64,000 nucleotides of DNA from an uncultured virus (IMG/VR IMGVR_UViG_3300023703_000810) (taxonomy: Duplodnaviria; Heunggongvirae; Uroviricota; Caudoviricetes), in the IMG/VR virus record IMGVR_UViG_3300023703_000810. One strand, written 5' to 3'. Shown in pieces: positions 1 through 64,000 of the stretch (its first letter is position 1; the number at the start of each line of letters is the position of its first letter). The notes under the pieces were generated by a model. That model saw only the letters and a list, made by a program, of their open reading frames with translations, did no database searches and was not told where the DNA came from. Both the position numbers and the translations under genes were made by a program.

Positions 1-28
1 AATAACACCACCTTTATTTAGAGAAAAT

Positions 29-1177
29 ATGTCACTCATCTCAGACGCAAAAGCAGCTGCAGACGCTATCAAAAACGGAGTTTCTTCTGTCAAAGAAGGG
101 ATCAATAGCTATGCTAAATCATTAGAGAATCCAGAAAATCTATGGACAGCTAGAGGTGGTCCAACGCCCTTCGAAGATAGAACTTACGACGTTAAAAGCC
201 ATTGTTACCCATCTGATCTTATGGCTTCTGATGGACGTTATGGTGGACACTATGCAATGTTCTACATCAACGTAGCGACAGATTCTAAGTTATTCAAAAG
301 TGGTACAGTAGAGACTGTTGAGAATTATTCTCCTAGAGATCGTGGTGATTTAATTGGTCAGTCTATGACAAGAGCTGGCTTGGTTGGTTCTAATGCAGCT
401 GTTATCGGTGTCGAAGCATACGCAGCTAAGAAACTTGGTATTGGTTCAGCAGATATTAATGCAAAAGTTGCAGCAGCTGCCACAGTCGGTGTTGGTGTTG
501 CTGCTACTATGGCTCCAGATGCTAAACGTTCTCAGCGTAGATTGAAGACTGCCATCGCTCTTCATATTCCGAATCAATTGTCTATTCACTATGGTGTTCA
601 GTGGTCCGACGACGACACCAGCATGCTTGCTATGGCTAATGCTGCTGGTACTGAAATTATGAAGGCTGTGACACCTGGATCTAAAGACAGTAACATTAGT
701 GGCGTTGCCCAAGCTGTTATTGCCAATATCGCTCTGTCAAAAGGTCCAAATGCTTCTGCTAACTCTGCAGCACTTGGTCTAGCAGCAAACCCTAAAAAAG
801 AACAAGTGTTCAAAGGCGTAGACTTTAGAACATTCTCTTTCGATTATCAGTTCTTCCCAAGAAATGAACCAGAAGCTAAGAATGTTCTTAGAATCATCGA
901 AGAGTTCAAGTATCATATGCATCCAGAATTTAAGGATGCCAACAATTTCGTTTACATTTACCCTTCTGAGTTTGACATTATGTACTATTCAGGTGGTGTA
1001 GAAAACAGAGCTATCCATCGTCATACATCTTGTGTATTGACTGATGTGAATATCAACTATACACCTAACGGTATGTTCACCACATTTGCAAATGGTATGC
1101 CTACTCAAATCAATGTCACATTGAATTTCCGTGAATTGGCTCTGTTGACAAAAGATAAAATTAAGGACGGTCTATAA
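29..1177 (+). CDS. gp48: Baseplate tail-tube cap, T4 gp48-like
   Basis: C-terminal NPKKEQVFKGVDFRTFSFDYQFFP...CVLTDVNINYTP...LNFREL motif; lies before gp53. Confidence 0.8.
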   Translation: MSLISDAKAAADAIKNGVSSVKEGINSYAKSLENPENLWTARGGPTPFEDRTYDVKSHCYPSDLMASDGRYGGHYAMFYINVATDSKLFKSGTVETVENYSPRDRGDLIGQSMTRAGLVGSNAAVIGVEAYAAKKLGIGSADINAKVAAAATVGVGVAATMAPDAKRSQRRLKTAIALHIPNQLSIHYGVQWSDDDTSMLAMANAAGTEIMKAVTPGSKDSNISGVAQAVIANIALSKGPNASANSAALGLAANPKKEQVFKGVDFRTFSFDYQFFPRNEPEAKNVLRIIEEFKYHMHPEFKDANNFVYIYPSEFDIMYYSGGVENRAIHRHTSCVLTDVNINYTPNGMFTTFANGMPTQINVTLNFRELALLTKDKIKDGL

Positions 1178-1178
1178 A

Positions 1179-1934
1179 ATGTACTTTAAGGATTTTCCGA
1201 AAGTCTTATATGACTTCGACATCAATACTAAAAAGTCAGAAGGAACACAAGCCACTGCTATCGCTAACTTAGCTGCAGGTGGTGTTGGTTCAGTAACTAT
1301 CGTTAACCCAGGATCTGGTTATACCTCAGCTTCTGTTACATTCTCTGAACCAGACACTGCAGGTGTCACTGCTTCTGCAAAGGCTGTTATTTCTAATGGT
1401 GTTATCACTAACATTATTATGCTGACTACTGGAACTGGTTACACGCAAACACCAACAGTAGTTATCACTGCACCTTACGGTATCATTAAGAAAGAGACCA
1501 AGGCATTCGTGATGACAGATATCTCTAGAAACATTCGTTTTAGAAGAGACATTCTGGCAAACATCTCAGTATACGATGAGTATGACATTGTTGATGGTGA
1601 AACACCAGAGATTATTGCAGAGAAAGTATATGGTAATCCACAGTATCACTGGATTGTGATGTTAGCGAATGACATTTATGACTATCGTGCAGACTTTCCT
1701 TTAACTCAGTTGGCATTAGAGAAGTTTGTATCTGACAAGTACGGGCAGGATGCTGATGCAACTAAACACTATGTAAATGCAGAAGGTTATGTAGTAAATG
1801 CAGATTCTGCTGGTGCTGTGCCACTATCAAATAGACAGTACGAAGAGATTATCAATGAATCTAAACGCAGAATCAAGTTAATCTCTAAAGATCTAATTTC
1901 TGTTGTTTTGAAAAACTTTAAAGATCAACTATAA
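1179..1934 (+). CDS. gp53: Baseplate wedge subunit gp53 with inserted GSGYT repeat module
   Basis: MYFKDFP start; YDIVDGETPEIIAEKVYGNPQYHWIVMLANDI LysM-like core; ~80-aa insert near the N-terminus. Confidence 0.85.
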   Translation: MYFKDFPKVLYDFDINTKKSEGTQATAIANLAAGGVGSVTIVNPGSGYTSASVTFSEPDTAGVTASAKAVISNGVITNIIMLTTGTGYTQTPTVVITAPYGIIKKETKAFVMTDISRNIRFRRDILANISVYDEYDIVDGETPEIIAEKVYGNPQYHWIVMLANDIYDYRADFPLTQLALEKFVSDKYGQDADATKHYVNAEGYVVNADSAGAVPLSNRQYEEIINESKRRIKLISKDLISVVLKNFKDQL

Positions 1935-3217
1935 TGCAATCGTCAGAACAAGCAGTTAGATTTGCTGGTGATGTAAACATCGGCAAAATTAAAATCGTAA
2001 CACGAAATGGATTAGCGCAAGACGTAACAGCGCAGGTTATTAACATCCAAATTTTTGAAGACTTGTTCTCTCCATTTATCACAGGCAGTTTGATTCTCAA
2101 AGAATCTCTAGACCTTATCAACTTATTTCCATTCCAAGGTGAGGAAGAAGTCGAGATCGAGATCAATACACCATCTCTACAAAATGGTAACATCAAGTCT
2201 AAGTTCTATATCTACAAGATGACTGATAGAGAACTACTTGGCGACAGAAGTATGGTGTATCAGCTACACTTTATCTCTAATGAAGCTATCGTCGACTTGA
2301 ACAAAAAGATCAGTAAAGTTTATGGTGATAAGCCTGAATCTATCATTAAGAGTTTACTGGAAGATCAGGTCAATGGACTACAAAGCGAGAAAACTCTAAC
2401 TGCAGATTCGACTGCTAAAATCGCTAAGTTTATATCTAACTTCTGGTCACCAGTTGAAGCTATCAACTATGTTACGCAACTAGCTGAAAGTAAAACAGGA
2501 TCTCCAAATTTTGTATTCTATGAGAACAGAGATGGATTCTATTTTAAGAGTCTTGAGAGTTTATACGAAGCATTACCATATCAAGAGTTTGTGTTAGACA
2601 AGTACATGCGTGATAGTAAACAAAATGGTGGTGACGCTAAGAACGTTCAAGAAGATTACAAACGTATTAACTCCATCAGTATACCTACTGGTTTTGATTA
2701 TATGGATCGTATTCGTAGTGGTATGTTTTCATCTAAGTTGATTTCATATGACCTAACTAAGAAGGCGTACAACGTTAAGAACTACAATATGTTCGATGAT
2801 TTCTCCAAGCAGAAACATTTGAATGAGTTTAACGTTGCTTCTAGTAAAGCTATCTTCAGATCCAATTCTAGAATTATGAATTATCCAAGAGCCAATGCAA
2901 ACTTTTCTGGTTTTGGGGATGCCACGAACTACAGAAATACTCAACAACGTCTTTCACTATTGAAGGCTGCAGAATCTAATAAGATTCAGATTATTGTTCC
3001 AGGTCGTTGCGACTATACTGTTGGTCAAAAGGTTAAAGTTACCTTAAACAAGATGGAACCGATTTCTGCGAATGATTCAGATATTACTGATAAGATGTTC
3101 TCTGGCTATTATCTAATCTCTGCTATCAACCACGATATCAATAGAGAAAAACACGAGTGTAATATGGAACTAATTAAGGACTCATTAATGATGAGCGTTG
3201 ACAGGAATACAAAATAA
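1934..3217 (+). CDS. Baseplate hub protein (gp27-like)
   Basis: Between gp53 and gp5; IFEDLFSPFITG, FVFYENRDGFYFKSLE and SGYYLISAINH motifs typical of T4-like hub proteins. Confidence 0.65.
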   Translation: MQSSEQAVRFAGDVNIGKIKIVTRNGLAQDVTAQVINIQIFEDLFSPFITGSLILKESLDLINLFPFQGEEEVEIEINTPSLQNGNIKSKFYIYKMTDRELLGDRSMVYQLHFISNEAIVDLNKKISKVYGDKPESIIKSLLEDQVNGLQSEKTLTADSTAKIAKFISNFWSPVEAINYVTQLAESKTGSPNFVFYENRDGFYFKSLESLYEALPYQEFVLDKYMRDSKQNGGDAKNVQEDYKRINSISIPTGFDYMDRIRSGMFSSKLISYDLTKKAYNVKNYNMFDDFSKQKHLNEFNVASSKAIFRSNSRIMNYPRANANFSGFGDATNYRNTQQRLSLLKAAESNKIQIIVPGRCDYTVGQKVKVTLNKMEPISANDSDITDKMFSGYYLISAINHDINREKHECNMELIKDSLMMSVDRNTK

Positions 3218-6200
3218 TGTTTTATACAGGCGTAGTTGAAAATAGACAAGATCCACTACAACTTGGTCGTTGCCAAGTTCGTATTGTAGGACTTCATACA
3301 CACGACAAGGCTCAGTTACCAACTGAACAATTACCATGGTCTGTGCCAGTCCAATCAGTTACATCTGCTGCGATGAACGGTATTGGTGCTACCCCAATCG
3401 GTCCAGTTGAAGGTACTACTGTCATTATTGGATTTATGGATGATGCTCAGCAACAACCAATTATGTTCGGTACTATCGGTGGCATTCCACAAGCACCTAA
3501 AGCTATTGAAGACGACGATAGTGGAACAGCTATTGAAGGTTCTACAAAACTAAAAGATATTGTTCTTAGAACAGTAGATGGACCAACCAACGGCACCAAA
3601 CTAACATTCATTGATAGAGAAACAGGAAGAACTGATCTAACAACTGGCTTAACTGCTAATATGAAAGTTGTTGGGTTTGGATTATCAGATAACTGTTTTA
3701 TCGTCACTGTAGATAATTCTACTCAGATTACAATTAGCGAGATTGTCACAGGTTATGGTGAGAACATCATTACCTTTAAACCAGCTGCAACTAACATTGA
3801 TGCGGTTAACAAAAGCAAGCTAGAAGGTGTATTAACAACTGCAACTGGACTGCCTGTAACTACAAGTAATGGCACTCCTGTTGTAGCTGCTCCTGAAGCT
3901 GGTGCTCCAGCAAGAACAGACACAAACGTTTCTATTCCAACTATTCCACCACCTAAAGAATCTCCAGATACTTCTAAGTCATCTGCAGGTATCAAAGCAC
4001 TTATTGCTGCTTGTGATAAAGTTGGACTAACCACTAAAGAACAAAAGTGTGCATTATTGGGTATCGCTGGTGGTGAAACACGTTGGATTCCACAGCTAGA
4101 ATCATATAACTACTCAGCTTCTCGTATGAAGCAGATCTACTCATTTGCCACTGATGAAGATATCGCAAGATACTCTGATGCTTCTAAGAAAGGCATCACA
4201 CGTGAGCAGTTCTTCTCTTGGGCATATGGTCCAACTAAACGTGGTAAAGGTTTCCTTGGAAACTTAACAGATGAAGATGGTGGTAAGTATTACGGTCGTG
4301 GTTTCATTCAGTTAACTGGACGCGCAAACTATGCTCGATATCAGAAACTTGCTCAAGCTGAAGGCATAAACATCGACTTGATTAACAATCCAGATTCATT
4401 AGATTCTGATATTAACGTGTCAGCTTTGGTTGCTGCTCTCTATATTAAGGATCGTGTAGCAAAGGGCACTAAACCTACAGACCACCCTGGATATTTTTAT
4501 GCAGCTAAGAAAGCTGTCGGTGTAAACTCACCAGACATCACTGCTAAGAAAACTGCATACTATGAATATTTCTATGGATCTCAATCGACTGGTTCTGTAG
4601 ATAAAGATGCTGGTGCTCCACCAGCAGCACCTCCTGCAGATTTTAATGGAACACCTGGACCTTCTGCTGAGTCGATCAAACGTGGCACAGACAATACTGG
4701 TTTCCGTGACCCTAACAACAAATATCCACTTCAAGAATATTTGAATGAACCAGACACTAACCGTCTGGCACGTGGTATCATAGATGGAACTATCGTTGAG
4801 AAGAAAGACTCCAACATAGTTAAAGGAATTCCAAAGGCGCTTGATAGTGGATCGTGGGATCAACCTGCTCCACCATTTGGCGCAAAGTATCCATATAATA
4901 AAGTATTCGAGACTGAGTCTGGTCACGTACAAGAGTTTGATGATACTCCTGGCCAAGAACGTATTCACACATACCATCGCGCAGGAACATTCCAAGAGAT
5001 TGATGCTAATGGTTCTGTAACAAATTACATTGTCGGCGACAAGTTCACTTTGATGGAACGTAATGGATGCATCCACGTTGGTGGAGAGTGCAACATTACT
5101 GTTGATGGTAACTTAAACGTGTTTGCCAGAACTGATGCCAATATTGAAGTTTCTCAGAACGCAAACATCAGAGTTGGCAATAACGTAGATCTTGGTGTTG
5201 CCAATGATATGTACATCGCTGCTGGTGGAGACATTCTAGTTAAAGCGGGTGGGTCTTTTGCTGTAGAAGCAAACTCTATTAGCCATAAAGGTGAAACAGT
5301 AAATACTGAATCCGCAGCAGATATGAGTATTCTTGCTGGAGGTACATTGCACGCCGACTATGCTGAAGGTCAATTCGGCAACGGTGCTGACGGTGCCACA
5401 GTTGTTGAACTTACTCCACCTCCAGCTGGTTCTCCAGTTAGCCCTTCTGTGCCATATCTGATTCCACCTGAGCGCCAGACTGAAGAACTTGCAGCTAATG
5501 AGACTCCAGAGGACTACTCAACTCCAGAAGGACGCGCAGCTTCTAATGCTCAGACACAAGCTGGAATTCCAGGTGCTCCTGCTCCAGTTGCTTCTGAAGA
5601 AGCTGGTACACCATCAGGCGGTTCTGGCAAGCAGATTCCAGTAGATTGTAAGATTATCTACGGTACTAAGAACTTTACGAACGACTACACCCTTTCTAAG
5701 AACTTCACTCTTGGTATGTGTATGGATGGTGGTGTTAATGGTAAGCATAAACTGGTCGACCAGATGCTTAAAGAATCTGCAAACTCTGCTGAACGTATTT
5801 ACACTGTCCAAGAGATTGTGTGTAACTTAGCTATGTCTGCTCAGAACATTCTCGAACCATACCTAGAAGCACTTCCAGGTGGTATTGGTGGATACAACAA
5901 ACAATGGAAGATTTCTTCTGGTTATCGCCTAAAGGGTGTTGTGCCAACTGAGTCTCCATTCTCTGATCACTGTAAGGGTCATTGTTTCGATATCGCATTG
6001 TTGTTACCAGATCGTTACAATAAGACATATCAGTTAGTTCAGCAACTAGAGAAGTTGATCACATACGATCAATTGATTCTAGAGTATCGTTATCCAGAGT
6101 CTGTTTGGATCCACACTGGTTACAAACCACAAGGAAACCGTAAGATGGCATTCACTATGGTAAACGACGCTGTATACAAACGTGATTCTAAAGGTATCCC

Positions 6201-6252
6201 ATCTGGGTTTGTTCTGTTGGATTCTATTCCACCGAAAGCTAAGAAGGTATGA
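3217..6252 (+). CDS. gp5: Baseplate spike gp5: OB-fold, GH19-like lysozyme, beta-helix and C-terminal M15-like peptidase
   Basis: GVVENRQDPLQLGRCQVRI (gp5 OB-fold); YYGRGFIQLTGRANY (GH19); YPYNKVFETESGHVQEFDDTPG (gp5 C region); ISSGYR..SDHCKGHCFD..WIH (M15). Confidence 0.9.
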   Translation: MFYTGVVENRQDPLQLGRCQVRIVGLHTHDKAQLPTEQLPWSVPVQSVTSAAMNGIGATPIGPVEGTTVIIGFMDDAQQQPIMFGTIGGIPQAPKAIEDDDSGTAIEGSTKLKDIVLRTVDGPTNGTKLTFIDRETGRTDLTTGLTANMKVVGFGLSDNCFIVTVDNSTQITISEIVTGYGENIITFKPAATNIDAVNKSKLEGVLTTATGLPVTTSNGTPVVAAPEAGAPARTDTNVSIPTIPPPKESPDTSKSSAGIKALIAACDKVGLTTKEQKCALLGIAGGETRWIPQLESYNYSASRMKQIYSFATDEDIARYSDASKKGITREQFFSWAYGPTKRGKGFLGNLTDEDGGKYYGRGFIQLTGRANYARYQKLAQAEGINIDLINNPDSLDSDINVSALVAALYIKDRVAKGTKPTDHPGYFYAAKKAVGVNSPDITAKKTAYYEYFYGSQSTGSVDKDAGAPPAAPPADFNGTPGPSAESIKRGTDNTGFRDPNNKYPLQEYLNEPDTNRLARGIIDGTIVEKKDSNIVKGIPKALDSGSWDQPAPPFGAKYPYNKVFETESGHVQEFDDTPGQERIHTYHRAGTFQEIDANGSVTNYIVGDKFTLMERNGCIHVGGECNITVDGNLNVFARTDANIEVSQNANIRVGNNVDLGVANDMYIAAGGDILVKAGGSFAVEANSISHKGETVNTESAADMSILAGGTLHADYAEGQFGNGADGATVVELTPPPAGSPVSPSVPYLIPPERQTEELAANETPEDYSTPEGRAASNAQTQAGIPGAPAPVASEEAGTPSGGSGKQIPVDCKIIYGTKNFTNDYTLSKNFTLGMCMDGGVNGKHKLVDQMLKESANSAERIYTVQEIVCNLAMSAQNILEPYLEALPGGIGGYNKQWKISSGYRLKGVVPTESPFSDHCKGHCFDIALLLPDRYNKTYQLVQQLEKLITYDQLILEYRYPESVWIHTGYKPQGNRKMAFTMVNDAVYKRDSKGIPSGFVLLDSIPPKAKKV

Positions 6253-6560
6253 CAGCGGTAACTTACAAGGGTGCGATGAGTAAGGGTTCTGTAGAAACTC
6301 CTACTGCTCCACCCACCCCACTAACAAAAAAGATTCAATGTTCTAAGAGTTATGTTGGTGGTAAGCTAATCGGTGTAGTTGGTGATCAGTTCGAAGACCA
6401 CACTAACATAGTTGGTACTTTACATCAAGACGCACTAAGACAGATAACTTCTGGTGCTTCAAAAACATACTTTGAAGGTAATCTCGCTGCAAGAGTTGAT
6501 GATCCAGTCGCTGACGGCGATCAAGTTGCAGACGGAGATGCAAAGACTTTCATAGAATAA
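6249..6560 (+). CDS. PAAR-like spike tip protein (gp5.4-like)
   Basis: Directly after gp5; GKLIGVVGD and GNLAARVDD PAAR-like segments. Confidence 0.75.
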   Translation: MTAVTYKGAMSKGSVETPTAPPTPLTKKIQCSKSYVGGKLIGVVGDQFEDHTNIVGTLHQDALRQITSGASKTYFEGNLAARVDDPVADGDQVADGDAKTFIE

Positions 6561-6561
6561 C

Positions 6562-6568
6562 CTAAATA
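6562..6568 (+). promoter_or_regulatory. T4-type late promoter element (CTAAATA)
   Basis: Intergenic, before gp25; the same element precedes other late genes. Confidence 0.55.
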
Positions 6569-6573
6569 AGAAT

Positions 6574-6966
6574 ATGGCACGCAATACAAGAATCTTCTCA
6601 GATTTAGACTTTAACTTCACCGCTCATCCTGTGACTGGTGACGTATCACGCAGATTTGATGAAAACGCTATCAAAACTAGTCTGAAAAATCTGATTCTAA
6701 CAAGCAACTACGAAAGACCTTTCCACAGCGAAATCGGCAGTCCGATCAAGAAGATGTTGTTCGAACCATCAACACCAATGCTTGAGGTTATGCTTCGTCG
6801 AGGAATCTTGGATACTATCGACAACTTTGAACCACGTGTTCAGGTTATGGACGTAATTGTGGTTGTCAATCCAGATGAATATACAGTTGGTGTCACTATT
6901 GAGTTCAAAATTGTAAATACCAACCTACCACTTACTCTTGACTTAACGCTAGAGAGAACACGATAA
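6574..6966 (+). CDS. gp25: Baseplate wedge gp25
   Basis: FSDLDFNF..HPVTGD, AIKTSLKNL..ERPF, NFEPRV. Confidence 0.92.
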   Translation: MARNTRIFSDLDFNFTAHPVTGDVSRRFDENAIKTSLKNLILTSNYERPFHSEIGSPIKKMLFEPSTPMLEVMLRRGILDTIDNFEPRVQVMDVIVVVNPDEYTVGVTIEFKIVNTNLPLTLDLTLERTR

Positions 6967-8799
6967 ATGGCAACGAATAAGAAAATTAACGTAACAGAAT
7001 TAGACTTCGATAACATCAAGTCTAACTTAAAAGAATTCCTAAAGGGACAAGAGCAGTTTCAAGATTATGATTTTGAAGGTTCTGCAATGTCCGTTTTGTT
7101 AGACGTTCTTGCTTATAACACTCACTATAATGCTCTGTATAACAACATGGCTATCAATGAGATGTTCTTGGAGTCTGCGCGTAAACGCAATAGCGTCGTG
7201 TCACTTGCCAAGATGCTTGGTTACACTCCACGTTCTGCCGCTTGTGCAAGAGCTATCGTAACAGTAACTGTTTCTGGTGGAACTAATTCTCCTTCTGCGA
7301 TTACACTACCTGCATTCTCAGAGTTCACTACAAACGTAGATGGTGCTCAATATACTTTCTTTAATACAGGATCTGTTACATCTTCTAAATCCAATAACGC
7401 TTATACATTCACTGATGTTGAAATTGTAGAAGGTAAGCCATTGACATATAAGTATGTTGTTGGCTCTGGTACACGTTATCTGATTCCAAATGCTAACGTA
7501 GACTTATCTACACTGAAGGTGCAGGTTCAAGAGAATCCAACTTCTAGTTTGTACGAAACATGGTCTAATTCAGACACAGTTGTAAATGCGACACCTACAT
7601 CAAAATCTTTCTGGGTTAAAGAAATCGACGATGGTCTTTATGAAATCACATTCGGTGATGGTAATATTGGTCGTGCATTAAATTCTGGTAACGTAGTTCA
7701 CCTAGAATATTTCGTTTCTAGCTTAGACGCTGCAAATGGCGCTAAGACATTTAGCTATAATGGTGCGACACTGCTCGGTGGTGGTACTGTTAACGTTATT
7801 ACTACTGGTATCGCTTCTAATGGTTCAGATAAAGAATCAAATGACAGTATTCGTTTCAATGCTCCAAAGTTCTATGCTGCTCAAAACCGTGCAGTTACTC
7901 CAGATGACTACAAGGCTCTAATTTACGCTAACGTACCAGAAGCAAAATCTGTTTCTGTTTGGGGTGGTGAGGATAACAATCCTCCAGTATACGGTAAGAC
8001 ATTTATCTGCATCAAACCAAAAGATGCGACTAAGCTAACTTCTGTTCAGAAGGCTGCTATCACTTCTTCTGTTTTGAGTAAACGTAACGTTGTTTCTGTT
8101 ATCCCAGAGATTGTAGATCCAGAGTATATCAATATTGCATTGAATATTGCTGTGTACTACAACGAACAAGAAACTACAAAAACTGCTTCAGAAATCGCTA
8201 CCCTTGTTCGTCAGACAGTTATTTCTTATAACGATTCCGACCTTCAAACATTCGATGGTGTATTCCGTTTCTCTAAGCTAAGTAAACTTATCGATGAGAC
8301 AGATCCTTCTATCGTAAATAATATCACAACTGTGATGCTTCGTCGTAAATTGACACCACGTTATAACGTGTCTGCTCAGTATCTGTTAAATATTATTAAC
8401 CCTATTTACTACTCTGGTGTTGCTGAGGAATCTTTCTCTAGCACTGGTTTCTATATTGCTGGTTCTGACCAGATCCACTATCTTGATGATGATGGTTCTA
8501 AGTATGTTCGTATGTTCCGTTATGGACAAAACGCTGCTAAGATTTATGTAGACAATCAGATCGGTACTATTGACTATGCCAATGGTATCGTTGATATTAA
8601 GAACCTAAACATCACTGCTTTGGCAGATGTTGACTTTGAAATTTCTATCGCTCCACAATCTAACGACGTAGTTTCTGCTCTTACTCAAGTTGCAGAAATT
8701 GCCACAGACCACTTGAAGATTACCGCTATCGCTGATAAAACAGCTTCTGGTGACCTACGTGGTGGATACAACTATCAGTTCACTTCTAGTCGTTCATAA
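6967..8799 (+). CDS. gp6: Baseplate wedge gp6
   Basis: ELDFDNIK..FQDYDFEGS..LDVLAYNTHY; AQNRAVTPDDY. Confidence 0.92.
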   Translation: MATNKKINVTELDFDNIKSNLKEFLKGQEQFQDYDFEGSAMSVLLDVLAYNTHYNALYNNMAINEMFLESARKRNSVVSLAKMLGYTPRSAACARAIVTVTVSGGTNSPSAITLPAFSEFTTNVDGAQYTFFNTGSVTSSKSNNAYTFTDVEIVEGKPLTYKYVVGSGTRYLIPNANVDLSTLKVQVQENPTSSLYETWSNSDTVVNATPTSKSFWVKEIDDGLYEITFGDGNIGRALNSGNVVHLEYFVSSLDAANGAKTFSYNGATLLGGGTVNVITTGIASNGSDKESNDSIRFNAPKFYAAQNRAVTPDDYKALIYANVPEAKSVSVWGGEDNNPPVYGKTFICIKPKDATKLTSVQKAAITSSVLSKRNVVSVIPEIVDPEYINIALNIAVYYNEQETTKTASEIATLVRQTVISYNDSDLQTFDGVFRFSKLSKLIDETDPSIVNNITTVMLRRKLTPRYNVSAQYLLNIINPIYYSGVAEESFSSTGFYIAGSDQIHYLDDDGSKYVRMFRYGQNAAKIYVDNQIGTIDYANGIVDIKNLNITALADVDFEISIAPQSNDVVSALTQVAEIATDHLKITAIADKTASGDLRGGYNYQFTSSRS

Positions 8800-11021
8800 T
8801 GATTACTAAACCAAAGCTATCATCTCTGGTAGCGTCTCAGTTACCAGAGTTTGTTCGAGATGATTACGGTACGTTTGTTGCATTCTTACAAGCGTATTAT
8901 GATTATCTTGAAACAACACAACAAGACTTAGGTAATCTTAGAGATCTGGATAAAACACTAGACTCTTTCATTCGCTACTTCAAAGATGAACTAGCATCAA
9001 AGTTACCTTACACTACGGTAGAACCTCGATTCTTGATGGAACATATCAAGGAACATTATGGAGCGAAAGGTTCTGAGGCTTCTTACAAGTTATTGTTCAG
9101 AATTTTATTCAATAAAGACGTTTCTGTAGAGTATCCAGCCAAGCAGATGCTTCGTGCTTCTGATGGTAAATGGAACCAAGACGTTTCAGTATTCATCAAG
9201 ATTCTTACTGGCCATCCAAACGATCCAATCGGTAAGTTAGTTGACGTTGTTACACCAAACAAGATTATTCGTGTTCTAGTTGATCGTCGCCAATATGTTG
9301 AAGTTGAAGTAGACCGTGTTGTTAAAATTGCAGACAACGTTTATGAATATTACATCGATCGTCGTTTCTTCGGTAACATCTCTGTTGGCGATAGACTGCG
9401 ATATCGCGATGACGTTGCGGGCATCTACTTTACTGGTGAGATTCTAGCCACGACTTCTACATTAGAGATCCAAAAACCTGGAACTGGTTTCAAGATTGGC
9501 GACTTATACAATATTAGAAACTTCGATGGATACGGATCCATTATGAAGGTTGCTCGTGTAGATTCCAATGGTGGTATCGCACAGGCTCAGTTTATTAAGT
9601 ATGGTGTTGGTTACACAACTGACTTCACTACAACAATTTCTGCTAAATCGGGACAAGACGTTTCTGGCACAGCGGGTACAATTATACAACGTGTTGACAC
9701 AGTAGTTGGCAGTAACGTTGTAACTCAACTCACAATCTCTGAAAAGTTAGATGGTTTCGCCGAGAGTGGTACGATTAACACTTCTGATTATAACATTGAT
9801 GAATCTGGAATCCCAGCATTTGACGGAACATACGTTGGTCTAGTATTACGAGAGTTTGGTATCTCTAGTGTTGACTCTACAACAACAGGTAACGATCCTG
9901 CTATTCTTAAATGTACTCTTGGACCATTGGCAAAATATCCAGGCTACTACGTTAACAATGATGGCTTCTTGGACGATGCAATCTTTATTCAAGACAGTCG
10001 CTACTACCAAGCCTTCTCTTATGTTATTAAGATCGATGAGGCATTGAACTCATATAAGACAGTCGTTAAGAACTTGATCCACCCTTCAGGTATGGCTATC
10101 TTCGGCGAGTATGATATTCGTAATGAATTTGATATTAGTGAAACATTAGAATCTTTGGTTAAGATTTTAGCAGTTACAGTTCAAGATGAAGTAACAACAA
10201 CTACTATCGGAGAAGAGCTAGATCTAGGTAGAACAATGCCATATCTAGATTTTAGCAAGTATTTCGATGATCAGACATCAAATTACGATGACTTCGTAGA
10301 AGGTCACTATGTAACTATGGTTGAAACTGGATTAGCTTTAGACAGCACCAGAACAATGCCATACTTAACACTGTCTAAACCTATCGATGGAACTAATCTA
10401 AATTACAATGGTGATGTTGAGTCACAGTCTATTTCTCTGGCAGACGGTGGAGATGTAGAAGACTCTACAAGAACAATGCCATATTTTGCAGTTTCTAAGT
10501 CTCTGACATTAAACCACTATATCAACGATGGCACTACACAAGACGCAGAGTCTGTGTATATGATAGATACAACTGGCACTGATTCTACAAGAACGATGCC
10601 GTATCTAACATTGTTTAAAGCACTAGATAATCACCTTAACTATGACCTAGTTTATGATGATGAAACAGTGTTAATGGCTGAAAACGCTATATTATACGTA
10701 TTAGGCACTAGAACTGGCGCAGACATTATCGATGTAACTAAGTCTTTAGTTGCTGGTCACTATATTAATGATGGTGTTACAGCAGATTCTGAGCAAGTAG
10801 TTATGTCTGATACAGATGCTACTAGCTCGACCGACCTAAATAGAACGACACCAGCATTTGTTTACACAACTACTATCGACCCATCATACTATGGTGGAGA
10901 TGATAATGCTGCGCCTACTGATTCTGGAGGCGTTATCGACATTAACCCTTATGGAGAAGCTGGCTTCTTCTTAAATGATGGTGGATTATATGTTGGCAAT
11001 CCGATCGTATTCACAGGCTAA
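8799..11021 (+). CDS. Baseplate wedge initiator (gp7-like) with C-terminal 40-aa repeats
   Basis: QLPEFVRDDY..FLQAYY; KGSEASYKLLFRILF; IQDSRYYQAFSYVIK..HPSG; follows gp6. Confidence 0.65.
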   Translation: MITKPKLSSLVASQLPEFVRDDYGTFVAFLQAYYDYLETTQQDLGNLRDLDKTLDSFIRYFKDELASKLPYTTVEPRFLMEHIKEHYGAKGSEASYKLLFRILFNKDVSVEYPAKQMLRASDGKWNQDVSVFIKILTGHPNDPIGKLVDVVTPNKIIRVLVDRRQYVEVEVDRVVKIADNVYEYYIDRRFFGNISVGDRLRYRDDVAGIYFTGEILATTSTLEIQKPGTGFKIGDLYNIRNFDGYGSIMKVARVDSNGGIAQAQFIKYGVGYTTDFTTTISAKSGQDVSGTAGTIIQRVDTVVGSNVVTQLTISEKLDGFAESGTINTSDYNIDESGIPAFDGTYVGLVLREFGISSVDSTTTGNDPAILKCTLGPLAKYPGYYVNNDGFLDDAIFIQDSRYYQAFSYVIKIDEALNSYKTVVKNLIHPSGMAIFGEYDIRNEFDISETLESLVKILAVTVQDEVTTTTIGEELDLGRTMPYLDFSKYFDDQTSNYDDFVEGHYVTMVETGLALDSTRTMPYLTLSKPIDGTNLNYNGDVESQSISLADGGDVEDSTRTMPYFAVSKSLTLNHYINDGTTQDAESVYMIDTTGTDSTRTMPYLTLFKALDNHLNYDLVYDDETVLMAENAILYVLGTRTGADIIDVTKSLVAGHYINDGVTADSEQVVMSDTDATSSTDLNRTTPAFVYTTTIDPSYYGGDDNAAPTDSGGVIDINPYGEAGFFLNDGGLYVGNPIVFTG
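10230..10855 (+). repeat. Degenerate 120-nt (40-aa) tandem coding repeat, RTMPY unit
   Basis: AGAAC(A/G)ATGCC at 10230, 10350, 10470 and 10590; degenerate AGAAC copies at 10710 and 10842. Confidence 0.85.
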
Positions 11022-11046
11022 CACAATTACTCAATAGGAGAATTTT

Positions 11047-11499
11047 ATGGAATTTCAACAACAAGAAGAACTTAAAGCTACAGGCGAAGTACAGATTCAA
11101 CTTCTGGACGCTTCTGGTAAAGTTAAAGAAACACACAAGGTTAAAAACCTAGTTGTTACAACAGGTAAGACTTATATCGCTGCGCGTATGCAGGGCACTT
11201 CTGTGCCAACAGTTATGGGTTTCATGGCAATTGGTACAGGTACTGCAACCCCAGCTGTAGCAAACACTACACTAGGCGTTGAAGCTGGTCGAGTAGCATT
11301 GGCTTCTTTCTCATCTTCTGCTAACCAAGTTACTGCTACTGCTACTTTCCCAGCAGGTACTGGTACTGGTGCTATCACTGAAGCAGGTATTTTCAATGCT
11401 AATACTGGCGGTACAATGCTTTGCCGTACAACTTTCCCAGTTGTTAACAAGGCTGCTGGCGACTCTATCGCTATCACTTGGGTTGTTACAGTAAGCTAA
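11047..11499 (+). CDS. Baseplate/tail-associated structural protein
   Basis: KNLVVTTGK..MAIGTG..ITEAGIFNA motif common in phage tail proteins; strong AGGAG RBS. Confidence 0.6.
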   Translation: MEFQQQEELKATGEVQIQLLDASGKVKETHKVKNLVVTTGKTYIAARMQGTSVPTVMGFMAIGTGTATPAVANTTLGVEAGRVALASFSSSANQVTATATFPAGTGTGAITEAGIFNANTGGTMLCRTTFPVVNKAAGDSIAITWVVTVS

Positions 11500-11515
11500 T
11501 TTTTAGGTAAATTCA

Positions 11516-14098
11516 ATGAGCTCATCTTCTTTACTGAAGTCTCCTCTACATAACTCTATTGCAGAGGCGTTGTACGATGAGATCCAGAACCGAAATGCAC
11601 GTTACTACTATTTCTTAGGAAAGACTGTTAGTTGGGTGGACGACACAACTCCTCCATACCCAATTGACAGTTTCGATTATGAGTTACAAACACGTAACGA
11701 AATGATCACTCTAAAAGAAATCAAGAGCACAGACGTATCATTCGTTATCCCACGTGTAGACTGGGTAGCTAATCAGGTTTGGGATATGTACGATGATCAG
11801 TACAGCGATGAAGTTCAAGGTATCAACCTAATCTCAGGTGGTTATGGATATTCAGATCCACCTTCTATCACAATCACTGGTGGTGGCGGTTCTGGCGCAG
11901 TTGCTGTGCCATATATCGTGGATGGTGTTATCGTTTCTATCGAAATGGTTTCTAAGGGACGAGGATATACTTCTGTTCCAACAGTTACTATTTCTGGTGG
12001 AGGTGGTGATGGAGCAGCTGCAGAAGCTAAAGTTACCATTGCTTACTCTGGCGCGCAGCGTTTAGAAGACATTAACTCTGTTGTTATAACAGACGAGTAC
12101 AACGTTTACAAATGTCTTGATAATAATAACAATGCAATTTCTACATACAAACCAATCGGTACTGTTGTAGATCCAGTTACAATGCCAGACGGATATATGT
12201 GGAAATACATGTATAGTATTCCAATCGCTCTGCGCAACAAATTCTTGACTGATGCATATATGCCAGTCGTTAACTCTATCCGTTCACAGTTTTACTCTAA
12301 CGGAGAGATCTTAAACGTTATTCTAGAAAATAACGGTAAGAATTATACATTTGCCTCAATCTCTGTTGCAGGCGACGGATATCGTGAGTCTGATCCGCTA
12401 CTGTTACAGAACGTTAATATTTCTGCAGGTGGCACTGGATACAATTCTGGTGCAACTATTCAGATCGATCCTCCTTTCTCTGGTGCCAATACTTGGGTTG
12501 CCAACATCGGTATCTTATTGGGTCAACGTGTAGAATATAATAACAACATCTATGAAGCTACAGTTACAGGCGTAACTGCTACACCAGCACCAACACATAA
12601 GTCTGGTATCGTATCTAATGGTACAGCTTCTCTAAAATATATCGGTACACGCGCAACTGGATCTGTTGCAGTTTCTGGTGGTGTTGTTACTGGAGTAGTT
12701 TTAAATGGTAGTATCTTAGAAGTTGATATTACATCTGCAGGTTCTGGTTATACATCTGCTCCATCAGTATCATTAGTCGGTGGTGGCGGTTCTGGTTTTG
12801 TTGGTTCTGCTGTTATGAGTGGAACTGGCGTATCTAAAGTCTACGTTTCAGACTCTGGTGACTCTTATACTTCTATTCCTACTGCAGTTTTTGGAAGACA
12901 GTGGGCTGCTTCTACTGCATATACAGTAGGAACTCAGATTTTCTATTCTAACCGTTTGTATACAGTAACAACTGCGGGTACTTCTAGCAGTGTTGCCCCT
13001 ACTCATACATCTGGCGCAGCAGCTAACGGTACTGCGATACTTACGTACGTTGGATCTCCAGCCACAGGCACTGTTGTGCTAAAATATGGATCTGGTTATT
13101 CTACATTACCAAATATTCAAATTCAACCAGTTTCTGGTGGTGCTGGCGCGACAGGTTACTTTGTTGGCGTTAAGTCAGAAGCTAAACTTGTTCCTATCCT
13201 TTCGAATGGTCAAATTATCGGCGTCCAGATTGATAATGGCGGCGTTGGATATACATACGCGAACTTGACTGTTGCTGGTGACGGTACTGAGGCTAAAATT
13301 ACAGCAGACTTGAGTCCAGGTGATATCAATACGCTACAAGCCAATACTGAGCTACTTACACCAGATGGTCGTATTATGGCATGGCCAGTTATCTCTGGCG
13401 GTTATGGTTACGGATCTAATTTCCCGATCACTATTGATGGTGACGGTACTGGTGCTGCTGCAACTGCTATTGTTGAGGGTGGTGCAATCAAGAAGATTCA
13501 AGTAGACAGCTATGGTCTAGGTTATCACTGGGCTACTGCATCTTTTGATCAGGGTTCTGGATTCGGCGCTAAGGTTCGTCCAGTTCGTGCTCCATTTGGT
13601 GGTCACGGTAAAGATCCAATATCAGGTGTATTTGCTAGAACTCTTATGTTCTATACTAACATCTCTAAGGATACCAACCAAGGATTTAACGTCAATAACG
13701 ATTTCCGTCAACTAGGCATCATTAAGAATCCACGTCAGTTTGCTTCTTATGGTAACTTAAAGAGTGCATTGGCATCTGCTTGTTACGTTGTTACTGGATC
13801 TATCGATACTTCTAAATTCAAGCCAGATATGGAATTGACACTAGGTTCATCTACTGGTCGCAAATTCCGTATTGTTTCTGCTACTACAACTGCTGTGCTT
13901 TTACAGTCACTAGAAAATGCAGTACCTACTGTTGGTGCTACATTCTTAAACCCTAGTTCAGAAGGGTTCACTGCCTCTGGGGTTACTGCTCCAACTGCAG
14001 ATAAATATTCTGGTCATATTCTGTTTATCGATAATAAACAGGCGTTCACACCGACCGCTGACCAAACAGTTACGCTAAGAACTGTTATCAAATTCTAA
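11516..14098 (+). CDS. Baseplate wedge gp8-like protein with GSGYT repeats and CBM-like inserts
   Basis: VIPRVDW, YNVYKCLDNN, DGYMWKYMY, GGHGKDP, NDFRQLGIIKNP and final VIKF are gp8-like. Confidence 0.75.
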   Translation: MSSSSLLKSPLHNSIAEALYDEIQNRNARYYYFLGKTVSWVDDTTPPYPIDSFDYELQTRNEMITLKEIKSTDVSFVIPRVDWVANQVWDMYDDQYSDEVQGINLISGGYGYSDPPSITITGGGGSGAVAVPYIVDGVIVSIEMVSKGRGYTSVPTVTISGGGGDGAAAEAKVTIAYSGAQRLEDINSVVITDEYNVYKCLDNNNNAISTYKPIGTVVDPVTMPDGYMWKYMYSIPIALRNKFLTDAYMPVVNSIRSQFYSNGEILNVILENNGKNYTFASISVAGDGYRESDPLLLQNVNISAGGTGYNSGATIQIDPPFSGANTWVANIGILLGQRVEYNNNIYEATVTGVTATPAPTHKSGIVSNGTASLKYIGTRATGSVAVSGGVVTGVVLNGSILEVDITSAGSGYTSAPSVSLVGGGGSGFVGSAVMSGTGVSKVYVSDSGDSYTSIPTAVFGRQWAASTAYTVGTQIFYSNRLYTVTTAGTSSSVAPTHTSGAAANGTAILTYVGSPATGTVVLKYGSGYSTLPNIQIQPVSGGAGATGYFVGVKSEAKLVPILSNGQIIGVQIDNGGVGYTYANLTVAGDGTEAKITADLSPGDINTLQANTELLTPDGRIMAWPVISGGYGYGSNFPITIDGDGTGAAATAIVEGGAIKKIQVDSYGLGYHWATASFDQGSGFGAKVRPVRAPFGGHGKDPISGVFARTLMFYTNISKDTNQGFNVNNDFRQLGIIKNPRQFASYGNLKSALASACYVVTGSIDTSKFKPDMELTLGSSTGRKFRIVSATTTAVLLQSLENAVPTVGATFLNPSSEGFTASGVTAPTADKYSGHILFIDNKQAFTPTADQTVTLRTVIKF

Positions 14099-14132
14099 TA
14101 AATAAAGAATAACATTAAAGAAGAGTATAAGA

Positions 14133-17100
14133 ATGATTGATTTCAATACCGAACCGTATAATGATGACTACGACGAGAACAAGAAGTTCTATCGTATCTT
14201 GTATCGTCCGTCGTTTGCTGTTCAGGCTCGTGAACTTACTCAGATGCAGACCATTCTGCAGAATCAGATTTCTCGACATGGTGATGCCATCTTCAAGCAA
14301 GGTGCAATGGTTATCCCTGGACAGGCAAGCGTAGAGACACTGACACAACCGAACAAAGGTTCTGATTATGTTAAACTGCAACCAATCTATAATGGCGTTG
14401 CAGTTCAAACATTTCTGACTGCTCTGCAAGGTAAAACTATTGTTGGTTCTTCTGGCGTAACAGCACAAGTCTTTAAGATTCAAGATGCTGAAGGTACAGA
14501 TCCAACTACACTGTATGTTCGTTACACTACAACTGGTTCTAACAACACTACTAAAACTTTCTCTGATTCAGAAGTTATCACTACTGAAGATGGCGCGTAC
14601 TCATTCCAAGCAGCTTCTTCTGCTTCTGTAGGTAAAGGTTCTTTAGCTACTATCGCTCGTGGTGTTTACTACATCAACAAACATTTCTGTTTAGTCGAAG
14701 AACAGTCTATCGTTCTAGAGAAATACTCTAACACACCAACATATCGTGTTGGTTTAGTTGTCACTGAGTCACTGGTAACTCCAGAATCAGACGAGACACT
14801 ATTGGATAACGCACAGAACAGCTACAACTATGCTGCTCCAGGTGCTCATCGTTACTATATGGATCTAACATTGACAAAGTTGTCAGTGGATTCTGTAACT
14901 GATACTAACTTCATCGAATTGATTCGTGTTGTTGACGGTAACATTAAAACTATCGTAGAAAAAACAGATTACTCTCTATTGGGTGAGGAGCTTGCTCGTC
15001 GTACAATGGATGAGTCTGGTGATTACACTGTACGCGAGTTTGCATTAGATGTTCGTGAACACCGTAACAACGATCGTGGTGCTTGGCTACAAAACACATC
15101 ATACTTGTATGGTGATATTGTAACCAATGGTGGCTATACTTACGTTGCTAAGAACTCTGGCACATCTGTTACTACTGCTCCAACTCACACTTCTAATACA
15201 GCATATGACGGTCCAGGTTCTACTGGTATTAAATGGGAGTTCACAACAACTCCAGTCTATAATCGTGGTATCTACAAAACAGGTGATGCTGGTAAACTAG
15301 CCATCGGTTTAGAGCCAGGAAAAGCATATGTCAATGGTTGGGAAATCCAGAAAGATTCTACAACTTATCTAGAAGTCAACAAAGCACGTGACTACGCTCA
15401 GGCTTTGGGTAGCATCATCCAACCAGCGGTTGGTAACTATGTACTTGTTACGAACGTAAACAACCTACCTCCAGTTGATACTCTAGCCACAATTTCTTTA
15501 CGTCAGAACATTACAGGCACTTCTGTTGGTACAGCACAAGGTTCTGAAATCGGTACTGCCCGTGTTCGCATTATGGAATGGGATTCTGGCGCAACATACG
15601 GTTCTACTGCTGTCTACAAACTTAGTTTGTTTGACGTTCAAATGAATAGTGGTTATAGCTTTAACCGTGATGTTAAGTCATTCTACTATGCTGGAGCGAG
15701 TGCGTACTTGAGCTTCAGTGCTGATATTAACCCAATCTGGTATCAACTACCAAACTCTTCTGTAACTGCTTCTTCTACAACTGTAACAGGTGTGGGTACT
15801 GCATTCTTGACAGACTTGAAGGTTAATGACTTAATTCTCATCGGTGATAGCAACTACCGTCGCGTTACGGCAATTGCTGATAACGGTTCATTGACTATTG
15901 ATTCTGTTTTGTCTATTGCAACAGGCGTTTCAATTAAGAGAGCCACTACTCAAATTCTCGAAGCTAACAATACTAGCTTGGTATTCCCATTAGCGAACTA
16001 TGCTGTTCGCGCAATGCGTGGTGCTGGTAACTCTGGTGTTAACAACACAACTTATACTTGCTACCAAAAATTCACACAGACTGCTTCTGGTACAACTTTG
16101 TCTCTAAGCACTTCTGGAACTTTTGCTTCTGCGTCTGGAAATACTAACTACATCGTAGTTGATAATAACAACGGCACTTACGGTGGTACTGTTATTAACC
16201 CAGTGTCTATTGTTCCTACTGGTTCTACTTGCGTTATTACATTACCTGCAAACCAATCTGGTCACTCTATGACTGTTATTGCAGCTGTTACACGTAACGG
16301 TTCTGGCTATGAAAAGACTAAGACTCTAACATCAGCTACTGAAACATTTACTACTGCTGCTTTAGCTCAACAGTCTACTGTTTATCTTGACAAGGCAGAC
16401 GTATCTCGTATCATCTCTATCAAGATGGCACCAGCTGTTGCATTCGGTTCTACTCCTACTTCTGCTCAATATACATTGGATATCTCTGATCGTTATGAGT
16501 TTGATAATGGACAGCGCAGCACCCACTATGACTGGGGTCGTTTGAACTTGAAGCCATCTTTTGCTGCTCCTTCAAACCCTATCCAAGTTGTGTACGAATA
16601 CTTCACTCACGGTGTTGGTGATTACTTTGACGTAAACTCTTATAGCAGCATCGACTACAGTGAGATTCCACAGCTACTTCGTGACTCTATCGACTACCGC
16701 CCTCGTGTAGCGGATAAGAGCGCAGGTTCTGCTAAAAACTTCGTTAGCACTAATGCTTCTGTTACTGGTCTACCAAAGCGCGGTGAAAACATTAGCTCAG
16801 ATTACAGCTATTACCTAGCACGTAAAGATAAGATCGCTATCGATAAAAACGGTAAGTTCTTTGACATCGTTGGTGTTCCATCCATTAATCCAGGCGACCC
16901 TGCAGACCCATCTTTGGGTATGGTATTGTATAATATCGAACTACAACCATATACATTCGGTGCTTCTACAGACAACGTTAAAGTTAACAAGATTGAGAAC
17001 AAGCGTTACACAATGCGTGACATTGGTAAACTAGAATCTCGTATCAATAACTTAGAGTACTACACTTCTCTTTCTCTATTAGAACAAGAGACTCAGTCTT

Positions 17101-20100
17101 TGAAGATTACTGATTCTACTGGTATGGATAGAATGAAGAACGGCTTCATTGTAGACAACTTTACTGGTAACAATATCGGTGACGGTTCTTCTAAAGATTA
17201 CTTCTGCTCTATCGATATGGAGAATGGACAACTACGCCCATTCTATACTTCTCATAACGTAAACCTCCTAGAGAAGAATTCTAACTCATCTCAACGTAGT
17301 GCAGCTAACTACCAATTGAACGGTGATATTATTACATTGCCTATCATCGATACACCAGTATTGGTTAAGCAAGAATACGCGTCTCGTTTGGAAAACATTA
17401 ACCCGTTTGCCATCTACACATTCTTGGGTAATGTAAATATTAACCCACCTTCTGATGACTGGTTCGAGACAACTCGCTTACCAGATATCGTTCAGCAAGT
17501 AGAAGGTAACTACAATACTATCAAGCAACTAGCCGAAAAGTCTGGTATTCTTGGTACAGTTTGGGGATCTTGGAACACTGAATGGATTGGTACACCAGTT
17601 TCTAAGGGTGCTGAGACATTAACTAACAACAATGCTTCTAGAGACAAACTTAACTCTATTGCTGGTAACTGGTCTTCTAACGGTGGTTATAACCTTAGAA
17701 GCGTTAAGGTTGAAAACTTCGCTACACCAATTGGTCAATCTCGTACTGGTGTTAAGACTAGCGTTGCTGTTAAGACAGACTATGAGACTGTAGCTGACCG
17801 AGTGGTTTCTTCTGCAGTTATTCCATACATCCGTTCTAGAAACATCTTGATTCAGACTAAGAGCCTGAAGCCTTCTACACGTTTCTATGCTTACTTCGAT
17901 GACATCGATGTTAATGCCTATGTTACTCCATCTACTAAGATGGTTTACACTGCAAACTCTGGCACATTCGATATCACTACAAACGTAGGTGGTTCTGCTT
18001 CTGAAACTAAGCGCCGTATCGGTGGTGATTCTCAGATCTGTTTGAACCGTGGTGATGTTATCACAAACAGCGCTGGAACAGCTTCTGCCGTAGTTGTTGG
18101 TAAGTATGTCGACCCAGTAACTGGTGTTCTATCATTAGACCTACAGAACGTTATCGGTACATTCTCTGCAACTCAGACATTTACTGGTTCTGTTTCTGGT
18201 GCTTCTGGTACAGTAGTTTCTATCTCTACTCCAACAACACTGACTACAAACGCTAGCGGTGAATTGTCGTTCATCTTCAACATCCCAGAAACAGACGCGA
18301 TTCGTTTCCGTACTGGTGCTCGTGAGTTAAAACTTATCGACACATCTACATCTACAGGACAATGGTCTTCTCGTGGACGTGGTATCTATCGTGCTGAAGG
18401 TATCTTGGATACTAAACAAGCTAACGTCAACGCTGTTCGTAATGCGGAGATCGTTAAAGAGATGGTTGGTCCAAATGATGATCCAGCTGCTCGTCAAACA
18501 ATTTACCAGACTAGCCAGAAAGTTCTTTCTGACACTGGTTGGTATGACCCTCTAGCGCAGTCATTCTTGGTTCAACAAAAAGGTGGCGCGTTCTTGACTG
18601 GCATCGACGTGTTCTTTGCAACTAAAGACGCAGCAATCCCAGTTAGCCTAGAAATCCGTGAGATGGTTAATGGTACACCTGGAAAGAACGTGCTAGCATT
18701 TAGCCATACTGTTCTAAACCCAAGTCAAGTTAATCTGTCTTCTACTCTAGTGACTTTGGATGGTACAGACTACCCAACATACGATACTCCTACTCGTTTC
18801 ACTTTCACAACACCTGTGTATGTAGAAAACAACGTAGAGTACTGTTTCGTTCTTCAGTCTGATTCAAACAACTACAAAGTATGGATCTCTAACATGGGCG
18901 ATACAATTCCAGGAACTTCTGGAAGAACTATCTCTTCACAGCCATATGCTGGTGTATTGTTCAAGTCTCAGAACGCATCTACTTGGACTCCAGATCAGAA
19001 CCAAGATATGAAGTTTACAATCTACCGCGCTCAGTTTGATACTAGCGTTGTCGGTAGCGTAGACTTCGTTAACGACGTAATCCCAAAGGATACTTTAGAC
19101 ACAGATCCAGTCCAGACAGTTTCTGGAACTAATACAGTTCGCGTATGGCACTATGACCATGGTATGTATGTTGGTTCTAGAGTAACTATCTCTGGTATTA
19201 CTGCTGATGTTAACGGTATTCCTGCTTCTGAACTTAACGGTGACCATGTTATCGTTACTGCAGACTCTGACTGCTATACTTTCTCTGCTACGACTAATGC
19301 TACATCTAGCGGTTATAGTGGTGGTACTGCAGTTAAGGCTACAAGAAACATCACATATGATTTGATTAACCCTTCTCTGCAGATGCAAACTTTCTCTGAT
19401 ACTAAGTGTAGCTTTAACATTAAGACTACATCTGGAAAATCAGTTGATGGTGGTCAAACTCCTTATATTGCTGATACTACTGTATCTCCTTGCTTAGTTA
19501 AGGAAGATACTTACTTCTATACTCCACGTGTTATCGCTTCTGAGATTAACGAAGTCAACTCTGCTCTTGGTGGCGCTAAGTCAGTCACATTTACTGCTCT
19601 TATCTCTACAACTAACGATGCAGTTTCTCCAGTGATTGATACTGCTCGCGCGAGTTTAGTTGCTATCTCTAACTCTATCAATTCTCCTACTGAGGCTAAT
19701 ACCAACGTAGCTGCTTTGGACACTAAGACAATCTTCACTGGTTCTACTGGTGCTTATGCGTTCACTGCTACTGGCTTTACATCTACAAACTCTACAGTTC
19801 GTGGTTTGATGGCAAGTATCGGTATCGGACGCTATGTAACTCTTGCTGGTTCTTCTAACTCTGGTAACAATGGTACATACCTAGTTACTAACTTTAGTGA
19901 TAACGGTACTACTGCAACTATCACTCTTGGTGGTTTCACTGGTACAGTTGAATCTGTTACTACTTCTGGTGTTAGCGTTGCTCTACGCGAATTGTTCTTT
20001 GACGAGATCGCTCCATCTGGTAGCTCAACTACAAGCAAGTATGTAACTACTCCAGTTAAGTTTAACTTTAGCTCTACATATATGAGAATCAAGTTCGCTG

Positions 20101-20369
20101 CTAATATCCCTAACGAAGCTGATATTAAGGTTTACTACAAGACTTCTCTGGGTGATAGCGCACAACTGGCTTCTACTAAATATACTCTGATCACACCAGA
20201 TTCTACAATCACTAAGGTAGAAAACGGTAACGATGCATTCTATGATGCAGACTACTCTTTAAGTGGTATGACACCATTTGATGGTATTGTAATTAAGATC
20301 GTTATGCAGTCTACAAATAGCTGTGCAGTTCCAGTAATTAGAGACTTGAGAATTATTGCCTGCCCATAA
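14133..20369 (+). CDS. Large virion structural protein (DUF4815/VrlC-like)
   Basis: N-terminal PYNDDYDENKKFYRILYRP..VQARELTQMQTILQNQ; YTMRDIGKLESRI..LEYYTSLSLLE; DPLAQSF; ends PVIRDLRIIA. Confidence 0.8.
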   Translation: MIDFNTEPYNDDYDENKKFYRILYRPSFAVQARELTQMQTILQNQISRHGDAIFKQGAMVIPGQASVETLTQPNKGSDYVKLQPIYNGVAVQTFLTALQGKTIVGSSGVTAQVFKIQDAEGTDPTTLYVRYTTTGSNNTTKTFSDSEVITTEDGAYSFQAASSASVGKGSLATIARGVYYINKHFCLVEEQSIVLEKYSNTPTYRVGLVVTESLVTPESDETLLDNAQNSYNYAAPGAHRYYMDLTLTKLSVDSVTDTNFIELIRVVDGNIKTIVEKTDYSLLGEELARRTMDESGDYTVREFALDVREHRNNDRGAWLQNTSYLYGDIVTNGGYTYVAKNSGTSVTTAPTHTSNTAYDGPGSTGIKWEFTTTPVYNRGIYKTGDAGKLAIGLEPGKAYVNGWEIQKDSTTYLEVNKARDYAQALGSIIQPAVGNYVLVTNVNNLPPVDTLATISLRQNITGTSVGTAQGSEIGTARVRIMEWDSGATYGSTAVYKLSLFDVQMNSGYSFNRDVKSFYYAGASAYLSFSADINPIWYQLPNSSVTASSTTVTGVGTAFLTDLKVNDLILIGDSNYRRVTAIADNGSLTIDSVLSIATGVSIKRATTQILEANNTSLVFPLANYAVRAMRGAGNSGVNNTTYTCYQKFTQTASGTTLSLSTSGTFASASGNTNYIVVDNNNGTYGGTVINPVSIVPTGSTCVITLPANQSGHSMTVIAAVTRNGSGYEKTKTLTSATETFTTAALAQQSTVYLDKADVSRIISIKMAPAVAFGSTPTSAQYTLDISDRYEFDNGQRSTHYDWGRLNLKPSFAAPSNPIQVVYEYFTHGVGDYFDVNSYSSIDYSEIPQLLRDSIDYRPRVADKSAGSAKNFVSTNASVTGLPKRGENISSDYSYYLARKDKIAIDKNGKFFDIVGVPSINPGDPADPSLGMVLYNIELQPYTFGASTDNVKVNKIENKRYTMRDIGKLESRINNLEYYTSLSLLEQETQSLKITDSTGMDRMKNGFIVDNFTGNNIGDGSSKDYFCSIDMENGQLRPFYTSHNVNLLEKNSNSSQRSAANYQLNGDIITLPIIDTPVLVKQEYASRLENINPFAIYTFLGNVNINPPSDDWFETTRLPDIVQQVEGNYNTIKQLAEKSGILGTVWGSWNTEWIGTPVSKGAETLTNNNASRDKLNSIAGNWSSNGGYNLRSVKVENFATPIGQSRTGVKTSVAVKTDYETVADRVVSSAVIPYIRSRNILIQTKSLKPSTRFYAYFDDIDVNAYVTPSTKMVYTANSGTFDITTNVGGSASETKRRIGGDSQICLNRGDVITNSAGTASAVVVGKYVDPVTGVLSLDLQNVIGTFSATQTFTGSVSGASGTVVSISTPTTLTTNASGELSFIFNIPETDAIRFRTGARELKLIDTSTSTGQWSSRGRGIYRAEGILDTKQANVNAVRNAEIVKEMVGPNDDPAARQTIYQTSQKVLSDTGWYDPLAQSFLVQQKGGAFLTGIDVFFATKDAAIPVSLEIREMVNGTPGKNVLAFSHTVLNPSQVNLSSTLVTLDGTDYPTYDTPTRFTFTTPVYVENNVEYCFVLQSDSNNYKVWISNMGDTIPGTSGRTISSQPYAGVLFKSQNASTWTPDQNQDMKFTIYRAQFDTSVVGSVDFVNDVIPKDTLDTDPVQTVSGTNTVRVWHYDHGMYVGSRVTISGITADVNGIPASELNGDHVIVTADSDCYTFSATTNATSSGYSGGTAVKATRNITYDLINPSLQMQTFSDTKCSFNIKTTSGKSVDGGQTPYIADTTVSPCLVKEDTYFYTPRVIASEINEVNSALGGAKSVTFTALISTTNDAVSPVIDTARASLVAISNSINSPTEANTNVAALDTKTIFTGSTGAYAFTATGFTSTNSTVRGLMASIGIGRYVTLAGSSNSGNNGTYLVTNFSDNGTTATITLGGFTGTVESVTTSGVSVALRELFFDEIAPSGSSTTSKYVTTPVKFNFSSTYMRIKFAANIPNEADIKVYYKTSLGDSAQLASTKYTLITPDSTITKVENGNDAFYDADYSLSGMTPFDGIVIKIVMQSTNSCAVPVIRDLRIIACP

Positions 20370-20602
20370 TGGACTACTTAAAGGTACTTGGTAATGATGG
20401 CTTAGTTAGAGATACAACTAACGGAGCCATTATAAATACTAGCAGAACAGAATATGAAGAATATATGACCCGACGCCAAAAGGCTGAGGATCGTGAGAAT
20501 TTAATCATACAGAACTCACAAGAGATAACAAATTTGAAGACTGAGATGCAAGATATTAAATCAATGCTTCAACAGCTTTTAGATAAAAAAATAAAAGAAT
20601 GA
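20369..20602 (+). CDS. Small coiled-coil protein conserved in T4-like phages
   Basis: LVRDTTNGAIIN motif plus coiled coil; translationally coupled to the upstream gene. Confidence 0.7.
   Translation: MDYLKVLGNDGLVRDTTNGAIINTSRTEYEEYMTRRQKAEDRENLIIQNSQEITNLKTEMQDIKSMLQQLLDKKIKE
20431..20438 (+). promoter_or_regulatory. Late promoter TATAAATA (inside the small gene)
   Basis: Perfect T4 late consensus ~190 nt upstream of the fibre gene. Confidence 0.5.
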
Positions 20603-20621
20603 ACCAAAAGGAAATCCTTAA

Positions 20622-21899
20622 ATGGCAACAATTACATTAAGAGCGACTAAAGGTAGTCCACTTACCAACACGGAAGTCGACAATAACTTTAGTAGCCTCA
20701 ATACAGACATTGGTACTCGTCTATTAGCAACTAGCTATACTGCTGCCGATGTTCTGAGTAAATTGCTAACTGTAGATGGCACTGGATCTGGTCTAGACGC
20801 TGACGTCTTAGACGGTCTAAATACCTCTTCTGGTATGCCCGTTGCAGTAGATAAAAGTTCTGTAGTCACACGTGACTCTACAGGTAACTTCTCTGGTGCT
20901 ACAATCACAGCTACTAACTTCTCTGGTAAGTTTTCTGGTGAAGCTGCTATTACTAGCGGCGCAATTAGCTCTCTTACTACAGCACTGTCTATCCCTAACG
21001 GTGGTACTGGCGCTACAACTGCTGCTGGAGCAAGAACTTCTCTGGGGCTAGCTATTGGTACAGACGTTCAAGCATACGATGCTGACCTAGCTGCACTGGC
21101 TGGTGTTACATCTGCTGCAGATAAAATTCCATACTTTACTGCAGCTTCTACTGCTTCTGTTACAGACTTCACTGCTACTGGTCGAACTATTGTTGGTTCT
21201 TCTACTATGGCGGTTGCTCGTACGAACTTAGGTTTGGCCATCGGTACAGACGTTCAAGCATATGATGCAGACTTGGTTGCCGTAGCTGGTTTAACAACAA
21301 CTGGTATTATCGTTCGTACTGGTGCTGGTACTGCATCTACTCGTACTTTAGTTGCTGGTACTGATATTCAAATCACAAATGCTGACGGCGTTTCTGGTGA
21401 TATTACTATCAATACTGATGCTCGTCCAGTAGCTGGTACTGGCGTTACAGTTGTCGGTAAGACAGTTTCTATCGGACAAGCAGTTGCTACAACTTCTAAC
21501 GTACAATTTAACTCACTAGGTGTCGGTACTGCTGGTTCTGGTACTGCTGGTGAAATTCGCGCAACTAACCAGATCGTTGCATATTATTCTTCAGATAAAA
21601 ATCTAAAGGAAAATATCACTGATATTCCAGACGCACTTTCTAAAGTAAATCATATCGGTGGTAAGTTGTATGATTGGACTGATGAATATATCTCCGCCCA
21701 TGGTGGTGAAGATGGTTATTTTGTTCAGAAAGCAGACTTTGGTGTAGTCGCCCAAGACGTAGAAGAAGTATTCCCTATTGCTGTTCGTCATCGTGAAGAT
21801 GGTACTCTAGCAGTAGATTATCAGAAGCTGTGCGCTCTAGCATTCGCAGCGATTAAAGAACTAAATAAAGAAGTAGAACTTCTAAAGAATAAGGGGTAA
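20622..21899 (+). CDS. Tail fibre with C-terminal intramolecular chaperone (peptidase S74-like)
   Basis: KGSPLTNTEVDNNF N-terminus; SSDKNLKENI..GVVAQDVEEVFP..VDYQKL plus terminal coiled coil. Confidence 0.85.
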   Translation: MATITLRATKGSPLTNTEVDNNFSSLNTDIGTRLLATSYTAADVLSKLLTVDGTGSGLDADVLDGLNTSSGMPVAVDKSSVVTRDSTGNFSGATITATNFSGKFSGEAAITSGAISSLTTALSIPNGGTGATTAAGARTSLGLAIGTDVQAYDADLAALAGVTSAADKIPYFTAASTASVTDFTATGRTIVGSSTMAVARTNLGLAIGTDVQAYDADLVAVAGLTTTGIIVRTGAGTASTRTLVAGTDIQITNADGVSGDITINTDARPVAGTGVTVVGKTVSIGQAVATTSNVQFNSLGVGTAGSGTAGEIRATNQIVAYYSSDKNLKENITDIPDALSKVNHIGGKLYDWTDEYISAHGGEDGYFVQKADFGVVAQDVEEVFPIAVRHREDGTLAVDYQKLCALAFAAIKELNKEVELLKNKG

Positions 21900-21905
21900 T
21901 AACTC

Positions 21906-22235
21906 ATGGCAGTTACATTAGGAAACGGTAACATCACTTTTGGTGATGGTACAGTACAATCAACAAGACCAACGTTACTTGGTGGATCTCAAGCTACTGG
22001 ATATCTTGGCCAAAACATAAGAGGCACAGTAAACTATAGTGCTTCTGAAGTTACATATGCTGTGCCAACAAGTTGGATTGGTCCTACTCTTAACTTCGGT
22101 TTAAGTCCATCAACTATGGTACTGGGTGGATTTGGTTGGTATCGTTCTGCCAACGTAGATACTACTGGTGATAGTACGGTTGACGCTGGTACTATTCAAG
22201 TTCGTGTTTACTATAGAACAATCGGTTCAGCTTAA
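21906..22235 (+). CDS. Small fibre-associated protein
   Basis: ITFGDGTVQST motif; G/T/S-rich; follows the fibre gene. Confidence 0.55.
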   Translation: MAVTLGNGNITFGDGTVQSTRPTLLGGSQATGYLGQNIRGTVNYSASEVTYAVPTSWIGPTLNFGLSPSTMVLGGFGWYRSANVDTTGDSTVDAGTIQVRVYYRTIGSA

Positions 22236-22248
22236 GGAGATAAATAAA

Positions 22249-22656
22249 ATGTATTTTTTGATTAACGATTCAGATAACAGCGTTAATGCTTGGTCTAATG
22301 AACCAATACCATCTTTTATGAATCACACTGGAACTACAGCTATTGAAAAATCAGTAGATCAGTTTCCAGATGATACAGATTGGCATGATTTATTTTATGA
22401 TCCATCTACAGACACAATGATTCCAAATAAGTTGGGTCTAATTAAAATGGAAACAAAAGAAGTTATTGAATATATCGAACAACAGAAACAAATTCAACAG
22501 GCTATAACTCAAGCTGAAACAAAGAAATATCAAGATCTTGTTACACATTTAGCTTCATTATTTCCAAATGACCCTAAGATTAAAGAAATTCTTTCTGATG
22601 GTGTTGTTACACAAGATGAGTTACAACAAATTGAGAATATGCTTAACGCTAAGTAA
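22249..22656 (+). CDS. Hypothetical protein (possible fibre assembly factor)
   Basis: AAGGAG RBS and ATG at 22249 (the ORF-track start at 22168 overlaps the previous gene). Confidence 0.55.
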   Translation: MYFLINDSDNSVNAWSNEPIPSFMNHTGTTAIEKSVDQFPDDTDWHDLFYDPSTDTMIPNKLGLIKMETKEVIEYIEQQKQIQQAITQAETKKYQDLVTHLASLFPNDPKIKEILSDGVVTQDELQQIENMLNAK

Positions 22657-23402
22657 TGTCAAAAGTTAACGTGGTATGTGTAAAGTGGGGAACCCTTTAC
22701 ACAAGTGATTATGTAAACAATCTATACTCCATGGTCAAGAGGAATCTTACCATGGAGTTTGACTTTTACTGTATAACAGATGACCCTTCTAATATTAGAC
22801 AAGAAGTGATTTGTAAGCCATGTCCGATAGATTGGTTGCATGATGTTGGTTCTCATGAGAATCAATGGTATAAAGAGTCTATGTTTGTTAAGGGGACACT
22901 ACCTGAACGAAAAACATTATACTTAGACTTAGATGTAGTTATTGTCTCATCTTTAGATCCTCTGTTTATATTCCCTGAAGAAAAGTGGTGTATGTCTCTT
23001 GATTTTTTAAAGAGAGATATTACAACATATCATGGCGCAGTAATGGTATTTAATCCAAAATATTGGTACGACTTTTTTGATTTCTTTAAGAAAAAAGTAG
23101 CTAGTGGGTATAAACTTATTAGAGGTAATGAACAACCTCTTATTGCATTATACCACTTAAGTAGAAACCAAAAAGATATTAAAATTTTACCAAATGAGTG
23201 GATTTGGTCTTTTAGGTTCGGACATAAACGAGATGATATAAATGTATATAACCAAAACATTTATAGAGGATATAAACCACCAGAAAACGGTATGATTTGT
23301 TCTTTCCATGGGTTTCCAAGTCAGCATCAAGTTTTAGAATTAGAATACATAGATAAACAAGCTGTGAAGTGGATATCAGATAATTGGAGAAATAATGATT
23401 AA
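22656..23402 (+). CDS. GT-A fold glycosyltransferase
   Basis: VVCVKWGTLY..YVNNLYSMVKRN..FYCITDD; LYLDLDVVI (DxD motif); FHGFP. Confidence 0.8.
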   Translation: MSKVNVVCVKWGTLYTSDYVNNLYSMVKRNLTMEFDFYCITDDPSNIRQEVICKPCPIDWLHDVGSHENQWYKESMFVKGTLPERKTLYLDLDVVIVSSLDPLFIFPEEKWCMSLDFLKRDITTYHGAVMVFNPKYWYDFFDFFKKKVASGYKLIRGNEQPLIALYHLSRNQKDIKILPNEWIWSFRFGHKRDDINVYNQNIYRGYKPPENGMICSFHGFPSQHQVLELEYIDKQAVKWISDNWRNND

Positions 23403-23907
23403 GAAATCTATTCCATCAGAAAATATCATTAAAATTCTGACAGAAGAAATTAAAAACTTTGGATTAGAATTTGCTAAAGGTAAGCCTATTGGTAATGTCA
23501 GTAAATTAGCATTCGATAATTTTATAACTGCTATTCCAAAGACGCAAGATAATACTAAAGCATCTATGAATTTTGGTGCATTTGATATGCAAAGAAAAGA
23601 TCAACCTTTCGTAAAAGAAGTTATCGATATTCTTGGAGCTAAATCTTGCACTAACACAATGTATTATACTCAAAATAGTTGCATAGATTGGCACACAAAC
23701 TCAGATAATGTTGGAACTAGAGTCTACATTATTTTTACCAATAAACCTGGGATTTTCAGATATAAAGATCCATTTACAGGTACTATTGTTGACGATATGG
23801 ATTATATTGGATGGACTCAGAGAGAATTCAAAGTAGATAAAAATAATTTACTTTGGCATTGCGTACATTCACCTTCACCAAGATTTGCATACGGTTTTAA
23901 TAGATGA
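23395..23907 (+). CDS. Cupin / 2OG-Fe(II) oxygenase-like protein
   Basis: IDWHTNSDN...LWHCV with jelly-roll metal-ligand spacing; C-terminal RFAYGF. Confidence 0.55.
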   Translation: MIKKSIPSENIIKILTEEIKNFGLEFAKGKPIGNVSKLAFDNFITAIPKTQDNTKASMNFGAFDMQRKDQPFVKEVIDILGAKSCTNTMYYTQNSCIDWHTNSDNVGTRVYIIFTNKPGIFRYKDPFTGTIVDDMDYIGWTQREFKVDKNNLLWHCVHSPSPRFAYGFNR

Positions 23908-24830
23908 TACAGTTTGATAAAGTCGACGGACAAACCTATAAAGCAGAACGTCTCGATCAAATATTCAAACATAGAAATGTATCTTATATTGAACAGTTTA
24001 ATAGCGTAATAGAATCTGCTATTGAAGGATTAGATGTAGATGGTATTATTCGATACAAAAATGGTGATAAAAAAGAAAATATAGATCAACCATTTTTGTA
24101 TTATAACTATGGTTCTCCAGCTCCATGGTTAGGTAAACTTCTGCCACAAGGTTATGGATTTTTAAACTTTCAACCAAATGACATTTATAAAAAGTGTAAG
24201 GTAGAAATAGGAATACAGAAAAAACTATTAGACTTATATAATTCTGGAAAATTCACAAGATATACACAACCGCCACTTACGCAAGTATATCTTCCAGAAA
24301 ACTTTATTTTAGTTTCTATGCAGAATACAGGTTCTACTGTTTGGTATAGAAAAGATTTTAGTAAACTAGCTAAAGAAATTATATCATGGTCAAGAGAATC
24401 TAAAAGACATGTTATATTTAAATGGCACTCTGGATGCATTGATCATCACAATCCAGTTAGATGGTTTTCAGAATTAAATGAACATAGTTTGTATGCCTCT
24501 ATTGATTATACTACACCACTCTACCACCTAATTAAACATTGTGATATGATGTGGACAGCTTCAAGCATGTCTGGAATTGAAGCACTAATATGTAATAAAC
24601 CAGTTGCAGTATTCGGCGAGACTGAATATATGGAAATGGCAGTTGTTTGTGATTCTCCAGAACAGGCTATAAATACTACTATTCCAGTAGATTTAGAACA
24701 GTGGTTAACTTATTACGTTAGACACTATTGTATAAACATATATGCAAGTGATGCCGTGGATAGAATTAGAACACGAGCAATTTCTCATTTTGAACAAAGG
24801 TTACCCCTAGATGAACTTATCTTACTCTAA
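23904..24830 (+). CDS. Capsule-synthesis (KpsS/KpsC-like) GT-B-type protein
   Basis: VIFKWH followed by LIKHCD..TASSMSGIEALICNKPVAVFG. Confidence 0.65.
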   Translation: MIQFDKVDGQTYKAERLDQIFKHRNVSYIEQFNSVIESAIEGLDVDGIIRYKNGDKKENIDQPFLYYNYGSPAPWLGKLLPQGYGFLNFQPNDIYKKCKVEIGIQKKLLDLYNSGKFTRYTQPPLTQVYLPENFILVSMQNTGSTVWYRKDFSKLAKEIISWSRESKRHVIFKWHSGCIDHHNPVRWFSELNEHSLYASIDYTTPLYHLIKHCDMMWTASSMSGIEALICNKPVAVFGETEYMEMAVVCDSPEQAINTTIPVDLEQWLTYYVRHYCINIYASDAVDRIRTRAISHFEQRLPLDELILL

Positions 24831-25461
24831 CGATCCATTCCCACATATAAAAGGTAGCATAGATCAAGATTTATATGAAGATGTTATAAAGGAATGGGAT
24901 AATATCACACATAAAGAATATAATGTTGCAACTGGCAATCGATCTAACATTCCCTTAGAAAACTTAGAACTTTTTTCTAAAATCTCATCTATTATGATGC
25001 AATGTTATGAAGTGTTCGCAAATGACTTTATTGTAGAATATCCTAAATTAGCAGATAAACAGTTTAAACTTAAACCAAGAATTTTATACTCTGAGAACAA
25101 GGCTTCAGAGTTACCGTATAAAATTAGAGGATGGCATTTAGATACTGGTGATAAATTTTTAGTAGGATTATGGTACTTCAAACACCAAGATGAGGAAGAA
25201 AATTCTGGTGGTGATCTGCTTCTCATGAACCCTACTACTAAAAAAACTACAGTAATTAAATACGAAGCGAATAGTTTTATCATATTCCCAAACTTAACTT
25301 CTTCTTGGCACGCAGTTACACCAAGAAAACCTTCTAAGTATCCAAGAAGATATATTAACCTCCTTTTAGAGTCTCCTGATATTAGACTGCACAATTATAT
25401 GAGAACTGGTAATACAGTAGACGATGAATTCAGGGGTAAACTGGAAAACTACTACAAATAA
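24811..25461 (+). CDS. 2OG-Fe(II) oxygenase
   Basis: DPFPH start; GWHLDTGDK (HxD); GGDL; SWHAVTPR; RRYIN. Confidence 0.8.
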   Translation: MNLSYSNDPFPHIKGSIDQDLYEDVIKEWDNITHKEYNVATGNRSNIPLENLELFSKISSIMMQCYEVFANDFIVEYPKLADKQFKLKPRILYSENKASELPYKIRGWHLDTGDKFLVGLWYFKHQDEEENSGGDLLLMNPTTKKTTVIKYEANSFIIFPNLTSSWHAVTPRKPSKYPRRYINLLLESPDIRLHNYMRTGNTVDDEFRGKLENYYK

Positions 25462-25463
25462 TC

Positions 25464-25483
25464 AGCGCCTTCGGGCGCTTTTT
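25464..25483 (+). terminator. Rho-independent terminator
   Basis: AGCGCC-TTCG-GGCGCT followed by a T run. Confidence 0.9.
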
Positions 25484-25497
25484 GCATTCTCCAAGAT

Positions 25498-25505
25498 TAT
25501 AAATA
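25498..25505 (+). promoter_or_regulatory. Late promoter TATAAATA
   Basis: Perfect T4 late consensus right after the terminator. Confidence 0.75.
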
Positions 25506-25535
25506 AGAAGATAAGAATCGTTTTAGGATTAAGAC

Positions 25536-25871
25536 ATGGCGACAATCAGTAACCTTTTCGTGGACGCTGGAGCAAACTACAGTAATATCATCACTGTGGC
25601 TGCAACTAACGGACAGGCTCTAAATTTAACAGGATATACAGTGGCTTCTCAGATGAGAAAGTCATACACATCCTCAACTGCTTATAATTTCACAGCTTCT
25701 ATCTACGATGCTGTAAATGGCAAAGTACGCCTACAGCTTGACTCAACTCAATCGTCTACCATTCCAGCTGGACGATGGTTATATGACGTAGAAATCACTT
25801 CTCCTTCTGGTTTTAAAACTAGAGTCGTAGAAGGAATCGTGACAGTCTCTCAGCAAATTACACAGATTTAA
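25536..25871 (+). CDS. Small structural protein (BppU N-terminal-like)
   Basis: LNLTGYTVASQMRK..GRWLYDVEI..RVVEGIVTV. Confidence 0.7.
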   Translation: MATISNLFVDAGANYSNIITVAATNGQALNLTGYTVASQMRKSYTSSTAYNFTASIYDAVNGKVRLQLDSTQSSTIPAGRWLYDVEITSPSGFKTRVVEGIVTVSQQITQI

Positions 25872-25877
25872 AACATA

Positions 25878-26123
25878 ATGTCAGATACAATCGCTATTGT
25901 ACAACCCGATGAAGCACTTCAGGTAGCAGTCTCTGAGGGTGTTCTTACACTTTCTTCATCAAATGTGGCTAACCCTGCTGTTGTTGAATCAATGTCTGAT
26001 ATCGCAGACGTTGATGCCACAATTAAGGTTAATGGGTCTATTTTGGTATACAAAACAACAACAAACAAGTGGACATCCACAACCACCCTCGATGCTCAGA
26101 ACATGGAAGGTGGAGAATTTTAA
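25878..26123 (+). CDS. Small fibre-associated protein
   Basis: IADVD..NGSILVY..KW; ends MEGGEF (DGG-type terminus). Confidence 0.6.
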   Translation: MSDTIAIVQPDEALQVAVSEGVLTLSSSNVANPAVVESMSDIADVDATIKVNGSILVYKTTTNKWTSTTTLDAQNMEGGEF

Positions 26124-26137
26124 TGGAGAAATAAAAG

Positions 26138-28135
26138 ATGGCATCAATTATTAGAATTAAACGCTCATCAGTATCTGGGAACCCTAGTACCCTTGGAGCT
26201 GGTGAATTAGCCTATTCTGCTTTAGCAGACAACGGATCCAACGGTGGTGACAGATTATACATCGGTATGGGTTCAGAAACTGCAGGTAATGCTGCAAGTC
26301 ACGTAGTCATCGGTGGTAAGTTCTTCACCGATATGGTTACTGCTGCGACCAACCTAAACACAGCTTCTACTTTAGTTAAGCGTGATGCTTCAGGTAACTT
26401 TACTGCTGGTACAATTACTGCATCATTGACAGGTAATGCTGATACTGCAACTAAGCTAGCAACTGCCCGTACTATTGCCTTTACTGGTGACGCTACTGCT
26501 TCTGGTTCTTTCGATGGCTCTGCTAACTACAGCCAAGCAATCACATTAGCGACTGTTAACAGTAACACTGGTCAATTTGGTTCTGCTACTGCGATTCCTA
26601 TTATTACAGTAAACGGTAAGGGTCTAATCACTGCTGTCTCTACAGCAAATATTGCCACAACTCTAAACATTACTGGTGATACTGGATCTGATGGAATCTC
26701 TCTTCTAAGTGAGACACTAGGTTTCGTTGGTGGTACTGGTATTACATCTAGCGTCACAGCAAATACAGTAACATTCGATATCGATTCAACTGTAGCTACG
26801 CTAACTGGATCTCAGACTTTAACAAACAAGACTATTAGTGGTGCTTCTAATACGCTAACTAATATCGGAAATTCTTCTCTTGTTAATAGTTCTGTAACAT
26901 TCGGTACTACAACTATTGCTCTTGGTGGTTCTTCAACTACTATTGCAGGTCTTACTCAAGTAGATGTTGGAAATATTCGTGTTACTGGTAACGCTATTTC
27001 TTCTACTGATACTAATGGTAACATTGTTCTAGACCCTAATGGCACAGGTACTGTTGATGTTTCTTCTTCTCGTATCACTAACTTAGCAGAACCTGTAGCA
27101 GACTCTGATGCTGCTACAAAGTACTACGTTGACGCTGCTCGTTCTGGTTTAGATATCAAAGGTTCTGTTAAAGTTGCTACAACTGCTAACATCACTCTTT
27201 CTAATACACAAACTATTGATGGTGTAGCTCTTTCTGTTGGTGACCGTGTTCTTGTTAAAGACCAAAACACAGCATCTCAGAATGGTATCTACGTAGTCGC
27301 TTCTGGTGCGTGGGTTCGTTCTGCTGATGCAGATAACAATCCAGGTGGTGAAGTCACTTCTGGTATGTTCTGTTTCGTTGAACAAGGTACTGCAAATAGC
27401 GACACTGGTTTCGTTCTAACTACTAATGACCCAATTGTTCTTGGTACCACAGACTTAGCATTCACTCTATTCTCTAGCTCTGGTACTCTGATTGCAGGTA
27501 ACGGTCTTTCTAAGAACGGTTATACTCTAGAAGTAAACGTTGCTTCTACTGGTGGTTTAGAGATCTCTGCAGATAATCTACAGTTAAAGTCTACTGTTGC
27601 TGGCGACGGTCTAACACTAACATCTGGTGTGTTGGCTGTTGTTGGAACTTCTAACCGAATCACTGTTAACGCTGATAGTATCGATATCGCATCAACTTAT
27701 GTTGGTCAAACATCTATCACTACTCTTGGTACAATCGGTACTGGTACTTGGCAAGGTGATTTAGTATCTCCAACTTATGGTGGTACTGGTGTTAACAACG
27801 GCACTAAGACTATTACTCTTGGCGGTAACCTTACTACTGCTGGTGCTTACGCAAGTACATTGACAATGACTGGCGCAACCAGCGTTACATTGCCAACAAC
27901 TGGTACATTAGCTACACTTGCTGGTGATGAGACTCTCACAAACAAGACTATCACTGGCGCTACTGTTAGCGGTGGATCTGTCAATAACACTCCAATCGGA
28001 GCTTCTACTGCTTCTTCTGGTGCGTTTACAACATTGAGTGCTACTGGTACTATTACTGCTTATGGTAATATCACTGGTGCTGGTGCTGGAACATCTACTC
28101 TAGATGGTTTCAACATTGACGGCGGCACTTATTAA
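26138..28135 (+). CDS. Tail fibre protein
   Basis: IRIKRS..LGAGELAY; DAATKYYVD; IDGVALSVGDRVLVKDQ..NGIYV; TLTNKT repeats; ends IDGGTY. Confidence 0.8.
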   Translation: MASIIRIKRSSVSGNPSTLGAGELAYSALADNGSNGGDRLYIGMGSETAGNAASHVVIGGKFFTDMVTAATNLNTASTLVKRDASGNFTAGTITASLTGNADTATKLATARTIAFTGDATASGSFDGSANYSQAITLATVNSNTGQFGSATAIPIITVNGKGLITAVSTANIATTLNITGDTGSDGISLLSETLGFVGGTGITSSVTANTVTFDIDSTVATLTGSQTLTNKTISGASNTLTNIGNSSLVNSSVTFGTTTIALGGSSTTIAGLTQVDVGNIRVTGNAISSTDTNGNIVLDPNGTGTVDVSSSRITNLAEPVADSDAATKYYVDAARSGLDIKGSVKVATTANITLSNTQTIDGVALSVGDRVLVKDQNTASQNGIYVVASGAWVRSADADNNPGGEVTSGMFCFVEQGTANSDTGFVLTTNDPIVLGTTDLAFTLFSSSGTLIAGNGLSKNGYTLEVNVASTGGLEISADNLQLKSTVAGDGLTLTSGVLAVVGTSNRITVNADSIDIASTYVGQTSITTLGTIGTGTWQGDLVSPTYGGTGVNNGTKTITLGGNLTTAGAYASTLTMTGATSVTLPTTGTLATLAGDETLTNKTITGATVSGGSVNNTPIGASTASSGAFTTLSATGTITAYGNITGAGAGTSTLDGFNIDGGTY

Positions 28136-28140
28136 TACTG

Positions 28141-28181
28141 ACTAAATACAATTAGTTCGCTGGGGTTTTTACCCCAGCTTT
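28141..28181 (+). promoter_or_regulatory. Late promoter element (ACTAAATA) followed by an 8-bp hairpin
   Basis: ACTAAATA at 28141-28148; GCTGGGGT-TTTT-ACCCCAGC at 28159-28178 (terminator or 5' stabiliser). Confidence 0.55.
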
Positions 28182-28200
28182 AACCTTTTTAGGAAGATGG

Positions 28201-28836
28201 ATGAGTAATACTATCATACTCAAAAAGTCATCAGTTGGCGCAAAAGTTCCACTGACGACTGATTTGGCTTACGGTGAATTGGCATTAAACTATGCTGATG
28301 GTAAACTGTATTTCAAGAATTCTTCTAATCAAATAAGTTATCTCGGTTCTTCTTCAGCTACTGAGACTCTAACTAATAAAACTCTCACATCCCCTTCTCT
28401 TAATAGTGCTACTGCCGACAACTTAACGTTGACTGGCACATTAACAGCAAACTCCACGACTGGCACTATTGGCCAACATTTAACTTCTACAGGTACTGGG
28501 GTTAAGTGGGAATCAAATACAATTGTTAACCTAGACGATGTCGCTCTGGTTAACCCACAACCACAACAAGTATTAACTTACACTGGCTCTAATTGGATTA
28601 ACGCCGATTCAAATGCTGTTGTGGCATCTGCTGTTTTCGCTACATCTCAATCAGACTTGGGTTCTGTTGCAGATTCAAACGTCACAGTATCAGAAAATCT
28701 TGGTTTATTGACTGAGGTTTCTAGTAACATCTACGACTTAGGTGTATTGAGCTTTACGGGTATTATCTCGTTAAACAACATTGACCAATCAGTCAAATCA
28801 GACTATCTTGGTTATTCTATTATTTTTGGTTTCTAA
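28201..28836 (+). CDS. Short tail fibre-like protein
   Basis: IILKKSS..P..LAYGELALNYADGKLYFKN; ETLTNKTL. Confidence 0.7.
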   Translation: MSNTIILKKSSVGAKVPLTTDLAYGELALNYADGKLYFKNSSNQISYLGSSSATETLTNKTLTSPSLNSATADNLTLTGTLTANSTTGTIGQHLTSTGTGVKWESNTIVNLDDVALVNPQPQQVLTYTGSNWINADSNAVVASAVFATSQSDLGSVADSNVTVSENLGLLTEVSSNIYDLGVLSFTGIISLNNIDQSVKSDYLGYSIIFGF

Positions 28837-28845
28837 GGATATAAC

Positions 28846-31713
28846 ATGGCACGTCAGTTAATTGAAAAATACATATTCTCCCCTAACGCAGCAGGACAAG
28901 GTACACTCAAGTTTCCTGGAAAAGTTGATCTGACTCAACTATTGATTATTGCGAACAAGACACAACAAACAAACATCTATGCGATTGGTGACCCTACTAA
29001 GAATGGTTCAATCGTATACGATCCAAGCGACATCACTACGTTCTACTCAGAACAGCCTGGAGTTTCAACTGTAACATTCGCAGCTGATACTTCTACTATG
29101 CTTAGCACAGATAAGATTGCGATCTATACTGATGCTCCAAAACAAGTCGGTAACATTATTCGTCCTTATGCATTCGGCGTCGATGCTATTGAACGTATGC
29201 GCGTTGCTCAACCACAGTCATTGATTGACGCTGACTTTGAATATGGTCTACAGCCAACTAAGTGGCAGAACTACTCTGACATCCGCGGAATTCCAGGTAT
29301 TTACGAAAAACCAGGTCTTGACTTGTTCGTATCTAACATCACATCAGACGGTGGTAACCCATCTGTTATGACTGTGACTTGTTCACAACCTCATGGTCTT
29401 GCCGTAGCGCAGCCAGTTATTATCTTCGGTACTGCTGGTGTTTCTAATGCTGCTCGTGCTGAAGGTGCTTTCGTTGTAGCTACTGTTCCAGATACAGTCA
29501 CATTTACATTCTTCGCCAAGGGTATCGTTGGTGTAAACGGCACTTCTGTTTACAACCAATCAACATATGCTCGTCGTGGTGGTTTCTATGCTGGAGCTGA
29601 ACTTCCAATTACTGGATATGTTTCTGATGCTAACTCTCCATCTAAAATTACAGTGACTTGTTCCGCACCCCATGGTTTAGTTCCAGGTGCTCCTATCGTT
29701 AACGTTGTAACATCTGTTGGCACTAACCACACACTAATGGGTGGTAACTTCTTTATCGAAACTGTTCCATCTCCAACGACATTTACATTTACTGCTCGAG
29801 TTGGTGGAGCAGTCGCTAACTCTGCTATTGTAGCTAAAACTTATACTCGTTCAGACGCTTACGTTCAACATCGTCCATTTGACGGGGGTGTTAACATTGG
29901 CACATTCCTACCATCACATGGTGCTTCTGTCTCTCGTCAGACTAAGAAGTATATGCGTTACCAGTCTGGTAAAGGTATTCTCTGGACTTCTGGTGTTTTG
30001 TTTAACCCAGTTCTAAACCTAGACCAGATCTCTGCATCAGGTACAACTGTTGGTTCTGTTATTACAGTATCTACTGAAATTGACCATGGTCTTCAGGTTG
30101 GTGCTACTGTTCAGATTGCTGGTGTTGTAACTTCTGGTTATAATGGTACATACGGTGTTACTGGTATCACAAACGAATCTACATTTACTGTTGCTGCGAC
30201 TACTACACTTGGTGGAACTGCAGCTGTTATTACTAACTTACCACGTGTAACTGTTAAAAACTGGATTGGAGCAACTACTCGTTGCGGTCCATTCGATGAT
30301 CAAAACGGATTATTCTGGGAATTCGACGGACAAGAACTTGCTGTTGTTAAACGTTCTGCAACATACCAGTTGTCTGGCTTTATTACTGCAACTGCTGGTT
30401 CTCAAGCTATTACTGGTACTTCTACACGATTCACGCAACAGCTAAAGGTTGGAGATTCTATCGTTATTCGTGGTATGACTTATCGCGTTGGTTCTATCAC
30501 TGATGATACTACTATGACAGTTAATCCAGAATATCGTGGTGTTAACAACGCATCTGGTATTAAAATTGCTCAAGTTCTAGACCAACGTATTCCACAGTCT
30601 CAGTTTAACATCGATAAGATTGATGGTACTGGTATTTCTGGTTACAACATTAACCTAAACAAGATGCAGATGCTTGGTATCTCATTCTCTTGGTATGGTG
30701 CTGGTTTCATCGACTTTATGTGTCGTGGTGGTGACGGTAATATGATTCTTGTTCATCGTATGAAACAAAACAACGTGAACGATGAAGCGTATATGCGTTC
30801 AGGTAACTCTGCTGTGCGTTACCAAGCTATCAATGAATCTGCTCGTGATCGTCTAGCTAACTCAATGACTAATACTGCTACAAGTATGGATCTGGTAGAT
30901 GCTACACGTTTCCCTTCTACTGGTGGTGTAGTTATGGTAGAAAACGAGTGTATTGCGTATACAGGTAAGTCTGGCAATACACTAACAGGTCTTACACGTG
31001 GCGCGTCATTTACGATGTTCGTTGGTGGTTCTAATAAGACATTTACTGCTGGTTCTGCTGCAGTCCATGCTGTTGGTAACGGATACAACGCTGTAACTTT
31101 AATCAGCTGTACTTGCTCTCCCGTTGTTAACCACTGGGGTTCTTCTTATATTATGGACGGTAACTTTGACTCAGATCGTGGTTACTACTTCAACTACGCT
31201 GCAACAGGTATTACACTTGCTGGTGGACAGTCTAAAACTGCATTCTTCTTGCGTTTAGCTCCATCTGTATCAAACTCAATTGCTGGCGCGTTCGGAGACC
31301 GTGACTTAATTAACCGTTCGCAGTTACTGCTACAAAACTTACAGATTCAATCAGACGTGCCTGTTCAGGTATATGGTATCTTGAATCCAGGTAACATTGA
31401 CGCATCAACACTAACTTGGCAAGCTGTTAACACAGCAGCACTTGGTTCTCAACCATCATTTGCTCAGATTTCTACGAGTACTACTACTGCAGCAACTCCA
31501 GGTGAGCAAAACTTCTCAACACTTGGTCAGCCAGCTGGTTTCGCTGAGATTGACTTGAAGAACTTGAAGGAATTAACAAACTCTGCCATCGGTGGTTACT
31601 CAAACTATCCAGATGGTCCAGACGTTTTAGCTGTTGTTGTTAAGAACATCGCTTCGAGTGGTAGTGCTTCGAACGTTAACGTAAACTTGTTCTGGTCTGA
31701 AGCACAAGCCTAA
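28846..31713 (+). CDS. Large virion structural / fibre-associated protein
   Basis: Beta-rich; RVAQPQSLIDADFEYG, RQTKKYMRYQSGKG, SWYGAG, HWGSSYIMDG; repeated HGL modules. Confidence 0.65.
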   Translation: MARQLIEKYIFSPNAAGQGTLKFPGKVDLTQLLIIANKTQQTNIYAIGDPTKNGSIVYDPSDITTFYSEQPGVSTVTFAADTSTMLSTDKIAIYTDAPKQVGNIIRPYAFGVDAIERMRVAQPQSLIDADFEYGLQPTKWQNYSDIRGIPGIYEKPGLDLFVSNITSDGGNPSVMTVTCSQPHGLAVAQPVIIFGTAGVSNAARAEGAFVVATVPDTVTFTFFAKGIVGVNGTSVYNQSTYARRGGFYAGAELPITGYVSDANSPSKITVTCSAPHGLVPGAPIVNVVTSVGTNHTLMGGNFFIETVPSPTTFTFTARVGGAVANSAIVAKTYTRSDAYVQHRPFDGGVNIGTFLPSHGASVSRQTKKYMRYQSGKGILWTSGVLFNPVLNLDQISASGTTVGSVITVSTEIDHGLQVGATVQIAGVVTSGYNGTYGVTGITNESTFTVAATTTLGGTAAVITNLPRVTVKNWIGATTRCGPFDDQNGLFWEFDGQELAVVKRSATYQLSGFITATAGSQAITGTSTRFTQQLKVGDSIVIRGMTYRVGSITDDTTMTVNPEYRGVNNASGIKIAQVLDQRIPQSQFNIDKIDGTGISGYNINLNKMQMLGISFSWYGAGFIDFMCRGGDGNMILVHRMKQNNVNDEAYMRSGNSAVRYQAINESARDRLANSMTNTATSMDLVDATRFPSTGGVVMVENECIAYTGKSGNTLTGLTRGASFTMFVGGSNKTFTAGSAAVHAVGNGYNAVTLISCTCSPVVNHWGSSYIMDGNFDSDRGYYFNYAATGITLAGGQSKTAFFLRLAPSVSNSIAGAFGDRDLINRSQLLLQNLQIQSDVPVQVYGILNPGNIDASTLTWQAVNTAALGSQPSFAQISTSTTTAATPGEQNFSTLGQPAGFAEIDLKNLKELTNSAIGGYSNYPDGPDVLAVVVKNIASSGSASNVNVNLFWSEAQA

Positions 31714-31736
31714 ATATATCGAATTAGAGGAAAACT

Positions 31737-33344
31737 ATGTCAACACAAGTACAATTTAGACGAGGTACAACAACACAGAACAATGCGTTCACTGGCGCAG
31801 CTGGTGAAATTTCTGTTGATACCGATCTTAAAACCATCCGTCTACACGACGGTACTACAGCTGGTGGCGGTGCTACCATGCTTAACAACATCTCTGCGCA
31901 AACAGCACTGAATAAAACATTCAGTACAGGTTCTGTTTGGCAGGGTTCTGCTGTTGGTTTAGGGTACGGTGGTACTGGTTCTGCTCTTTCTGCAGTAGCT
32001 GGTGCTGTTGCATACTCTGGTGCTTCTGGTTTGGCATTAACTGCAGCTGGTACTTCTGGTCAGATTCTAGTATCTGGTGGTACTAACTCTCCAACTTGGG
32101 TGTCAGCTTCTTCTATCTCTGCTGGTACATCTGCTCTTGCTGCTACTGCTACTAACATTGCTGGTGGTTCTGCTGGACAGTTAGTTATTCAATCAGATAC
32201 ATCCCTAACTACGTTCATTACTGCTGGTGCTGCTGGCACATTCTTGAAGTCGGCTGGTGCTGGTTATGCTCCTACTTGGGCAGCTGGTGCAGTTACTATT
32301 GGTTCTACTACAGTCGCACTTGGTGCTACTGCTACTTCTATTGGTGGTCTAGATATTTTAACTGCAACTGGCAATAGTAACTGGACACTCCCAGTAGGTA
32401 CTACTGCTCAGCGCCCAGCGACTCCAGCTGTTGGTATGGTTCGTTACAATACTGATACTGTTGGTTTTGAAGGTTATGCGTCAGGTGCGTGGTCTTCTCT
32501 TGGCGGTGTTTCTTCTGTAGACAAATTTACATATATTCGTGCAGAAACATCTGCTGGTGCATCTAACGGCGAATTGGAATTCTTTGCCGAAAATGCAGCA
32601 GGCACTGCAGCAGCTAAACAAGGTGGTTGGAACTATACACGTCTATTAACTAACACTCCAATCGACTTTGCAGGTTCTACTTCTGGTACTACTCGTTTGA
32701 TTGCAACAGCTGCTGCTTCTGGTACTCTGACTTTACCAGCAGCAACTGATACATTAGTTGGTAAAGCTACCACTGATACATTAACAAACAAAACATTAAC
32801 TAGCCCAGTACTCACAACTCCTGTTCTTGGCACACCATCTTCTGGTACGTTGACTAGCTGTACTGGTCTTCCACTAACTACTGGTGTTACTGGTACATTA
32901 CCTGTTGCTAACGGCGGCACTGGTACAACTACATCTACTGGTAGCGGTAGCGTAGTTTTGTCTGCTTCTCCAACTATTACTGGTACACTAACAGTTACTG
33001 GTAACATTACAGCAACAACTACTATTGCTGCTTACTTCTCAGATGATCGTCTAAAGACCCGTACTGGTTTGATCGAAAACGCTCTAGAGAAAGTTCTTTC
33101 TCTAGATGGTTTCCATTACCACGCGAACGAAACTGCTGTTGCTTTAGGATATGATGCTTCTATCCAGCAAGTCGGGGTTTCAGCGCAACAAGTTAAAGCA
33201 GTATTACCTGAAGTTATTGCTCCAGCTCCTATCGACCCACAGTATATGACAGTTCAGTACGATCGTATTGTACCATTGTTGATTGAAGCTATCAAAGAAC
33301 AACAAAAACAAATCGAAGAATTAAAAGCTAAGCTAGGAAACTAA
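31737..33344 (+). CDS. Tail fibre with Mtd-like N-terminus and C-terminal S74 chaperone
   Basis: VQFRRGTT..FTGAAGEISVDTD..HDG; LPVGTTAQRP; FSDDRLK..GVSAQQV..LLIEAIKE. Confidence 0.85.
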   Translation: MSTQVQFRRGTTTQNNAFTGAAGEISVDTDLKTIRLHDGTTAGGGATMLNNISAQTALNKTFSTGSVWQGSAVGLGYGGTGSALSAVAGAVAYSGASGLALTAAGTSGQILVSGGTNSPTWVSASSISAGTSALAATATNIAGGSAGQLVIQSDTSLTTFITAGAAGTFLKSAGAGYAPTWAAGAVTIGSTTVALGATATSIGGLDILTATGNSNWTLPVGTTAQRPATPAVGMVRYNTDTVGFEGYASGAWSSLGGVSSVDKFTYIRAETSAGASNGELEFFAENAAGTAAAKQGGWNYTRLLTNTPIDFAGSTSGTTRLIATAAASGTLTLPAATDTLVGKATTDTLTNKTLTSPVLTTPVLGTPSSGTLTSCTGLPLTTGVTGTLPVANGGTGTTTSTGSGSVVLSASPTITGTLTVTGNITATTTIAAYFSDDRLKTRTGLIENALEKVLSLDGFHYHANETAVALGYDASIQQVGVSAQQVKAVLPEVIAPAPIDPQYMTVQYDRIVPLLIEAIKEQQKQIEELKAKLGN

Positions 33345-33345
33345 T

Positions 33346-34302
33346 ATGGCAATTCCAACATCACGAGAATCACTAAAGCAGTATGCTTTGAGAGCACTCG
33401 GTGCTCCTGTTCTCGAAATCAACGTGGACGATGACCAGATCGAAGATCGTATTGACGAAGCTCTGGATTACTGGCGTCTGTACCATTACGAAGGTGTTGA
33501 AGAGATTTATCTAAAGCAGCAGATTCGTGCTTCTGAGATCGTTCTAACTGACCCAGTCGCAAGTCAGTTTAAATTAGAAGAACATATCACTGGCGCTACT
33601 TCTGGAGCTAAAGCTACCGTAACTCGCGAATCACAACGTATGTCTGCTGGCACTCTATTGCTAGTTAAGAACATCGTTGGTACATTTATTCCAGGTGAAG
33701 CTATCCACGGCACAACAGTGACTGCAACTACAGTTTCTATCACTCCACGTGAATATGATAATCGTTACATCAATATCCCAGACTATGTCTATGGTATTAC
33801 TGATGTACTTTCTATCGGACAAGCATCATCTTCTAAGAACATTTTCGACTTACAGTACCAGTTGCGTTTGAATGACTTGTATGATTTAACATCTACATCT
33901 ATCATTTACTACACAACAGTTATGCAACACTTGGACTTGCTAGACTGGACTCTAAACGGTAAGAACAATTTCCGATTCAACCGTCTACAAGACCGTATGT
34001 ATCTCGATATTAACTGGCAGTCTGATGTACAGTTTGGAGATTACATCATTATCAAATGCTACCGAGCAATGGATCCCGCCCAATGGTCTAAGATCTGGAA
34101 TGAGGCTTGGTTAAAGCGTTATGTTATTGCTTTGATTAAGAAACAGTGGGCTGTAAACATTAAGAAGTTTTCTGGTATCCAACTTCCAGGTGGTGTTACA
34201 TTGGATGGCGATAAACTATATCTTGAAGCTACAACTGAGATCGCTCAACTAGAAGACGAATTGCAAAACAAGTCTGCGCCATTAAACTTTATGATGGGCT
34301 AA
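33346..34302 (+). CDS. gp13: Neck protein gp13
   Basis: YALRALGAPVLEINVDDDQIEDRID; KFSGIQLPGGVTLDG. Confidence 0.92.
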   Translation: MAIPTSRESLKQYALRALGAPVLEINVDDDQIEDRIDEALDYWRLYHYEGVEEIYLKQQIRASEIVLTDPVASQFKLEEHITGATSGAKATVTRESQRMSAGTLLLVKNIVGTFIPGEAIHGTTVTATTVSITPREYDNRYINIPDYVYGITDVLSIGQASSSKNIFDLQYQLRLNDLYDLTSTSIIYYTTVMQHLDLLDWTLNGKNNFRFNRLQDRMYLDINWQSDVQFGDYIIIKCYRAMDPAQWSKIWNEAWLKRYVIALIKKQWAVNIKKFSGIQLPGGVTLDGDKLYLEATTEIAQLEDELQNKSAPLNFMMG

Positions 34303-34303
34303 G

Positions 34304-35203
34304 ATGTCAACAACTAATGTTTATTTCACACAGGGCACTAGAGGCGAACAGTCTCTAGTCGAAGACCTGATTATTGAATCGTTACGTATATACGGCAACG
34401 AGGTTATGTACATTCCAAGAACATTAGTTTCAAAAGACGAGATTCTTGGTGAAGACCGCCTATCAGAATTCAAGTCTGCATTCCCTATTGAGATGTATTT
34501 CGAGAACGTCGACTCTTTCGGTGGACAAGGTGCATTCATCCAGAAGTTTGGTTTAATGGTCGAACAGTCTGCCACGTTGGTTGTTGCTCGTCGTCGTTGG
34601 GAACAATTTGTTGGTCGCTACGGTGTAACAACTGTACCTTCTCGTCCGAACGAAGGTGACTTAATCTATTTCCCACTATCAAAAGGTTTGTTCGAAATCA
34701 AATTCGTACAACACCAAGACCCATTCTATCAGTTGGGTAAGCTGTATGTTTACAAGCTACAAATTGAATTGTTCCAGTATGCTTCTGAAGCTATTGATAC
34801 TGGTATCCCTGCTATTGACACGTTCGAGTCACTAAAGACATTCAACACAAATACAACAAGAAACCCTAATGGTCAGATTACTCAGATTGTTATGACTTCA
34901 AATGGGTCTGGTTATACCAATGCAACTGTTAATACAACAAGTAGTTCTGGATATGGAGCAGTATTAACACCAGTTATTAGCAATGGGCAGATAACAAGTA
35001 TCACTATTCAGAATGTAGGCAATCATTACCAGACACCTCCTGTATTAGACATTGTTGGTGATGGTATTGGAGCAGCAGCTACTGCTATTATCCAAGCTAA
35101 CATCGATGTACCTAGCTCATATGGAGATAACAACAGCTTTAAAGAAGAAGCTGCTTCGGTAATAAACTTCGATGAAACCAATCCATTCGGTGAGATTAAA
35201 TAA
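34304..35203 (+). CDS. gp14: Neck protein gp14 with GSGYT insert
   Basis: DLIIESLRIYG..YIPR; RPNEGDLIYFP..FEIKFV..PFYQLGK; ends NPFGE. Confidence 0.92.
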   Translation: MSTTNVYFTQGTRGEQSLVEDLIIESLRIYGNEVMYIPRTLVSKDEILGEDRLSEFKSAFPIEMYFENVDSFGGQGAFIQKFGLMVEQSATLVVARRRWEQFVGRYGVTTVPSRPNEGDLIYFPLSKGLFEIKFVQHQDPFYQLGKLYVYKLQIELFQYASEAIDTGIPAIDTFESLKTFNTNTTRNPNGQITQIVMTSNGSGYTNATVNTTSSSGYGAVLTPVISNGQITSITIQNVGNHYQTPPVLDIVGDGIGAAATAIIQANIDVPSSYGDNNSFKEEAASVINFDETNPFGEIK

Positions 35204-35946
35204 TGCTTAACGGAAATATCTACTATCACGGCATCATTCGTAAAAGCATTGTCGCTTTCGGACGACTATTCAGTGACATCTATATCGATCGCAAACAAGG
35301 TGATTCTGTTACTGGTCAGACTGCACAGCGTTTACAGATTCCATTAGCATACGCTCCAAAAGAAAAATGGATTGTTCGTTTAGATGGGGATCCGAACCTA
35401 GAGAATAATACTTACACGACTCTACCAAGAATGTCGTTCGAGATTACTGGCTATAACTACGACCCTTCTCGTAAGACTAATCGTATGCAGCAAGTTAAAT
35501 CTGGCACTGGCACATCTCAACCGACTGTGTATACTCCAGTACCTTACAATCTTGATATGTCTTTGTATATCTTAACCAAGACTCAAGAAGATGGTCTACA
35601 GATTTTGGAACAAATTCTTCCAACGTTCACACCTGAGTATACTCTAACAATCAATTCTATCCCAGAGATGGGCATTCAATCTGATGTGCCTATCGTTTTA
35701 CAGAGCGTTCAAGTTGAAGATAACTATGATGGATCTTTTCAAGATCGTCGTTTTGTCATACACACTTTGAATTTCCAATTGAAGATGAACCTATATGGTC
35801 CAATCTCTGATAAAAACGTCATCACTCAGGTTAATGCTAACATTGGTCAGAACGAGAACTTTAATGCTCCGAATAGAGTATATACCGCACAGGGTGACGC
35901 AACTACAGTAACAGTATCCAACGAGAGCTGGATGAACAATTTCTAA
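35203..35946 (+). CDS. gp15: Tail terminator / sheath stabiliser gp15
   Basis: AFGRLF..IPLAYAPKEKW; LPRMSFE; QILEQILPTFTP. Confidence 0.92.
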   Translation: MLNGNIYYHGIIRKSIVAFGRLFSDIYIDRKQGDSVTGQTAQRLQIPLAYAPKEKWIVRLDGDPNLENNTYTTLPRMSFEITGYNYDPSRKTNRMQQVKSGTGTSQPTVYTPVPYNLDMSLYILTKTQEDGLQILEQILPTFTPEYTLTINSIPEMGIQSDVPIVLQSVQVEDNYDGSFQDRRFVIHTLNFQLKMNLYGPISDKNVITQVNANIGQNENFNAPNRVYTAQGDATTVTVSNESWMNNF

Positions 35947-37523
35947 TGGCAGAAAATTATAATTCAAACGCGAACTTAAAGGCAGCTGGTGTTCAGGTAC
36001 AATTTACTCCTGAACAGGTTCAAGAGTATATCAAGTGTTCTCAAGACCCGATCTACTTTATTGAGAACTACTGCTATATCGTTTCTCTTGACCATGGTCT
36101 TATTAAGTTTGCATTATATGATTGTCAGAAAAACAAAATCAATGTCATCCATAATAACCGTCGTGTTATTCTTATGGAAGGGCGTCAACAGGGTAAGACT
36201 ACTACTTCTGCCGCCTACATTCTCTGGTACACTCTATTCCAATCAAACAAAAATGTAGCGATTTTGGCTAACAAAGCCACTGCTGCACGTGAAGTATTGG
36301 ATCGTTATCAGACTATGTACGAGGCTCTTCCAATGTGGTTGCAACAAGGTGTTACAACTTGGAACAAAGGTGACATCGAATTAGAGAACGGCTCTAAGGT
36401 ATTCACTGCAGCGACGTCTGCTTCTGGTATTCGTGGTAAGTCTGTAAACTTATTGTACGTTGACGAAGCTGCGATTATTCCAAACACTGTTGCTGAACAG
36501 TTCTTTACTTCTGTTTACCCTACTATTTCTGCGGGTCAAACAACAAAGATTCTTTTATCTTCTACGCCACTTGGTTACAATCACTTCTGGAAATTCTGGA
36601 ATGATGCTGAGAATGGACGTAACGGATTCGTACCACTATTCATTCCTTACTGGGAAATTCCAGGTCGTGATGAGAAGTGGGCAGCTGAACAAAAGGCTAT
36701 GCTCGGTGAACTCAAGTACAATCAAGAGGTTGTATGTAAGTTCTTGGGTTCTAGCTTAACACTGGTTAACGCCGATGTTATCGCTAAAATGTCTGTAGAC
36801 CCAATCATCTATCAGAAAGATGGTCTAGATATTTACGTTCGTCCATCTGCTGGACACGTATACTGTATTATTGCTGACGTTGCTAAGGGTGTTGGTGGAG
36901 ACCACTCTGCCTTCCAGATTATCGACATCACAGAAGTACCTTACCGAATTGTTGGTAAGTATAGAAATAACGAGATTAGTCCCCTATTGTATCCTAACGT
37001 TTTATACAAGATTGGTAAGGAATACAATGAGGCATATATCTTAATTGAAACGAACATTAGTGAACAGGTTGCTCACATCCTTTATAGTGAACTCGAATAC
37101 GAGAACATTCTAATGGTCAACCGTCAAACAAATGGTCAATATATCGGTGGTGGCTTCGGTGGAGGTAAAACTCAACTGGGTGTGAACACTGACAAAAAGG
37201 TCAAACGCATTGGATGTCACAACTTCAAAGCGATGGTCGAAGAAAATAAGCTGATTGTCAACGATGCTGATACAATCTCTGAGATCTCCACGTTTATTGA
37301 GGTTAAGGGGTCATATGCAGCAGACGAAGGTTATCACGATGACTTGGTAATGCCCTTGGTTCTCTTTGGTTGGCTCACAACTAACCCATATTTCAAAGAG
37401 CTAAATAATGTAAACCTCCGCGAAATTATGTATAAGAAACAAATGCAAGCTATCGAAGAGGAACTGACGCCATTCGGATTCTATGATAATGGAGACGGCG
37501 ATGCCGAGCCATTGAATTTCTGA
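35946..37523 (+). CDS. gp17: Terminase large subunit gp17
   Basis: RQQGKTT (Walker A), YVDEAA (Walker B), SSTPLG, ADVAKG, HDDLVM. Confidence 0.97.
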   Translation: MAENYNSNANLKAAGVQVQFTPEQVQEYIKCSQDPIYFIENYCYIVSLDHGLIKFALYDCQKNKINVIHNNRRVILMEGRQQGKTTTSAAYILWYTLFQSNKNVAILANKATAAREVLDRYQTMYEALPMWLQQGVTTWNKGDIELENGSKVFTAATSASGIRGKSVNLLYVDEAAIIPNTVAEQFFTSVYPTISAGQTTKILLSSTPLGYNHFWKFWNDAENGRNGFVPLFIPYWEIPGRDEKWAAEQKAMLGELKYNQEVVCKFLGSSLTLVNADVIAKMSVDPIIYQKDGLDIYVRPSAGHVYCIIADVAKGVGGDHSAFQIIDITEVPYRIVGKYRNNEISPLLYPNVLYKIGKEYNEAYILIETNISEQVAHILYSELEYENILMVNRQTNGQYIGGGFGGGKTQLGVNTDKKVKRIGCHNFKAMVEENKLIVNDADTISEISTFIEVKGSYAADEGYHDDLVMPLVLFGWLTTNPYFKELNNVNLREIMYKKQMQAIEEELTPFGFYDNGDGDAEPLNF

Positions 37524-37540
37524 GTTGAAAACTTGTAAAA

Positions 37541-37548
37541 ACTAAATA
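37541..37548 (+). promoter_or_regulatory. Late promoter element ACTAAATA
   Basis: Intergenic, upstream of gp18. Confidence 0.55.
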
Positions 37549-37604
37549 AAATGTAGACACGATTTTCTGTCTAAAGTAAAAACTTATTAACAAGGAGAAT
37601 TACA

Positions 37605-39782
37605 ATGCCTTTCCAATTATCTCCAGGCGTTGCAGTCGTAGAAAAAGATTTTTCATCAATCGTTCCAGCCGTGTCTAGCTCACGTGGAGCTTTTGCTGGT
37701 GCGTTTGCTTGGGGTCCAGTTTTGGCTCCTACATCTGTCACTTCCGAGAACGAATTAGTTCGTCTATTCGGTAAGCCACAAGACGCCAATGCCCAATCTT
37801 TCTTTACTGCAGCAAACTTCCTGTCTTATACAAATAGCCTATTAGTTAGCCGTGCTGACACTGCTACACAACGTAACGCTGTTGCAACTCAAACTGGTAC
37901 TGTTACTGGTGTCTCTGTAGGCAACCAAGGTTCTGGTTATACTTCTATTCCAGAAGTAGCATTCTCTGCTCCAGACATTGCTGGTGGCATTCAAGCTACT
38001 GGTACTGCTCGTCTTTCTGGTGGTGGCGTTACTGGTATCGCTGTTTCTGGTGGTGGCGCTAACTATGCTTCAGCTACAGTAAACATCTCTGCTCCACAAG
38101 TTGCTGGTGGTACTACTGCTACTGCTCACGCAACTATCTCTGGTGGCGCTATTACTGCTATCGTTATCGATACAGCTGGTTCTGGTTACACTTCTGCTCC
38201 AACAGTTCAGATCGTTTCTGCTACTGGTGCAGGTGCTACTGTAGGATCTGTTTCTATCTCTGCTTCTACTGTTACTGGTATCGTTATCAACGAATCTGGT
38301 ACTGGTTACACTTCTGCTCCAACAGTTACTGTGGCTGATCCAGATTCTGGAACAACTGCTACTGCTACTGCTGAAATTACAGTCGGTGGTGTTAAGATTA
38401 ACAACTCTGACGTTTACCTACAATCTTTCTCTAATGGTGAAGGTGTTGTTGGTGAATTTGCTGCTCGTTTCCCAGGAACTTTAGGTAACTCTATTGCAGT
38501 TTCTATCGTTGACTCAGCTACTTGGACTGCATGGAATGTTGCTTATAAATCTAACTTCGATGCTGCTCCAAGCACATCTACATACGCTGCTAATGTTAAT
38601 GGTACTAATGATGAAGTTCACGTTATCGTTGTTGACGAAGGTGGCGCATGGACTGGTATTCCAGGAACTGTTCTAGAAAAATTTGCGTTTGCTTCTAAGG
38701 CATCTGATGCTAAGAAGTCTGACGGTACAAATAACTACTACAAGAACGTTATCAACACAAACTCTGAATACATCTACTGGATGGATCACCCTGTTGGTGG
38801 CACTAACTGGGGTGCTGCTGCTCAGTCTACAACTTTTGCTACTCTTGGCTCTGCTGTTACTCGTTCACTATCTGGTGGTGTAGATAACCTTACTGCTACT
38901 GATGGCCAATTGATGACTGCTTACTCTTTGTTTGCTGATGATGCTCAATATGACGTATCATTGATTCCAATGGGTAAGGCTTCTGCTGCTGTTGTTGACT
39001 ACGTTATCAGTAACGTTGCTGAAGTTCGTTTGGACTGCGTTGTATTTGCTTCTGCAGAAAACGTTTCTACTGGTGAACCAATCATCGGTACAGGTTCTAA
39101 CGCTACTGACAAGATTGTTGCATACCGTAATGCTCTACCAAGCACTTCTTATGCTGTTCTTGACTCTGGCTTCAAGTACCAATATGACCGTTACAACGAT
39201 AAGTATCGTTGGATCCCATTGAACGGTGACACTGCTGGTCTATGTGCACGCACTGATTACACTAACGACCCATGGTTCTCTCCATCTGGTCTAAACCGTG
39301 GTCAAATCAAGAACGTTGTTAAGTTGGCTCACAATCCAACTAAAGCAGATCGCGATATCCTGTACAAAGCTGGTGTAAACCCAATCGTTACATTCCCAGG
39401 AGAAGGTACTGTTCTATTCGGTGACAAGACATTGTTGGCTAAGCCATCTGCTTTCGATCGTATCAACGTTCGTCGCTTGTTCATTGTTATGGAAAAAGCT
39501 ATCGCTACTGCTGCTAAGTATCAATTGTTCGAATTCAACGATCCATTCACTCGCGCTCAGTTCAAGAACTTGATCGAGCCATTCCTACGTGACATTCAAG
39601 GTCGTCGTGGTATTACAGATTTCGCTGTTAAGTGCGATGAGTCTAACAACACTGGTCAAGTAATTGACTCTAACAACTTTGTTGCTGACATCTTCGTTAA
39701 GCCAAACCGTTCTATCAACTTTATTACTCTAAACTTCGTGGCTGCTCGTTCTAGCATTAGCTTCAGCGAATTAGGTGCTTAA
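37605..39782 (+). CDS. gp18: Tail sheath protein gp18 with GSGYT repeat insertion
   Basis: [37 protein letters not shown]. Confidence 0.97.
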
Positions 39783-39818
39783 TTAGAGAATAAATAAGAA
39801 AGAATAAGGAGAATTTAA

Positions 39819-40406
39819 ATGGCAAATATTGCTGATTTTAAGTCACAGATGATTGGCGGGGGCGCTCGCCCTAACCAATTCCGTGCCGAACTAACATTCC
39901 CATCCTTCGTTACATTGGGTGCGGTAGCTGGACAACGTGCACAGTTCTTGTGTAAGGCTGCTCAACTACCTGCGTCAACTATCGAGACTATTCCAGTCTT
40001 GTTTAAGGGACGCCCAGTTAACTTTGCTGGTGAACGTACATTCCAACCATGGACTGTAACAATCTATAACGATACTACTTTTGGTATTCGTAACGCATTA
40101 GAACAATGGCAATCTGGTATCCAGAACTATGACACTACTAACGGTCGTGTTAATCCTTCTGACTATCAAGTTGACTTGCAAATCCACCAACTAGATCGTA
40201 ACGGTGGCATCATTAAGACTTACAAGTTCGTTGATGCTTTCCCTACAGCTATCGGTGCTATCGGTTTAGACTACGAGCAACAAAACGCAATTGAACAGTT
40301 TGATGTGGAATTCACATACAACTTCTTCACTTCTGCTACTGGTGCTTCTTCTGGATTCGGTGTTAACGTTAGCGTTGATACTCCAGTTGGCTCTATCCCT
40401 CTATAA
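39819..40406 (+). CDS. gp19: Tail tube protein gp19
   Basis: GGARPNQF; AGERTFQPWTVTIYND. Confidence 0.95.
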   Translation: MANIADFKSQMIGGGARPNQFRAELTFPSFVTLGAVAGQRAQFLCKAAQLPASTIETIPVLFKGRPVNFAGERTFQPWTVTIYNDTTFGIRNALEQWQSGIQNYDTTNGRVNPSDYQVDLQIHQLDRNGGIIKTYKFVDAFPTAIGAIGLDYEQQNAIEQFDVEFTYNFFTSATGASSGFGVNVSVDTPVGSIPL

Positions 40407-40424
40407 TAAACTGAAGGTTATATA

Positions 40425-42017
40425 ATGCAATTTTTTGGGTTTGAAATAAGCCGTAAAAAAGAACTGCCGATCGGGAGCGTTGTCTCTCCTTCGGCAGGAG
40501 ATGGCTCAACTGTAGTAAACACTGGTGTTAATGCTGGTGGTTACTATGGTATGGTTATGGACTTGGATGGGGTCATTAAGAATGAAAATGACCTCATTCG
40601 TCGTTATCGTGAAGTTGCTCAGTACAGCGATTGTGATTCAGCTATTGAAGACATCGTAAACGAAGCAATTATCGTTGATGAAAAAGGTAAGTCTGTAAAC
40701 ATCAATTTAGACGATGTAGAAGTATCTGAATCTATCAAGAAGAAGATGCGTGATGAGTTCGAAACTGTGTTGAAACTTATCAAACTAGATTTCCGTGGAC
40801 ACGATCTATTCCGTACTTGGTACGTTGATGGTCGCCTCTACTATCAGATCCTTTTGGATGAAAAGAATCCAAAGAACGGTATCGCAGAATTACGTTACAT
40901 TGATCCACGCAAGATTCGTCGCATCAAGAACGTTATTAAAGAACGCTCTCCTAAGGGTGTTGAAATCATTAAGCAGATCGAAGAGTACTATCTGTTCAAT
41001 GACAAAGGAATTACAGAGCAAACTACACAGGGTGTTAAGTTATCCCTCGACTCAGTAGTTTATGCTCCTTCTGGTTACCTAGATGCTAACACTGGTATGA
41101 TGTTGTCATACCTACACAAAGCAATCAAGCCAGTAAACCAACTAAAGATGATCGAAGACTCTATGGTCATCTATCGTATTAGTCGTGCCCCTGAACGTAG
41201 AATTTTCTACATTGACGTTGGTAACTTACCTAAGGTTAAAGCCGAACAGTATGTAACTGACATTATGAACAAGTTCCGTAATAAGATAGTTTACGATGCT
41301 ACTACTGGTGAAGTTCGTGATGACCGTAAGCATATGTCAATGATGGAAGACTTCTGGATGCCACGTCGTGAAGGTGGTAAGGGTACTGAGATTACTACAC
41401 TTCCAGGTGGTCAGAATCTCGGCGACATTCAAGACATCGAATACTTCCAGAACAAATTGTTCCACGCATTGAACGTACCTGTTGGTCGTATGCAAGAACA
41501 ACAAGGGTTCTCAATCGGTCGTGCAACTGAAATCTCTCGTGATGAGATTAAGTTCCATAAGTTCGTTGCTCGTCTACGTAAACACTTTGCTAATCTGTTC
41601 ACAGATGCATTACGTGTTCAGATGATTGCAAAGAATATTATTCGCGCCGATGAATGGGAAGACATCAAACAAGACATCCGTTATGACTTCGTTGAAGATA
41701 ACCATTATGCTGAACTAAAGGATAATGAAATCCTTATGGCTCGTCTTGGTGCTCTACAACAAGTAGAACCATACATTGGTAAGTTCTACTCTATGCAATG
41801 GATCAAAGAAAACATTCTGTTCCAAGATGAAGAACTCATCGCTGAGATGCAGAAACAAATGGACGCTGAAGAAGATTACCATATGGCTAATGCTCAGTTC
41901 GATGGCACATTGGCTGCTGTTGGACAAGCTGCTAGCGATAATTATATGGCTTACAATGCTCCACAGATGGATGATAATCAACCACCTGAACCAGAAGATA
42001 AACCGAAAGGAAAATGA
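40425..42017 (+). CDS. gp20: Portal protein gp20
   Basis: WYVDGR; IYRISRAPERRIFYIDVG; EDFWMPRREGGKGTEITTLPGG. Confidence 0.97.
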   Translation: MQFFGFEISRKKELPIGSVVSPSAGDGSTVVNTGVNAGGYYGMVMDLDGVIKNENDLIRRYREVAQYSDCDSAIEDIVNEAIIVDEKGKSVNINLDDVEVSESIKKKMRDEFETVLKLIKLDFRGHDLFRTWYVDGRLYYQILLDEKNPKNGIAELRYIDPRKIRRIKNVIKERSPKGVEIIKQIEEYYLFNDKGITEQTTQGVKLSLDSVVYAPSGYLDANTGMMLSYLHKAIKPVNQLKMIEDSMVIYRISRAPERRIFYIDVGNLPKVKAEQYVTDIMNKFRNKIVYDATTGEVRDDRKHMSMMEDFWMPRREGGKGTEITTLPGGQNLGDIQDIEYFQNKLFHALNVPVGRMQEQQGFSIGRATEISRDEIKFHKFVARLRKHFANLFTDALRVQMIAKNIIRADEWEDIKQDIRYDFVEDNHYAELKDNEILMARLGALQQVEPYIGKFYSMQWIKENILFQDEELIAEMQKQMDAEEDYHMANAQFDGTLAAVGQAASDNYMAYNAPQMDDNQPPEPEDKPKGK

Positions 42018-42018
42018 A

Positions 42019-42393
42019 ATGAGTGAAACTACACAACAATTAGTAACAGCAATGCTTCAGAAAGATGCAGTTGCTTTAGAGGGTGCATTCCAAGCTGCAA
42101 TGGCAGAAAAGATTTCTGCTAAGCTAGACGATATGCGTGTTACAGTGGCACAGAATATGTTCGTATCTGTTCCAACTGAAGTATCAGATCCAATGATCAC
42201 TGCTGAGTCTGTTGAAACAATGACTGAAGAACAGTTGGATGAAGTTATTACTGCTAAGACTCCAACTAGCGCAGTTATCAAAGACTTCGTTCATAGCGAT
42301 GACCCTCGCTTCGAAGGTAAGTCTAAGAAAGAACGTATCAAGATGGCTCTTGGTGCATACTACGCTAAACACCCAGAACAATCTAAAAAATGA
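42019..42393 (+). CDS. Prohead core protein (gp67-like position)
   Basis: Follows portal; ATG at 42019; acidic helical protein with EEQLDE segment. Confidence 0.55.
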   Translation: MSETTQQLVTAMLQKDAVALEGAFQAAMAEKISAKLDDMRVTVAQNMFVSVPTEVSDPMITAESVETMTEEQLDEVITAKTPTSAVIKDFVHSDDPRFEGKSKKERIKMALGAYYAKHPEQSKK

Positions 42394-42923
42394 ATTACAA
42401 CGAGTTCACCAGTAAACTACACAGCGGAGAAGTTCTCCGCTCATATGGTCGCCTAATTGAAATGGTTGACGGTACTGTAACAATTGATGGTGAACCAACA
42501 AAGTTCAAGTCTTTGGAAGAAGCAAGGCTCGACGTTAAACAAGAATACACTGCGCAAAAGATAGAAGAACAAGTCTCAAAAGAACTATACGAAGAAATAT
42601 CAGACGCTAAAGTCGCTAGTATCATTAAAGAATACCACGATGTTAAAGTCACAGATACGTTAATCGAAACATATATCCAACTTGCTTCTTCCAATATGTT
42701 CAGTGTTGACCCAGTTGTTCAAGACATTCGTGCTCTGAATAAACTTGATAGAATTGTTGAAGGTAAACTGCATTATGTGCTTGCTGATGATAGCATTGTA
42801 GCAATTAGCGAGCAAACGCAAGAACGCCTAAATAAGTTATTAGGTAATCAAACAGAGATTATTGAGTACATGAGAGAGTCCAAAGAGAACTTTCTATCTG
42901 TGCTTGAACAAATAGAGGAATAA
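42390..42923 (+). CDS. Hypothetical head-module protein
   Basis: Coupled ORF between portal and prohead protease; acidic. Confidence 0.55.
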   Translation: MNYNEFTSKLHSGEVLRSYGRLIEMVDGTVTIDGEPTKFKSLEEARLDVKQEYTAQKIEEQVSKELYEEISDAKVASIIKEYHDVKVTDTLIETYIQLASSNMFSVDPVVQDIRALNKLDRIVEGKLHYVLADDSIVAISEQTQERLNKLLGNQTEIIEYMRESKENFLSVLEQIEE

Positions 42924-42925
42924 AG

Positions 42926-43390
42926 ATGGCTGTAATTTTCACAACAGTTAAAAATACAAACCAAGAAGTTATCGTACACTTCGACACAGTCGCGGCTGAG
43001 TCTGGTACGTTGGCTCTTAACACATTGGGTGCTGCTACTCAAGCGTTGACAGTTGGTGGTACTCCGAAGGTTAATATCGTTAAGTTTGTTTCTACAGGCG
43101 AACTTGGAGCTGGTCTCCGTATTGTTCGTGACGGTAAAAACATTATCGCATGTGCTCCAGAAAACGCTCCAATGTTAGACCTAAACTCCATCGGCATTTC
43201 TGATAATACTAACAACACAGCAGACATTGTTGTAACAAATGATGTAGCTAAAGCCGTCACTGGTTATTTGGTTCTACGTAAAGTCGCTGGATGGGACACT
43301 AAAGTTGAGACTGTTACATACGGTGCTTACGACGACGAAAGCCGTGTTGGTGCTTCTACCACACTAAATGGTTCTCCAGATAAGGTTTAA
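42926..43390 (+). CDS. Hypothetical head-module protein
   Basis: GAGG RBS; in the late operon before gp21. Confidence 0.6.
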   Translation: MAVIFTTVKNTNQEVIVHFDTVAAESGTLALNTLGAATQALTVGGTPKVNIVKFVSTGELGAGLRIVRDGKNIIACAPENAPMLDLNSIGISDNTNNTADIVVTNDVAKAVTGYLVLRKVAGWDTKVETVTYGAYDDESRVGASTTLNGSPDKV

Positions 43391-43392
43391 AT

Positions 43393-44046
43393 ATGAAGCT
43401 GATTAGAGAAACAGTCGAAGAGACTAAACTTATTGTTGAAGAGAAATTAGGTAAAGGTAAACAATACTTTATTGAAGGTGTTTTTCTACAATCAAATATT
43501 GTTAACCGCAACAAGCGCATGTACCAAGAAGGTATCATGGATCGTGAAGTTGGTCGTTACCTTAAAGAATCTGTTCAATCTAACCGTGCATACGGTGAAC
43601 TAGGACACCCAGATACTCCATCCATCAATTTGGATCGTGTGTCTCACCTGATCGTTGATCTTCGTAAAGAAGGTACTAACTGGATCGGTAAAGCAAAGAT
43701 TTTAGAAACTCCAATGGGACAAATTGCTCGTGGTCTATTAGACGGTGGTGCAAATCTTGGTGTTTCTTCAAGAGCCATGGGTTCTCTCAAAATGAATAAT
43801 GAGGGAATCAACGTTGTTCAAGATGACTTTATGTTATCTACTGCTGCTGATATTGTAGCAGACCCATCTGCCCCTGACGCATTCGTTCGTGGTATTATGG
43901 AGGGCAAAGAGTGGATTTTTGTTGATGGAAAGTTTGTGGAACAAAATATCGAAGAGGTAAGATCTTTCGTTAAGAGAACTTCTTCTAGAAACCTAGAGGA
44001 AGCAAAGATTCAGGCTTTCCAACACTTTCTGAGTAAAATCAGATAA
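43393..44046 (+). CDS. gp21: Prohead protease gp21
   Basis: GELGHP, GVSSRAMGS, DIVADPSAPDA. Confidence 0.96.
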   Translation: MKLIRETVEETKLIVEEKLGKGKQYFIEGVFLQSNIVNRNKRMYQEGIMDREVGRYLKESVQSNRAYGELGHPDTPSINLDRVSHLIVDLRKEGTNWIGKAKILETPMGQIARGLLDGGANLGVSSRAMGSLKMNNEGINVVQDDFMLSTAADIVADPSAPDAFVRGIMEGKEWIFVDGKFVEQNIEEVRSFVKRTSSRNLEEAKIQAFQHFLSKIR

Positions 44047-44089
44047 ATAATAAATAAATAACAGAACTATCCAGTTACAGGAGAAAACG

Positions 44090-45100
44090 ATGTCAATCGA
44101 ACAAAAAATTGCCGAAATTTTGGCAGAATCTAAAAAGTTAAATGAAGCTAAGTTTGCAGGCAAAGAAGGTGGTAGTGATTCTACTACTGGTAATGCACAT
44201 GCTGGCGATCAATCAGTTATTCGTCAAGGTGATGCTGTTCCAGCACAATCACCTGCTGCTAACCCAGACAGCGCACGCAATAACGTAGAAGATGAAAAAG
44301 ATGCTGAGAAGGCACCAGAGGGTTCTGCGAATCCAAAGAATGGTGACCAATCTCCAGTACGTAAAGGTAATGCCGTTAAAGGCGTTAAAGAAGATATCGA
44401 CGCACTTATGAATGGTGAAGAACTCTCTGAAGAGTTCCGCGAAAAAGCGACTACCATTTTCGAAGCTGCTGTCACTACACGTGTTGCTGAAGAGCTAGCA
44501 CGTATCGAAGAAGAATTCGAAGCTCAACTTGCTGAGCAAGTTGAGCAGAATACACAGGGAATTGTTGAACAAGTTGATGGATACCTTGGCTATATTGCCG
44601 AGCAGTGGATTGCACAGAATGAAATCGCCCTTGAGCGTGGTATGAAGTCTGAAATCATGGAGAGTTTTATCCTTGGTATGAAAGACCTATTCGAAGAACA
44701 CTATGTTGAAATTCCAGAAGAGCGTTACGACGTTCTTGGTGAAATGGAAAACACAGTTGCTGAACTCGAAGCAAAACTAAACGAGCAACTAGAAGCTAAC
44801 ATCGCTCTTTCTAAGAGCCTGTCTGAGTCTAAGCAAGCTCAGTTGGTAAAGTCTATCTCTGAAGGTTTGACTGATACTGAACAAGAGAAATTCTTAGGTT
44901 TGGTTGAAGAACTATCTTTCGAAGATGAAGCGTCTTTCGAACAAAAGTTGAAGACTATTCGTGAAAATTACTTCACAACAAAAACAATCGCAGAGCAATC
45001 TGTGGTTACTGATGCACCAGTAGAGATGTTGGCTGAAGGTACTACTGTGAAAACAGTTGACCCTAAGATGTCTGCATACCTATCAGTTCTCAACAAATAA
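44090..45100 (+). CDS. gp22: Prohead scaffold gp22
   Basis: LSEEFREKATTIFEAAV; VDGYLGY; acidic coiled coil. Confidence 0.92.
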   Translation: MSIEQKIAEILAESKKLNEAKFAGKEGGSDSTTGNAHAGDQSVIRQGDAVPAQSPAANPDSARNNVEDEKDAEKAPEGSANPKNGDQSPVRKGNAVKGVKEDIDALMNGEELSEEFREKATTIFEAAVTTRVAEELARIEEEFEAQLAEQVEQNTQGIVEQVDGYLGYIAEQWIAQNEIALERGMKSEIMESFILGMKDLFEEHYVEIPEERYDVLGEMENTVAELEAKLNEQLEANIALSKSLSESKQAQLVKSISEGLTDTEQEKFLGLVEELSFEDEASFEQKLKTIRENYFTTKTIAEQSVVTDAPVEMLAEGTTVKTVDPKMSAYLSVLNK

Positions 45101-45121
45101 AAATTTTAAAGGAAATATAAA

Positions 45122-46441
45122 ATGACAACACGTCAACAATTAATGGAAAAGTGGGCACCAGTTCTGAACCACGAAGGTTCTGCCCCAATTAAAGATAACT
45201 ACCGTAAGGAAGTTACTGCTGTTCTTTTGGAAAACCAAGAACGCGAAATGGCTAAGCAAGCCGAAGCATTGTTTGAAGGTTCTCCTACAAACGGTACTGG
45301 CGGTCAAATCGGTACTGTTGGTGGCGGTGCTACTGGTGGTGTTGCTGGTTTCGATCCAGTATTGATCTCTTTGGTTCGCCGTGCGATGCCACAATTGATC
45401 GCTTATGATGTTGCTGGTGTTCAACCAATGACTCAACCAACTGGCTTGATCTTCGCTATGAAGTCTCGCTACACTACTCAAAACGGTACTGAAGCATTGT
45501 TCAACGAAGTTAACTCTGGTTTCTCTGGTGACGGTACTGACGCTTCTGCTGGTTCTGCTCTAGGCGGTTCTGATGCAGTTGGTCGTGGTATCTCTACTGT
45601 AGCTGCTGAGCGTTTAGGTCAAGGCGGTTCTGGTGACGGTTCTTTCGCTCAAATGGCATTCTCTATCGAGAAGGCATCTGTTGTTGCTAAGACTCGTGCT
45701 TTGAAGGCTGAATACTCTATCGAGTTGGCACAAGACTTGAAGTCTGTGCATGGTTTGGATGCTGAAGGCGAGTTGTCTAACATCTTGTCTACAGAAATCT
45801 TGGCTGAAATCAACCGTGAAGTTATCCGTACAATCTACAACACTGCTAAAGTTGGTGCTGCAGTTGGTACTGCTACTCAAGGTACTTTCGACTTGGACGT
45901 TGACTCTAACGGTCGCTGGTCTGTTGAAAAGTTCAAAGGTCTAATGTTCCAAATCGAACGTGAAGCCAACGCTATCGGTCAACAAACACGTCGTGGACGT
46001 GGTAACATCATCATCACTTCTGCTGACGTTGCGTCTGCATTGGCGATGGCTGGTGTTCTTGATTACCAATCTGGTATCACTGGTAAGAACGCATTGACTG
46101 TAGATGACACTTCTACTACTTTCGCTGGTGTTCTAAACGGTAAGTACAAAGTTTATGTTGACCCATACACTTCTAACGTTTCTAACAGCCAATTCTTCGT
46201 AGTTGGTTACAAGGGTGCTTCTGCATTCGACGCTGGTTTGTTCTACTGCCCATACGTTCCATTGCAAATGGTTCGTGCTGTTGATCCAAACAGCTTCCAA
46301 CCAAAGATTGGTTTCAAGACTCGTTACGGTCTAGTTGCTAACCCATTCGTTAACTTGGATGATGGCACTTCTGGTCAAGACAATTTGACTGCGAACGCAA
46401 ACTACTACTACCGTAAAGTTAAAGTTACTAACTTGCTGTAA
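45122..46441 (+). CDS. gp23: Major capsid protein gp23
   Basis: GVQPMTQPTGLIFA; RALKAEYSIELAQDLK; YCPYVPL; FQPKIGFKTRYG. Confidence 0.98.
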   Translation: MTTRQQLMEKWAPVLNHEGSAPIKDNYRKEVTAVLLENQEREMAKQAEALFEGSPTNGTGGQIGTVGGGATGGVAGFDPVLISLVRRAMPQLIAYDVAGVQPMTQPTGLIFAMKSRYTTQNGTEALFNEVNSGFSGDGTDASAGSALGGSDAVGRGISTVAAERLGQGGSGDGSFAQMAFSIEKASVVAKTRALKAEYSIELAQDLKSVHGLDAEGELSNILSTEILAEINREVIRTIYNTAKVGAAVGTATQGTFDLDVDSNGRWSVEKFKGLMFQIEREANAIGQQTRRGRGNIIITSADVASALAMAGVLDYQSGITGKNALTVDDTSTTFAGVLNGKYKVYVDPYTSNVSNSQFFVVGYKGASAFDAGLFYCPYVPLQMVRAVDPNSFQPKIGFKTRYGLVANPFVNLDDGTSGQDNLTANANYYYRKVKVTNLL

Positions 46442-46477
46442 TCGGTTAGACTCCTATCGTAAGATAGGTAGTAATCT

Positions 46478-46502
46478 AAAGGCTCCTTCGGGAGCCTTTT
46501 TT
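46478..46502 (+). terminator. Rho-independent terminator after gp23
   Basis: AAAGGCTCC-TTCG-GGAGCCTTT plus T run; preceded by a CCTATC-GTAA-GATAGG hairpin (46453-46468). Confidence 0.9.
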
Positions 46503-46519
46503 CATTCCTAAATAATTGT

Positions 46520-47038
46520 ATGGCTACATCTATTCCTTCCAATTTAAGTCCTCTGTCACCGAATGGGTTTCAGTTTAGTATCACTAAGCTACCTGATATT
46601 TCATTCCATTGTCAAGAGGTAACTCTTCCAGGGATTAACCTTGGAGAACCAGCGTTTTCTACGCCATTCTCAACGCAACCAGTTCCAGGTGATACGTTAC
46701 AGTACGATCCACTGACAGTACAATTCTTGGTTGATGAGAATATGACTAATTACAGAACAATGTATAACTGGATCGTCGCTCTTGGATTCCCAGAAAGCTA
46801 TGATCAATACATCGCACACAATGCATTGGATACTACTGCATATGGTGAATTAGCAAAGAACTATTCTGATGCTACGCTGCAGATCCTAGATAGTAACAAC
46901 CAAGCTATCCAGACTATACAGTTCTATGATGTGTTTCCAACTACTATCGATTCGATGAGATTCGCTTCTACAAATGACGATGTCAGCTACGTTGTTGCAT
47001 CAGTAACATTTAAATTTGGATGGTATAAATTATTGTAA
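46520..47038 (+). CDS. gp3: Tail tube terminator gp3-like
   Basis: LSPNGFQF..VTLPGI..PGD.LQYDPL..FLVDENM..SDATL; preceded by CTAAATA. Confidence 0.85.
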   Translation: MATSIPSNLSPLSPNGFQFSITKLPDISFHCQEVTLPGINLGEPAFSTPFSTQPVPGDTLQYDPLTVQFLVDENMTNYRTMYNWIVALGFPESYDQYIAHNALDTTAYGELAKNYSDATLQILDSNNQAIQTIQFYDVFPTTIDSMRFASTNDDVSYVVASVTFKFGWYKLL

Positions 47039-47077
47039 TTGATGTTTAGCCACTAGGCTTTATAAAATGGAGTTATT

Positions 47078-47515
47078 ATGAATATTGAGCAGATACAAGA
47101 AATGTGGGACGTTGATTGCGAGATCGACGACAACTACCTCGGTGAGACTACCACCGCTACACCAAAGCTACACGCTAAGTACGTCAAACTTTTAGTCAAT
47201 GTAAAACTGAAACATACAAAGTTCAGTTCTGACTACAACATCTTACGCAAAAACAAATTCAGATACTATCGTGGTGAACTCTCACGTGAAGAGTTGACTG
47301 CACTCGACTGGCCACAATGGCAGGGTGTTAAACCACTAAAGAATGAGATGGATGAATTCCTCTCAGGAGACAGCGATCTTAACACAATGAAAGTAAAGAT
47401 CGACTACCTTGAAACAATGATATACTTTTTGGAATCAATTCTCGGACAAATTAAAGCCAGAGACTGGCAAATTAAGACTGCCGTTGAATGGAAGAAGTTC
47501 CTAGCAGGGATGTAA
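47078..47515 (+). CDS. uvsY: Recombination mediator UvsY
   Basis: PKLHAKY; YYRG; RDWQIKTAVEWKKF. Confidence 0.9.
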   Translation: MNIEQIQEMWDVDCEIDDNYLGETTTATPKLHAKYVKLLVNVKLKHTKFSSDYNILRKNKFRYYRGELSREELTALDWPQWQGVKPLKNEMDEFLSGDSDLNTMKVKIDYLETMIYFLESILGQIKARDWQIKTAVEWKKFLAGM

Positions 47516-48996
47516 TGATTAAGATTGAGAAACTCGATGAGGTTTATGTAAGAGTCTTTTCTGATGCCAGCATCGAACAAGAACTAGCAGACTTCTTTAC
47601 CTACGAATATCCAGGTGCTAAATTCACTCCACAATATAGAGCGCGTTTGTGGGATGGTAAGGTGCGTTTGTATGACCAAATAAGAAAGACATTGTATGTC
47701 GGTTTGGTGGCATACGTTGAGGAATTCGCTACACGTAACGGATATGAATTAGAGTATGTAACTCCAGTTCTAACACGTAACGGTATTACAGCAGAACAGG
47801 TAGAAGCATACGCCAAGTCACTAAACCCTATGGGTCGTGGCCAACCTATCGAGATTCGAGACTATCAGATAGAAGCAGTAAAGACTGCTCTCGATCAAGA
47901 GCGCACACTGCTATTATCTCCGACTGCTTCTGGAAAGTCATTTATCATTTACACGACAATGAGATACCACGTTGCGAATAAACGTAAGTGTATCATTATT
48001 GTGCCAACAACATCTCTTGTTGAGCAGTTACACGCAGACTTTAAAGATTATTCTTCTGCTAATGGATGGGATGTTGACCGTAAGTGTCAAAAGTTATACG
48101 CTGGATTCAGTAAAGACTTTACATCAAGCGTCTTGATTACTACTTGGCAGTCGGTATACCTACAACCAAAGTCGTGGTTCGCTCAGTTTGATGTTATCTT
48201 CGGAGACGAGGCTCACCAATTCAAAGCAAAATCCTTAACAACAGTTATGGAAAAGATGGACAATATTCGTTATCGTATCGGGACAACTGGTACGCTAGAT
48301 AACAAGAAGGTTCACCGTCTGGTTCTTGAAGGTATGTTTGGTCCAGTGCATAGAGTTACCACTACTAAAGCATTGATGGATTCTAACAAACTTGCTACGC
48401 TAAACATCACTTGTATCTTATTGAAGTATAATGATGAAGTGCGCAAGGTAAGAAAGAATAACACATACCAAGAAGAGATGGATTTTATCGTTGGACAAGA
48501 ACAACGTAATAACTTTATCCGTAACTTGGCTATAAAATCAGGTGGTAACACTCTTGTGTTATTCCAGTATGTTGAGAAACACGGTAAAGTTCTATACGAT
48601 CTAATCAAAGACAAAGCCCATAATAAGAGAAAGATTTTCTTTGTTTATGGTGGTACTGATACTGCAGATCGCGAAGCAATTCGTCATATTTGCGAAAGCG
48701 AAGAAGATGCTATTATTGTTGCATCATACGGTACATTCTCTACTGGTATTAACATTCCTTCGATCGAGAACGTAATTTTCGCATCACCATCTAAGTCTAA
48801 GATTCGTAACTTACAATCTATTGGTCGTGGCTTGCGATTGAAGAGTGGCAAGACGCATTGTAATCTCTATGACCTTGCCGATGATTTACATTGGAAGTCT
48901 TGGAAAAATCATACGCTGAACCATGCTGCAGAACGTTACAAGACGTATGCAGAAGAAGAATTTAAATTGAAAGTCGTAGAGGTAGTACTATGCTAA
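47515..48996 (+). CDS. uvsW: DNA helicase UvsW
   Basis: SPTASGKS, GDEAH, TTGT, QSIGRGLR. Confidence 0.96.
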   Translation: MIKIEKLDEVYVRVFSDASIEQELADFFTYEYPGAKFTPQYRARLWDGKVRLYDQIRKTLYVGLVAYVEEFATRNGYELEYVTPVLTRNGITAEQVEAYAKSLNPMGRGQPIEIRDYQIEAVKTALDQERTLLLSPTASGKSFIIYTTMRYHVANKRKCIIIVPTTSLVEQLHADFKDYSSANGWDVDRKCQKLYAGFSKDFTSSVLITTWQSVYLQPKSWFAQFDVIFGDEAHQFKAKSLTTVMEKMDNIRYRIGTTGTLDNKKVHRLVLEGMFGPVHRVTTTKALMDSNKLATLNITCILLKYNDEVRKVRKNNTYQEEMDFIVGQEQRNNFIRNLAIKSGGNTLVLFQYVEKHGKVLYDLIKDKAHNKRKIFFVYGGTDTADREAIRHICESEEDAIIVASYGTFSTGINIPSIENVIFASPSKSKIRNLQSIGRGLRLKSGKTHCNLYDLADDLHWKSWKNHTLNHAAERYKTYAEEEFKLKVVEVVLC

Positions 48997-49424
48997 CTGG
49001 AAAAGAAGTTTTCGTTGTAGTCAAATTTACTAGTGGTGAACAGGTAATGTCTGCCTTGCAAGAGGAAGACGATACGTATATTGAATTGCTGCATCCGATG
49101 GTTGTAAAGACAACACCGAACTTTGCGACAGGAAAAGAACACGTGACAGCTGCTCCATTCTGCCAGTTTTCGAGAGACGATTCTTACTTGATAGATAAGA
49201 AGAATGTGTTATTCATAAAAGCGATGCATTCATCGTTCGTGCCTCACTACATACGAATCGTGCAGGAGCACAATGATGTAGAGTTAAGAGAACCTTCTAA
49301 AGAAGAGAAGCAAAAGATTGCAGCTCTGGTTGAAGCATTCGGGGATGCTCTCGATGACGAGATCGAACCAGAAGAAGGAGATGGAGAAGGAATCTATATC
49401 GAAGGAAACGATACTAGACACTAA
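48990..49424 (+). CDS. Conserved hypothetical protein after uvsW
   Basis: VVKFTSGEQV N-terminus; syntenic position in T4-like phages. Confidence 0.65.
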   Translation: MLTGKEVFVVVKFTSGEQVMSALQEEDDTYIELLHPMVVKTTPNFATGKEHVTAAPFCQFSRDDSYLIDKKNVLFIKAMHSSFVPHYIRIVQEHNDVELREPSKEEKQKIAALVEAFGDALDDEIEPEEGDGEGIYIEGNDTRH

Positions 49425-49462
49425 CTAAGTTACTCTATTCAGCATCAACCCTAACACAGTGA

Positions 49463-49491
49463 ATTATGCCCTAAGTCAACTAAATAAGCAA
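49463..49491 (-). promoter_or_regulatory. Sigma70-like promoter on the minus strand (TTGCTT-17-CATAAT)
   Basis: Reverse complement of 49463-49491; divergent from the gp55 promoter. Confidence 0.5.
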
Positions 49492-49515
49492 ATCTAAATT
49501 GCAATGCAGATAAAG

Positions 49516-49544
49516 TTGTCTTGCAGTTGCTACAGAGGTATACT
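49516..49544 (+). promoter_or_regulatory. Sigma70-like promoter for gp55 (TTGTCT-17-TATACT)
   Basis: Consensus-like boxes with a 17-nt spacer. Confidence 0.65.
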
Positions 49545-49580
49545 TACTGTTGCTTTGTTAATCAAAGGAAAATATCATGT

Positions 49581-50156
49581 ATGGCACACTACGTAAATAA
49601 CGCTGACTTTCTGGTGGCAATCTCGGAGTATCGAACTAAAGTCCTCGACGCTAAGGAGAAGGGATTACCACCACCCCAAGTTAGCAACTACATCGGCGAA
49701 TGTATTCTAAAAATTGCCAATCACCTTTCGTACAAGCCGAACTTTATCAACTACTCTTATCGTGAGGAGATGATTTCAGATGGAATCGAGAACTGTCTAC
49801 AGTACATCAATAACTTCGATCCATCTAAATCAAACAATCCTTTCGCTTACTTCACTCAAATCATTTACTATGCTTTCTTGCGTAGAATTGCTAAAGAGAA
49901 GAAGCAATCATACATTAAGGGTAAGCTGATTCAGGACATGCCGTTTGAAGCGTTTGAATTGCAAGACCAAGACGATGGTGGCGAATTCCATAATGCTTAT
50001 CTCGACTTTATGCAGAACAACCATACATTCGATGATTCCTTTATTACAAAGAAGGCTGCAAAAGCTAAAAAGAAGCAAACCTCTCTAGATGATTTTATAG
50101 GTGAAGTAGATGACTACCAAGGCGATACAAACCCGTCCAGCGGCGACTCCGAGTGA
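49581..50156 (+). CDS. gp55: Late-transcription sigma factor gp55
   Basis: HYVNN; YIGEC..IA..LS.KPNF..Y.YREEMISDGIENC; NPFAYFTQI. Confidence 0.96.
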   Translation: MAHYVNNADFLVAISEYRTKVLDAKEKGLPPPQVSNYIGECILKIANHLSYKPNFINYSYREEMISDGIENCLQYINNFDPSKSNNPFAYFTQIIYYAFLRRIAKEKKQSYIKGKLIQDMPFEAFELQDQDDGGEFHNAYLDFMQNNHTFDDSFITKKAAKAKKKQTSLDDFIGEVDDYQGDTNPSSGDSE

Positions 50157-51330
50157 AGTAAGTTCATTCCTTAATCGGATTCGATCTGGTTATGCTGGTG
50201 GGCGACCAAGAACTGCAAGACGCAATCGTGTAAGAGCAGCTGCTGGTTCTAAGCGAACGTTGAAAGGTTATACGTTCGATCATTATGATGACATGACAAA
50301 TTTGAAAGAGTTTATGAGTAACAGTGATAATAAAGTTTTCATGGGTGTTTCTGATTTCAGTGACTTGATCACTACAGAAATCTTACAGAAACGAGTGGCT
50401 GCAAACAAGCAGACTTTACACCGCGAGACTACTGTTCTTGCCAACCGTAAGGCTTGGGCTGAATGGTCTGAAGAAGAATTTGAAGGTTGTCTCTTCGTGC
50501 AAGGTTCTGCGTCTTCTGGATTCATCGTTGAAGAAGAAGACTTAAACTATGTCACATACTCTGTGAATAGTAACTCAACAACTGTACGTGCATTTGGTGA
50601 TGAAGTGTTTGTTGAATACATCATTGACTTGGTTACAGGTAAGTTCGACATTGTAACTTCTTACATCGAATGGATCTACTCCAGCGATGGTAACTCTGTC
50701 AACGTTCCACTCAATCGTGATCGTCTCCCAGTTGACGAGATGTACCCATTCCTCAATGGCGAAAAGTTGACTGACTACTACGATCGCTTCATGGAATCTT
50801 CTGCAAACATTCTCCTTTTGATTGGTCCACCTGGAACTGGTAAGACTACATTCATTCGTGGTCTGTTGTCTCACACTGAATCATCTGCGATGGTTACATA
50901 CGATGCAGCTATTCTTGAGAAAGATTATTTGTTCGCTCGCTTTATCGAAGACGACACAAGTGTTATGGTGTTGGAAGACTCTGACGCATTCTTGAAGTCT
51001 CGTTCTGACGGCAACACAATGATGCATCGTTTCTTGAACGTTGGTGATGGTCTTGTGACTACCAAAGGTAAGAAGATGATCTTCTCTACTAACCTGCCAT
51101 CTATCCGTGACATTGACTCTGCACTGGTTCGTCCAGGTCGTTGTTTCGATATCGTTACATTCGATAACTTGACTCTCCCACAAGCACAAACATTGGCAGA
51201 CAAATTGAATGTCTCTCTGCCAGCCAAGCCACGCGGTAAAGAAACTGAAAAGTATTCAATCGCTGAAGTGTTCCACGTTCAGCAAAATCAACCAACTGCA
51301 ACAGCAAACCGAAAGGTGGGTTTTATCTAA
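50110..51330 (+). CDS. AAA+ ATPase (start uncertain)
   Basis: GPPGTGKT, VLEDSD, STN, IDSALVRPGR. Confidence 0.85.
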   Translation: MTTKAIQTRPAATPSEVSSFLNRIRSGYAGGRPRTARRNRVRAAAGSKRTLKGYTFDHYDDMTNLKEFMSNSDNKVFMGVSDFSDLITTEILQKRVAANKQTLHRETTVLANRKAWAEWSEEEFEGCLFVQGSASSGFIVEEEDLNYVTYSVNSNSTTVRAFGDEVFVEYIIDLVTGKFDIVTSYIEWIYSSDGNSVNVPLNRDRLPVDEMYPFLNGEKLTDYYDRFMESSANILLLIGPPGTGKTTFIRGLLSHTESSAMVTYDAAILEKDYLFARFIEDDTSVMVLEDSDAFLKSRSDGNTMMHRFLNVGDGLVTTKGKKMIFSTNLPSIRDIDSALVRPGRCFDIVTFDNLTLPQAQTLADKLNVSLPAKPRGKETEKYSIAEVFHVQQNQPTATANRKVGFI

Positions 51331-51497
51331 TGTATAAAGTTAGTTATTACATGGCAACAGGTAGCAATACCGTTGTCACTAAAACTTTCAAAACATTCCA
51401 AGAGGCATCTGAGTTTTCTCTGACATGTCCTAGAGAAAGTGTTATTGAAGTTAAACTATATCCAGACAATGAGGTTAAGAAGGAAGATCGCACATGA
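51330..51497 (+). CDS. Small hypothetical protein (55 aa, not in ORF track)
   Basis: MYKVSYYMATG...KKEDRT; ATG overlaps the upstream TAA and TGA overlaps the gp47 ATG. Confidence 0.65.
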   Translation: MYKVSYYMATGSNTVVTKTFKTFQEASEFSLTCPRESVIEVKLYPDNEVKKEDRT

Positions 51498-52549
51498 AGG
51501 TAGCCATTATTACAGACATGCATTTTGGTGCACGTAATGATAGTATCGCTTTTTTAGACTTCTTCCAAAAGTTCTATGACAATACATTCTTTCCTACTAT
51601 TGATGATAATGGTATTGACACCGTTCTTATTCTCGGTGATACTTTTGATCGACGCAAGTACGTCAACTTCTATGCCCTCGACAGAGCTAAGAAAATGTTT
51701 TTCGACAAACTTGAAGAGCGTGGCATTACTGTTCATATGTTGGCTGGTAATCATGACACTTATTTCAAAAATACTAATGAGGTAAACTCTCCAGACTTAC
51801 TTCTACAAGAATACAGTAACGTTATCGTTATTGATGAACCAGAAACCATCGTTGTTGATGGTACATCCATTTGCATGATGCCATGGATCTGTCCTGAAAA
51901 CTATCAAGAATCACTTGATATGATGCAGAACACTAAAGCAGAAATTTGTATGGGACATTTCGAGATCGCTGGCTTCTCGATGTATAGAGGAATGGAATCG
52001 CATGATGGACTTGATAAAAGCATTTTTGAAAAATTTGATCTTGTATTCAGTGGTCATTATCACCATCGCTCTTCTGACAAGCATATTCATTATCTCGGAA
52101 ATCCGTATGAACTTACTTGGCAGGACTATAACGATCCCCGAGGATTCCACCTGTTCGATACAGACACTCGAGGACTCCAGTTCATACCAAATCCTTATCG
52201 AATGTTCGAAAGAATCGAGTACGACGATAAAGAAGTCGAGCCGATTGACCTCGACGTAATTGACTTGAAGAATATGTATGTGAAGTTAATTGTTCTAAAC
52301 AAAACTGACTTCTACAAATTTGACAAATTCATTGCCAAGCTGTATAATAAAGGATGTGCTGATATTAAGATCGTTGAAGATATGTCTGAATTCAGCGAAG
52401 GCGAAATTGGCGAAGAAATTTCTCTAGAAGATACTGTCTCTGTTCTTACTCATTATATCGACTCTATTACAACTGATGTCGACAAAGAACAGATTAAGAC
52501 ATTCATGCAAGGTTTATATACCGAAGCAGTTAACATCGAGGTTGTTTAA
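51494..52549 (+). CDS. gp47: Recombination nuclease gp47 (Mre11/SbcD-like)
   Basis: TDMHFG, LGDTFDRR, GNHD, GHFE, SGHYH. Confidence 0.95.
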   Translation: MKVAIITDMHFGARNDSIAFLDFFQKFYDNTFFPTIDDNGIDTVLILGDTFDRRKYVNFYALDRAKKMFFDKLEERGITVHMLAGNHDTYFKNTNEVNSPDLLLQEYSNVIVIDEPETIVVDGTSICMMPWICPENYQESLDMMQNTKAEICMGHFEIAGFSMYRGMESHDGLDKSIFEKFDLVFSGHYHHRSSDKHIHYLGNPYELTWQDYNDPRGFHLFDTDTRGLQFIPNPYRMFERIEYDDKEVEPIDLDVIDLKNMYVKLIVLNKTDFYKFDKFIAKLYNKGCADIKIVEDMSEFSEGEIGEEISLEDTVSVLTHYIDSITTDVDKEQIKTFMQGLYTEAVNIEVV

Positions 52550-54267
52550 TGATTCTATTTAAGTCTGTCCAGTGGAAAAACTTTCTATCCACTGGAAGCT
52601 CGTTCAATAAAGTATTACTGAACAAATCAAGCACGACTCTTATCATCGGTAAGAACGGTGAAGGTAAAAGCACAATCTTAGATGCATTGTGCTTTGGTCT
52701 ATTCGGCAAACCCTTTCGTAATATCAACAAGGGTCAGCTTGTAAACTCTATCAATGGTAAGGGATGTGTTGTTGAAATTGAATTCTCTATCAACAGCAAA
52801 GAGTATAAAATCATTCGTGGTATCAAACCAAACGTCTTTGAGATCTGGTGTGATAACGAGATGGTTAACCAAGACGCTGCCAGTCGTGATTACCAGAAGG
52901 TTCTCGAGCAACAGATTCTACGATTGAACTACAAGACATTCACTCAAGTAGTTATTTTGGGTTCTGCTTCTTTTGTTCCATTCATGCAGTTATCTTCTGC
53001 GCAACGACGTGAAGTTATCGAAGACATCCTTGACATTCGTATCTTCTCTACAATGAATACGATTTTGAAAGAAAAAGCTAATGAGACTAAGGACACTATC
53101 AAGAGGATTGAGGGGGAGATTACAACTGCGAAGACTAAAGTTGATGGACAATCTCTTCTCATTAAAACTCTTACAGATGCCAAGTCAGAAGCTATTGAAT
53201 CTTTACTTTCTAAAATCCAAAGTAATAACTCAGAAATACAGCGAAGCGAAATTACGGTGGCTCAGGCACTTGCTGAGATTGCCACACTCCAATCACGCAC
53301 TGAGAAAAAGAGTGAGATTGATAACGACATTGAAAGAGCGAAGGGGCTTAAATCTAAAGTCGTTGCCAAAGTTGAACACTGTACACATCACACCGAGTTC
53401 TTCAATGAGAACGATGTTTGCCCGTCCTGCTCACAAGACATTCCAGACTCTCATAAAGAAGCGTTACTTAAAGAGTTGAATGATAAGATCGAAGCTGAGA
53501 ATGCCAGAGTAGAAGACTTGAATAAAGTTCTTACTAAGTTGAATACTCAGCTGTATGACATCAATGAGATCCTAAAAGAAATTACTGATAAGAACATCAC
53601 TGTCTCTACATACAATGCTCAAATCAGTATGCTGAATAAACTCAATGCTTCTATGCAAAAAGAGATTGAAGCAGCAAAGGCTGACACAACAAATGTTGAT
53701 GAAGAAAAGCGTAAGTTGAAAGAGTTGGCACAAGAAGCAATGAATAAAATCAATGCTAAGACTCAACTCCAAGAGCAACGTAACATCGAAGAAGTTGCCG
53801 CTGTTCTTTTGAAAGACACTGGTATCAAGACTGCAATCATCCGTGAGTATCTTCCCGTGATGAATAAGTTGATTAATAAGTACCTGACTGCGATGGATGC
53901 GTACATCCACTTCGAGCTAGATGAAGCATTCAATGAGATCGTTAAGTCGCGTCACCGTGATGATTTCACTTATGCTTCATTCTCTGAAGGTGAGAAGATG
54001 CGTATTGACTTAGCGATTCTGTTCACATGGCGTCAGGTTGCTAAGATGAAAAACTCAGTGAACACCAACCTGTTGTTGCTTGATGAGATTTTCGACTCTT
54101 CCCTCGACACAGCTGGTACTGATTATTTCTTGAACCTGATGAATGGCTTCGGTGACAACACCAACATCTTTGTCATCTCTCACAAAGGTGATCAACTGTT
54201 TGACAAGTTTAGAAGTGTGATTAAGTTTGAGAAACGCAATGACTTCAGTGTGATTGCTGCTCCCTAA
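52549..54267 (+). CDS. gp46: Recombination ATPase gp46 (Rad50/SbcC-like)
   Basis: GKNGEGKST; CPSC zinc hook; FSEGEK; LLDEIFD; ISH. Confidence 0.96.
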   Translation: MILFKSVQWKNFLSTGSSFNKVLLNKSSTTLIIGKNGEGKSTILDALCFGLFGKPFRNINKGQLVNSINGKGCVVEIEFSINSKEYKIIRGIKPNVFEIWCDNEMVNQDAASRDYQKVLEQQILRLNYKTFTQVVILGSASFVPFMQLSSAQRREVIEDILDIRIFSTMNTILKEKANETKDTIKRIEGEITTAKTKVDGQSLLIKTLTDAKSEAIESLLSKIQSNNSEIQRSEITVAQALAEIATLQSRTEKKSEIDNDIERAKGLKSKVVAKVEHCTHHTEFFNENDVCPSCSQDIPDSHKEALLKELNDKIEAENARVEDLNKVLTKLNTQLYDINEILKEITDKNITVSTYNAQISMLNKLNASMQKEIEAAKADTTNVDEEKRKLKELAQEAMNKINAKTQLQEQRNIEEVAAVLLKDTGIKTAIIREYLPVMNKLINKYLTAMDAYIHFELDEAFNEIVKSRHRDDFTYASFSEGEKMRIDLAILFTWRQVAKMKNSVNTNLLLLDEIFDSSLDTAGTDYFLNLMNGFGDNTNIFVISHKGDQLFDKFRSVIKFEKRNDFSVIAAP

Positions 54268-54331
54268 AAGTAACTCTTTTGGTTTCCATAAATAATAACC
54301 CTACCCTGTGTAGGGTTTTGTCATTTATCCC

Positions 54332-54360
54332 TTGCCTTTTATCACCAACTGGAGTAAAAT
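54332..54360 (+). promoter_or_regulatory. Sigma70-like promoter (TTGCCT-17-TAAAAT)
   Basis: Intergenic; 17-nt spacer. Confidence 0.6.
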
Positions 54361-54361
54361 A

Positions 54362-54511
54362 ATGTCTACGAATTCGAGATACCTGATTGTAAAAGAGGGT
54401 AAAATAATGATGTTTTGGATTCGGGCATGTGCCGAAATTTATGCTAATGGTTGTGAAGTGAAGGAATTGATATATGATGCAGACAATCGCCACTATGTGG
54501 AAAGACTTTAA
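54362..54511 (+). CDS. Small hypothetical protein (49 aa, not in ORF track)
   Basis: GGAG RBS; MSTNSRYLIVKEGKIMMFWIRACAEIYA...; overlaps the next ORF by 38 nt. Confidence 0.4.
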   Translation: MSTNSRYLIVKEGKIMMFWIRACAEIYANGCEVKELIYDADNRHYVERL

Positions 54512-54662
54512 CGACTTTGAACTTGCATCACTAGCATTTGACTATGGTTTCAAAGATGAGGTAGAATTTGATCTACTGAACGATGGATTCAGGTTGGTCG
54601 ATCGTGGGTCGTTGGAAAAGATCCTAACTGATTATGAGATGGCGCAAGCCTTTGAGGTTTAA
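54474..54662 (+). CDS. Hypothetical protein
   Basis: AAGGA RBS; abuts the next gene. Confidence 0.6.
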   Translation: MMQTIATMWKDFNDFELASLAFDYGFKDEVEFDLLNDGFRLVDRGSLEKILTDYEMAQAFEV

Positions 54663-54664
54663 TA

Positions 54665-56812
54665 ATGGAAATTCAAGCAAGTGACTTGTCAGCACGTTTG
54701 CTGGCTACAGAAAACCTGAACGTGGTTCGTGCTCGTGCACGCACTGCATCGTTCGACATTAAGAATCGTGTACTGACGATCCCAGTCTGGAAAGATATGA
54801 CTCCAGAGATTGAGGATATGCTCATCGGTCACGAAGTGGGTCACGCCTTGTATACAGGCGAAGAGTACCTAAAACCAATCAACGAAAATAAGAGCATGAT
54901 GTCTTATCTCAACGTACTGGAAGATGTGCGTATCGAGAAGATGATCAAGCGTAAGTATCCAGGTCTGCGTAAACGCATGAACGAAGGCTACAAACAACTG
55001 AACGATCGTGACTTCTTTGGTGTGAAACAAGTCCAAGATTTTGACCAGTTGTTGCTCATCGACAAAATCAACTTGTACTTTAAAGCTGGTTTCCAATGTG
55101 GTGTAACATTCGATCCAGATGAAAAGCCATTCGTTAATCGTGCTGAGAAGACTGAGACCATCGATGAAATCATCGACTTGGCTAAGGACATCTACGCATA
55201 CTCAAAAGCTAAGGCTGAAGAAGAAGCTGAGAAGGCTGCAAAGCAACGTGCCGAAGAAGGTGACGCTGACGAAGAAGCTGAGACTGATGACGACTGGGAT
55301 CCAGATTCAGACGATGATATGGAGCAGGAAGATCGTGGTGCTGGTAAAGAGCAACAGAAGGGTACTGCTCCCAAACAGAAAGATGTAACTGATGACGACT
55401 TGGAGTCTAAGACAGAACGTTCTTTCCAAGACAAGTTGCAAGACTTGGCAGACACTGATACTCAATACTTCTACCATAAGATTGATGATGCTTATGTTTC
55501 TGATCCTATCATTCCATTCAAACAGATTCTAAAAGAAACTTCTGAGAAGACTGGTCTTGCTTGGTATGATAAAGAGACTTTGGAAAAACGTCCAGACTAT
55601 ATCGAACAACAAAATAAAATCGATGCGGGCTTCGAGAAGTTCAAGACTGACTCTCAACGCGCTGTGAACTACTTGGTCAAAGAATTTGAGATGCGTAAGT
55701 CTGCGCAGATCTACAAACGCGCTCAGATCTCCAAGTCTGGTTCTTTGGACATGAAGAAAGTCTACGCCTACAAGCTGCAAGACGATCTATTTAAGCGTGT
55801 AACTGTTCTACCACAAGGTAAAAACCATGGTATGGTTTTCTTGTTGGACTGGTCAGGTTCTATGTCTGGCGTTATGGAAGACACGTTGAAACAAGTTATC
55901 AACTTGGCAATGTTCTGTAACCGCACTCAGATTCCATATCGTGTGTTGGCATTCACTTCTCAATACAATGAGCGTGACTATAATCATGCTTACTATGAGA
56001 AACAACGTGAAGTACATCGTGCTCGTGCTGCTTCTGATGAGTCATATCTGTCGAATGCCACGAACACTATGCATATGTTGGAGATCTTCTCTAATCGTAT
56101 GACCACTTCAGAGTTCAACACTATGTGTAAACGTGTGTTAGACTTTAAGTTCTTCTGGAACAAAGGCTACTCCATGGGTGGCACTCCATTGAACGAAGCA
56201 CTCGGTTGGATCTACCATAATCTTGGCACTTACATCAAGAACAACAACATCGAAAAGATGACGTTGATTACTCTTACTGATGGCGAGGGTGGCGCGATGA
56301 CTTCTCATAAGACTGGTAATCTGCATGAAGTTCGTAATGAATATGTTGGCTCGACATATAAACGCATCAAGCTGAAGCATTACATCCGCGACGATCGTAC
56401 TCAGAAGACATATGAGATCAACCGAACTTCTAGCAAACAAACAGAGGTTCTGCTGCGTATGATCAAAGATCGTCACGACATCGTTGTGCTTGGTTTCTAC
56501 GTTACACGCAATGCTCGTCGTGATTTGGAATGGGTTATCAGTTCCAATCTACCAGAATTTACTGGCAGCAAAGACTTGTTGGTTGACACATGGCGCAAGG
56601 AATTCAAGGCTGATGGTTTTGCTTCGGTAAAGAACACTGGTCGTGATGAACTTTTTATCATCCCCCAAGAATCTACCAAGATTGAAGAGGGTGAGTTAAC
56701 AGTCACTGGTGATGCAAACGCTAAAGCCATTGCAAGAAACTTCAGCAAATTCCTGAACGTTAAGAAGACTAGTCGTGTTCTCTTGAACCGATTCATCGGC
56801 TACGTTGCGTAA
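54665..56812 (+). CDS. Metallopeptidase-like + vWA domain protein (CobT-like)
   Basis: HEVGH (HExxH); acidic linker; LLDWSGSM (MIDAS); GGTPL; LTDGE. Confidence 0.85.
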   Translation: MEIQASDLSARLLATENLNVVRARARTASFDIKNRVLTIPVWKDMTPEIEDMLIGHEVGHALYTGEEYLKPINENKSMMSYLNVLEDVRIEKMIKRKYPGLRKRMNEGYKQLNDRDFFGVKQVQDFDQLLLIDKINLYFKAGFQCGVTFDPDEKPFVNRAEKTETIDEIIDLAKDIYAYSKAKAEEEAEKAAKQRAEEGDADEEAETDDDWDPDSDDDMEQEDRGAGKEQQKGTAPKQKDVTDDDLESKTERSFQDKLQDLADTDTQYFYHKIDDAYVSDPIIPFKQILKETSEKTGLAWYDKETLEKRPDYIEQQNKIDAGFEKFKTDSQRAVNYLVKEFEMRKSAQIYKRAQISKSGSLDMKKVYAYKLQDDLFKRVTVLPQGKNHGMVFLLDWSGSMSGVMEDTLKQVINLAMFCNRTQIPYRVLAFTSQYNERDYNHAYYEKQREVHRARAASDESYLSNATNTMHMLEIFSNRMTTSEFNTMCKRVLDFKFFWNKGYSMGGTPLNEALGWIYHNLGTYIKNNNIEKMTLITLTDGEGGAMTSHKTGNLHEVRNEYVGSTYKRIKLKHYIRDDRTQKTYEINRTSSKQTEVLLRMIKDRHDIVVLGFYVTRNARRDLEWVISSNLPEFTGSKDLLVDTWRKEFKADGFASVKNTGRDELFIIPQESTKIEEGELTVTGDANAKAIARNFSKFLNVKKTSRVLLNRFIGYVA

Positions 56813-56863
56813 GTTGTTGATTTTACAGGGGATTTATTCCCCTACTTTTAGTGGGGTTATTGC

Positions 56864-56892
56864 TTGACATTAATCCTGAATTGAGTAATAAT
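56864..56892 (+). promoter_or_regulatory. Sigma70-like promoter (TTGACA-17-AATAAT)
   Basis: Perfect -35 box in the intergenic region. Confidence 0.6.
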
Positions 56893-56928
56893 TAGGTTAT
56901 TGATTGGTTGTTTATTATGGAGAATTTG

Positions 56929-58074
56929 ATGGCGAAGACCGATGTGGCGTTTCGTGAGACTTTTGAGGCTAAGATGCATGCAATGTATCCTGACGTGCAA
57001 ACGAAGGGTGTTGTAAGTCGTCCCCAGCTAATGGAAGTTATGGCTAAACTAAAAACAGAGAAGTTCCCTCTCTGGCTTATGAAGACTAAAGCTGGTCGTG
57101 GCTTGTACGCCATCGATGGTAATGCTGCAGTCGCAGTGAAAACTGAAGACGTGAAAGAATCATTCCAAGTGGACTTAACAAATACAGACTCGCTCATCCC
57201 GAAAAAAGATGCAAACTTCGTGCCATTCGGCAACTATACTGACTTGGAAAACATCATCAAGTCTAAAATCTTCTATCCTGCCTACATCAGTGGTCCAACT
57301 GGTAACGGTAAGTCTACGATGATCGAGCAAATTTGTGCTAAACACAAACGCCCTCTCATCCGTGTTAACTTGAACATGATGACTGACGAAGAACAACTCA
57401 TCGGTACTAAAACTCTGGAAGACGGCAACGTGAACATTGTCGAAGGTCCAGTGCTCATTGCTATGCGCAATGGTACGACTCTCTTGTTGGACGAAATTGA
57501 TGCTGGTTCTGCTAACACTCTGTTGTGCTTACAACCCATCCTCGAAGGTAAGCCATACTACTTCAAACTGAAGAATGAGATGATCGTACCCAAAGAAGGT
57601 TTCAACGTGTTCGCCACTGCTAACACTAAGGGTAAAGGCTCAGACGATGGTCGATACATTGGTACCAACGTGTTGAACGAAGCATTCTTAGAGCGATTCG
57701 CTGTGACGTTCGAACAGGATTATCCTTCTGCAAAGATCGAGCAGAAGATTATCGAGAATCTGATGGTTTCCTACGGTTGTGAAGACCAGGAATTCGCAGA
57801 GACATTGGTGAAGTGGGCTGACGCTATCCGTCGCACCTTTGCCGATGGTGGTGTGGATGAAACAATTACGACTCGTCGTATGATCCACATTGTACGTGCT
57901 TACGCTATCTTTAAGAAGCGTGAGAAGGCGGTAGAACTCTGTTGTAATCGTTTCGATTCGGCTACTAAAACAGCCTTTATCGACCTCTACGACAAGGTTG
58001 CAACCCCTGCTCCAGAGGTTGTCGCCCCTGTTCTACCCACAGCTACAAACCCAACGGACGAGATTCCCTTCTAA
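56929..58074 (+). CDS. MoxR/CobS-like AAA+ ATPase
   Basis: GPTGNGKS, LLLDEID, ATANTKGKG..GTNVLNEAFLERF, ITTRR. Confidence 0.9.
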   Translation: MAKTDVAFRETFEAKMHAMYPDVQTKGVVSRPQLMEVMAKLKTEKFPLWLMKTKAGRGLYAIDGNAAVAVKTEDVKESFQVDLTNTDSLIPKKDANFVPFGNYTDLENIIKSKIFYPAYISGPTGNGKSTMIEQICAKHKRPLIRVNLNMMTDEEQLIGTKTLEDGNVNIVEGPVLIAMRNGTTLLLDEIDAGSANTLLCLQPILEGKPYYFKLKNEMIVPKEGFNVFATANTKGKGSDDGRYIGTNVLNEAFLERFAVTFEQDYPSAKIEQKIIENLMVSYGCEDQEFAETLVKWADAIRRTFADGGVDETITTRRMIHIVRAYAIFKKREKAVELCCNRFDSATKTAFIDLYDKVATPAPEVVAPVLPTATNPTDEIPF

Positions 58075-58098
58075 TCCGTAGGGGATTACAAATACTTG

Positions 58099-58127
58099 TT
58101 GACTTGTAATCCCCTTTGTAGTATACT
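58099..58127 (+). promoter_or_regulatory. Sigma70-like promoter (TTGACT-17-TATACT)
   Basis: Near-consensus boxes; the -35 box sits in the spacer of an 11-bp inverted repeat. Confidence 0.75.
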
Positions 58128-58168
58128 AATGTCTTATCTTGAAAACTCTTTGTAAAAGGAAATTTATT

Positions 58169-58657
58169 ATGTTGAAATTCGCTGCTTTGTCCCTCGCCCA
58201 GAAACGTTTCGTTGTAGCCACTTTGGAAGCTGCACCTCAGTATAAGAAGTCACCTCAGATTACTCTGAAGGAATGTGCTGCAATCTACTACGAATTCCGT
58301 GACCAACGTACTGGCTCCAAGGGTGAGAAGATCGGTTATCCTAACTGGTTGTTCGCTGCAAACAAAGTTGAGCGTGGTGTGTACCAACTCCCAGTCCCAA
58401 CTGCAGATGAGTTGAAGGCATTCCACAAGGAAGTTGCAGATAAAGCTGCACCTGTCGCTAAGGCTAAAGCCAAAGTTGCAAAACTTGCTAAGGCTAAGAC
58501 CGTCAAGGTCAAGTCCACTCCAGCTGCAAAAGCTGTGGAGAAAGAGACTAAGTCTGACCTGAATCGTCTACAGAAAGTTATCGATGAGTCTATGGCTTAC
58601 GATGACGAGACTGAAGACTTCAACCAGATCCTACGTGAGAATGGCATCGAAGTCTAA
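58169..58657 (+). CDS. Hypothetical protein with K/A-rich segment (possible DNA binding)
   Basis: AAGGA RBS; AKAKAKVAKLAKAK tract. Confidence 0.65.
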   Translation: MLKFAALSLAQKRFVVATLEAAPQYKKSPQITLKECAAIYYEFRDQRTGSKGEKIGYPNWLFAANKVERGVYQLPVPTADELKAFHKEVADKAAPVAKAKAKVAKLAKAKTVKVKSTPAAKAVEKETKSDLNRLQKVIDESMAYDDETEDFNQILRENGIEV

Positions 58658-58678
58658 TTAAAAATAAGTTTAGTGTTC

Positions 58679-58714
58679 GCTGACAAGAGATGCCATCCTC
58701 TTGTCAGCTTTTTT
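58679..58714 (+). terminator. Terminator-like hairpin
   Basis: GCTGACAAGAG / CTCTTGTCAGC 11-bp stem followed by T6. Confidence 0.75.
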
Positions 58715-58743
58715 CGTTGATGGTTTATTATGGAGTTTATTAT

Positions 58744-59007
58744 ATGTCTAAACAAGCTAAGTTGTTGAATTACTTGTCTACTGGTGCCGAAGTTACTGCT
58801 AAGCAGATCTCTGGCTCATTTGGTTTGAAGAATCCACACGATGCAATTCACCAATTGCGTAGTCAAGGTCATTGCATCTATAGCAACCGTGCTAAGTTGC
58901 ATGACGGTACAGAAACTACTAAGTACCGCATTGGCAAGCCAAGCAAGCGTATCATCGCTGCTGCTAATGCACTCTTGGGTGCTACTGCTTTTACAGCACA
59001 ACGCTAA
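58744..59007 (+). CDS. Winged helix-turn-helix protein
   Basis: LLNYL..G..VTAKQI...FG...P...IHQLR..G..I pattern; GGAG RBS. Confidence 0.7.
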   Translation: MSKQAKLLNYLSTGAEVTAKQISGSFGLKNPHDAIHQLRSQGHCIYSNRAKLHDGTETTKYRIGKPSKRIIAAANALLGATAFTAQR

Positions 59008-59012
59008 TCGAA

Positions 59013-59032
59013 ATGGGGGATTCGTCCCCCAT
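59013..59032 (+). other. Intergenic hairpin with UUCG loop
   Basis: ATGGGGGA-TTCG-TCCCCCAT; no T tail. Confidence 0.6.
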
Positions 59033-59046
59033 CTCTTGGAGAGACA

Positions 59047-59379
59047 ATGGCAACTATCGACGAAGTTAAAGCATCCCAGTTAGCTACAACTGGTGGTCGC
59101 AAATTTGATGGTGGTAAACTTCAATATGGTTTACTACCTCCACTCGCTTTGGCTGAGACTGTAAAGGTTCTCACGTTCGGAGCCGAGAAGTATGAACCAG
59201 ATAATTGGAAGCAAGTTCCAGATTCTAAGCGTCGTTATTTTGATGCGATGCAGCGTCATCTCTGGGCATACAAAAGTGGAGAACAGATGGATCCCGAATC
59301 AGGTATCCACCACTTAGCACACGCAATGTGTTGCTTGATGTTTTTGTACGAACACGATGTAAAATACTCAAAGGAATAA
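59047..59379 (+). CDS. dATP/dGTP diphosphohydrolase-like protein (DUF5664)
   Basis: KFDGGK..LLP..V..VLTFGAEKY..NW..RH..GE..DPESG.HHLAHA. Confidence 0.85.
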   Translation: MATIDEVKASQLATTGGRKFDGGKLQYGLLPPLALAETVKVLTFGAEKYEPDNWKQVPDSKRRYFDAMQRHLWAYKSGEQMDPESGIHHLAHAMCCLMFLYEHDVKYSKE

Positions 59380-59380
59380 T

Positions 59381-59761
59381 ATGAGTCTGTGGTCTTGGGA
59401 AAAGAAAGAGGATGACCAGTCCTATAAACTGGCTACTGAAAATGTTGCGCTTCAGCAGAAGATTAATCTGCTCGAAAATAAGTTAGCTGCATACGAGAGT
59501 CGTCTTGAAGGTGAGTATGCATCTGCTAGTTATTCTCTTGACTGGGCTACAATGAATGCATTTTCTATCGAGCGCAACAAATGTATGGATGGTACTCAGA
59601 ATCATAAAACAATTATCGGTTATATGATGGCAGAGCCTGTAACAACTATCGAAGACAATGTCACATACAAAGATGTTGTTCGTGAATGGACTCTGTACTG
59701 CTCACATCAAGAACACGAGCGTCTTGTTGCTGAGTTCAATGAGTACAAAAAAACAAAATAA
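59381..59761 (+). CDS. Hypothetical protein
   Basis: AAGGA RBS; N-terminal coiled coil. Confidence 0.6.
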   Translation: MSLWSWEKKEDDQSYKLATENVALQQKINLLENKLAAYESRLEGEYASASYSLDWATMNAFSIERNKCMDGTQNHKTIIGYMMAEPVTTIEDNVTYKDVVREWTLYCSHQEHERLVAEFNEYKKTK

Positions 59762-59763
59762 AT

Positions 59764-59792
59764 TTGGCTAAATGAGCCTCTTGACGTATAAT
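59764..59792 (+). promoter_or_regulatory. Sigma70-like promoter for gp45 (TTGGCT-17-TATAAT)
   Basis: Perfect -10 box with a 17-nt spacer. Confidence 0.6.
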
Positions 59793-59827
59793 CTTTTATA
59801 CATAGTATATTATCACTTGGAGAAAAT

Positions 59828-60484
59828 ATGAAATTATCTAAAGAAACAACTGCCCTGATTAAAAACTTTGCTAGCATCAATAGCAATTTGCTTTTGAAGT
59901 CAGGTAACAAGTTGGCTACCATCTCTGCACAGAAGAACGTAATGGCTGACGCCACTGTGTCTGAGACTTTCCCAGACTTCGGCATCTATGACTTGAATGA
60001 GTTCTTGGGTGCGATGTCTCTGTTCGAAGATCCAGAGTTGGACTTTAGCGAGAAGTATGTTACCATCAAACAAGGTAATATGAGCATCAAGTATTTCGCT
60101 GCAGACGCAAGCGTATTGACTGCTCCACAAAAGTCTATCACATTCCCAGAAGCTGAGATTGAGTTCACAGTTACTGCTGCGATGTTGAATATGATTCATC
60201 GCACTGCGTCTGTCCTTCGTGCATCTGACGTTTCTATCGTCGGTGATGGTTCAACAATTACTGCAGTTGTTGGTGACAAGAAGAATGCCACTGGTAACTC
60301 TTTCAGCGAGCCAGTCGGTACAACTGACAAGACTTTCAAAGTGAACTTGAAAGTAGAAAACCTGAAGATGATTCCAGGTGACTACACTGTTAGCATCTCA
60401 AGCAAGAAGATCTCTCGCTTTAAGGGTAACGGCGACTTGGTCTATTACGTTGCGGTTGAAGCTGACTCTACATTTGAGTTCTGA
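59828..60484 (+). CDS. gp45: Sliding clamp gp45
   Basis: MKLSKET..KNFASIN; FGIYDLNEFL; ENLKMIPGDY; YYVAVE. Confidence 0.95.
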   Translation: MKLSKETTALIKNFASINSNLLLKSGNKLATISAQKNVMADATVSETFPDFGIYDLNEFLGAMSLFEDPELDFSEKYVTIKQGNMSIKYFAADASVLTAPQKSITFPEAEIEFTVTAAMLNMIHRTASVLRASDVSIVGDGSTITAVVGDKKNATGNSFSEPVGTTDKTFKVNLKVENLKMIPGDYTVSISSKKISRFKGNGDLVYYVAVEADSTFEF

Positions 60485-60525
60485 TTGAAGAGGGAGTAAT
60501 CCCTCTTATTTGTTATGGAGTTGTG

Positions 60526-60816
60526 ATGAATAAACGTAAGAATCATATTGCTCGGGTCGACAGAAAAGTTTTACCTAAAGATGAGATCTACACTACTGAC
60601 TTGTGGGGTAATCGTCAGGTTAAAATGAAGTGGTGTAAGCATCATAAAAAGTATGAAGACCCGCGATTGTTTTTTGCTGAAAGTGCTTCTAAGAGCAGAC
60701 ACAAATACCAACTACGTAATATGTGTATTGAGGCTTGGGAATTGACTAATGGTAAGATAAATTTCAAACCAGATGACGATAACTCTGTGCCATTATTTTT
60801 GTTTATGAAAGATTGA
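60526..60816 (+). CDS. Hypothetical protein with Cys/His motif
   Basis: GGAG RBS; KWCKHHK..F..RNMCIE; inserted between gp45 and gp44. Confidence 0.55.
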   Translation: MNKRKNHIARVDRKVLPKDEIYTTDLWGNRQVKMKWCKHHKKYEDPRLFFAESASKSRHKYQLRNMCIEAWELTNGKINFKPDDDNSVPLFLFMKD

Positions 60817-60818
60817 TT

Positions 60819-61772
60819 ATGATTGACTCCCGTGAAGAACAGTTTCTGTGGGTAGAGAAATACCGTCCACAAACGATCGATGAGTGTGTCCTGCCAGATG
60901 CACTTAAGAAGACGTTTAAAGAGTACATTGCTCAGGGCGAGCTACCCACTTTTTTATTCTCTGGTACTGCTGGTGTAGGTAAGACTACTGTAGCAAAGGC
61001 TCTCTGTAACGAGATCGGTGCTGAGTATATTATGGTAAACGGATCCGAGGAAGGTCGTTCAATCGACGTTCTTCGTACCACTATCAAAGGTTTTGCTACG
61101 ACTGTTTCATTGACAGACGCTAAGAAGATTATCATTATCGACGAAGCTGATTATATGAATGCTCAGTCGGTTCAACCTGCGCTACGTTCGTTCATTGAAG
61201 AATACAGTAACAACTGTCGCTTCATCTTTACTTGTAACTACAAGAACAAGATTATCGAACCTCTCCACTCTCGTTGTGCAGTTATCGACTTTAAAATCGA
61301 CAACAAAGACAAACAGCAACTGGCTGGTACATTCTTTAAACGTGCTACTCAGATTCTGAAACAAGAGGGTGTTGAATTCGATCCAAAGGTAGTGGCTGAA
61401 TTGGTCACTAAATACTTTCCAGATTATCGTCGTATGTTGAATGAACTTCAACGTTACTCTGTTTCTGGTAAGATTGATTCAGGCATTCTCCTGAACCTCA
61501 ACGAAGAATCCTATAAAGACTTGGTAAAGAATCTCAAAGAGAAAGACTACGCCAACGTCCGTAAGTGGGTTGCTAAGAACTCAGATGCTGATACAGTTTC
61601 ATTGTTCCGCGAATTGTACGATACTTCTGCTTCGACGATGGAAGCTGGTTCAATTCCTTCATTGGTTTTGATCCTAGCTGACTATCAATACAAAGCTGCA
61701 TTCGTCGCTGACCATGAGTTGAACATTATGGCTGCGCTGACTGAGATTATGATGCAATGTAAATTCAAGTGA
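60819..61772 (+). CDS. gp44: Clamp loader large subunit gp44
   Basis: LWVEKYRP, GVGKTT, IIDEAD, PLHSRC. Confidence 0.96.
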   Translation: MIDSREEQFLWVEKYRPQTIDECVLPDALKKTFKEYIAQGELPTFLFSGTAGVGKTTVAKALCNEIGAEYIMVNGSEEGRSIDVLRTTIKGFATTVSLTDAKKIIIIDEADYMNAQSVQPALRSFIEEYSNNCRFIFTCNYKNKIIEPLHSRCAVIDFKIDNKDKQQLAGTFFKRATQILKQEGVEFDPKVVAELVTKYFPDYRRMLNELQRYSVSGKIDSGILLNLNEESYKDLVKNLKEKDYANVRKWVAKNSDADTVSLFRELYDTSASTMEAGSIPSLVLILADYQYKAAFVADHELNIMAALTEIMMQCKFK

Positions 61773-61779
61773 GGTTGAT

Positions 61780-62103
61780 ATGGAAGATTTTTTGTCTATC
61801 TTTGGCGTTTTCGCATTAGGCTTTATTCTGGGTTGGGTTCTCCGCGAGGAGTTAGCCAAGCGTCGAGTTGATTACATAATGAAACAACTCGACCAAGACC
61901 TTGGAGAAATCGAGGACGAGCTAATCAATATCAAGATCGAACAACATAGTGGTCAATACTATGTCTTCAATAAAGAGACCGATGAGTTTATGGCTCAGGC
62001 TCCAACTCGTAAAGAGTTAGAAGACTCTCTGGCATCTCGTTTTCCAGATACAAGATTCGCTGCTACTCCAGAGAATCTGAAGGAAGTTGGGTTTGCTAAA
62101 TGA
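61780..62103 (+). CDS. Hypothetical membrane-anchored protein
   Basis: N-terminal hydrophobic helix FLSIFGVFALGFILGWVL; GAGG RBS. Confidence 0.65.
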   Translation: MEDFLSIFGVFALGFILGWVLREELAKRRVDYIMKQLDQDLGEIEDELINIKIEQHSGQYYVFNKETDEFMAQAPTRKELEDSLASRFPDTRFAATPENLKEVGFAK

Positions 62104-62489
62104 GCCCATTCGACTATGTGAAAGCCATCAACGAAACCAAAGTTGATTTACTAGCAGGAGATCCAGAAGCAGTTAAAGACTATAACAAGGTGAAGTTTAT
62201 TGTGAACCGAGCCTTGGGATATTTCCCCGATACAGTTATGCAGGCAAACTCGATGAACCAACATCACCAATGCCCACCTGACTGGCAATTTTCTTTTTTC
62301 CTAAATACTATTTCGAAGAAGCGTCGTTTCAGTAAATGGGCAAAAGCCGACGCTGAGTCTGCTTCTTTAGAACTCGTAAAAGAGTACTATGGGTATTCAA
62401 GCGAAAAGGCGAAAGAGGCACTGAGTGTCCTTTCCGATGAACACTTGATTATGATAAAAGAAAAATTATACAAAGGTGGAAAATCATGA
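62100..62489 (+). CDS. gp62: Clamp loader small subunit gp62
   Basis: PFDYVKAIN; FIVNRAL..FPDT; KRRFSKW; VKEYYGYS.EKA. Confidence 0.92.
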   Translation: MSPFDYVKAINETKVDLLAGDPEAVKDYNKVKFIVNRALGYFPDTVMQANSMNQHHQCPPDWQFSFFLNTISKKRRFSKWAKADAESASLELVKEYYGYSSEKAKEALSVLSDEHLIMIKEKLYKGGKS

Positions 62490-62905
62490 CTGTTGAAGTG
62501 ATTTATTACGACTGGACTCCTGAGTCCATGCTCGAGGTGACGTTGCCTGAACCAGATGCATTTCTGAAGGTTCGTGAAACTCTAACCCGTATCGGGATTG
62601 CCTCAAGAAAAGAACAAAAGCTATACCAATCTTGCCATATCTTACATAAGCAAGGTCGGTACTTCATCGTGCACTTCAAGGAATTGTTTGCGCTCGATGG
62701 TAAAGAATCGAATATCACTGCAGGTGATATCGAGAGACGTAACGCAATTGCTAGTTTGTTACAGGACTGGGATCTGTTAAAGATCCTAAATACTACGCAA
62801 GCTGATCAAAAGGCTTCGCTATCTCAAATTAAGGTGGTCTCTTATAAAGAAAAAGACCAGTGGGAATTAGTACCCAAGTACAATATCGGTAAGAAAGCTA
62901 AGTGA
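62486..62905 (+). CDS. regA: Translational repressor RegA
   Basis: FLKVRETLTRIGIAS..LYQSCHILHKQGRYFIVHFKELFALDG; WELVPKYNIG. Confidence 0.97.
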   Translation: MTVEVIYYDWTPESMLEVTLPEPDAFLKVRETLTRIGIASRKEQKLYQSCHILHKQGRYFIVHFKELFALDGKESNITAGDIERRNAIASLLQDWDLLKILNTTQADQKASLSQIKVVSYKEKDQWELVPKYNIGKKAK

Positions 62906-63469
62906 TTAGTGCTTCGCCTTTATGTGTCTAGTTAAATTACCTAGATTCATAAAGATACCGCAATGGGGGCATGGAGATTTTTGACAATTCAGTTTAGCAA
63001 AAACGCCATGCTCTTTGTTTTTATGACTAATAGTTTGTTTTGATTCATTAGACATTTTAACTTTACGAGAAATTTTGGTTCTACCAAGAACCCATCCTTC
63101 TGGTATCGGTGAGTTGAATTTAACTCTTTTGTGATTTTTACCGTCATTTATCCAAACAGTTTCGGTATTAACACCAAGGACTCCTGCTCCACCTTTCGTG
63201 GTATTATAGCCAGAATTGATGGAATCAAATTCCTCTATAAAGAACTGCTCCATTGCATTAAGACAGTGCTCTTTATCGGTAGAAACATAAATCTCTTCCC
63301 ATAGAAAAGCACCCCAGCCATATTTTCGTATAGCTGTGTATAGTTTCTTTGGGGAATTTGGATAGAGTGCTTTATGACGAAGTACTCTTTGATGGAAGTT
63401 GGTTGCGAAACCAACATAAACTTTCTTTGTTATTTTGTTGGTAGCGGTATAGATTGAATAAATACTCAT
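62906..63469 (-). CDS. Free-standing GIY-YIG (Seg-like) homing endonuclease
   Basis: SIY..N...KVYVG, R, E, GYN.TKGG catalytic domain; WINDG..PEGW..GR; NUMOD3-like segment; CPHC..H..H; ATG at 63469 with AGGAG RBS. Confidence 0.88.
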   Translation of the reverse strand: MSIYSIYTATNKITKKVYVGFATNFHQRVLRHKALYPNSPKKLYTAIRKYGWGAFLWEEIYVSTDKEHCLNAMEQFFIEEFDSINSGYNTTKGGAGVLGVNTETVWINDGKNHKRVKFNSPIPEGWVLGRTKISRKVKMSNESKQTISHKNKEHGVFAKLNCQKSPCPHCGIFMNLGNLTRHIKAKH

Positions 63470-63529
63470 GCTGGTTCTCCTAAGTAGATCTAGAATGGGT
63501 AGAGACGGCAATCTCGTGACCCATACCAA

Positions 63530-63537
63530 TATTTATA
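63530..63537 (-). promoter_or_regulatory. Late promoter TATAAATA for the endonuclease
   Basis: Plus-strand TATTTATA, ~60 nt upstream of the endonuclease ATG. Confidence 0.75.
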
Positions 63538-63541
63538 ACAT

Positions 63542-63580
63542 TGGGAATTTCACTATAACATAGGAAAGAAAACAAAATGA
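63542..63580 (+). pseudogene. regA: Second, remnant copy of the regA 3' end (WEFHYNIGKKTK*)
   Basis: In-frame translation matches the regA terminus WELVPKYNIGKKAK*. Confidence 0.75.
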
Positions 63581-63756
63581 TTAAACTTGAATTGACTATT
63601 GCAGAAGTAAATACTATTCTTCGTACACTTGGTAAACACCCATTCGATGAGGTTGTAGCTTTGATCGGTAAGATTAAAGAACAGGGCGACCCACAAGCAC
63701 AAGCATTAGAAGCAGAAGCACAAGCTGCTGCAAAAGCTGCCCAAACAGCAGCGTAA
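63577..63756 (+). CDS. Small hypothetical protein (59 aa, not in ORF track)
   Basis: MIKLELTIAEVNTILRTLGKHPFDEVVALIGKIKEQG...; AGGA RBS. Confidence 0.75.
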   Translation: MIKLELTIAEVNTILRTLGKHPFDEVVALIGKIKEQGDPQAQALEAEAQAAAKAAQTAA

Positions 63757-63885
63757 AGAACCCACCTTAGGGCTGTTGTCGTCTACGGTATAGGCGTCCG
63801 AGAGATTTCACTGGCATTCGTTAATTGCCGCTGGATAAAGTAACCAGCACTGTCTTGCTTTCGAGGAGACAATTTTTATCACTTA

Positions 63886-63900
63886 CTCGCTTAATAGGAG
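63886..63900 (+). promoter_or_regulatory. ROSE-like RNA thermometer hairpin over the hsp20 RBS
   Basis: CUCGCU-UAAU-AGGAG with a bulged G; matches the ROSE U(U/C)GCU/AGGA signature. Confidence 0.65.
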
Positions 63901-63908
63901 AAACTCAA

Positions 63909-64000
63909 ATGACGAAATCATTCGTACCTGCATTCTTTAGCCAAGACCTTTTCAAAGACTTCGACAAAGTGTTTGTCGGTTTCGATGACCAATTCAAACG
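63909..64000 (+). CDS. Small heat-shock protein Hsp20/IbpA-like (5' part, truncated by window end)
   Basis: MTKSFVPAFFSQDLFKDFDKVFVGFDDQFK; the VGFD N-terminal motif and the position after regA fit T4-like hsp20. Confidence 0.7.
   Translation, partial: MTKSFVPAFFSQDLFKDFDKVFVGFDDQFK

What the first reader, a model, noticed from the sequence alone, without database searches (positions are those of the whole stretch)
62861..63580. Homing endonuclease cassette flanked by two synonymously recoded copies of the regA 3' end
Seen: regA ends tgg gaa tta gta ccc aag TAC AAT ATC GGT AAG AAA GCT AAG TGA (WELVPK-YNIGKKAK*). On the far side of the reverse-strand GIY-YIG gene, 63542-63580 reads tgg gaa ttt cac TAT AAC ATA GGA AAG AAA ACA AAA TGA (WEFH-YNIGKKTK*). 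The Y, N, I, G and last K codons all differ at the third position, so the peptide is kept while the DNA differs. TGGGAATT occurs in both copies. The remnant TGA overlaps the ATG of the next ORF (ATGA at 63577-63580), as an original coupled stop would, and the endonuclease stop abuts the current regA stop with no gap. Inference: the element inserted inside regA without splicing and carries its own recoded C-terminus, which restores regA and could make the allele immune to recutting.
Basis: partly seen in the sequence, partly recalled or inferred. Interest (0 to 1): 0.82.

Follow-up and report, generated by a model that had tools for sequence, protein, structure and literature searches.

The report
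Homing endonuclease carrying spare regA end
A selfish DNA-cutting-enzyme gene sits inside the last few codons of a freshwater T4-like phage's regA gene and keeps regA whole by bringing its own re-spelled copy of those codons, a trick known from yeast and fungal mitochondria but, as far as I could find, not described for phages.

Summary
regA (62486-62905) ends ...KYNIGKKAK*. A 187-aa GIY-YIG gene lies antisense at 62906-63469. A second copy of the regA end, YNIGKKTK* (63554-63580), overlaps the ATG of the next ORF.

Of 98 distinct regA-to-next-ORF junctions in viral contigs, 48 are endonuclease-free with the predicted ATGA overlap. The far copy is 27/27 identical to the native regA end of 12 endonuclease-free alleles. 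The near copy matches none (best 22/27).

Six distinct endonuclease-bearing alleles, with enzymes 52-100% identical, all break regA between Lys131 and Tyr132. In one of them (L162) a window-like cassette with a KKAK* end sits in a backbone whose native end type is KKRND*. So the re-spelled end travels with the endonuclease.

The shared TGGGAATT is probably not a relic. Immunity to re-cutting is untested.

Related endonucleases show the same layout in gene 32 and in a third gene. One lineage carries a frameshifted endonuclease, and one allele keeps both regA ends without any endonuclease.

The mechanism matches yeast WHO elements and fungal mitochondrial mobile ORFs. Earlier follow-ups in this scan noted the same layout at other phage genes.

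The parts
62486..62878 (+). regA codons 1-131, the backbone part of the translational repressor gene
   Evidence: Pfam PF01818, E 1.6e-47, residues 15-135. The best matches of each 60-nt segment are endonuclease-free relatives.
62879..62905 (+). Cassette-borne replacement end of regA: codons 132-139 plus stop, TAC AAT ATC GGT AAG AAA GCT AAG TGA
   Evidence: No endonuclease-free allele has it (best 22/27 of 127). It is 25/27 identical in L162, whose backbone is of another end type. The last 60 nt of regA is the only segment best matched by an endonuclease-bearing locus (56/60 against 52/60).
62906..63469 (-). Free-standing GIY-YIG homing endonuclease gene, 187 aa, start ATG at 63469. It has an I-TevI-like catalytic domain and a C-terminal CxxC...HxxxxH motif.
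   Evidence: Pfam PF01541, 25.5 bits against a cut-off of 22.6. PHROG homing endonuclease families, E 2e-18. I-TevI 1MK0, E 0.003, with Tyr, Tyr, Arg27, Glu75 and Asn90 aligned. Met1 is invariant in homologues. It is the only minus-strand ORF among the 57 non-overlapped ORFs of 90 aa or more in the window.
63475..63481 (-). Shine-Dalgarno-like AGGAGAA, 5 nt before the endonuclease ATG
   Evidence: Read directly from the sequence.
63495..63524 (-). Conserved hairpin in the endonuclease 5' leader (ATGGGT...ACCCAT)
   Evidence: Consensus fold of 8 cassettes from two target genes: 8 pairs, 3 of them with compensatory changes. The single-sequence fold is not better than shuffles (z -1.0).
63530..63537 (-). 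T4-type late-promoter-like TATAAATA for the endonuclease
   Evidence: It holds the only minus-strand ATAAATA in 64 kb, against 12 on the + strand. NATAAATA lies 30-48 nt before four + strand ORFs (14133, 25536, 39819, 44090); three of them have structural-gene Pfam matches and 25536 has none. The TAAATA core is conserved in 8 of 8 cassettes. The octamer itself is not enriched (4 found, 3.5 expected).
63538..63553 (.). Right end of the cassette. It includes TGGGAATT (63542-63549) and the terminal TTTCAC.
   Evidence: TTTCAC / TTTCA / CTTCA / TTTTA / TTTCAG precede TATAAC in the six alleles. TGGGAATT is not conserved.
63554..63580 (+). Displaced native regA end (TAT AAC ATA GGA AAG AAA ACA AAA TGA). 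It is no longer translated as regA and still holds the AGGAAAG (63562-63568) and ATGA start context of the next ORF.
   Evidence: 27/27 identical to the regA end of 12 endonuclease-free alleles. An in-frame TAA lies at 63536-63538. All six alleles begin their remnant at TATAAC.
63577..63756 (+). 59-aa ORF of unknown function. In empty alleles it is translationally coupled to regA.
   Evidence: Homologues follow regA in 115 of 160 loci, with the ATGA overlap in 48 of 98 distinct junctions. No Pfam or PHROG match.

Best explanation
A 675-bp mobile cassette (62879-63553) is inserted in regA between the codons for Lys131 and Tyr132.

Reading along the + strand, the cassette holds:
- a diverged copy of the last eight regA codons plus a stop, which completes the RegA protein without any splicing;
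- a GIY-YIG (I-TevI/Seg-like) homing endonuclease gene on the opposite strand, whose stop abuts the new regA stop;
- the endonuclease's own leader, with ribosome-binding site and hairpin;
- a T4-type late promoter.

The phage's original 27-nt regA end is pushed downstream. There it still supplies the ribosome-binding site and ATGA start of the next ORF.

Shown: the insertion, the empty site in relatives, and that the re-spelled end goes with the cassette while the displaced end goes with the backbone.

Inferred: in a mixed infection the enzyme cuts endonuclease-free regA near the Lys131|Tyr132 junction. The break is repaired from the endonuclease-bearing genome, with the regA body as the left homology arm and the displaced end plus next ORF as the right arm. 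The product is protected because the target is split and the carried end is spelled differently (AAG TAC instead of AAA TAT).
For: **Empty sites.** Of 98 distinct junctions, 48 have regA overlapping the next ORF by ATGA and 5 carry the endonuclease. The displaced copy is 27/27 identical to 12 native ends; the carried copy is at best 22/27.

**One fixed site.** Six distinct alleles all break at Lys131|Tyr132 and all read AAG TAC there: the window and L162, L163, L172/173, L174 and L072 (enzyme 91, 79, 76, 52 and 52% identical to the window's).

**Chimeric regA.**
- L162 has the window-like KKAK* end and a cassette about 90% identical in DNA (594 of 660, my sum of the bins).
- Its regA codons 68-131 are only 78% identical to the window's.
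- They are closest to L070 (90%), whose native end is KKRND*, and the L162 remnant is that end minus one A.
- The L173 remnant equals the native end of its closest backbone, L103 (95%).

**Enzyme looks active.** The catalytic residues of I-TevI are aligned and the family's zinc-finger-like tail is conserved.

**Foreignness.** It is the only minus-strand gene in 64 kb, with GC 36.6% against 40.7%. No intron family matches.

**Life cycle.** L164/165/175 carry a 1-nt frameshift relative to the intact L174.

**Other samples.** Contigs of run X7 read ...GTGGGAATTAGTTCCAAAA directly before 63554. Contigs of X8 run from regA into the next ORF. The sides are short, so this is weak support.

**Same layout elsewhere in the family.**
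- Gene 32: L216 and L222. The displaced end plus the native terminator match endonuclease-free gp32 loci.
- A third gene: L166, L184, L190.
Against: - No cleavage, homing or immunity was tested. The cut site is unknown and could lie away from the insertion point, as I recall for T4 SegG.
- AAG TAC may simply hitch-hike with the cassette. It also occurs in 4 of 127 endonuclease-free alleles.
- Endonuclease divergence correlates weakly and positively with flank divergence (Spearman 0.52 and 0.60). Much of the history may therefore be vertical or among close kin.
- No near-identical empty backbone was found; the closest is about 85% in regA codons 68-131.
- L064 has both ends in tandem and no endonuclease. 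The simple model does not predict this.
- The carried ends of L163 and L173 (KKRSD*, KKRSSD*) resemble their own backbone's end type. That is also what an in-place duplication would give.
Confidence: 0.8

Rival explanations
1. Duplication first. The last 27-30 nt of regA were duplicated in tandem in an ancestor, as in L064. The endonuclease gene later landed in the gap, and the coding copy then drifted at silent sites. On this view the element carries nothing.
For: L064 has both ends back to back with no endonuclease. In L163, L173 and L174 the two copies share an end type (KKRSD/KKRND, KKRSSD/KKRND, KKI../KKI..).
Against: In L162 the near copy is of the window's type and the far copy of the backbone's type. 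The near copy is nearly identical between the window and L162 (25/27), while the regA bodies are 78% identical. L064's near copy carries the endonuclease-associated AAG TAC AAT ATC GGT AAG AAA spelling, and its backbone is the closest to L162 (91%). That fits loss of the endonuclease better than a precursor state.
Confidence: 0.1
2. Intergenic insertion. The endonuclease inserted just after the regA stop. The near copy is the native regA end, and the far copy was brought in to give the next ORF a ribosome-binding site.
For: An insertion flanked by a repeat can be drawn either way. The far copy does hold the next ORF's AGGAAAG and ATG.
Against: The far copy is 27/27 identical to native ends of endonuclease-free relatives and varies with the backbone. 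The near copy matches no empty allele and varies with the cassette. At gene 32 the displaced copy is followed by a terminator, not by a coupled gene, so a need for a ribosome-binding site cannot be the general reason.
Confidence: 0.04
3. Resident or domesticated nuclease. The cassette is an old, now immobile insertion. The enzyme is kept for another role, for example exclusion of co-infecting relatives or regulation.
For: Endonuclease and flank divergence are positively correlated. The reading frame is intact in 5 of 6 alleles with conserved catalytic residues. Phage nucleases that interfere with competitors are in print (search listing only: PMC11620839).
Against: The endonuclease is present in only 5 of 98 distinct junctions, scattered among backbones. 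The cassette is more similar than its flanks between the window and L162. A frameshifted copy exists. Exclusion of competitors and homing are not mutually exclusive.
Confidence: 0.12

Closest known systems
WHO homing elements at FBA1 of Torulaspora and Lachancea yeasts (Coughlan et al. 2020, PMC7282813; abstract and section 10 read)
   Same: An endonuclease gene lies next to a full-length target gene whose 3' end it replaces at each homing. The carried 3' end confers resistance. [quoted passage not shown] The target gene becomes a chimera. No splicing is involved.
   Different: WHO proteins are intein-like LAGLIDADG/zinc-finger proteins in a eukaryotic nucleus and replace about 400 bp. Here a GIY-YIG enzyme in a phage replaces only 27 nt, lies antisense with its stop touching the target's stop, and the displaced end still works as the start region of the next gene. 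Allele-specific cleavage was shown for WHO, not here.
Mobile endonuclease ORFs (mORFs) of fungal mitochondria that form gene hybrids: Allomyces macrogynus atp6; Glomus atp6, atp9, cox2, nad3 (Beaudet et al. 2013, PMC3630166, passages read; the Allomyces work is cited there, not read)
   Same: An inserted foreign C-terminus, an endonuclease ORF (GIY-YIG in atp9) and then the native C-terminus downstream. The native copy matches close relatives and the inserted one does not.
   Different: The host is an organelle genome. The ORF is usually co-oriented and often fused in frame, and the duplications are longer (about 50-280 nt there). Here the gene is antisense and has its own phage late promoter.
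Free-standing GIY-YIG 'Seg' endonucleases of T4 and intronless homing (review PMC2988022, passages read; SegF/SegG details recalled)
   Same: A free-standing I-TevI-like enzyme in a T4-like phage, with late-promoter and hairpin control, spread by double-strand-break repair with co-conversion of flanks. A relative sits at gene 32, where I recall T4 segG to sit.
   Different: As described, Seg genes lie between genes and rely on polymorphism of the flanking gene for immunity. That review has no occurrence of 'duplicat'. Here the element lies inside the coding sequence and supplies a replacement end. No sequence comparison with T4 Seg proteins was made.
GIY-YIG gene between the spanin genes of T5-like phages Shivani and phiR201 (Kongari et al. 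2018, PMC6139136, passages read)
   Same: A phage GIY-YIG gene of about 700 bp separates two genes that overlap in relatives, with changes confined to the extreme end of the upstream gene and the start of the downstream one.
   Different: The authors left open whether it was an insertion or a deletion and did not describe a carried, re-spelled gene end or a displaced remnant. The genes and the phage group are different.

Membership tests
GIY-YIG homing endonuclease (I-TevI-like catalytic domain) | GIY-(10-11)-YIG motif with the catalytic Arg, Glu and Asn | tested here: met
   Pfam PF01541 above its cut-off. The alignment to I-TevI 1MK0/1LN0 places SIY, VYVG, Arg (of HQRVLRH), Glu (of MEQ) and Asn (of GYN) on Tyr6, Tyr17, Arg27, Glu75 and Asn90 (residue numbers recalled). 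These residues are invariant in the four regA-site enzymes.
GIY-YIG homing endonuclease (I-TevI-like catalytic domain) | Site-specific cleavage of the endonuclease-free allele | not testable with these tools
   This needs purified or in vitro translated protein and empty-site DNA.
Free-standing (intron-less, intein-less) homing endonuclease gene | Not embedded in a self-splicing intron or an intein | tested here: met
   No Rfam family at E<=1 in 62300-64000. The gene lies on the opposite strand to regA and has its own start, ribosome-binding site and promoter-like site.
Free-standing (intron-less, intein-less) homing endonuclease gene | Presence/absence polymorphism at one fixed site among related genomes | tested here: met
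   5 of 98 distinct junctions carry it and 48 show the uninterrupted ATGA site. Six alleles share the Lys131|Tyr132 junction.
3'-end-replacing homing elements (WHO / mORF type) | The target gene's 3' end next to the endonuclease differs from that of empty alleles, and a displaced native 3' end lies beyond the endonuclease gene | tested here: met
   Near copy at best 22/27, far copy 27/27 to endonuclease-free alleles.
3'-end-replacing homing elements (WHO / mORF type) | Chimeric target gene: the 5' part follows the backbone and the 3' end follows the element | tested here: met
   L162 has a KKRND-type backbone (L070 90%) with a window-type KKAK* end and a cassette about 90% identical. In the window, only the last 60 nt of regA is best matched by an endonuclease-bearing locus.
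3'-end-replacing homing elements (WHO / mORF type) | The carried end confers resistance to the element's own enzyme | not testable with these tools
   Only a correlation is available: AAG TAC in 6 of 6 endonuclease-bearing alleles against 4 of 127 empty ones.
T4 Seg proteins (SegA-G) as a sequence family | Closer to T4 Seg proteins than to other GIY-YIG enzymes | not tested
   No T4 Seg sequence was compared. The best matches in isolated phages are below 45% identity and none is a T4 seg gene in the 25 rows shown.

The most novel reading that the evidence does not exclude
This is one site of a whole lineage of phage GIY-YIG elements that work as natural 'home-and-rescue' gene drives. They enter the last (or first) few codons of core genes of freshwater T4-like phages: regA, gene 32 and at least one more. 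They always lie antisense under their own late promoter and carry a resistant, re-spelled replacement terminus. The displaced native terminus, which sits 16 nt from the endonuclease's late promoter, may serve three roles: right-hand homology arm, start region of the next gene, and an uncleavable operator through which the enzyme represses itself, as I-TevI does (that property is recalled).
Probability: 0.4. Interest if true: 0.7.

Novelty: new variant of a known kind. Interest (0 to 1): 0.58.

Why it matters
It shows how a selfish endonuclease can live inside an important phage gene without an intron or intein. It brings a tiny replacement gene end, here only nine codons including the stop.

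That widens the set of places where phage homing endonucleases can insert. It also explains odd short 'pseudo-ends' next to such genes, and it makes gene ends evolve as chimeras.

The layout is the natural counterpart of engineered cleave-and-rescue gene drives, which carry a recoded rescue copy (recalled, not looked up).

The metagenomic series gives an unusually complete picture of the endonuclease life cycle at one site: empty site, intact cassette, frameshifted cassette and a scar with two ends. The recurrence at gene 32 and a third gene suggests a general strategy that can be screened for.

It also matters for annotation. The functional regA here is a hybrid, and the 27-nt remnant should not be called part of a gene.

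Tried and rejected
- **TGGGAATT as a relic of Trp-Glu-Leu.** Rejected as unsupported, because it is not conserved in the other five alleles. An alternative reading sees a third partial copy (TATAACATTGGGAA, 63534-63547, Tyr-Asn-Ile-Gly). This was considered and left open. The spacer between promoter and junction is variable among alleles, and CCAAT...ATTGG is also a local palindrome.
- **Tree incongruence.** I expected endonuclease and backbone distances to be discordant. Across 15 pairs they are weakly positively correlated, so only the window/L162 comparison argues for transfer.
- **Late promoter by enrichment.** TATAAATA is not enriched in the window (4 found, 3.5 expected). The case rests on strand bias of ATAAATA and on conservation.
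- **Leader fold.** The single-sequence z-score is -1.0, which is not significant on its own.
- **Promoter and terminator scan.** No excess over shuffles. A terminator-like hairpin on the minus strand at 62859-62835 is one of 2 found against 1.0 expected.
- **Isolated phages.** No close relative of the region (best about 65-71% over parts) or of the enzyme (below 45%). So no cultured system was found.
- **Own assembly.** It is not held. The near-identical record G001 was used instead.
- **Read laying.**
  - Runs X7 and X8 give no cover of 62948-63541. That alone shows nothing.
  - No formal joint across the cassette was listed; only loose ends of 18-28 letters.
  - The RNA-library contig of X1 spans the whole stretch but cannot show transcription, strand or 5' ends, and may be the window's source.
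- **Earlier findings** by place and by sequence returned nothing.
- **Literature.** Searches found no phage paper describing a carried replacement gene end. The library lacks most subscription journals, so this is not proof of absence. No supplementary files were opened.
- **L173.** A possible extension of the duplication into the next ORF was noticed but not pursued.
Full report
**What is in the window**

The window is part of a T4-like myovirus. Pfam finds baseplate, neck, sheath, tube, portal, capsid, UvsY/UvsW, gp46/47-like, sliding-clamp and clamp-loader genes, all on the + strand.

- regA is 62486-62905 (PF01818, E 1.6e-47) and ends ...WELVPKYNIGKKAK*.
- Its TGA (62903-62905) is followed at once by the stop of a minus-strand gene, 62906-63469.
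- That gene encodes a 187-aa GIY-YIG protein. Pfam PF01541 scores 25.5 bits against a cut-off of 22.6. PHROG 'homing endonuclease' families reach E 2e-18. I-TevI catalytic domain 1MK0 gives E 0.003 with the catalytic Tyr, Tyr, Arg, Glu and Asn aligned.
- The ORF listing starts the frame at a TTG (63529), but homologues all begin at the Met of 63469.
- It is the only minus-strand ORF among the 57 non-overlapped ORFs of 90 aa or more in 64 kb. Its GC content is 36.0%, against 40.7% for the window.
- Beyond it, 63554-63580 reads TAT AAC ATA GGA AAG AAA ACA AAA TGA (YNIGKKTK*). Its TGA overlaps the ATG of a 59-aa ORF (63577-63756).
- The two 27-nt copies are 20/27 identical. Five of the seven differences are silent third-base changes.

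**Is it more than chance?**

I compared the flanks of 79 endonuclease loci for the best ungapped 9-residue match. Flanks paired across different loci never exceeded 6/9 in 158 pairings. The window gives 8/9. The comparison with relatives, below, is stronger evidence still.

**The empty site**

Searches of viral contigs with the 59-aa ORF and with RegA gave 160 loci. Of these, 115 hold both genes.

After removing duplicates there are 98 distinct junctions:

| Junction type | Count |
|---|---|
| regA overlaps the next ORF by ATGA | 48 |
| Other overlaps | 8 |
| Spacer of 0-100 nt | 32 |
| Longer insert, no endonuclease homologue | 5 |
| Endonuclease present | 5 |

- The window's far copy is 27/27 identical to the real regA end of 12 of 127 distinct endonuclease-free alleles, for example L023, L037, L043 and L104.
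- The near copy is identical to none; the best is 22/27.
- Relative to these alleles the window has exactly 675 extra bases, 62879-63553, between the Lys131 and Tyr132 codons.
- No intron or other RNA family is detected in 62300-64000.
- Contigs from two other metagenome runs show the same empty junction as loose ends. In X7...GTGGGAATTAGTTCCAAAA lies directly before 63554. In X8, regA runs into AACTTGAA... of the next ORF. The sides are short, so I count this only as weak support.

**More alleles with the endonuclease**

Searches with the endonuclease (viral contigs; metagenome contigs with an alignment of four enzymes) bring the number of distinct endonuclease-bearing regA alleles to six:

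- the window (equal to L001, L161, L171 and G001)
- L033/L162, enzyme 91% identical
- L163, 79%
- L172/L173, 76%
- L174, 52%
- L072, 52%

In all six:
- the regA stop touches or overlaps the endonuclease stop;
- the functional regA reads AAG TAC for Lys131-Tyr132;
- a remnant beginning exactly at TATAAC lies beyond the endonuclease's upstream region, preceded by TTTCAC, TTTCA, CTTCA, TTTTA or TTTCAG.

Among 127 endonuclease-free alleles, 106 read AAA TAT and only 4 read AAG TAC. Fisher's test on the five viral-contig alleles gives p 4e-7. The alleles are related, so this is not a true probability.

**Which copy travels?**

This is the key point, and L162 settles it as far as sequence can.

- The L162 cassette is about 90% identical to the window's in DNA (594 of 660 positions, my sum of the 30-nt bins).
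- Its near copy is 25/27 identical to the window's and encodes the same KKAK*.
- Its regA codons 68-131 are only 78% identical to the window's.
- They are closest to L064 (91%) and L070 (90%). L070's native end is KKRND*, and the L162 remnant is L070's native end minus one A.
- Likewise the L173 remnant equals the native end of L103, its closest backbone at 95%.
- In the window, every 60-nt segment of regA and of the next ORF is best matched by an endonuclease-free locus. The one exception is the last 60 nt of regA, which is best matched by L162 (56/60 against 52/60).

So the near, re-spelled end belongs to the cassette and the far end belongs to the backbone. regA here is a hybrid gene.

Against a simple picture of free transfer, endonuclease and flank distances over the 15 allele pairs are weakly positively correlated (Spearman 0.52 and 0.60). 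The carried ends of L163 and L173 also resemble their own backbones' end type.

**Anatomy of the cassette**

On the endonuclease's strand the order is as follows.

- TATAAATA (63537-63530). This is the only minus-strand ATAAATA in the window, against 12 on the + strand. NATAAATA lies 30-48 nt before four + strand ORFs, three of which have structural-gene Pfam matches. The octamer as such is not enriched.
- A hairpin (63524-63495).
- AGGAGAA (63481-63475).
- The ATG (63469).

Across eight cassettes from two different target genes, the TAAATA core is invariant and the hairpin's outer stem keeps pairing through three compensatory changes. The window's leader alone does not fold better than shuffles.

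This resembles the late-promoter-plus-hairpin control described for I-TevI and other T4 endonucleases (review PMC2988022, passages seen).

The remnant keeps AGGAAAG (63562-63568), 8 nt before the next ORF's ATG. In empty alleles that start region lies inside regA. An in-frame TAA (63536-63538) closes the remnant's frame upstream.

**TGGGAATT**

In the other five alleles the corresponding stretch is TAGGGAATT, CTGGAAATT, an unrelated TATATTTTCACAC, CTGCGTTTT and AGCGTTTTC. I therefore read it as cassette sequence.

It could also be part of a third, decayed Tyr-Asn-Ile-Gly copy (TATAACATTGGG, 63534-63545). I could not decide this.

**Life cycle**

- L164, L165 and L175 carry the L174 cassette with one A missing from an A-run near codon 23, which shifts the frame.
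- L064 has no endonuclease but keeps both ends in tandem...AAG TAC AAT ATC GGT AAG AAA CGT ACT GAC TAA directly followed by TATAACATAGG.... Its backbone is the closest to L162. I read it as a scar of endonuclease loss that leaves the resistant spelling. It could instead be a precursor.
- L066/L067 have a 62-nt spacer ending ...ATCAC before a TATAAC-like remnant. This may be another scar.

**Generality**

The flank-peptide test also lit up homologues at other genes.

- **Gene 32 (L216, L222; enzymes 47-50% identical).**
  - The neighbour is gene 32; the G001 homologue matches Pfam gp32 at E 7e-45.
  - Its functional end, YFENLANED* or YFSRLAESD*, touches the endonuclease stop.
  - A displaced FRNLAEED* or FSKLAEED* lies beyond the endonuclease's late promoter.
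  - The displaced end is followed by the same terminator hairpin that follows endonuclease-free gp32 genes such as L285/L286.
  - None of 80 gp32-end loci from viral contigs has the endonuclease.
- **A third gene (L166, L184, L190).** A gene of unknown function ending ...YY(R/S)NLW(D/T)* shows an ...LWD* remnant in the same place. The score is 6/9, at the top of the null range.
- **L204** duplicates a gene start, and **L203** is a co-oriented case.

At gene 32 no coupled downstream gene needs the remnant. The duplication is therefore a property of how the element inserts, not only a way to save a ribosome-binding site.

**Mechanism**

Shown:
- the insertion and its fixed site;
- the hybrid regA;
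- the backbone origin of the remnant;
- an apparently intact enzyme.

Inferred:
- The enzyme cuts empty regA near the junction.
- Repair copies the cassette from the endonuclease-bearing genome, using the regA body on the left and the remnant plus next ORF on the right.
- The product resists re-cutting because the target is split between two junctions and the carried half is spelled differently.

This is the model proposed, with cleavage data, for yeast WHO elements at FBA1. There the displaced fragment is called an essential homology arm and the carried 3' end confers resistance (PMC7282813, abstract and section 10). It is also the model for the gene hybrids made by mobile endonuclease ORFs in fungal mitochondria (PMC3630166, passages).

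A further idea is that the remnant acts as an operator for self-repression, since it lies next to the late promoter. It rests only on the recalled behaviour of I-TevI.

**Novelty**

The kind of element is known in yeast nuclei and fungal mitochondria.

For phages I found only the note that a GIY-YIG gene separates the spanin genes of two T5-like phages. The authors did not interpret it as a carried gene end (PMC6139136, passages). My other searches found no phage description. The T4 mobile-element review has no occurrence of 'duplicat'. The paper library lacks most subscription journals.

Earlier follow-ups of this scan report the same layout at other phage genes: ligase, RNA polymerase beta', prohead protease, methyltransferase and spanins, plus three cases in another freshwater T4-like phage. 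I did not check those. None overlaps this DNA.

I therefore class this as a new variant of a known kind. The features that distinguish it:
- a phage GIY-YIG element lying antisense, with only nine codons (stop included) replaced;
- the remnant doubling as the next gene's start region;
- comparative evidence at one site for every stage of the endonuclease life cycle;
- recurrence at two or three target genes.

Noticed in passing
L216:212-1102 and L222:1406-2135: Homologues of the endonuclease (47-50% identical) sit antisense inside the 3' end of gene 32 (ssDNA-binding protein). A re-spelled end (YFENLANED*/YFSRLAESD*) touches the endonuclease stop. The displaced native end (FRNLAEED*/FSKLAEED*) plus the native terminator lies beyond the endonuclease promoter. 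0 of 80 gp32-end loci from viral contigs has the endonuclease.
   Followed up: partly
L166:2329-3775, L184:458-1141, L190:297-973: A third target: a gene of unknown function ending ..YY(R/S)NLW(D/T)* overlaps the endonuclease's 3' end. A short ..LWD* remnant lies next to the endonuclease's promoter-like TATTTA. The score (6/9) is at the top of the null range.
   Followed up: partly
L204:1397-2106 and L203:1361-2137: L204 has a duplicated gene START (MDWLDVKY / MQWLDVKY) on either side of a 49% homologue. L203 has a co-oriented case (YNGMQSTMI / YAGSQSTMI) with TATAAATA directly before the endonuclease.
   Followed up: no
L064 (regA end region, spacer of 19 nt before the next ORF): An endonuclease-free allele keeps both regA ends in tandem: the AAG TAC-type functional end, then TATAACATAGG.... 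It is either a scar of precise endonuclease loss or a precursor. Its backbone is the closest to that of L162.
   Followed up: partly
L164, L165, L175 versus L174: The same cassette occurs intact (L174) and with a 1-nt deletion in an A-run near codon 23 that shifts the endonuclease frame. The shifted form appears under contig names from three samples.
   Followed up: partly
window 63534-63547: TATAACATTGGGAA, just before the remnant, is 12/14 identical to the remnant's first 14 nt and reads Tyr-Asn-Ile-Gly. It may be a third, older copy, or a chance match overlapping the promoter and a local palindrome (CCAAT...ATTGG).
   Followed up: partly
run X1, second contig, laid on window 63491-63535: In the same sample, a 7.6-kb contig carries the cassette's hairpin and promoter (4 differences in 45 nt) in a different sequence context. 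Another member of the endonuclease family therefore sits at another site.
   Followed up: no
G001:C1:69643-70146 (L169:1339-1848): The near-identical 166.5-kb virus record has a second, distant GIY-YIG gene (169 aa, 29% identical) in a stretch without long ORFs that looks like a tRNA region. This recalls T4 segB. No tRNA scan was run.
   Followed up: no
window 59047-59376: A 110-aa ORF matches PF18909, the N-terminal domain of dATP/dGTP diphosphohydrolase (E 4.7e-36). This may point to modified-nucleotide metabolism.
   Followed up: no
window 61780-62103 and 60523-60816: Two small ORFs have no Pfam or PHROG match: one of 107 aa between the clamp-loader genes gp44 and gp62, and one of 97 aa between the sliding-clamp and gp44 genes. 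The 129-aa gp62-like ORF matches Phage_clamp_A.
   Followed up: no
window 62835-62859 (minus strand): A terminator-like hairpin lies inside regA, 47 nt beyond the endonuclease stop on the endonuclease's strand. It is one of 2 such sites found against 1.0 expected, so it may be chance.
   Followed up: no
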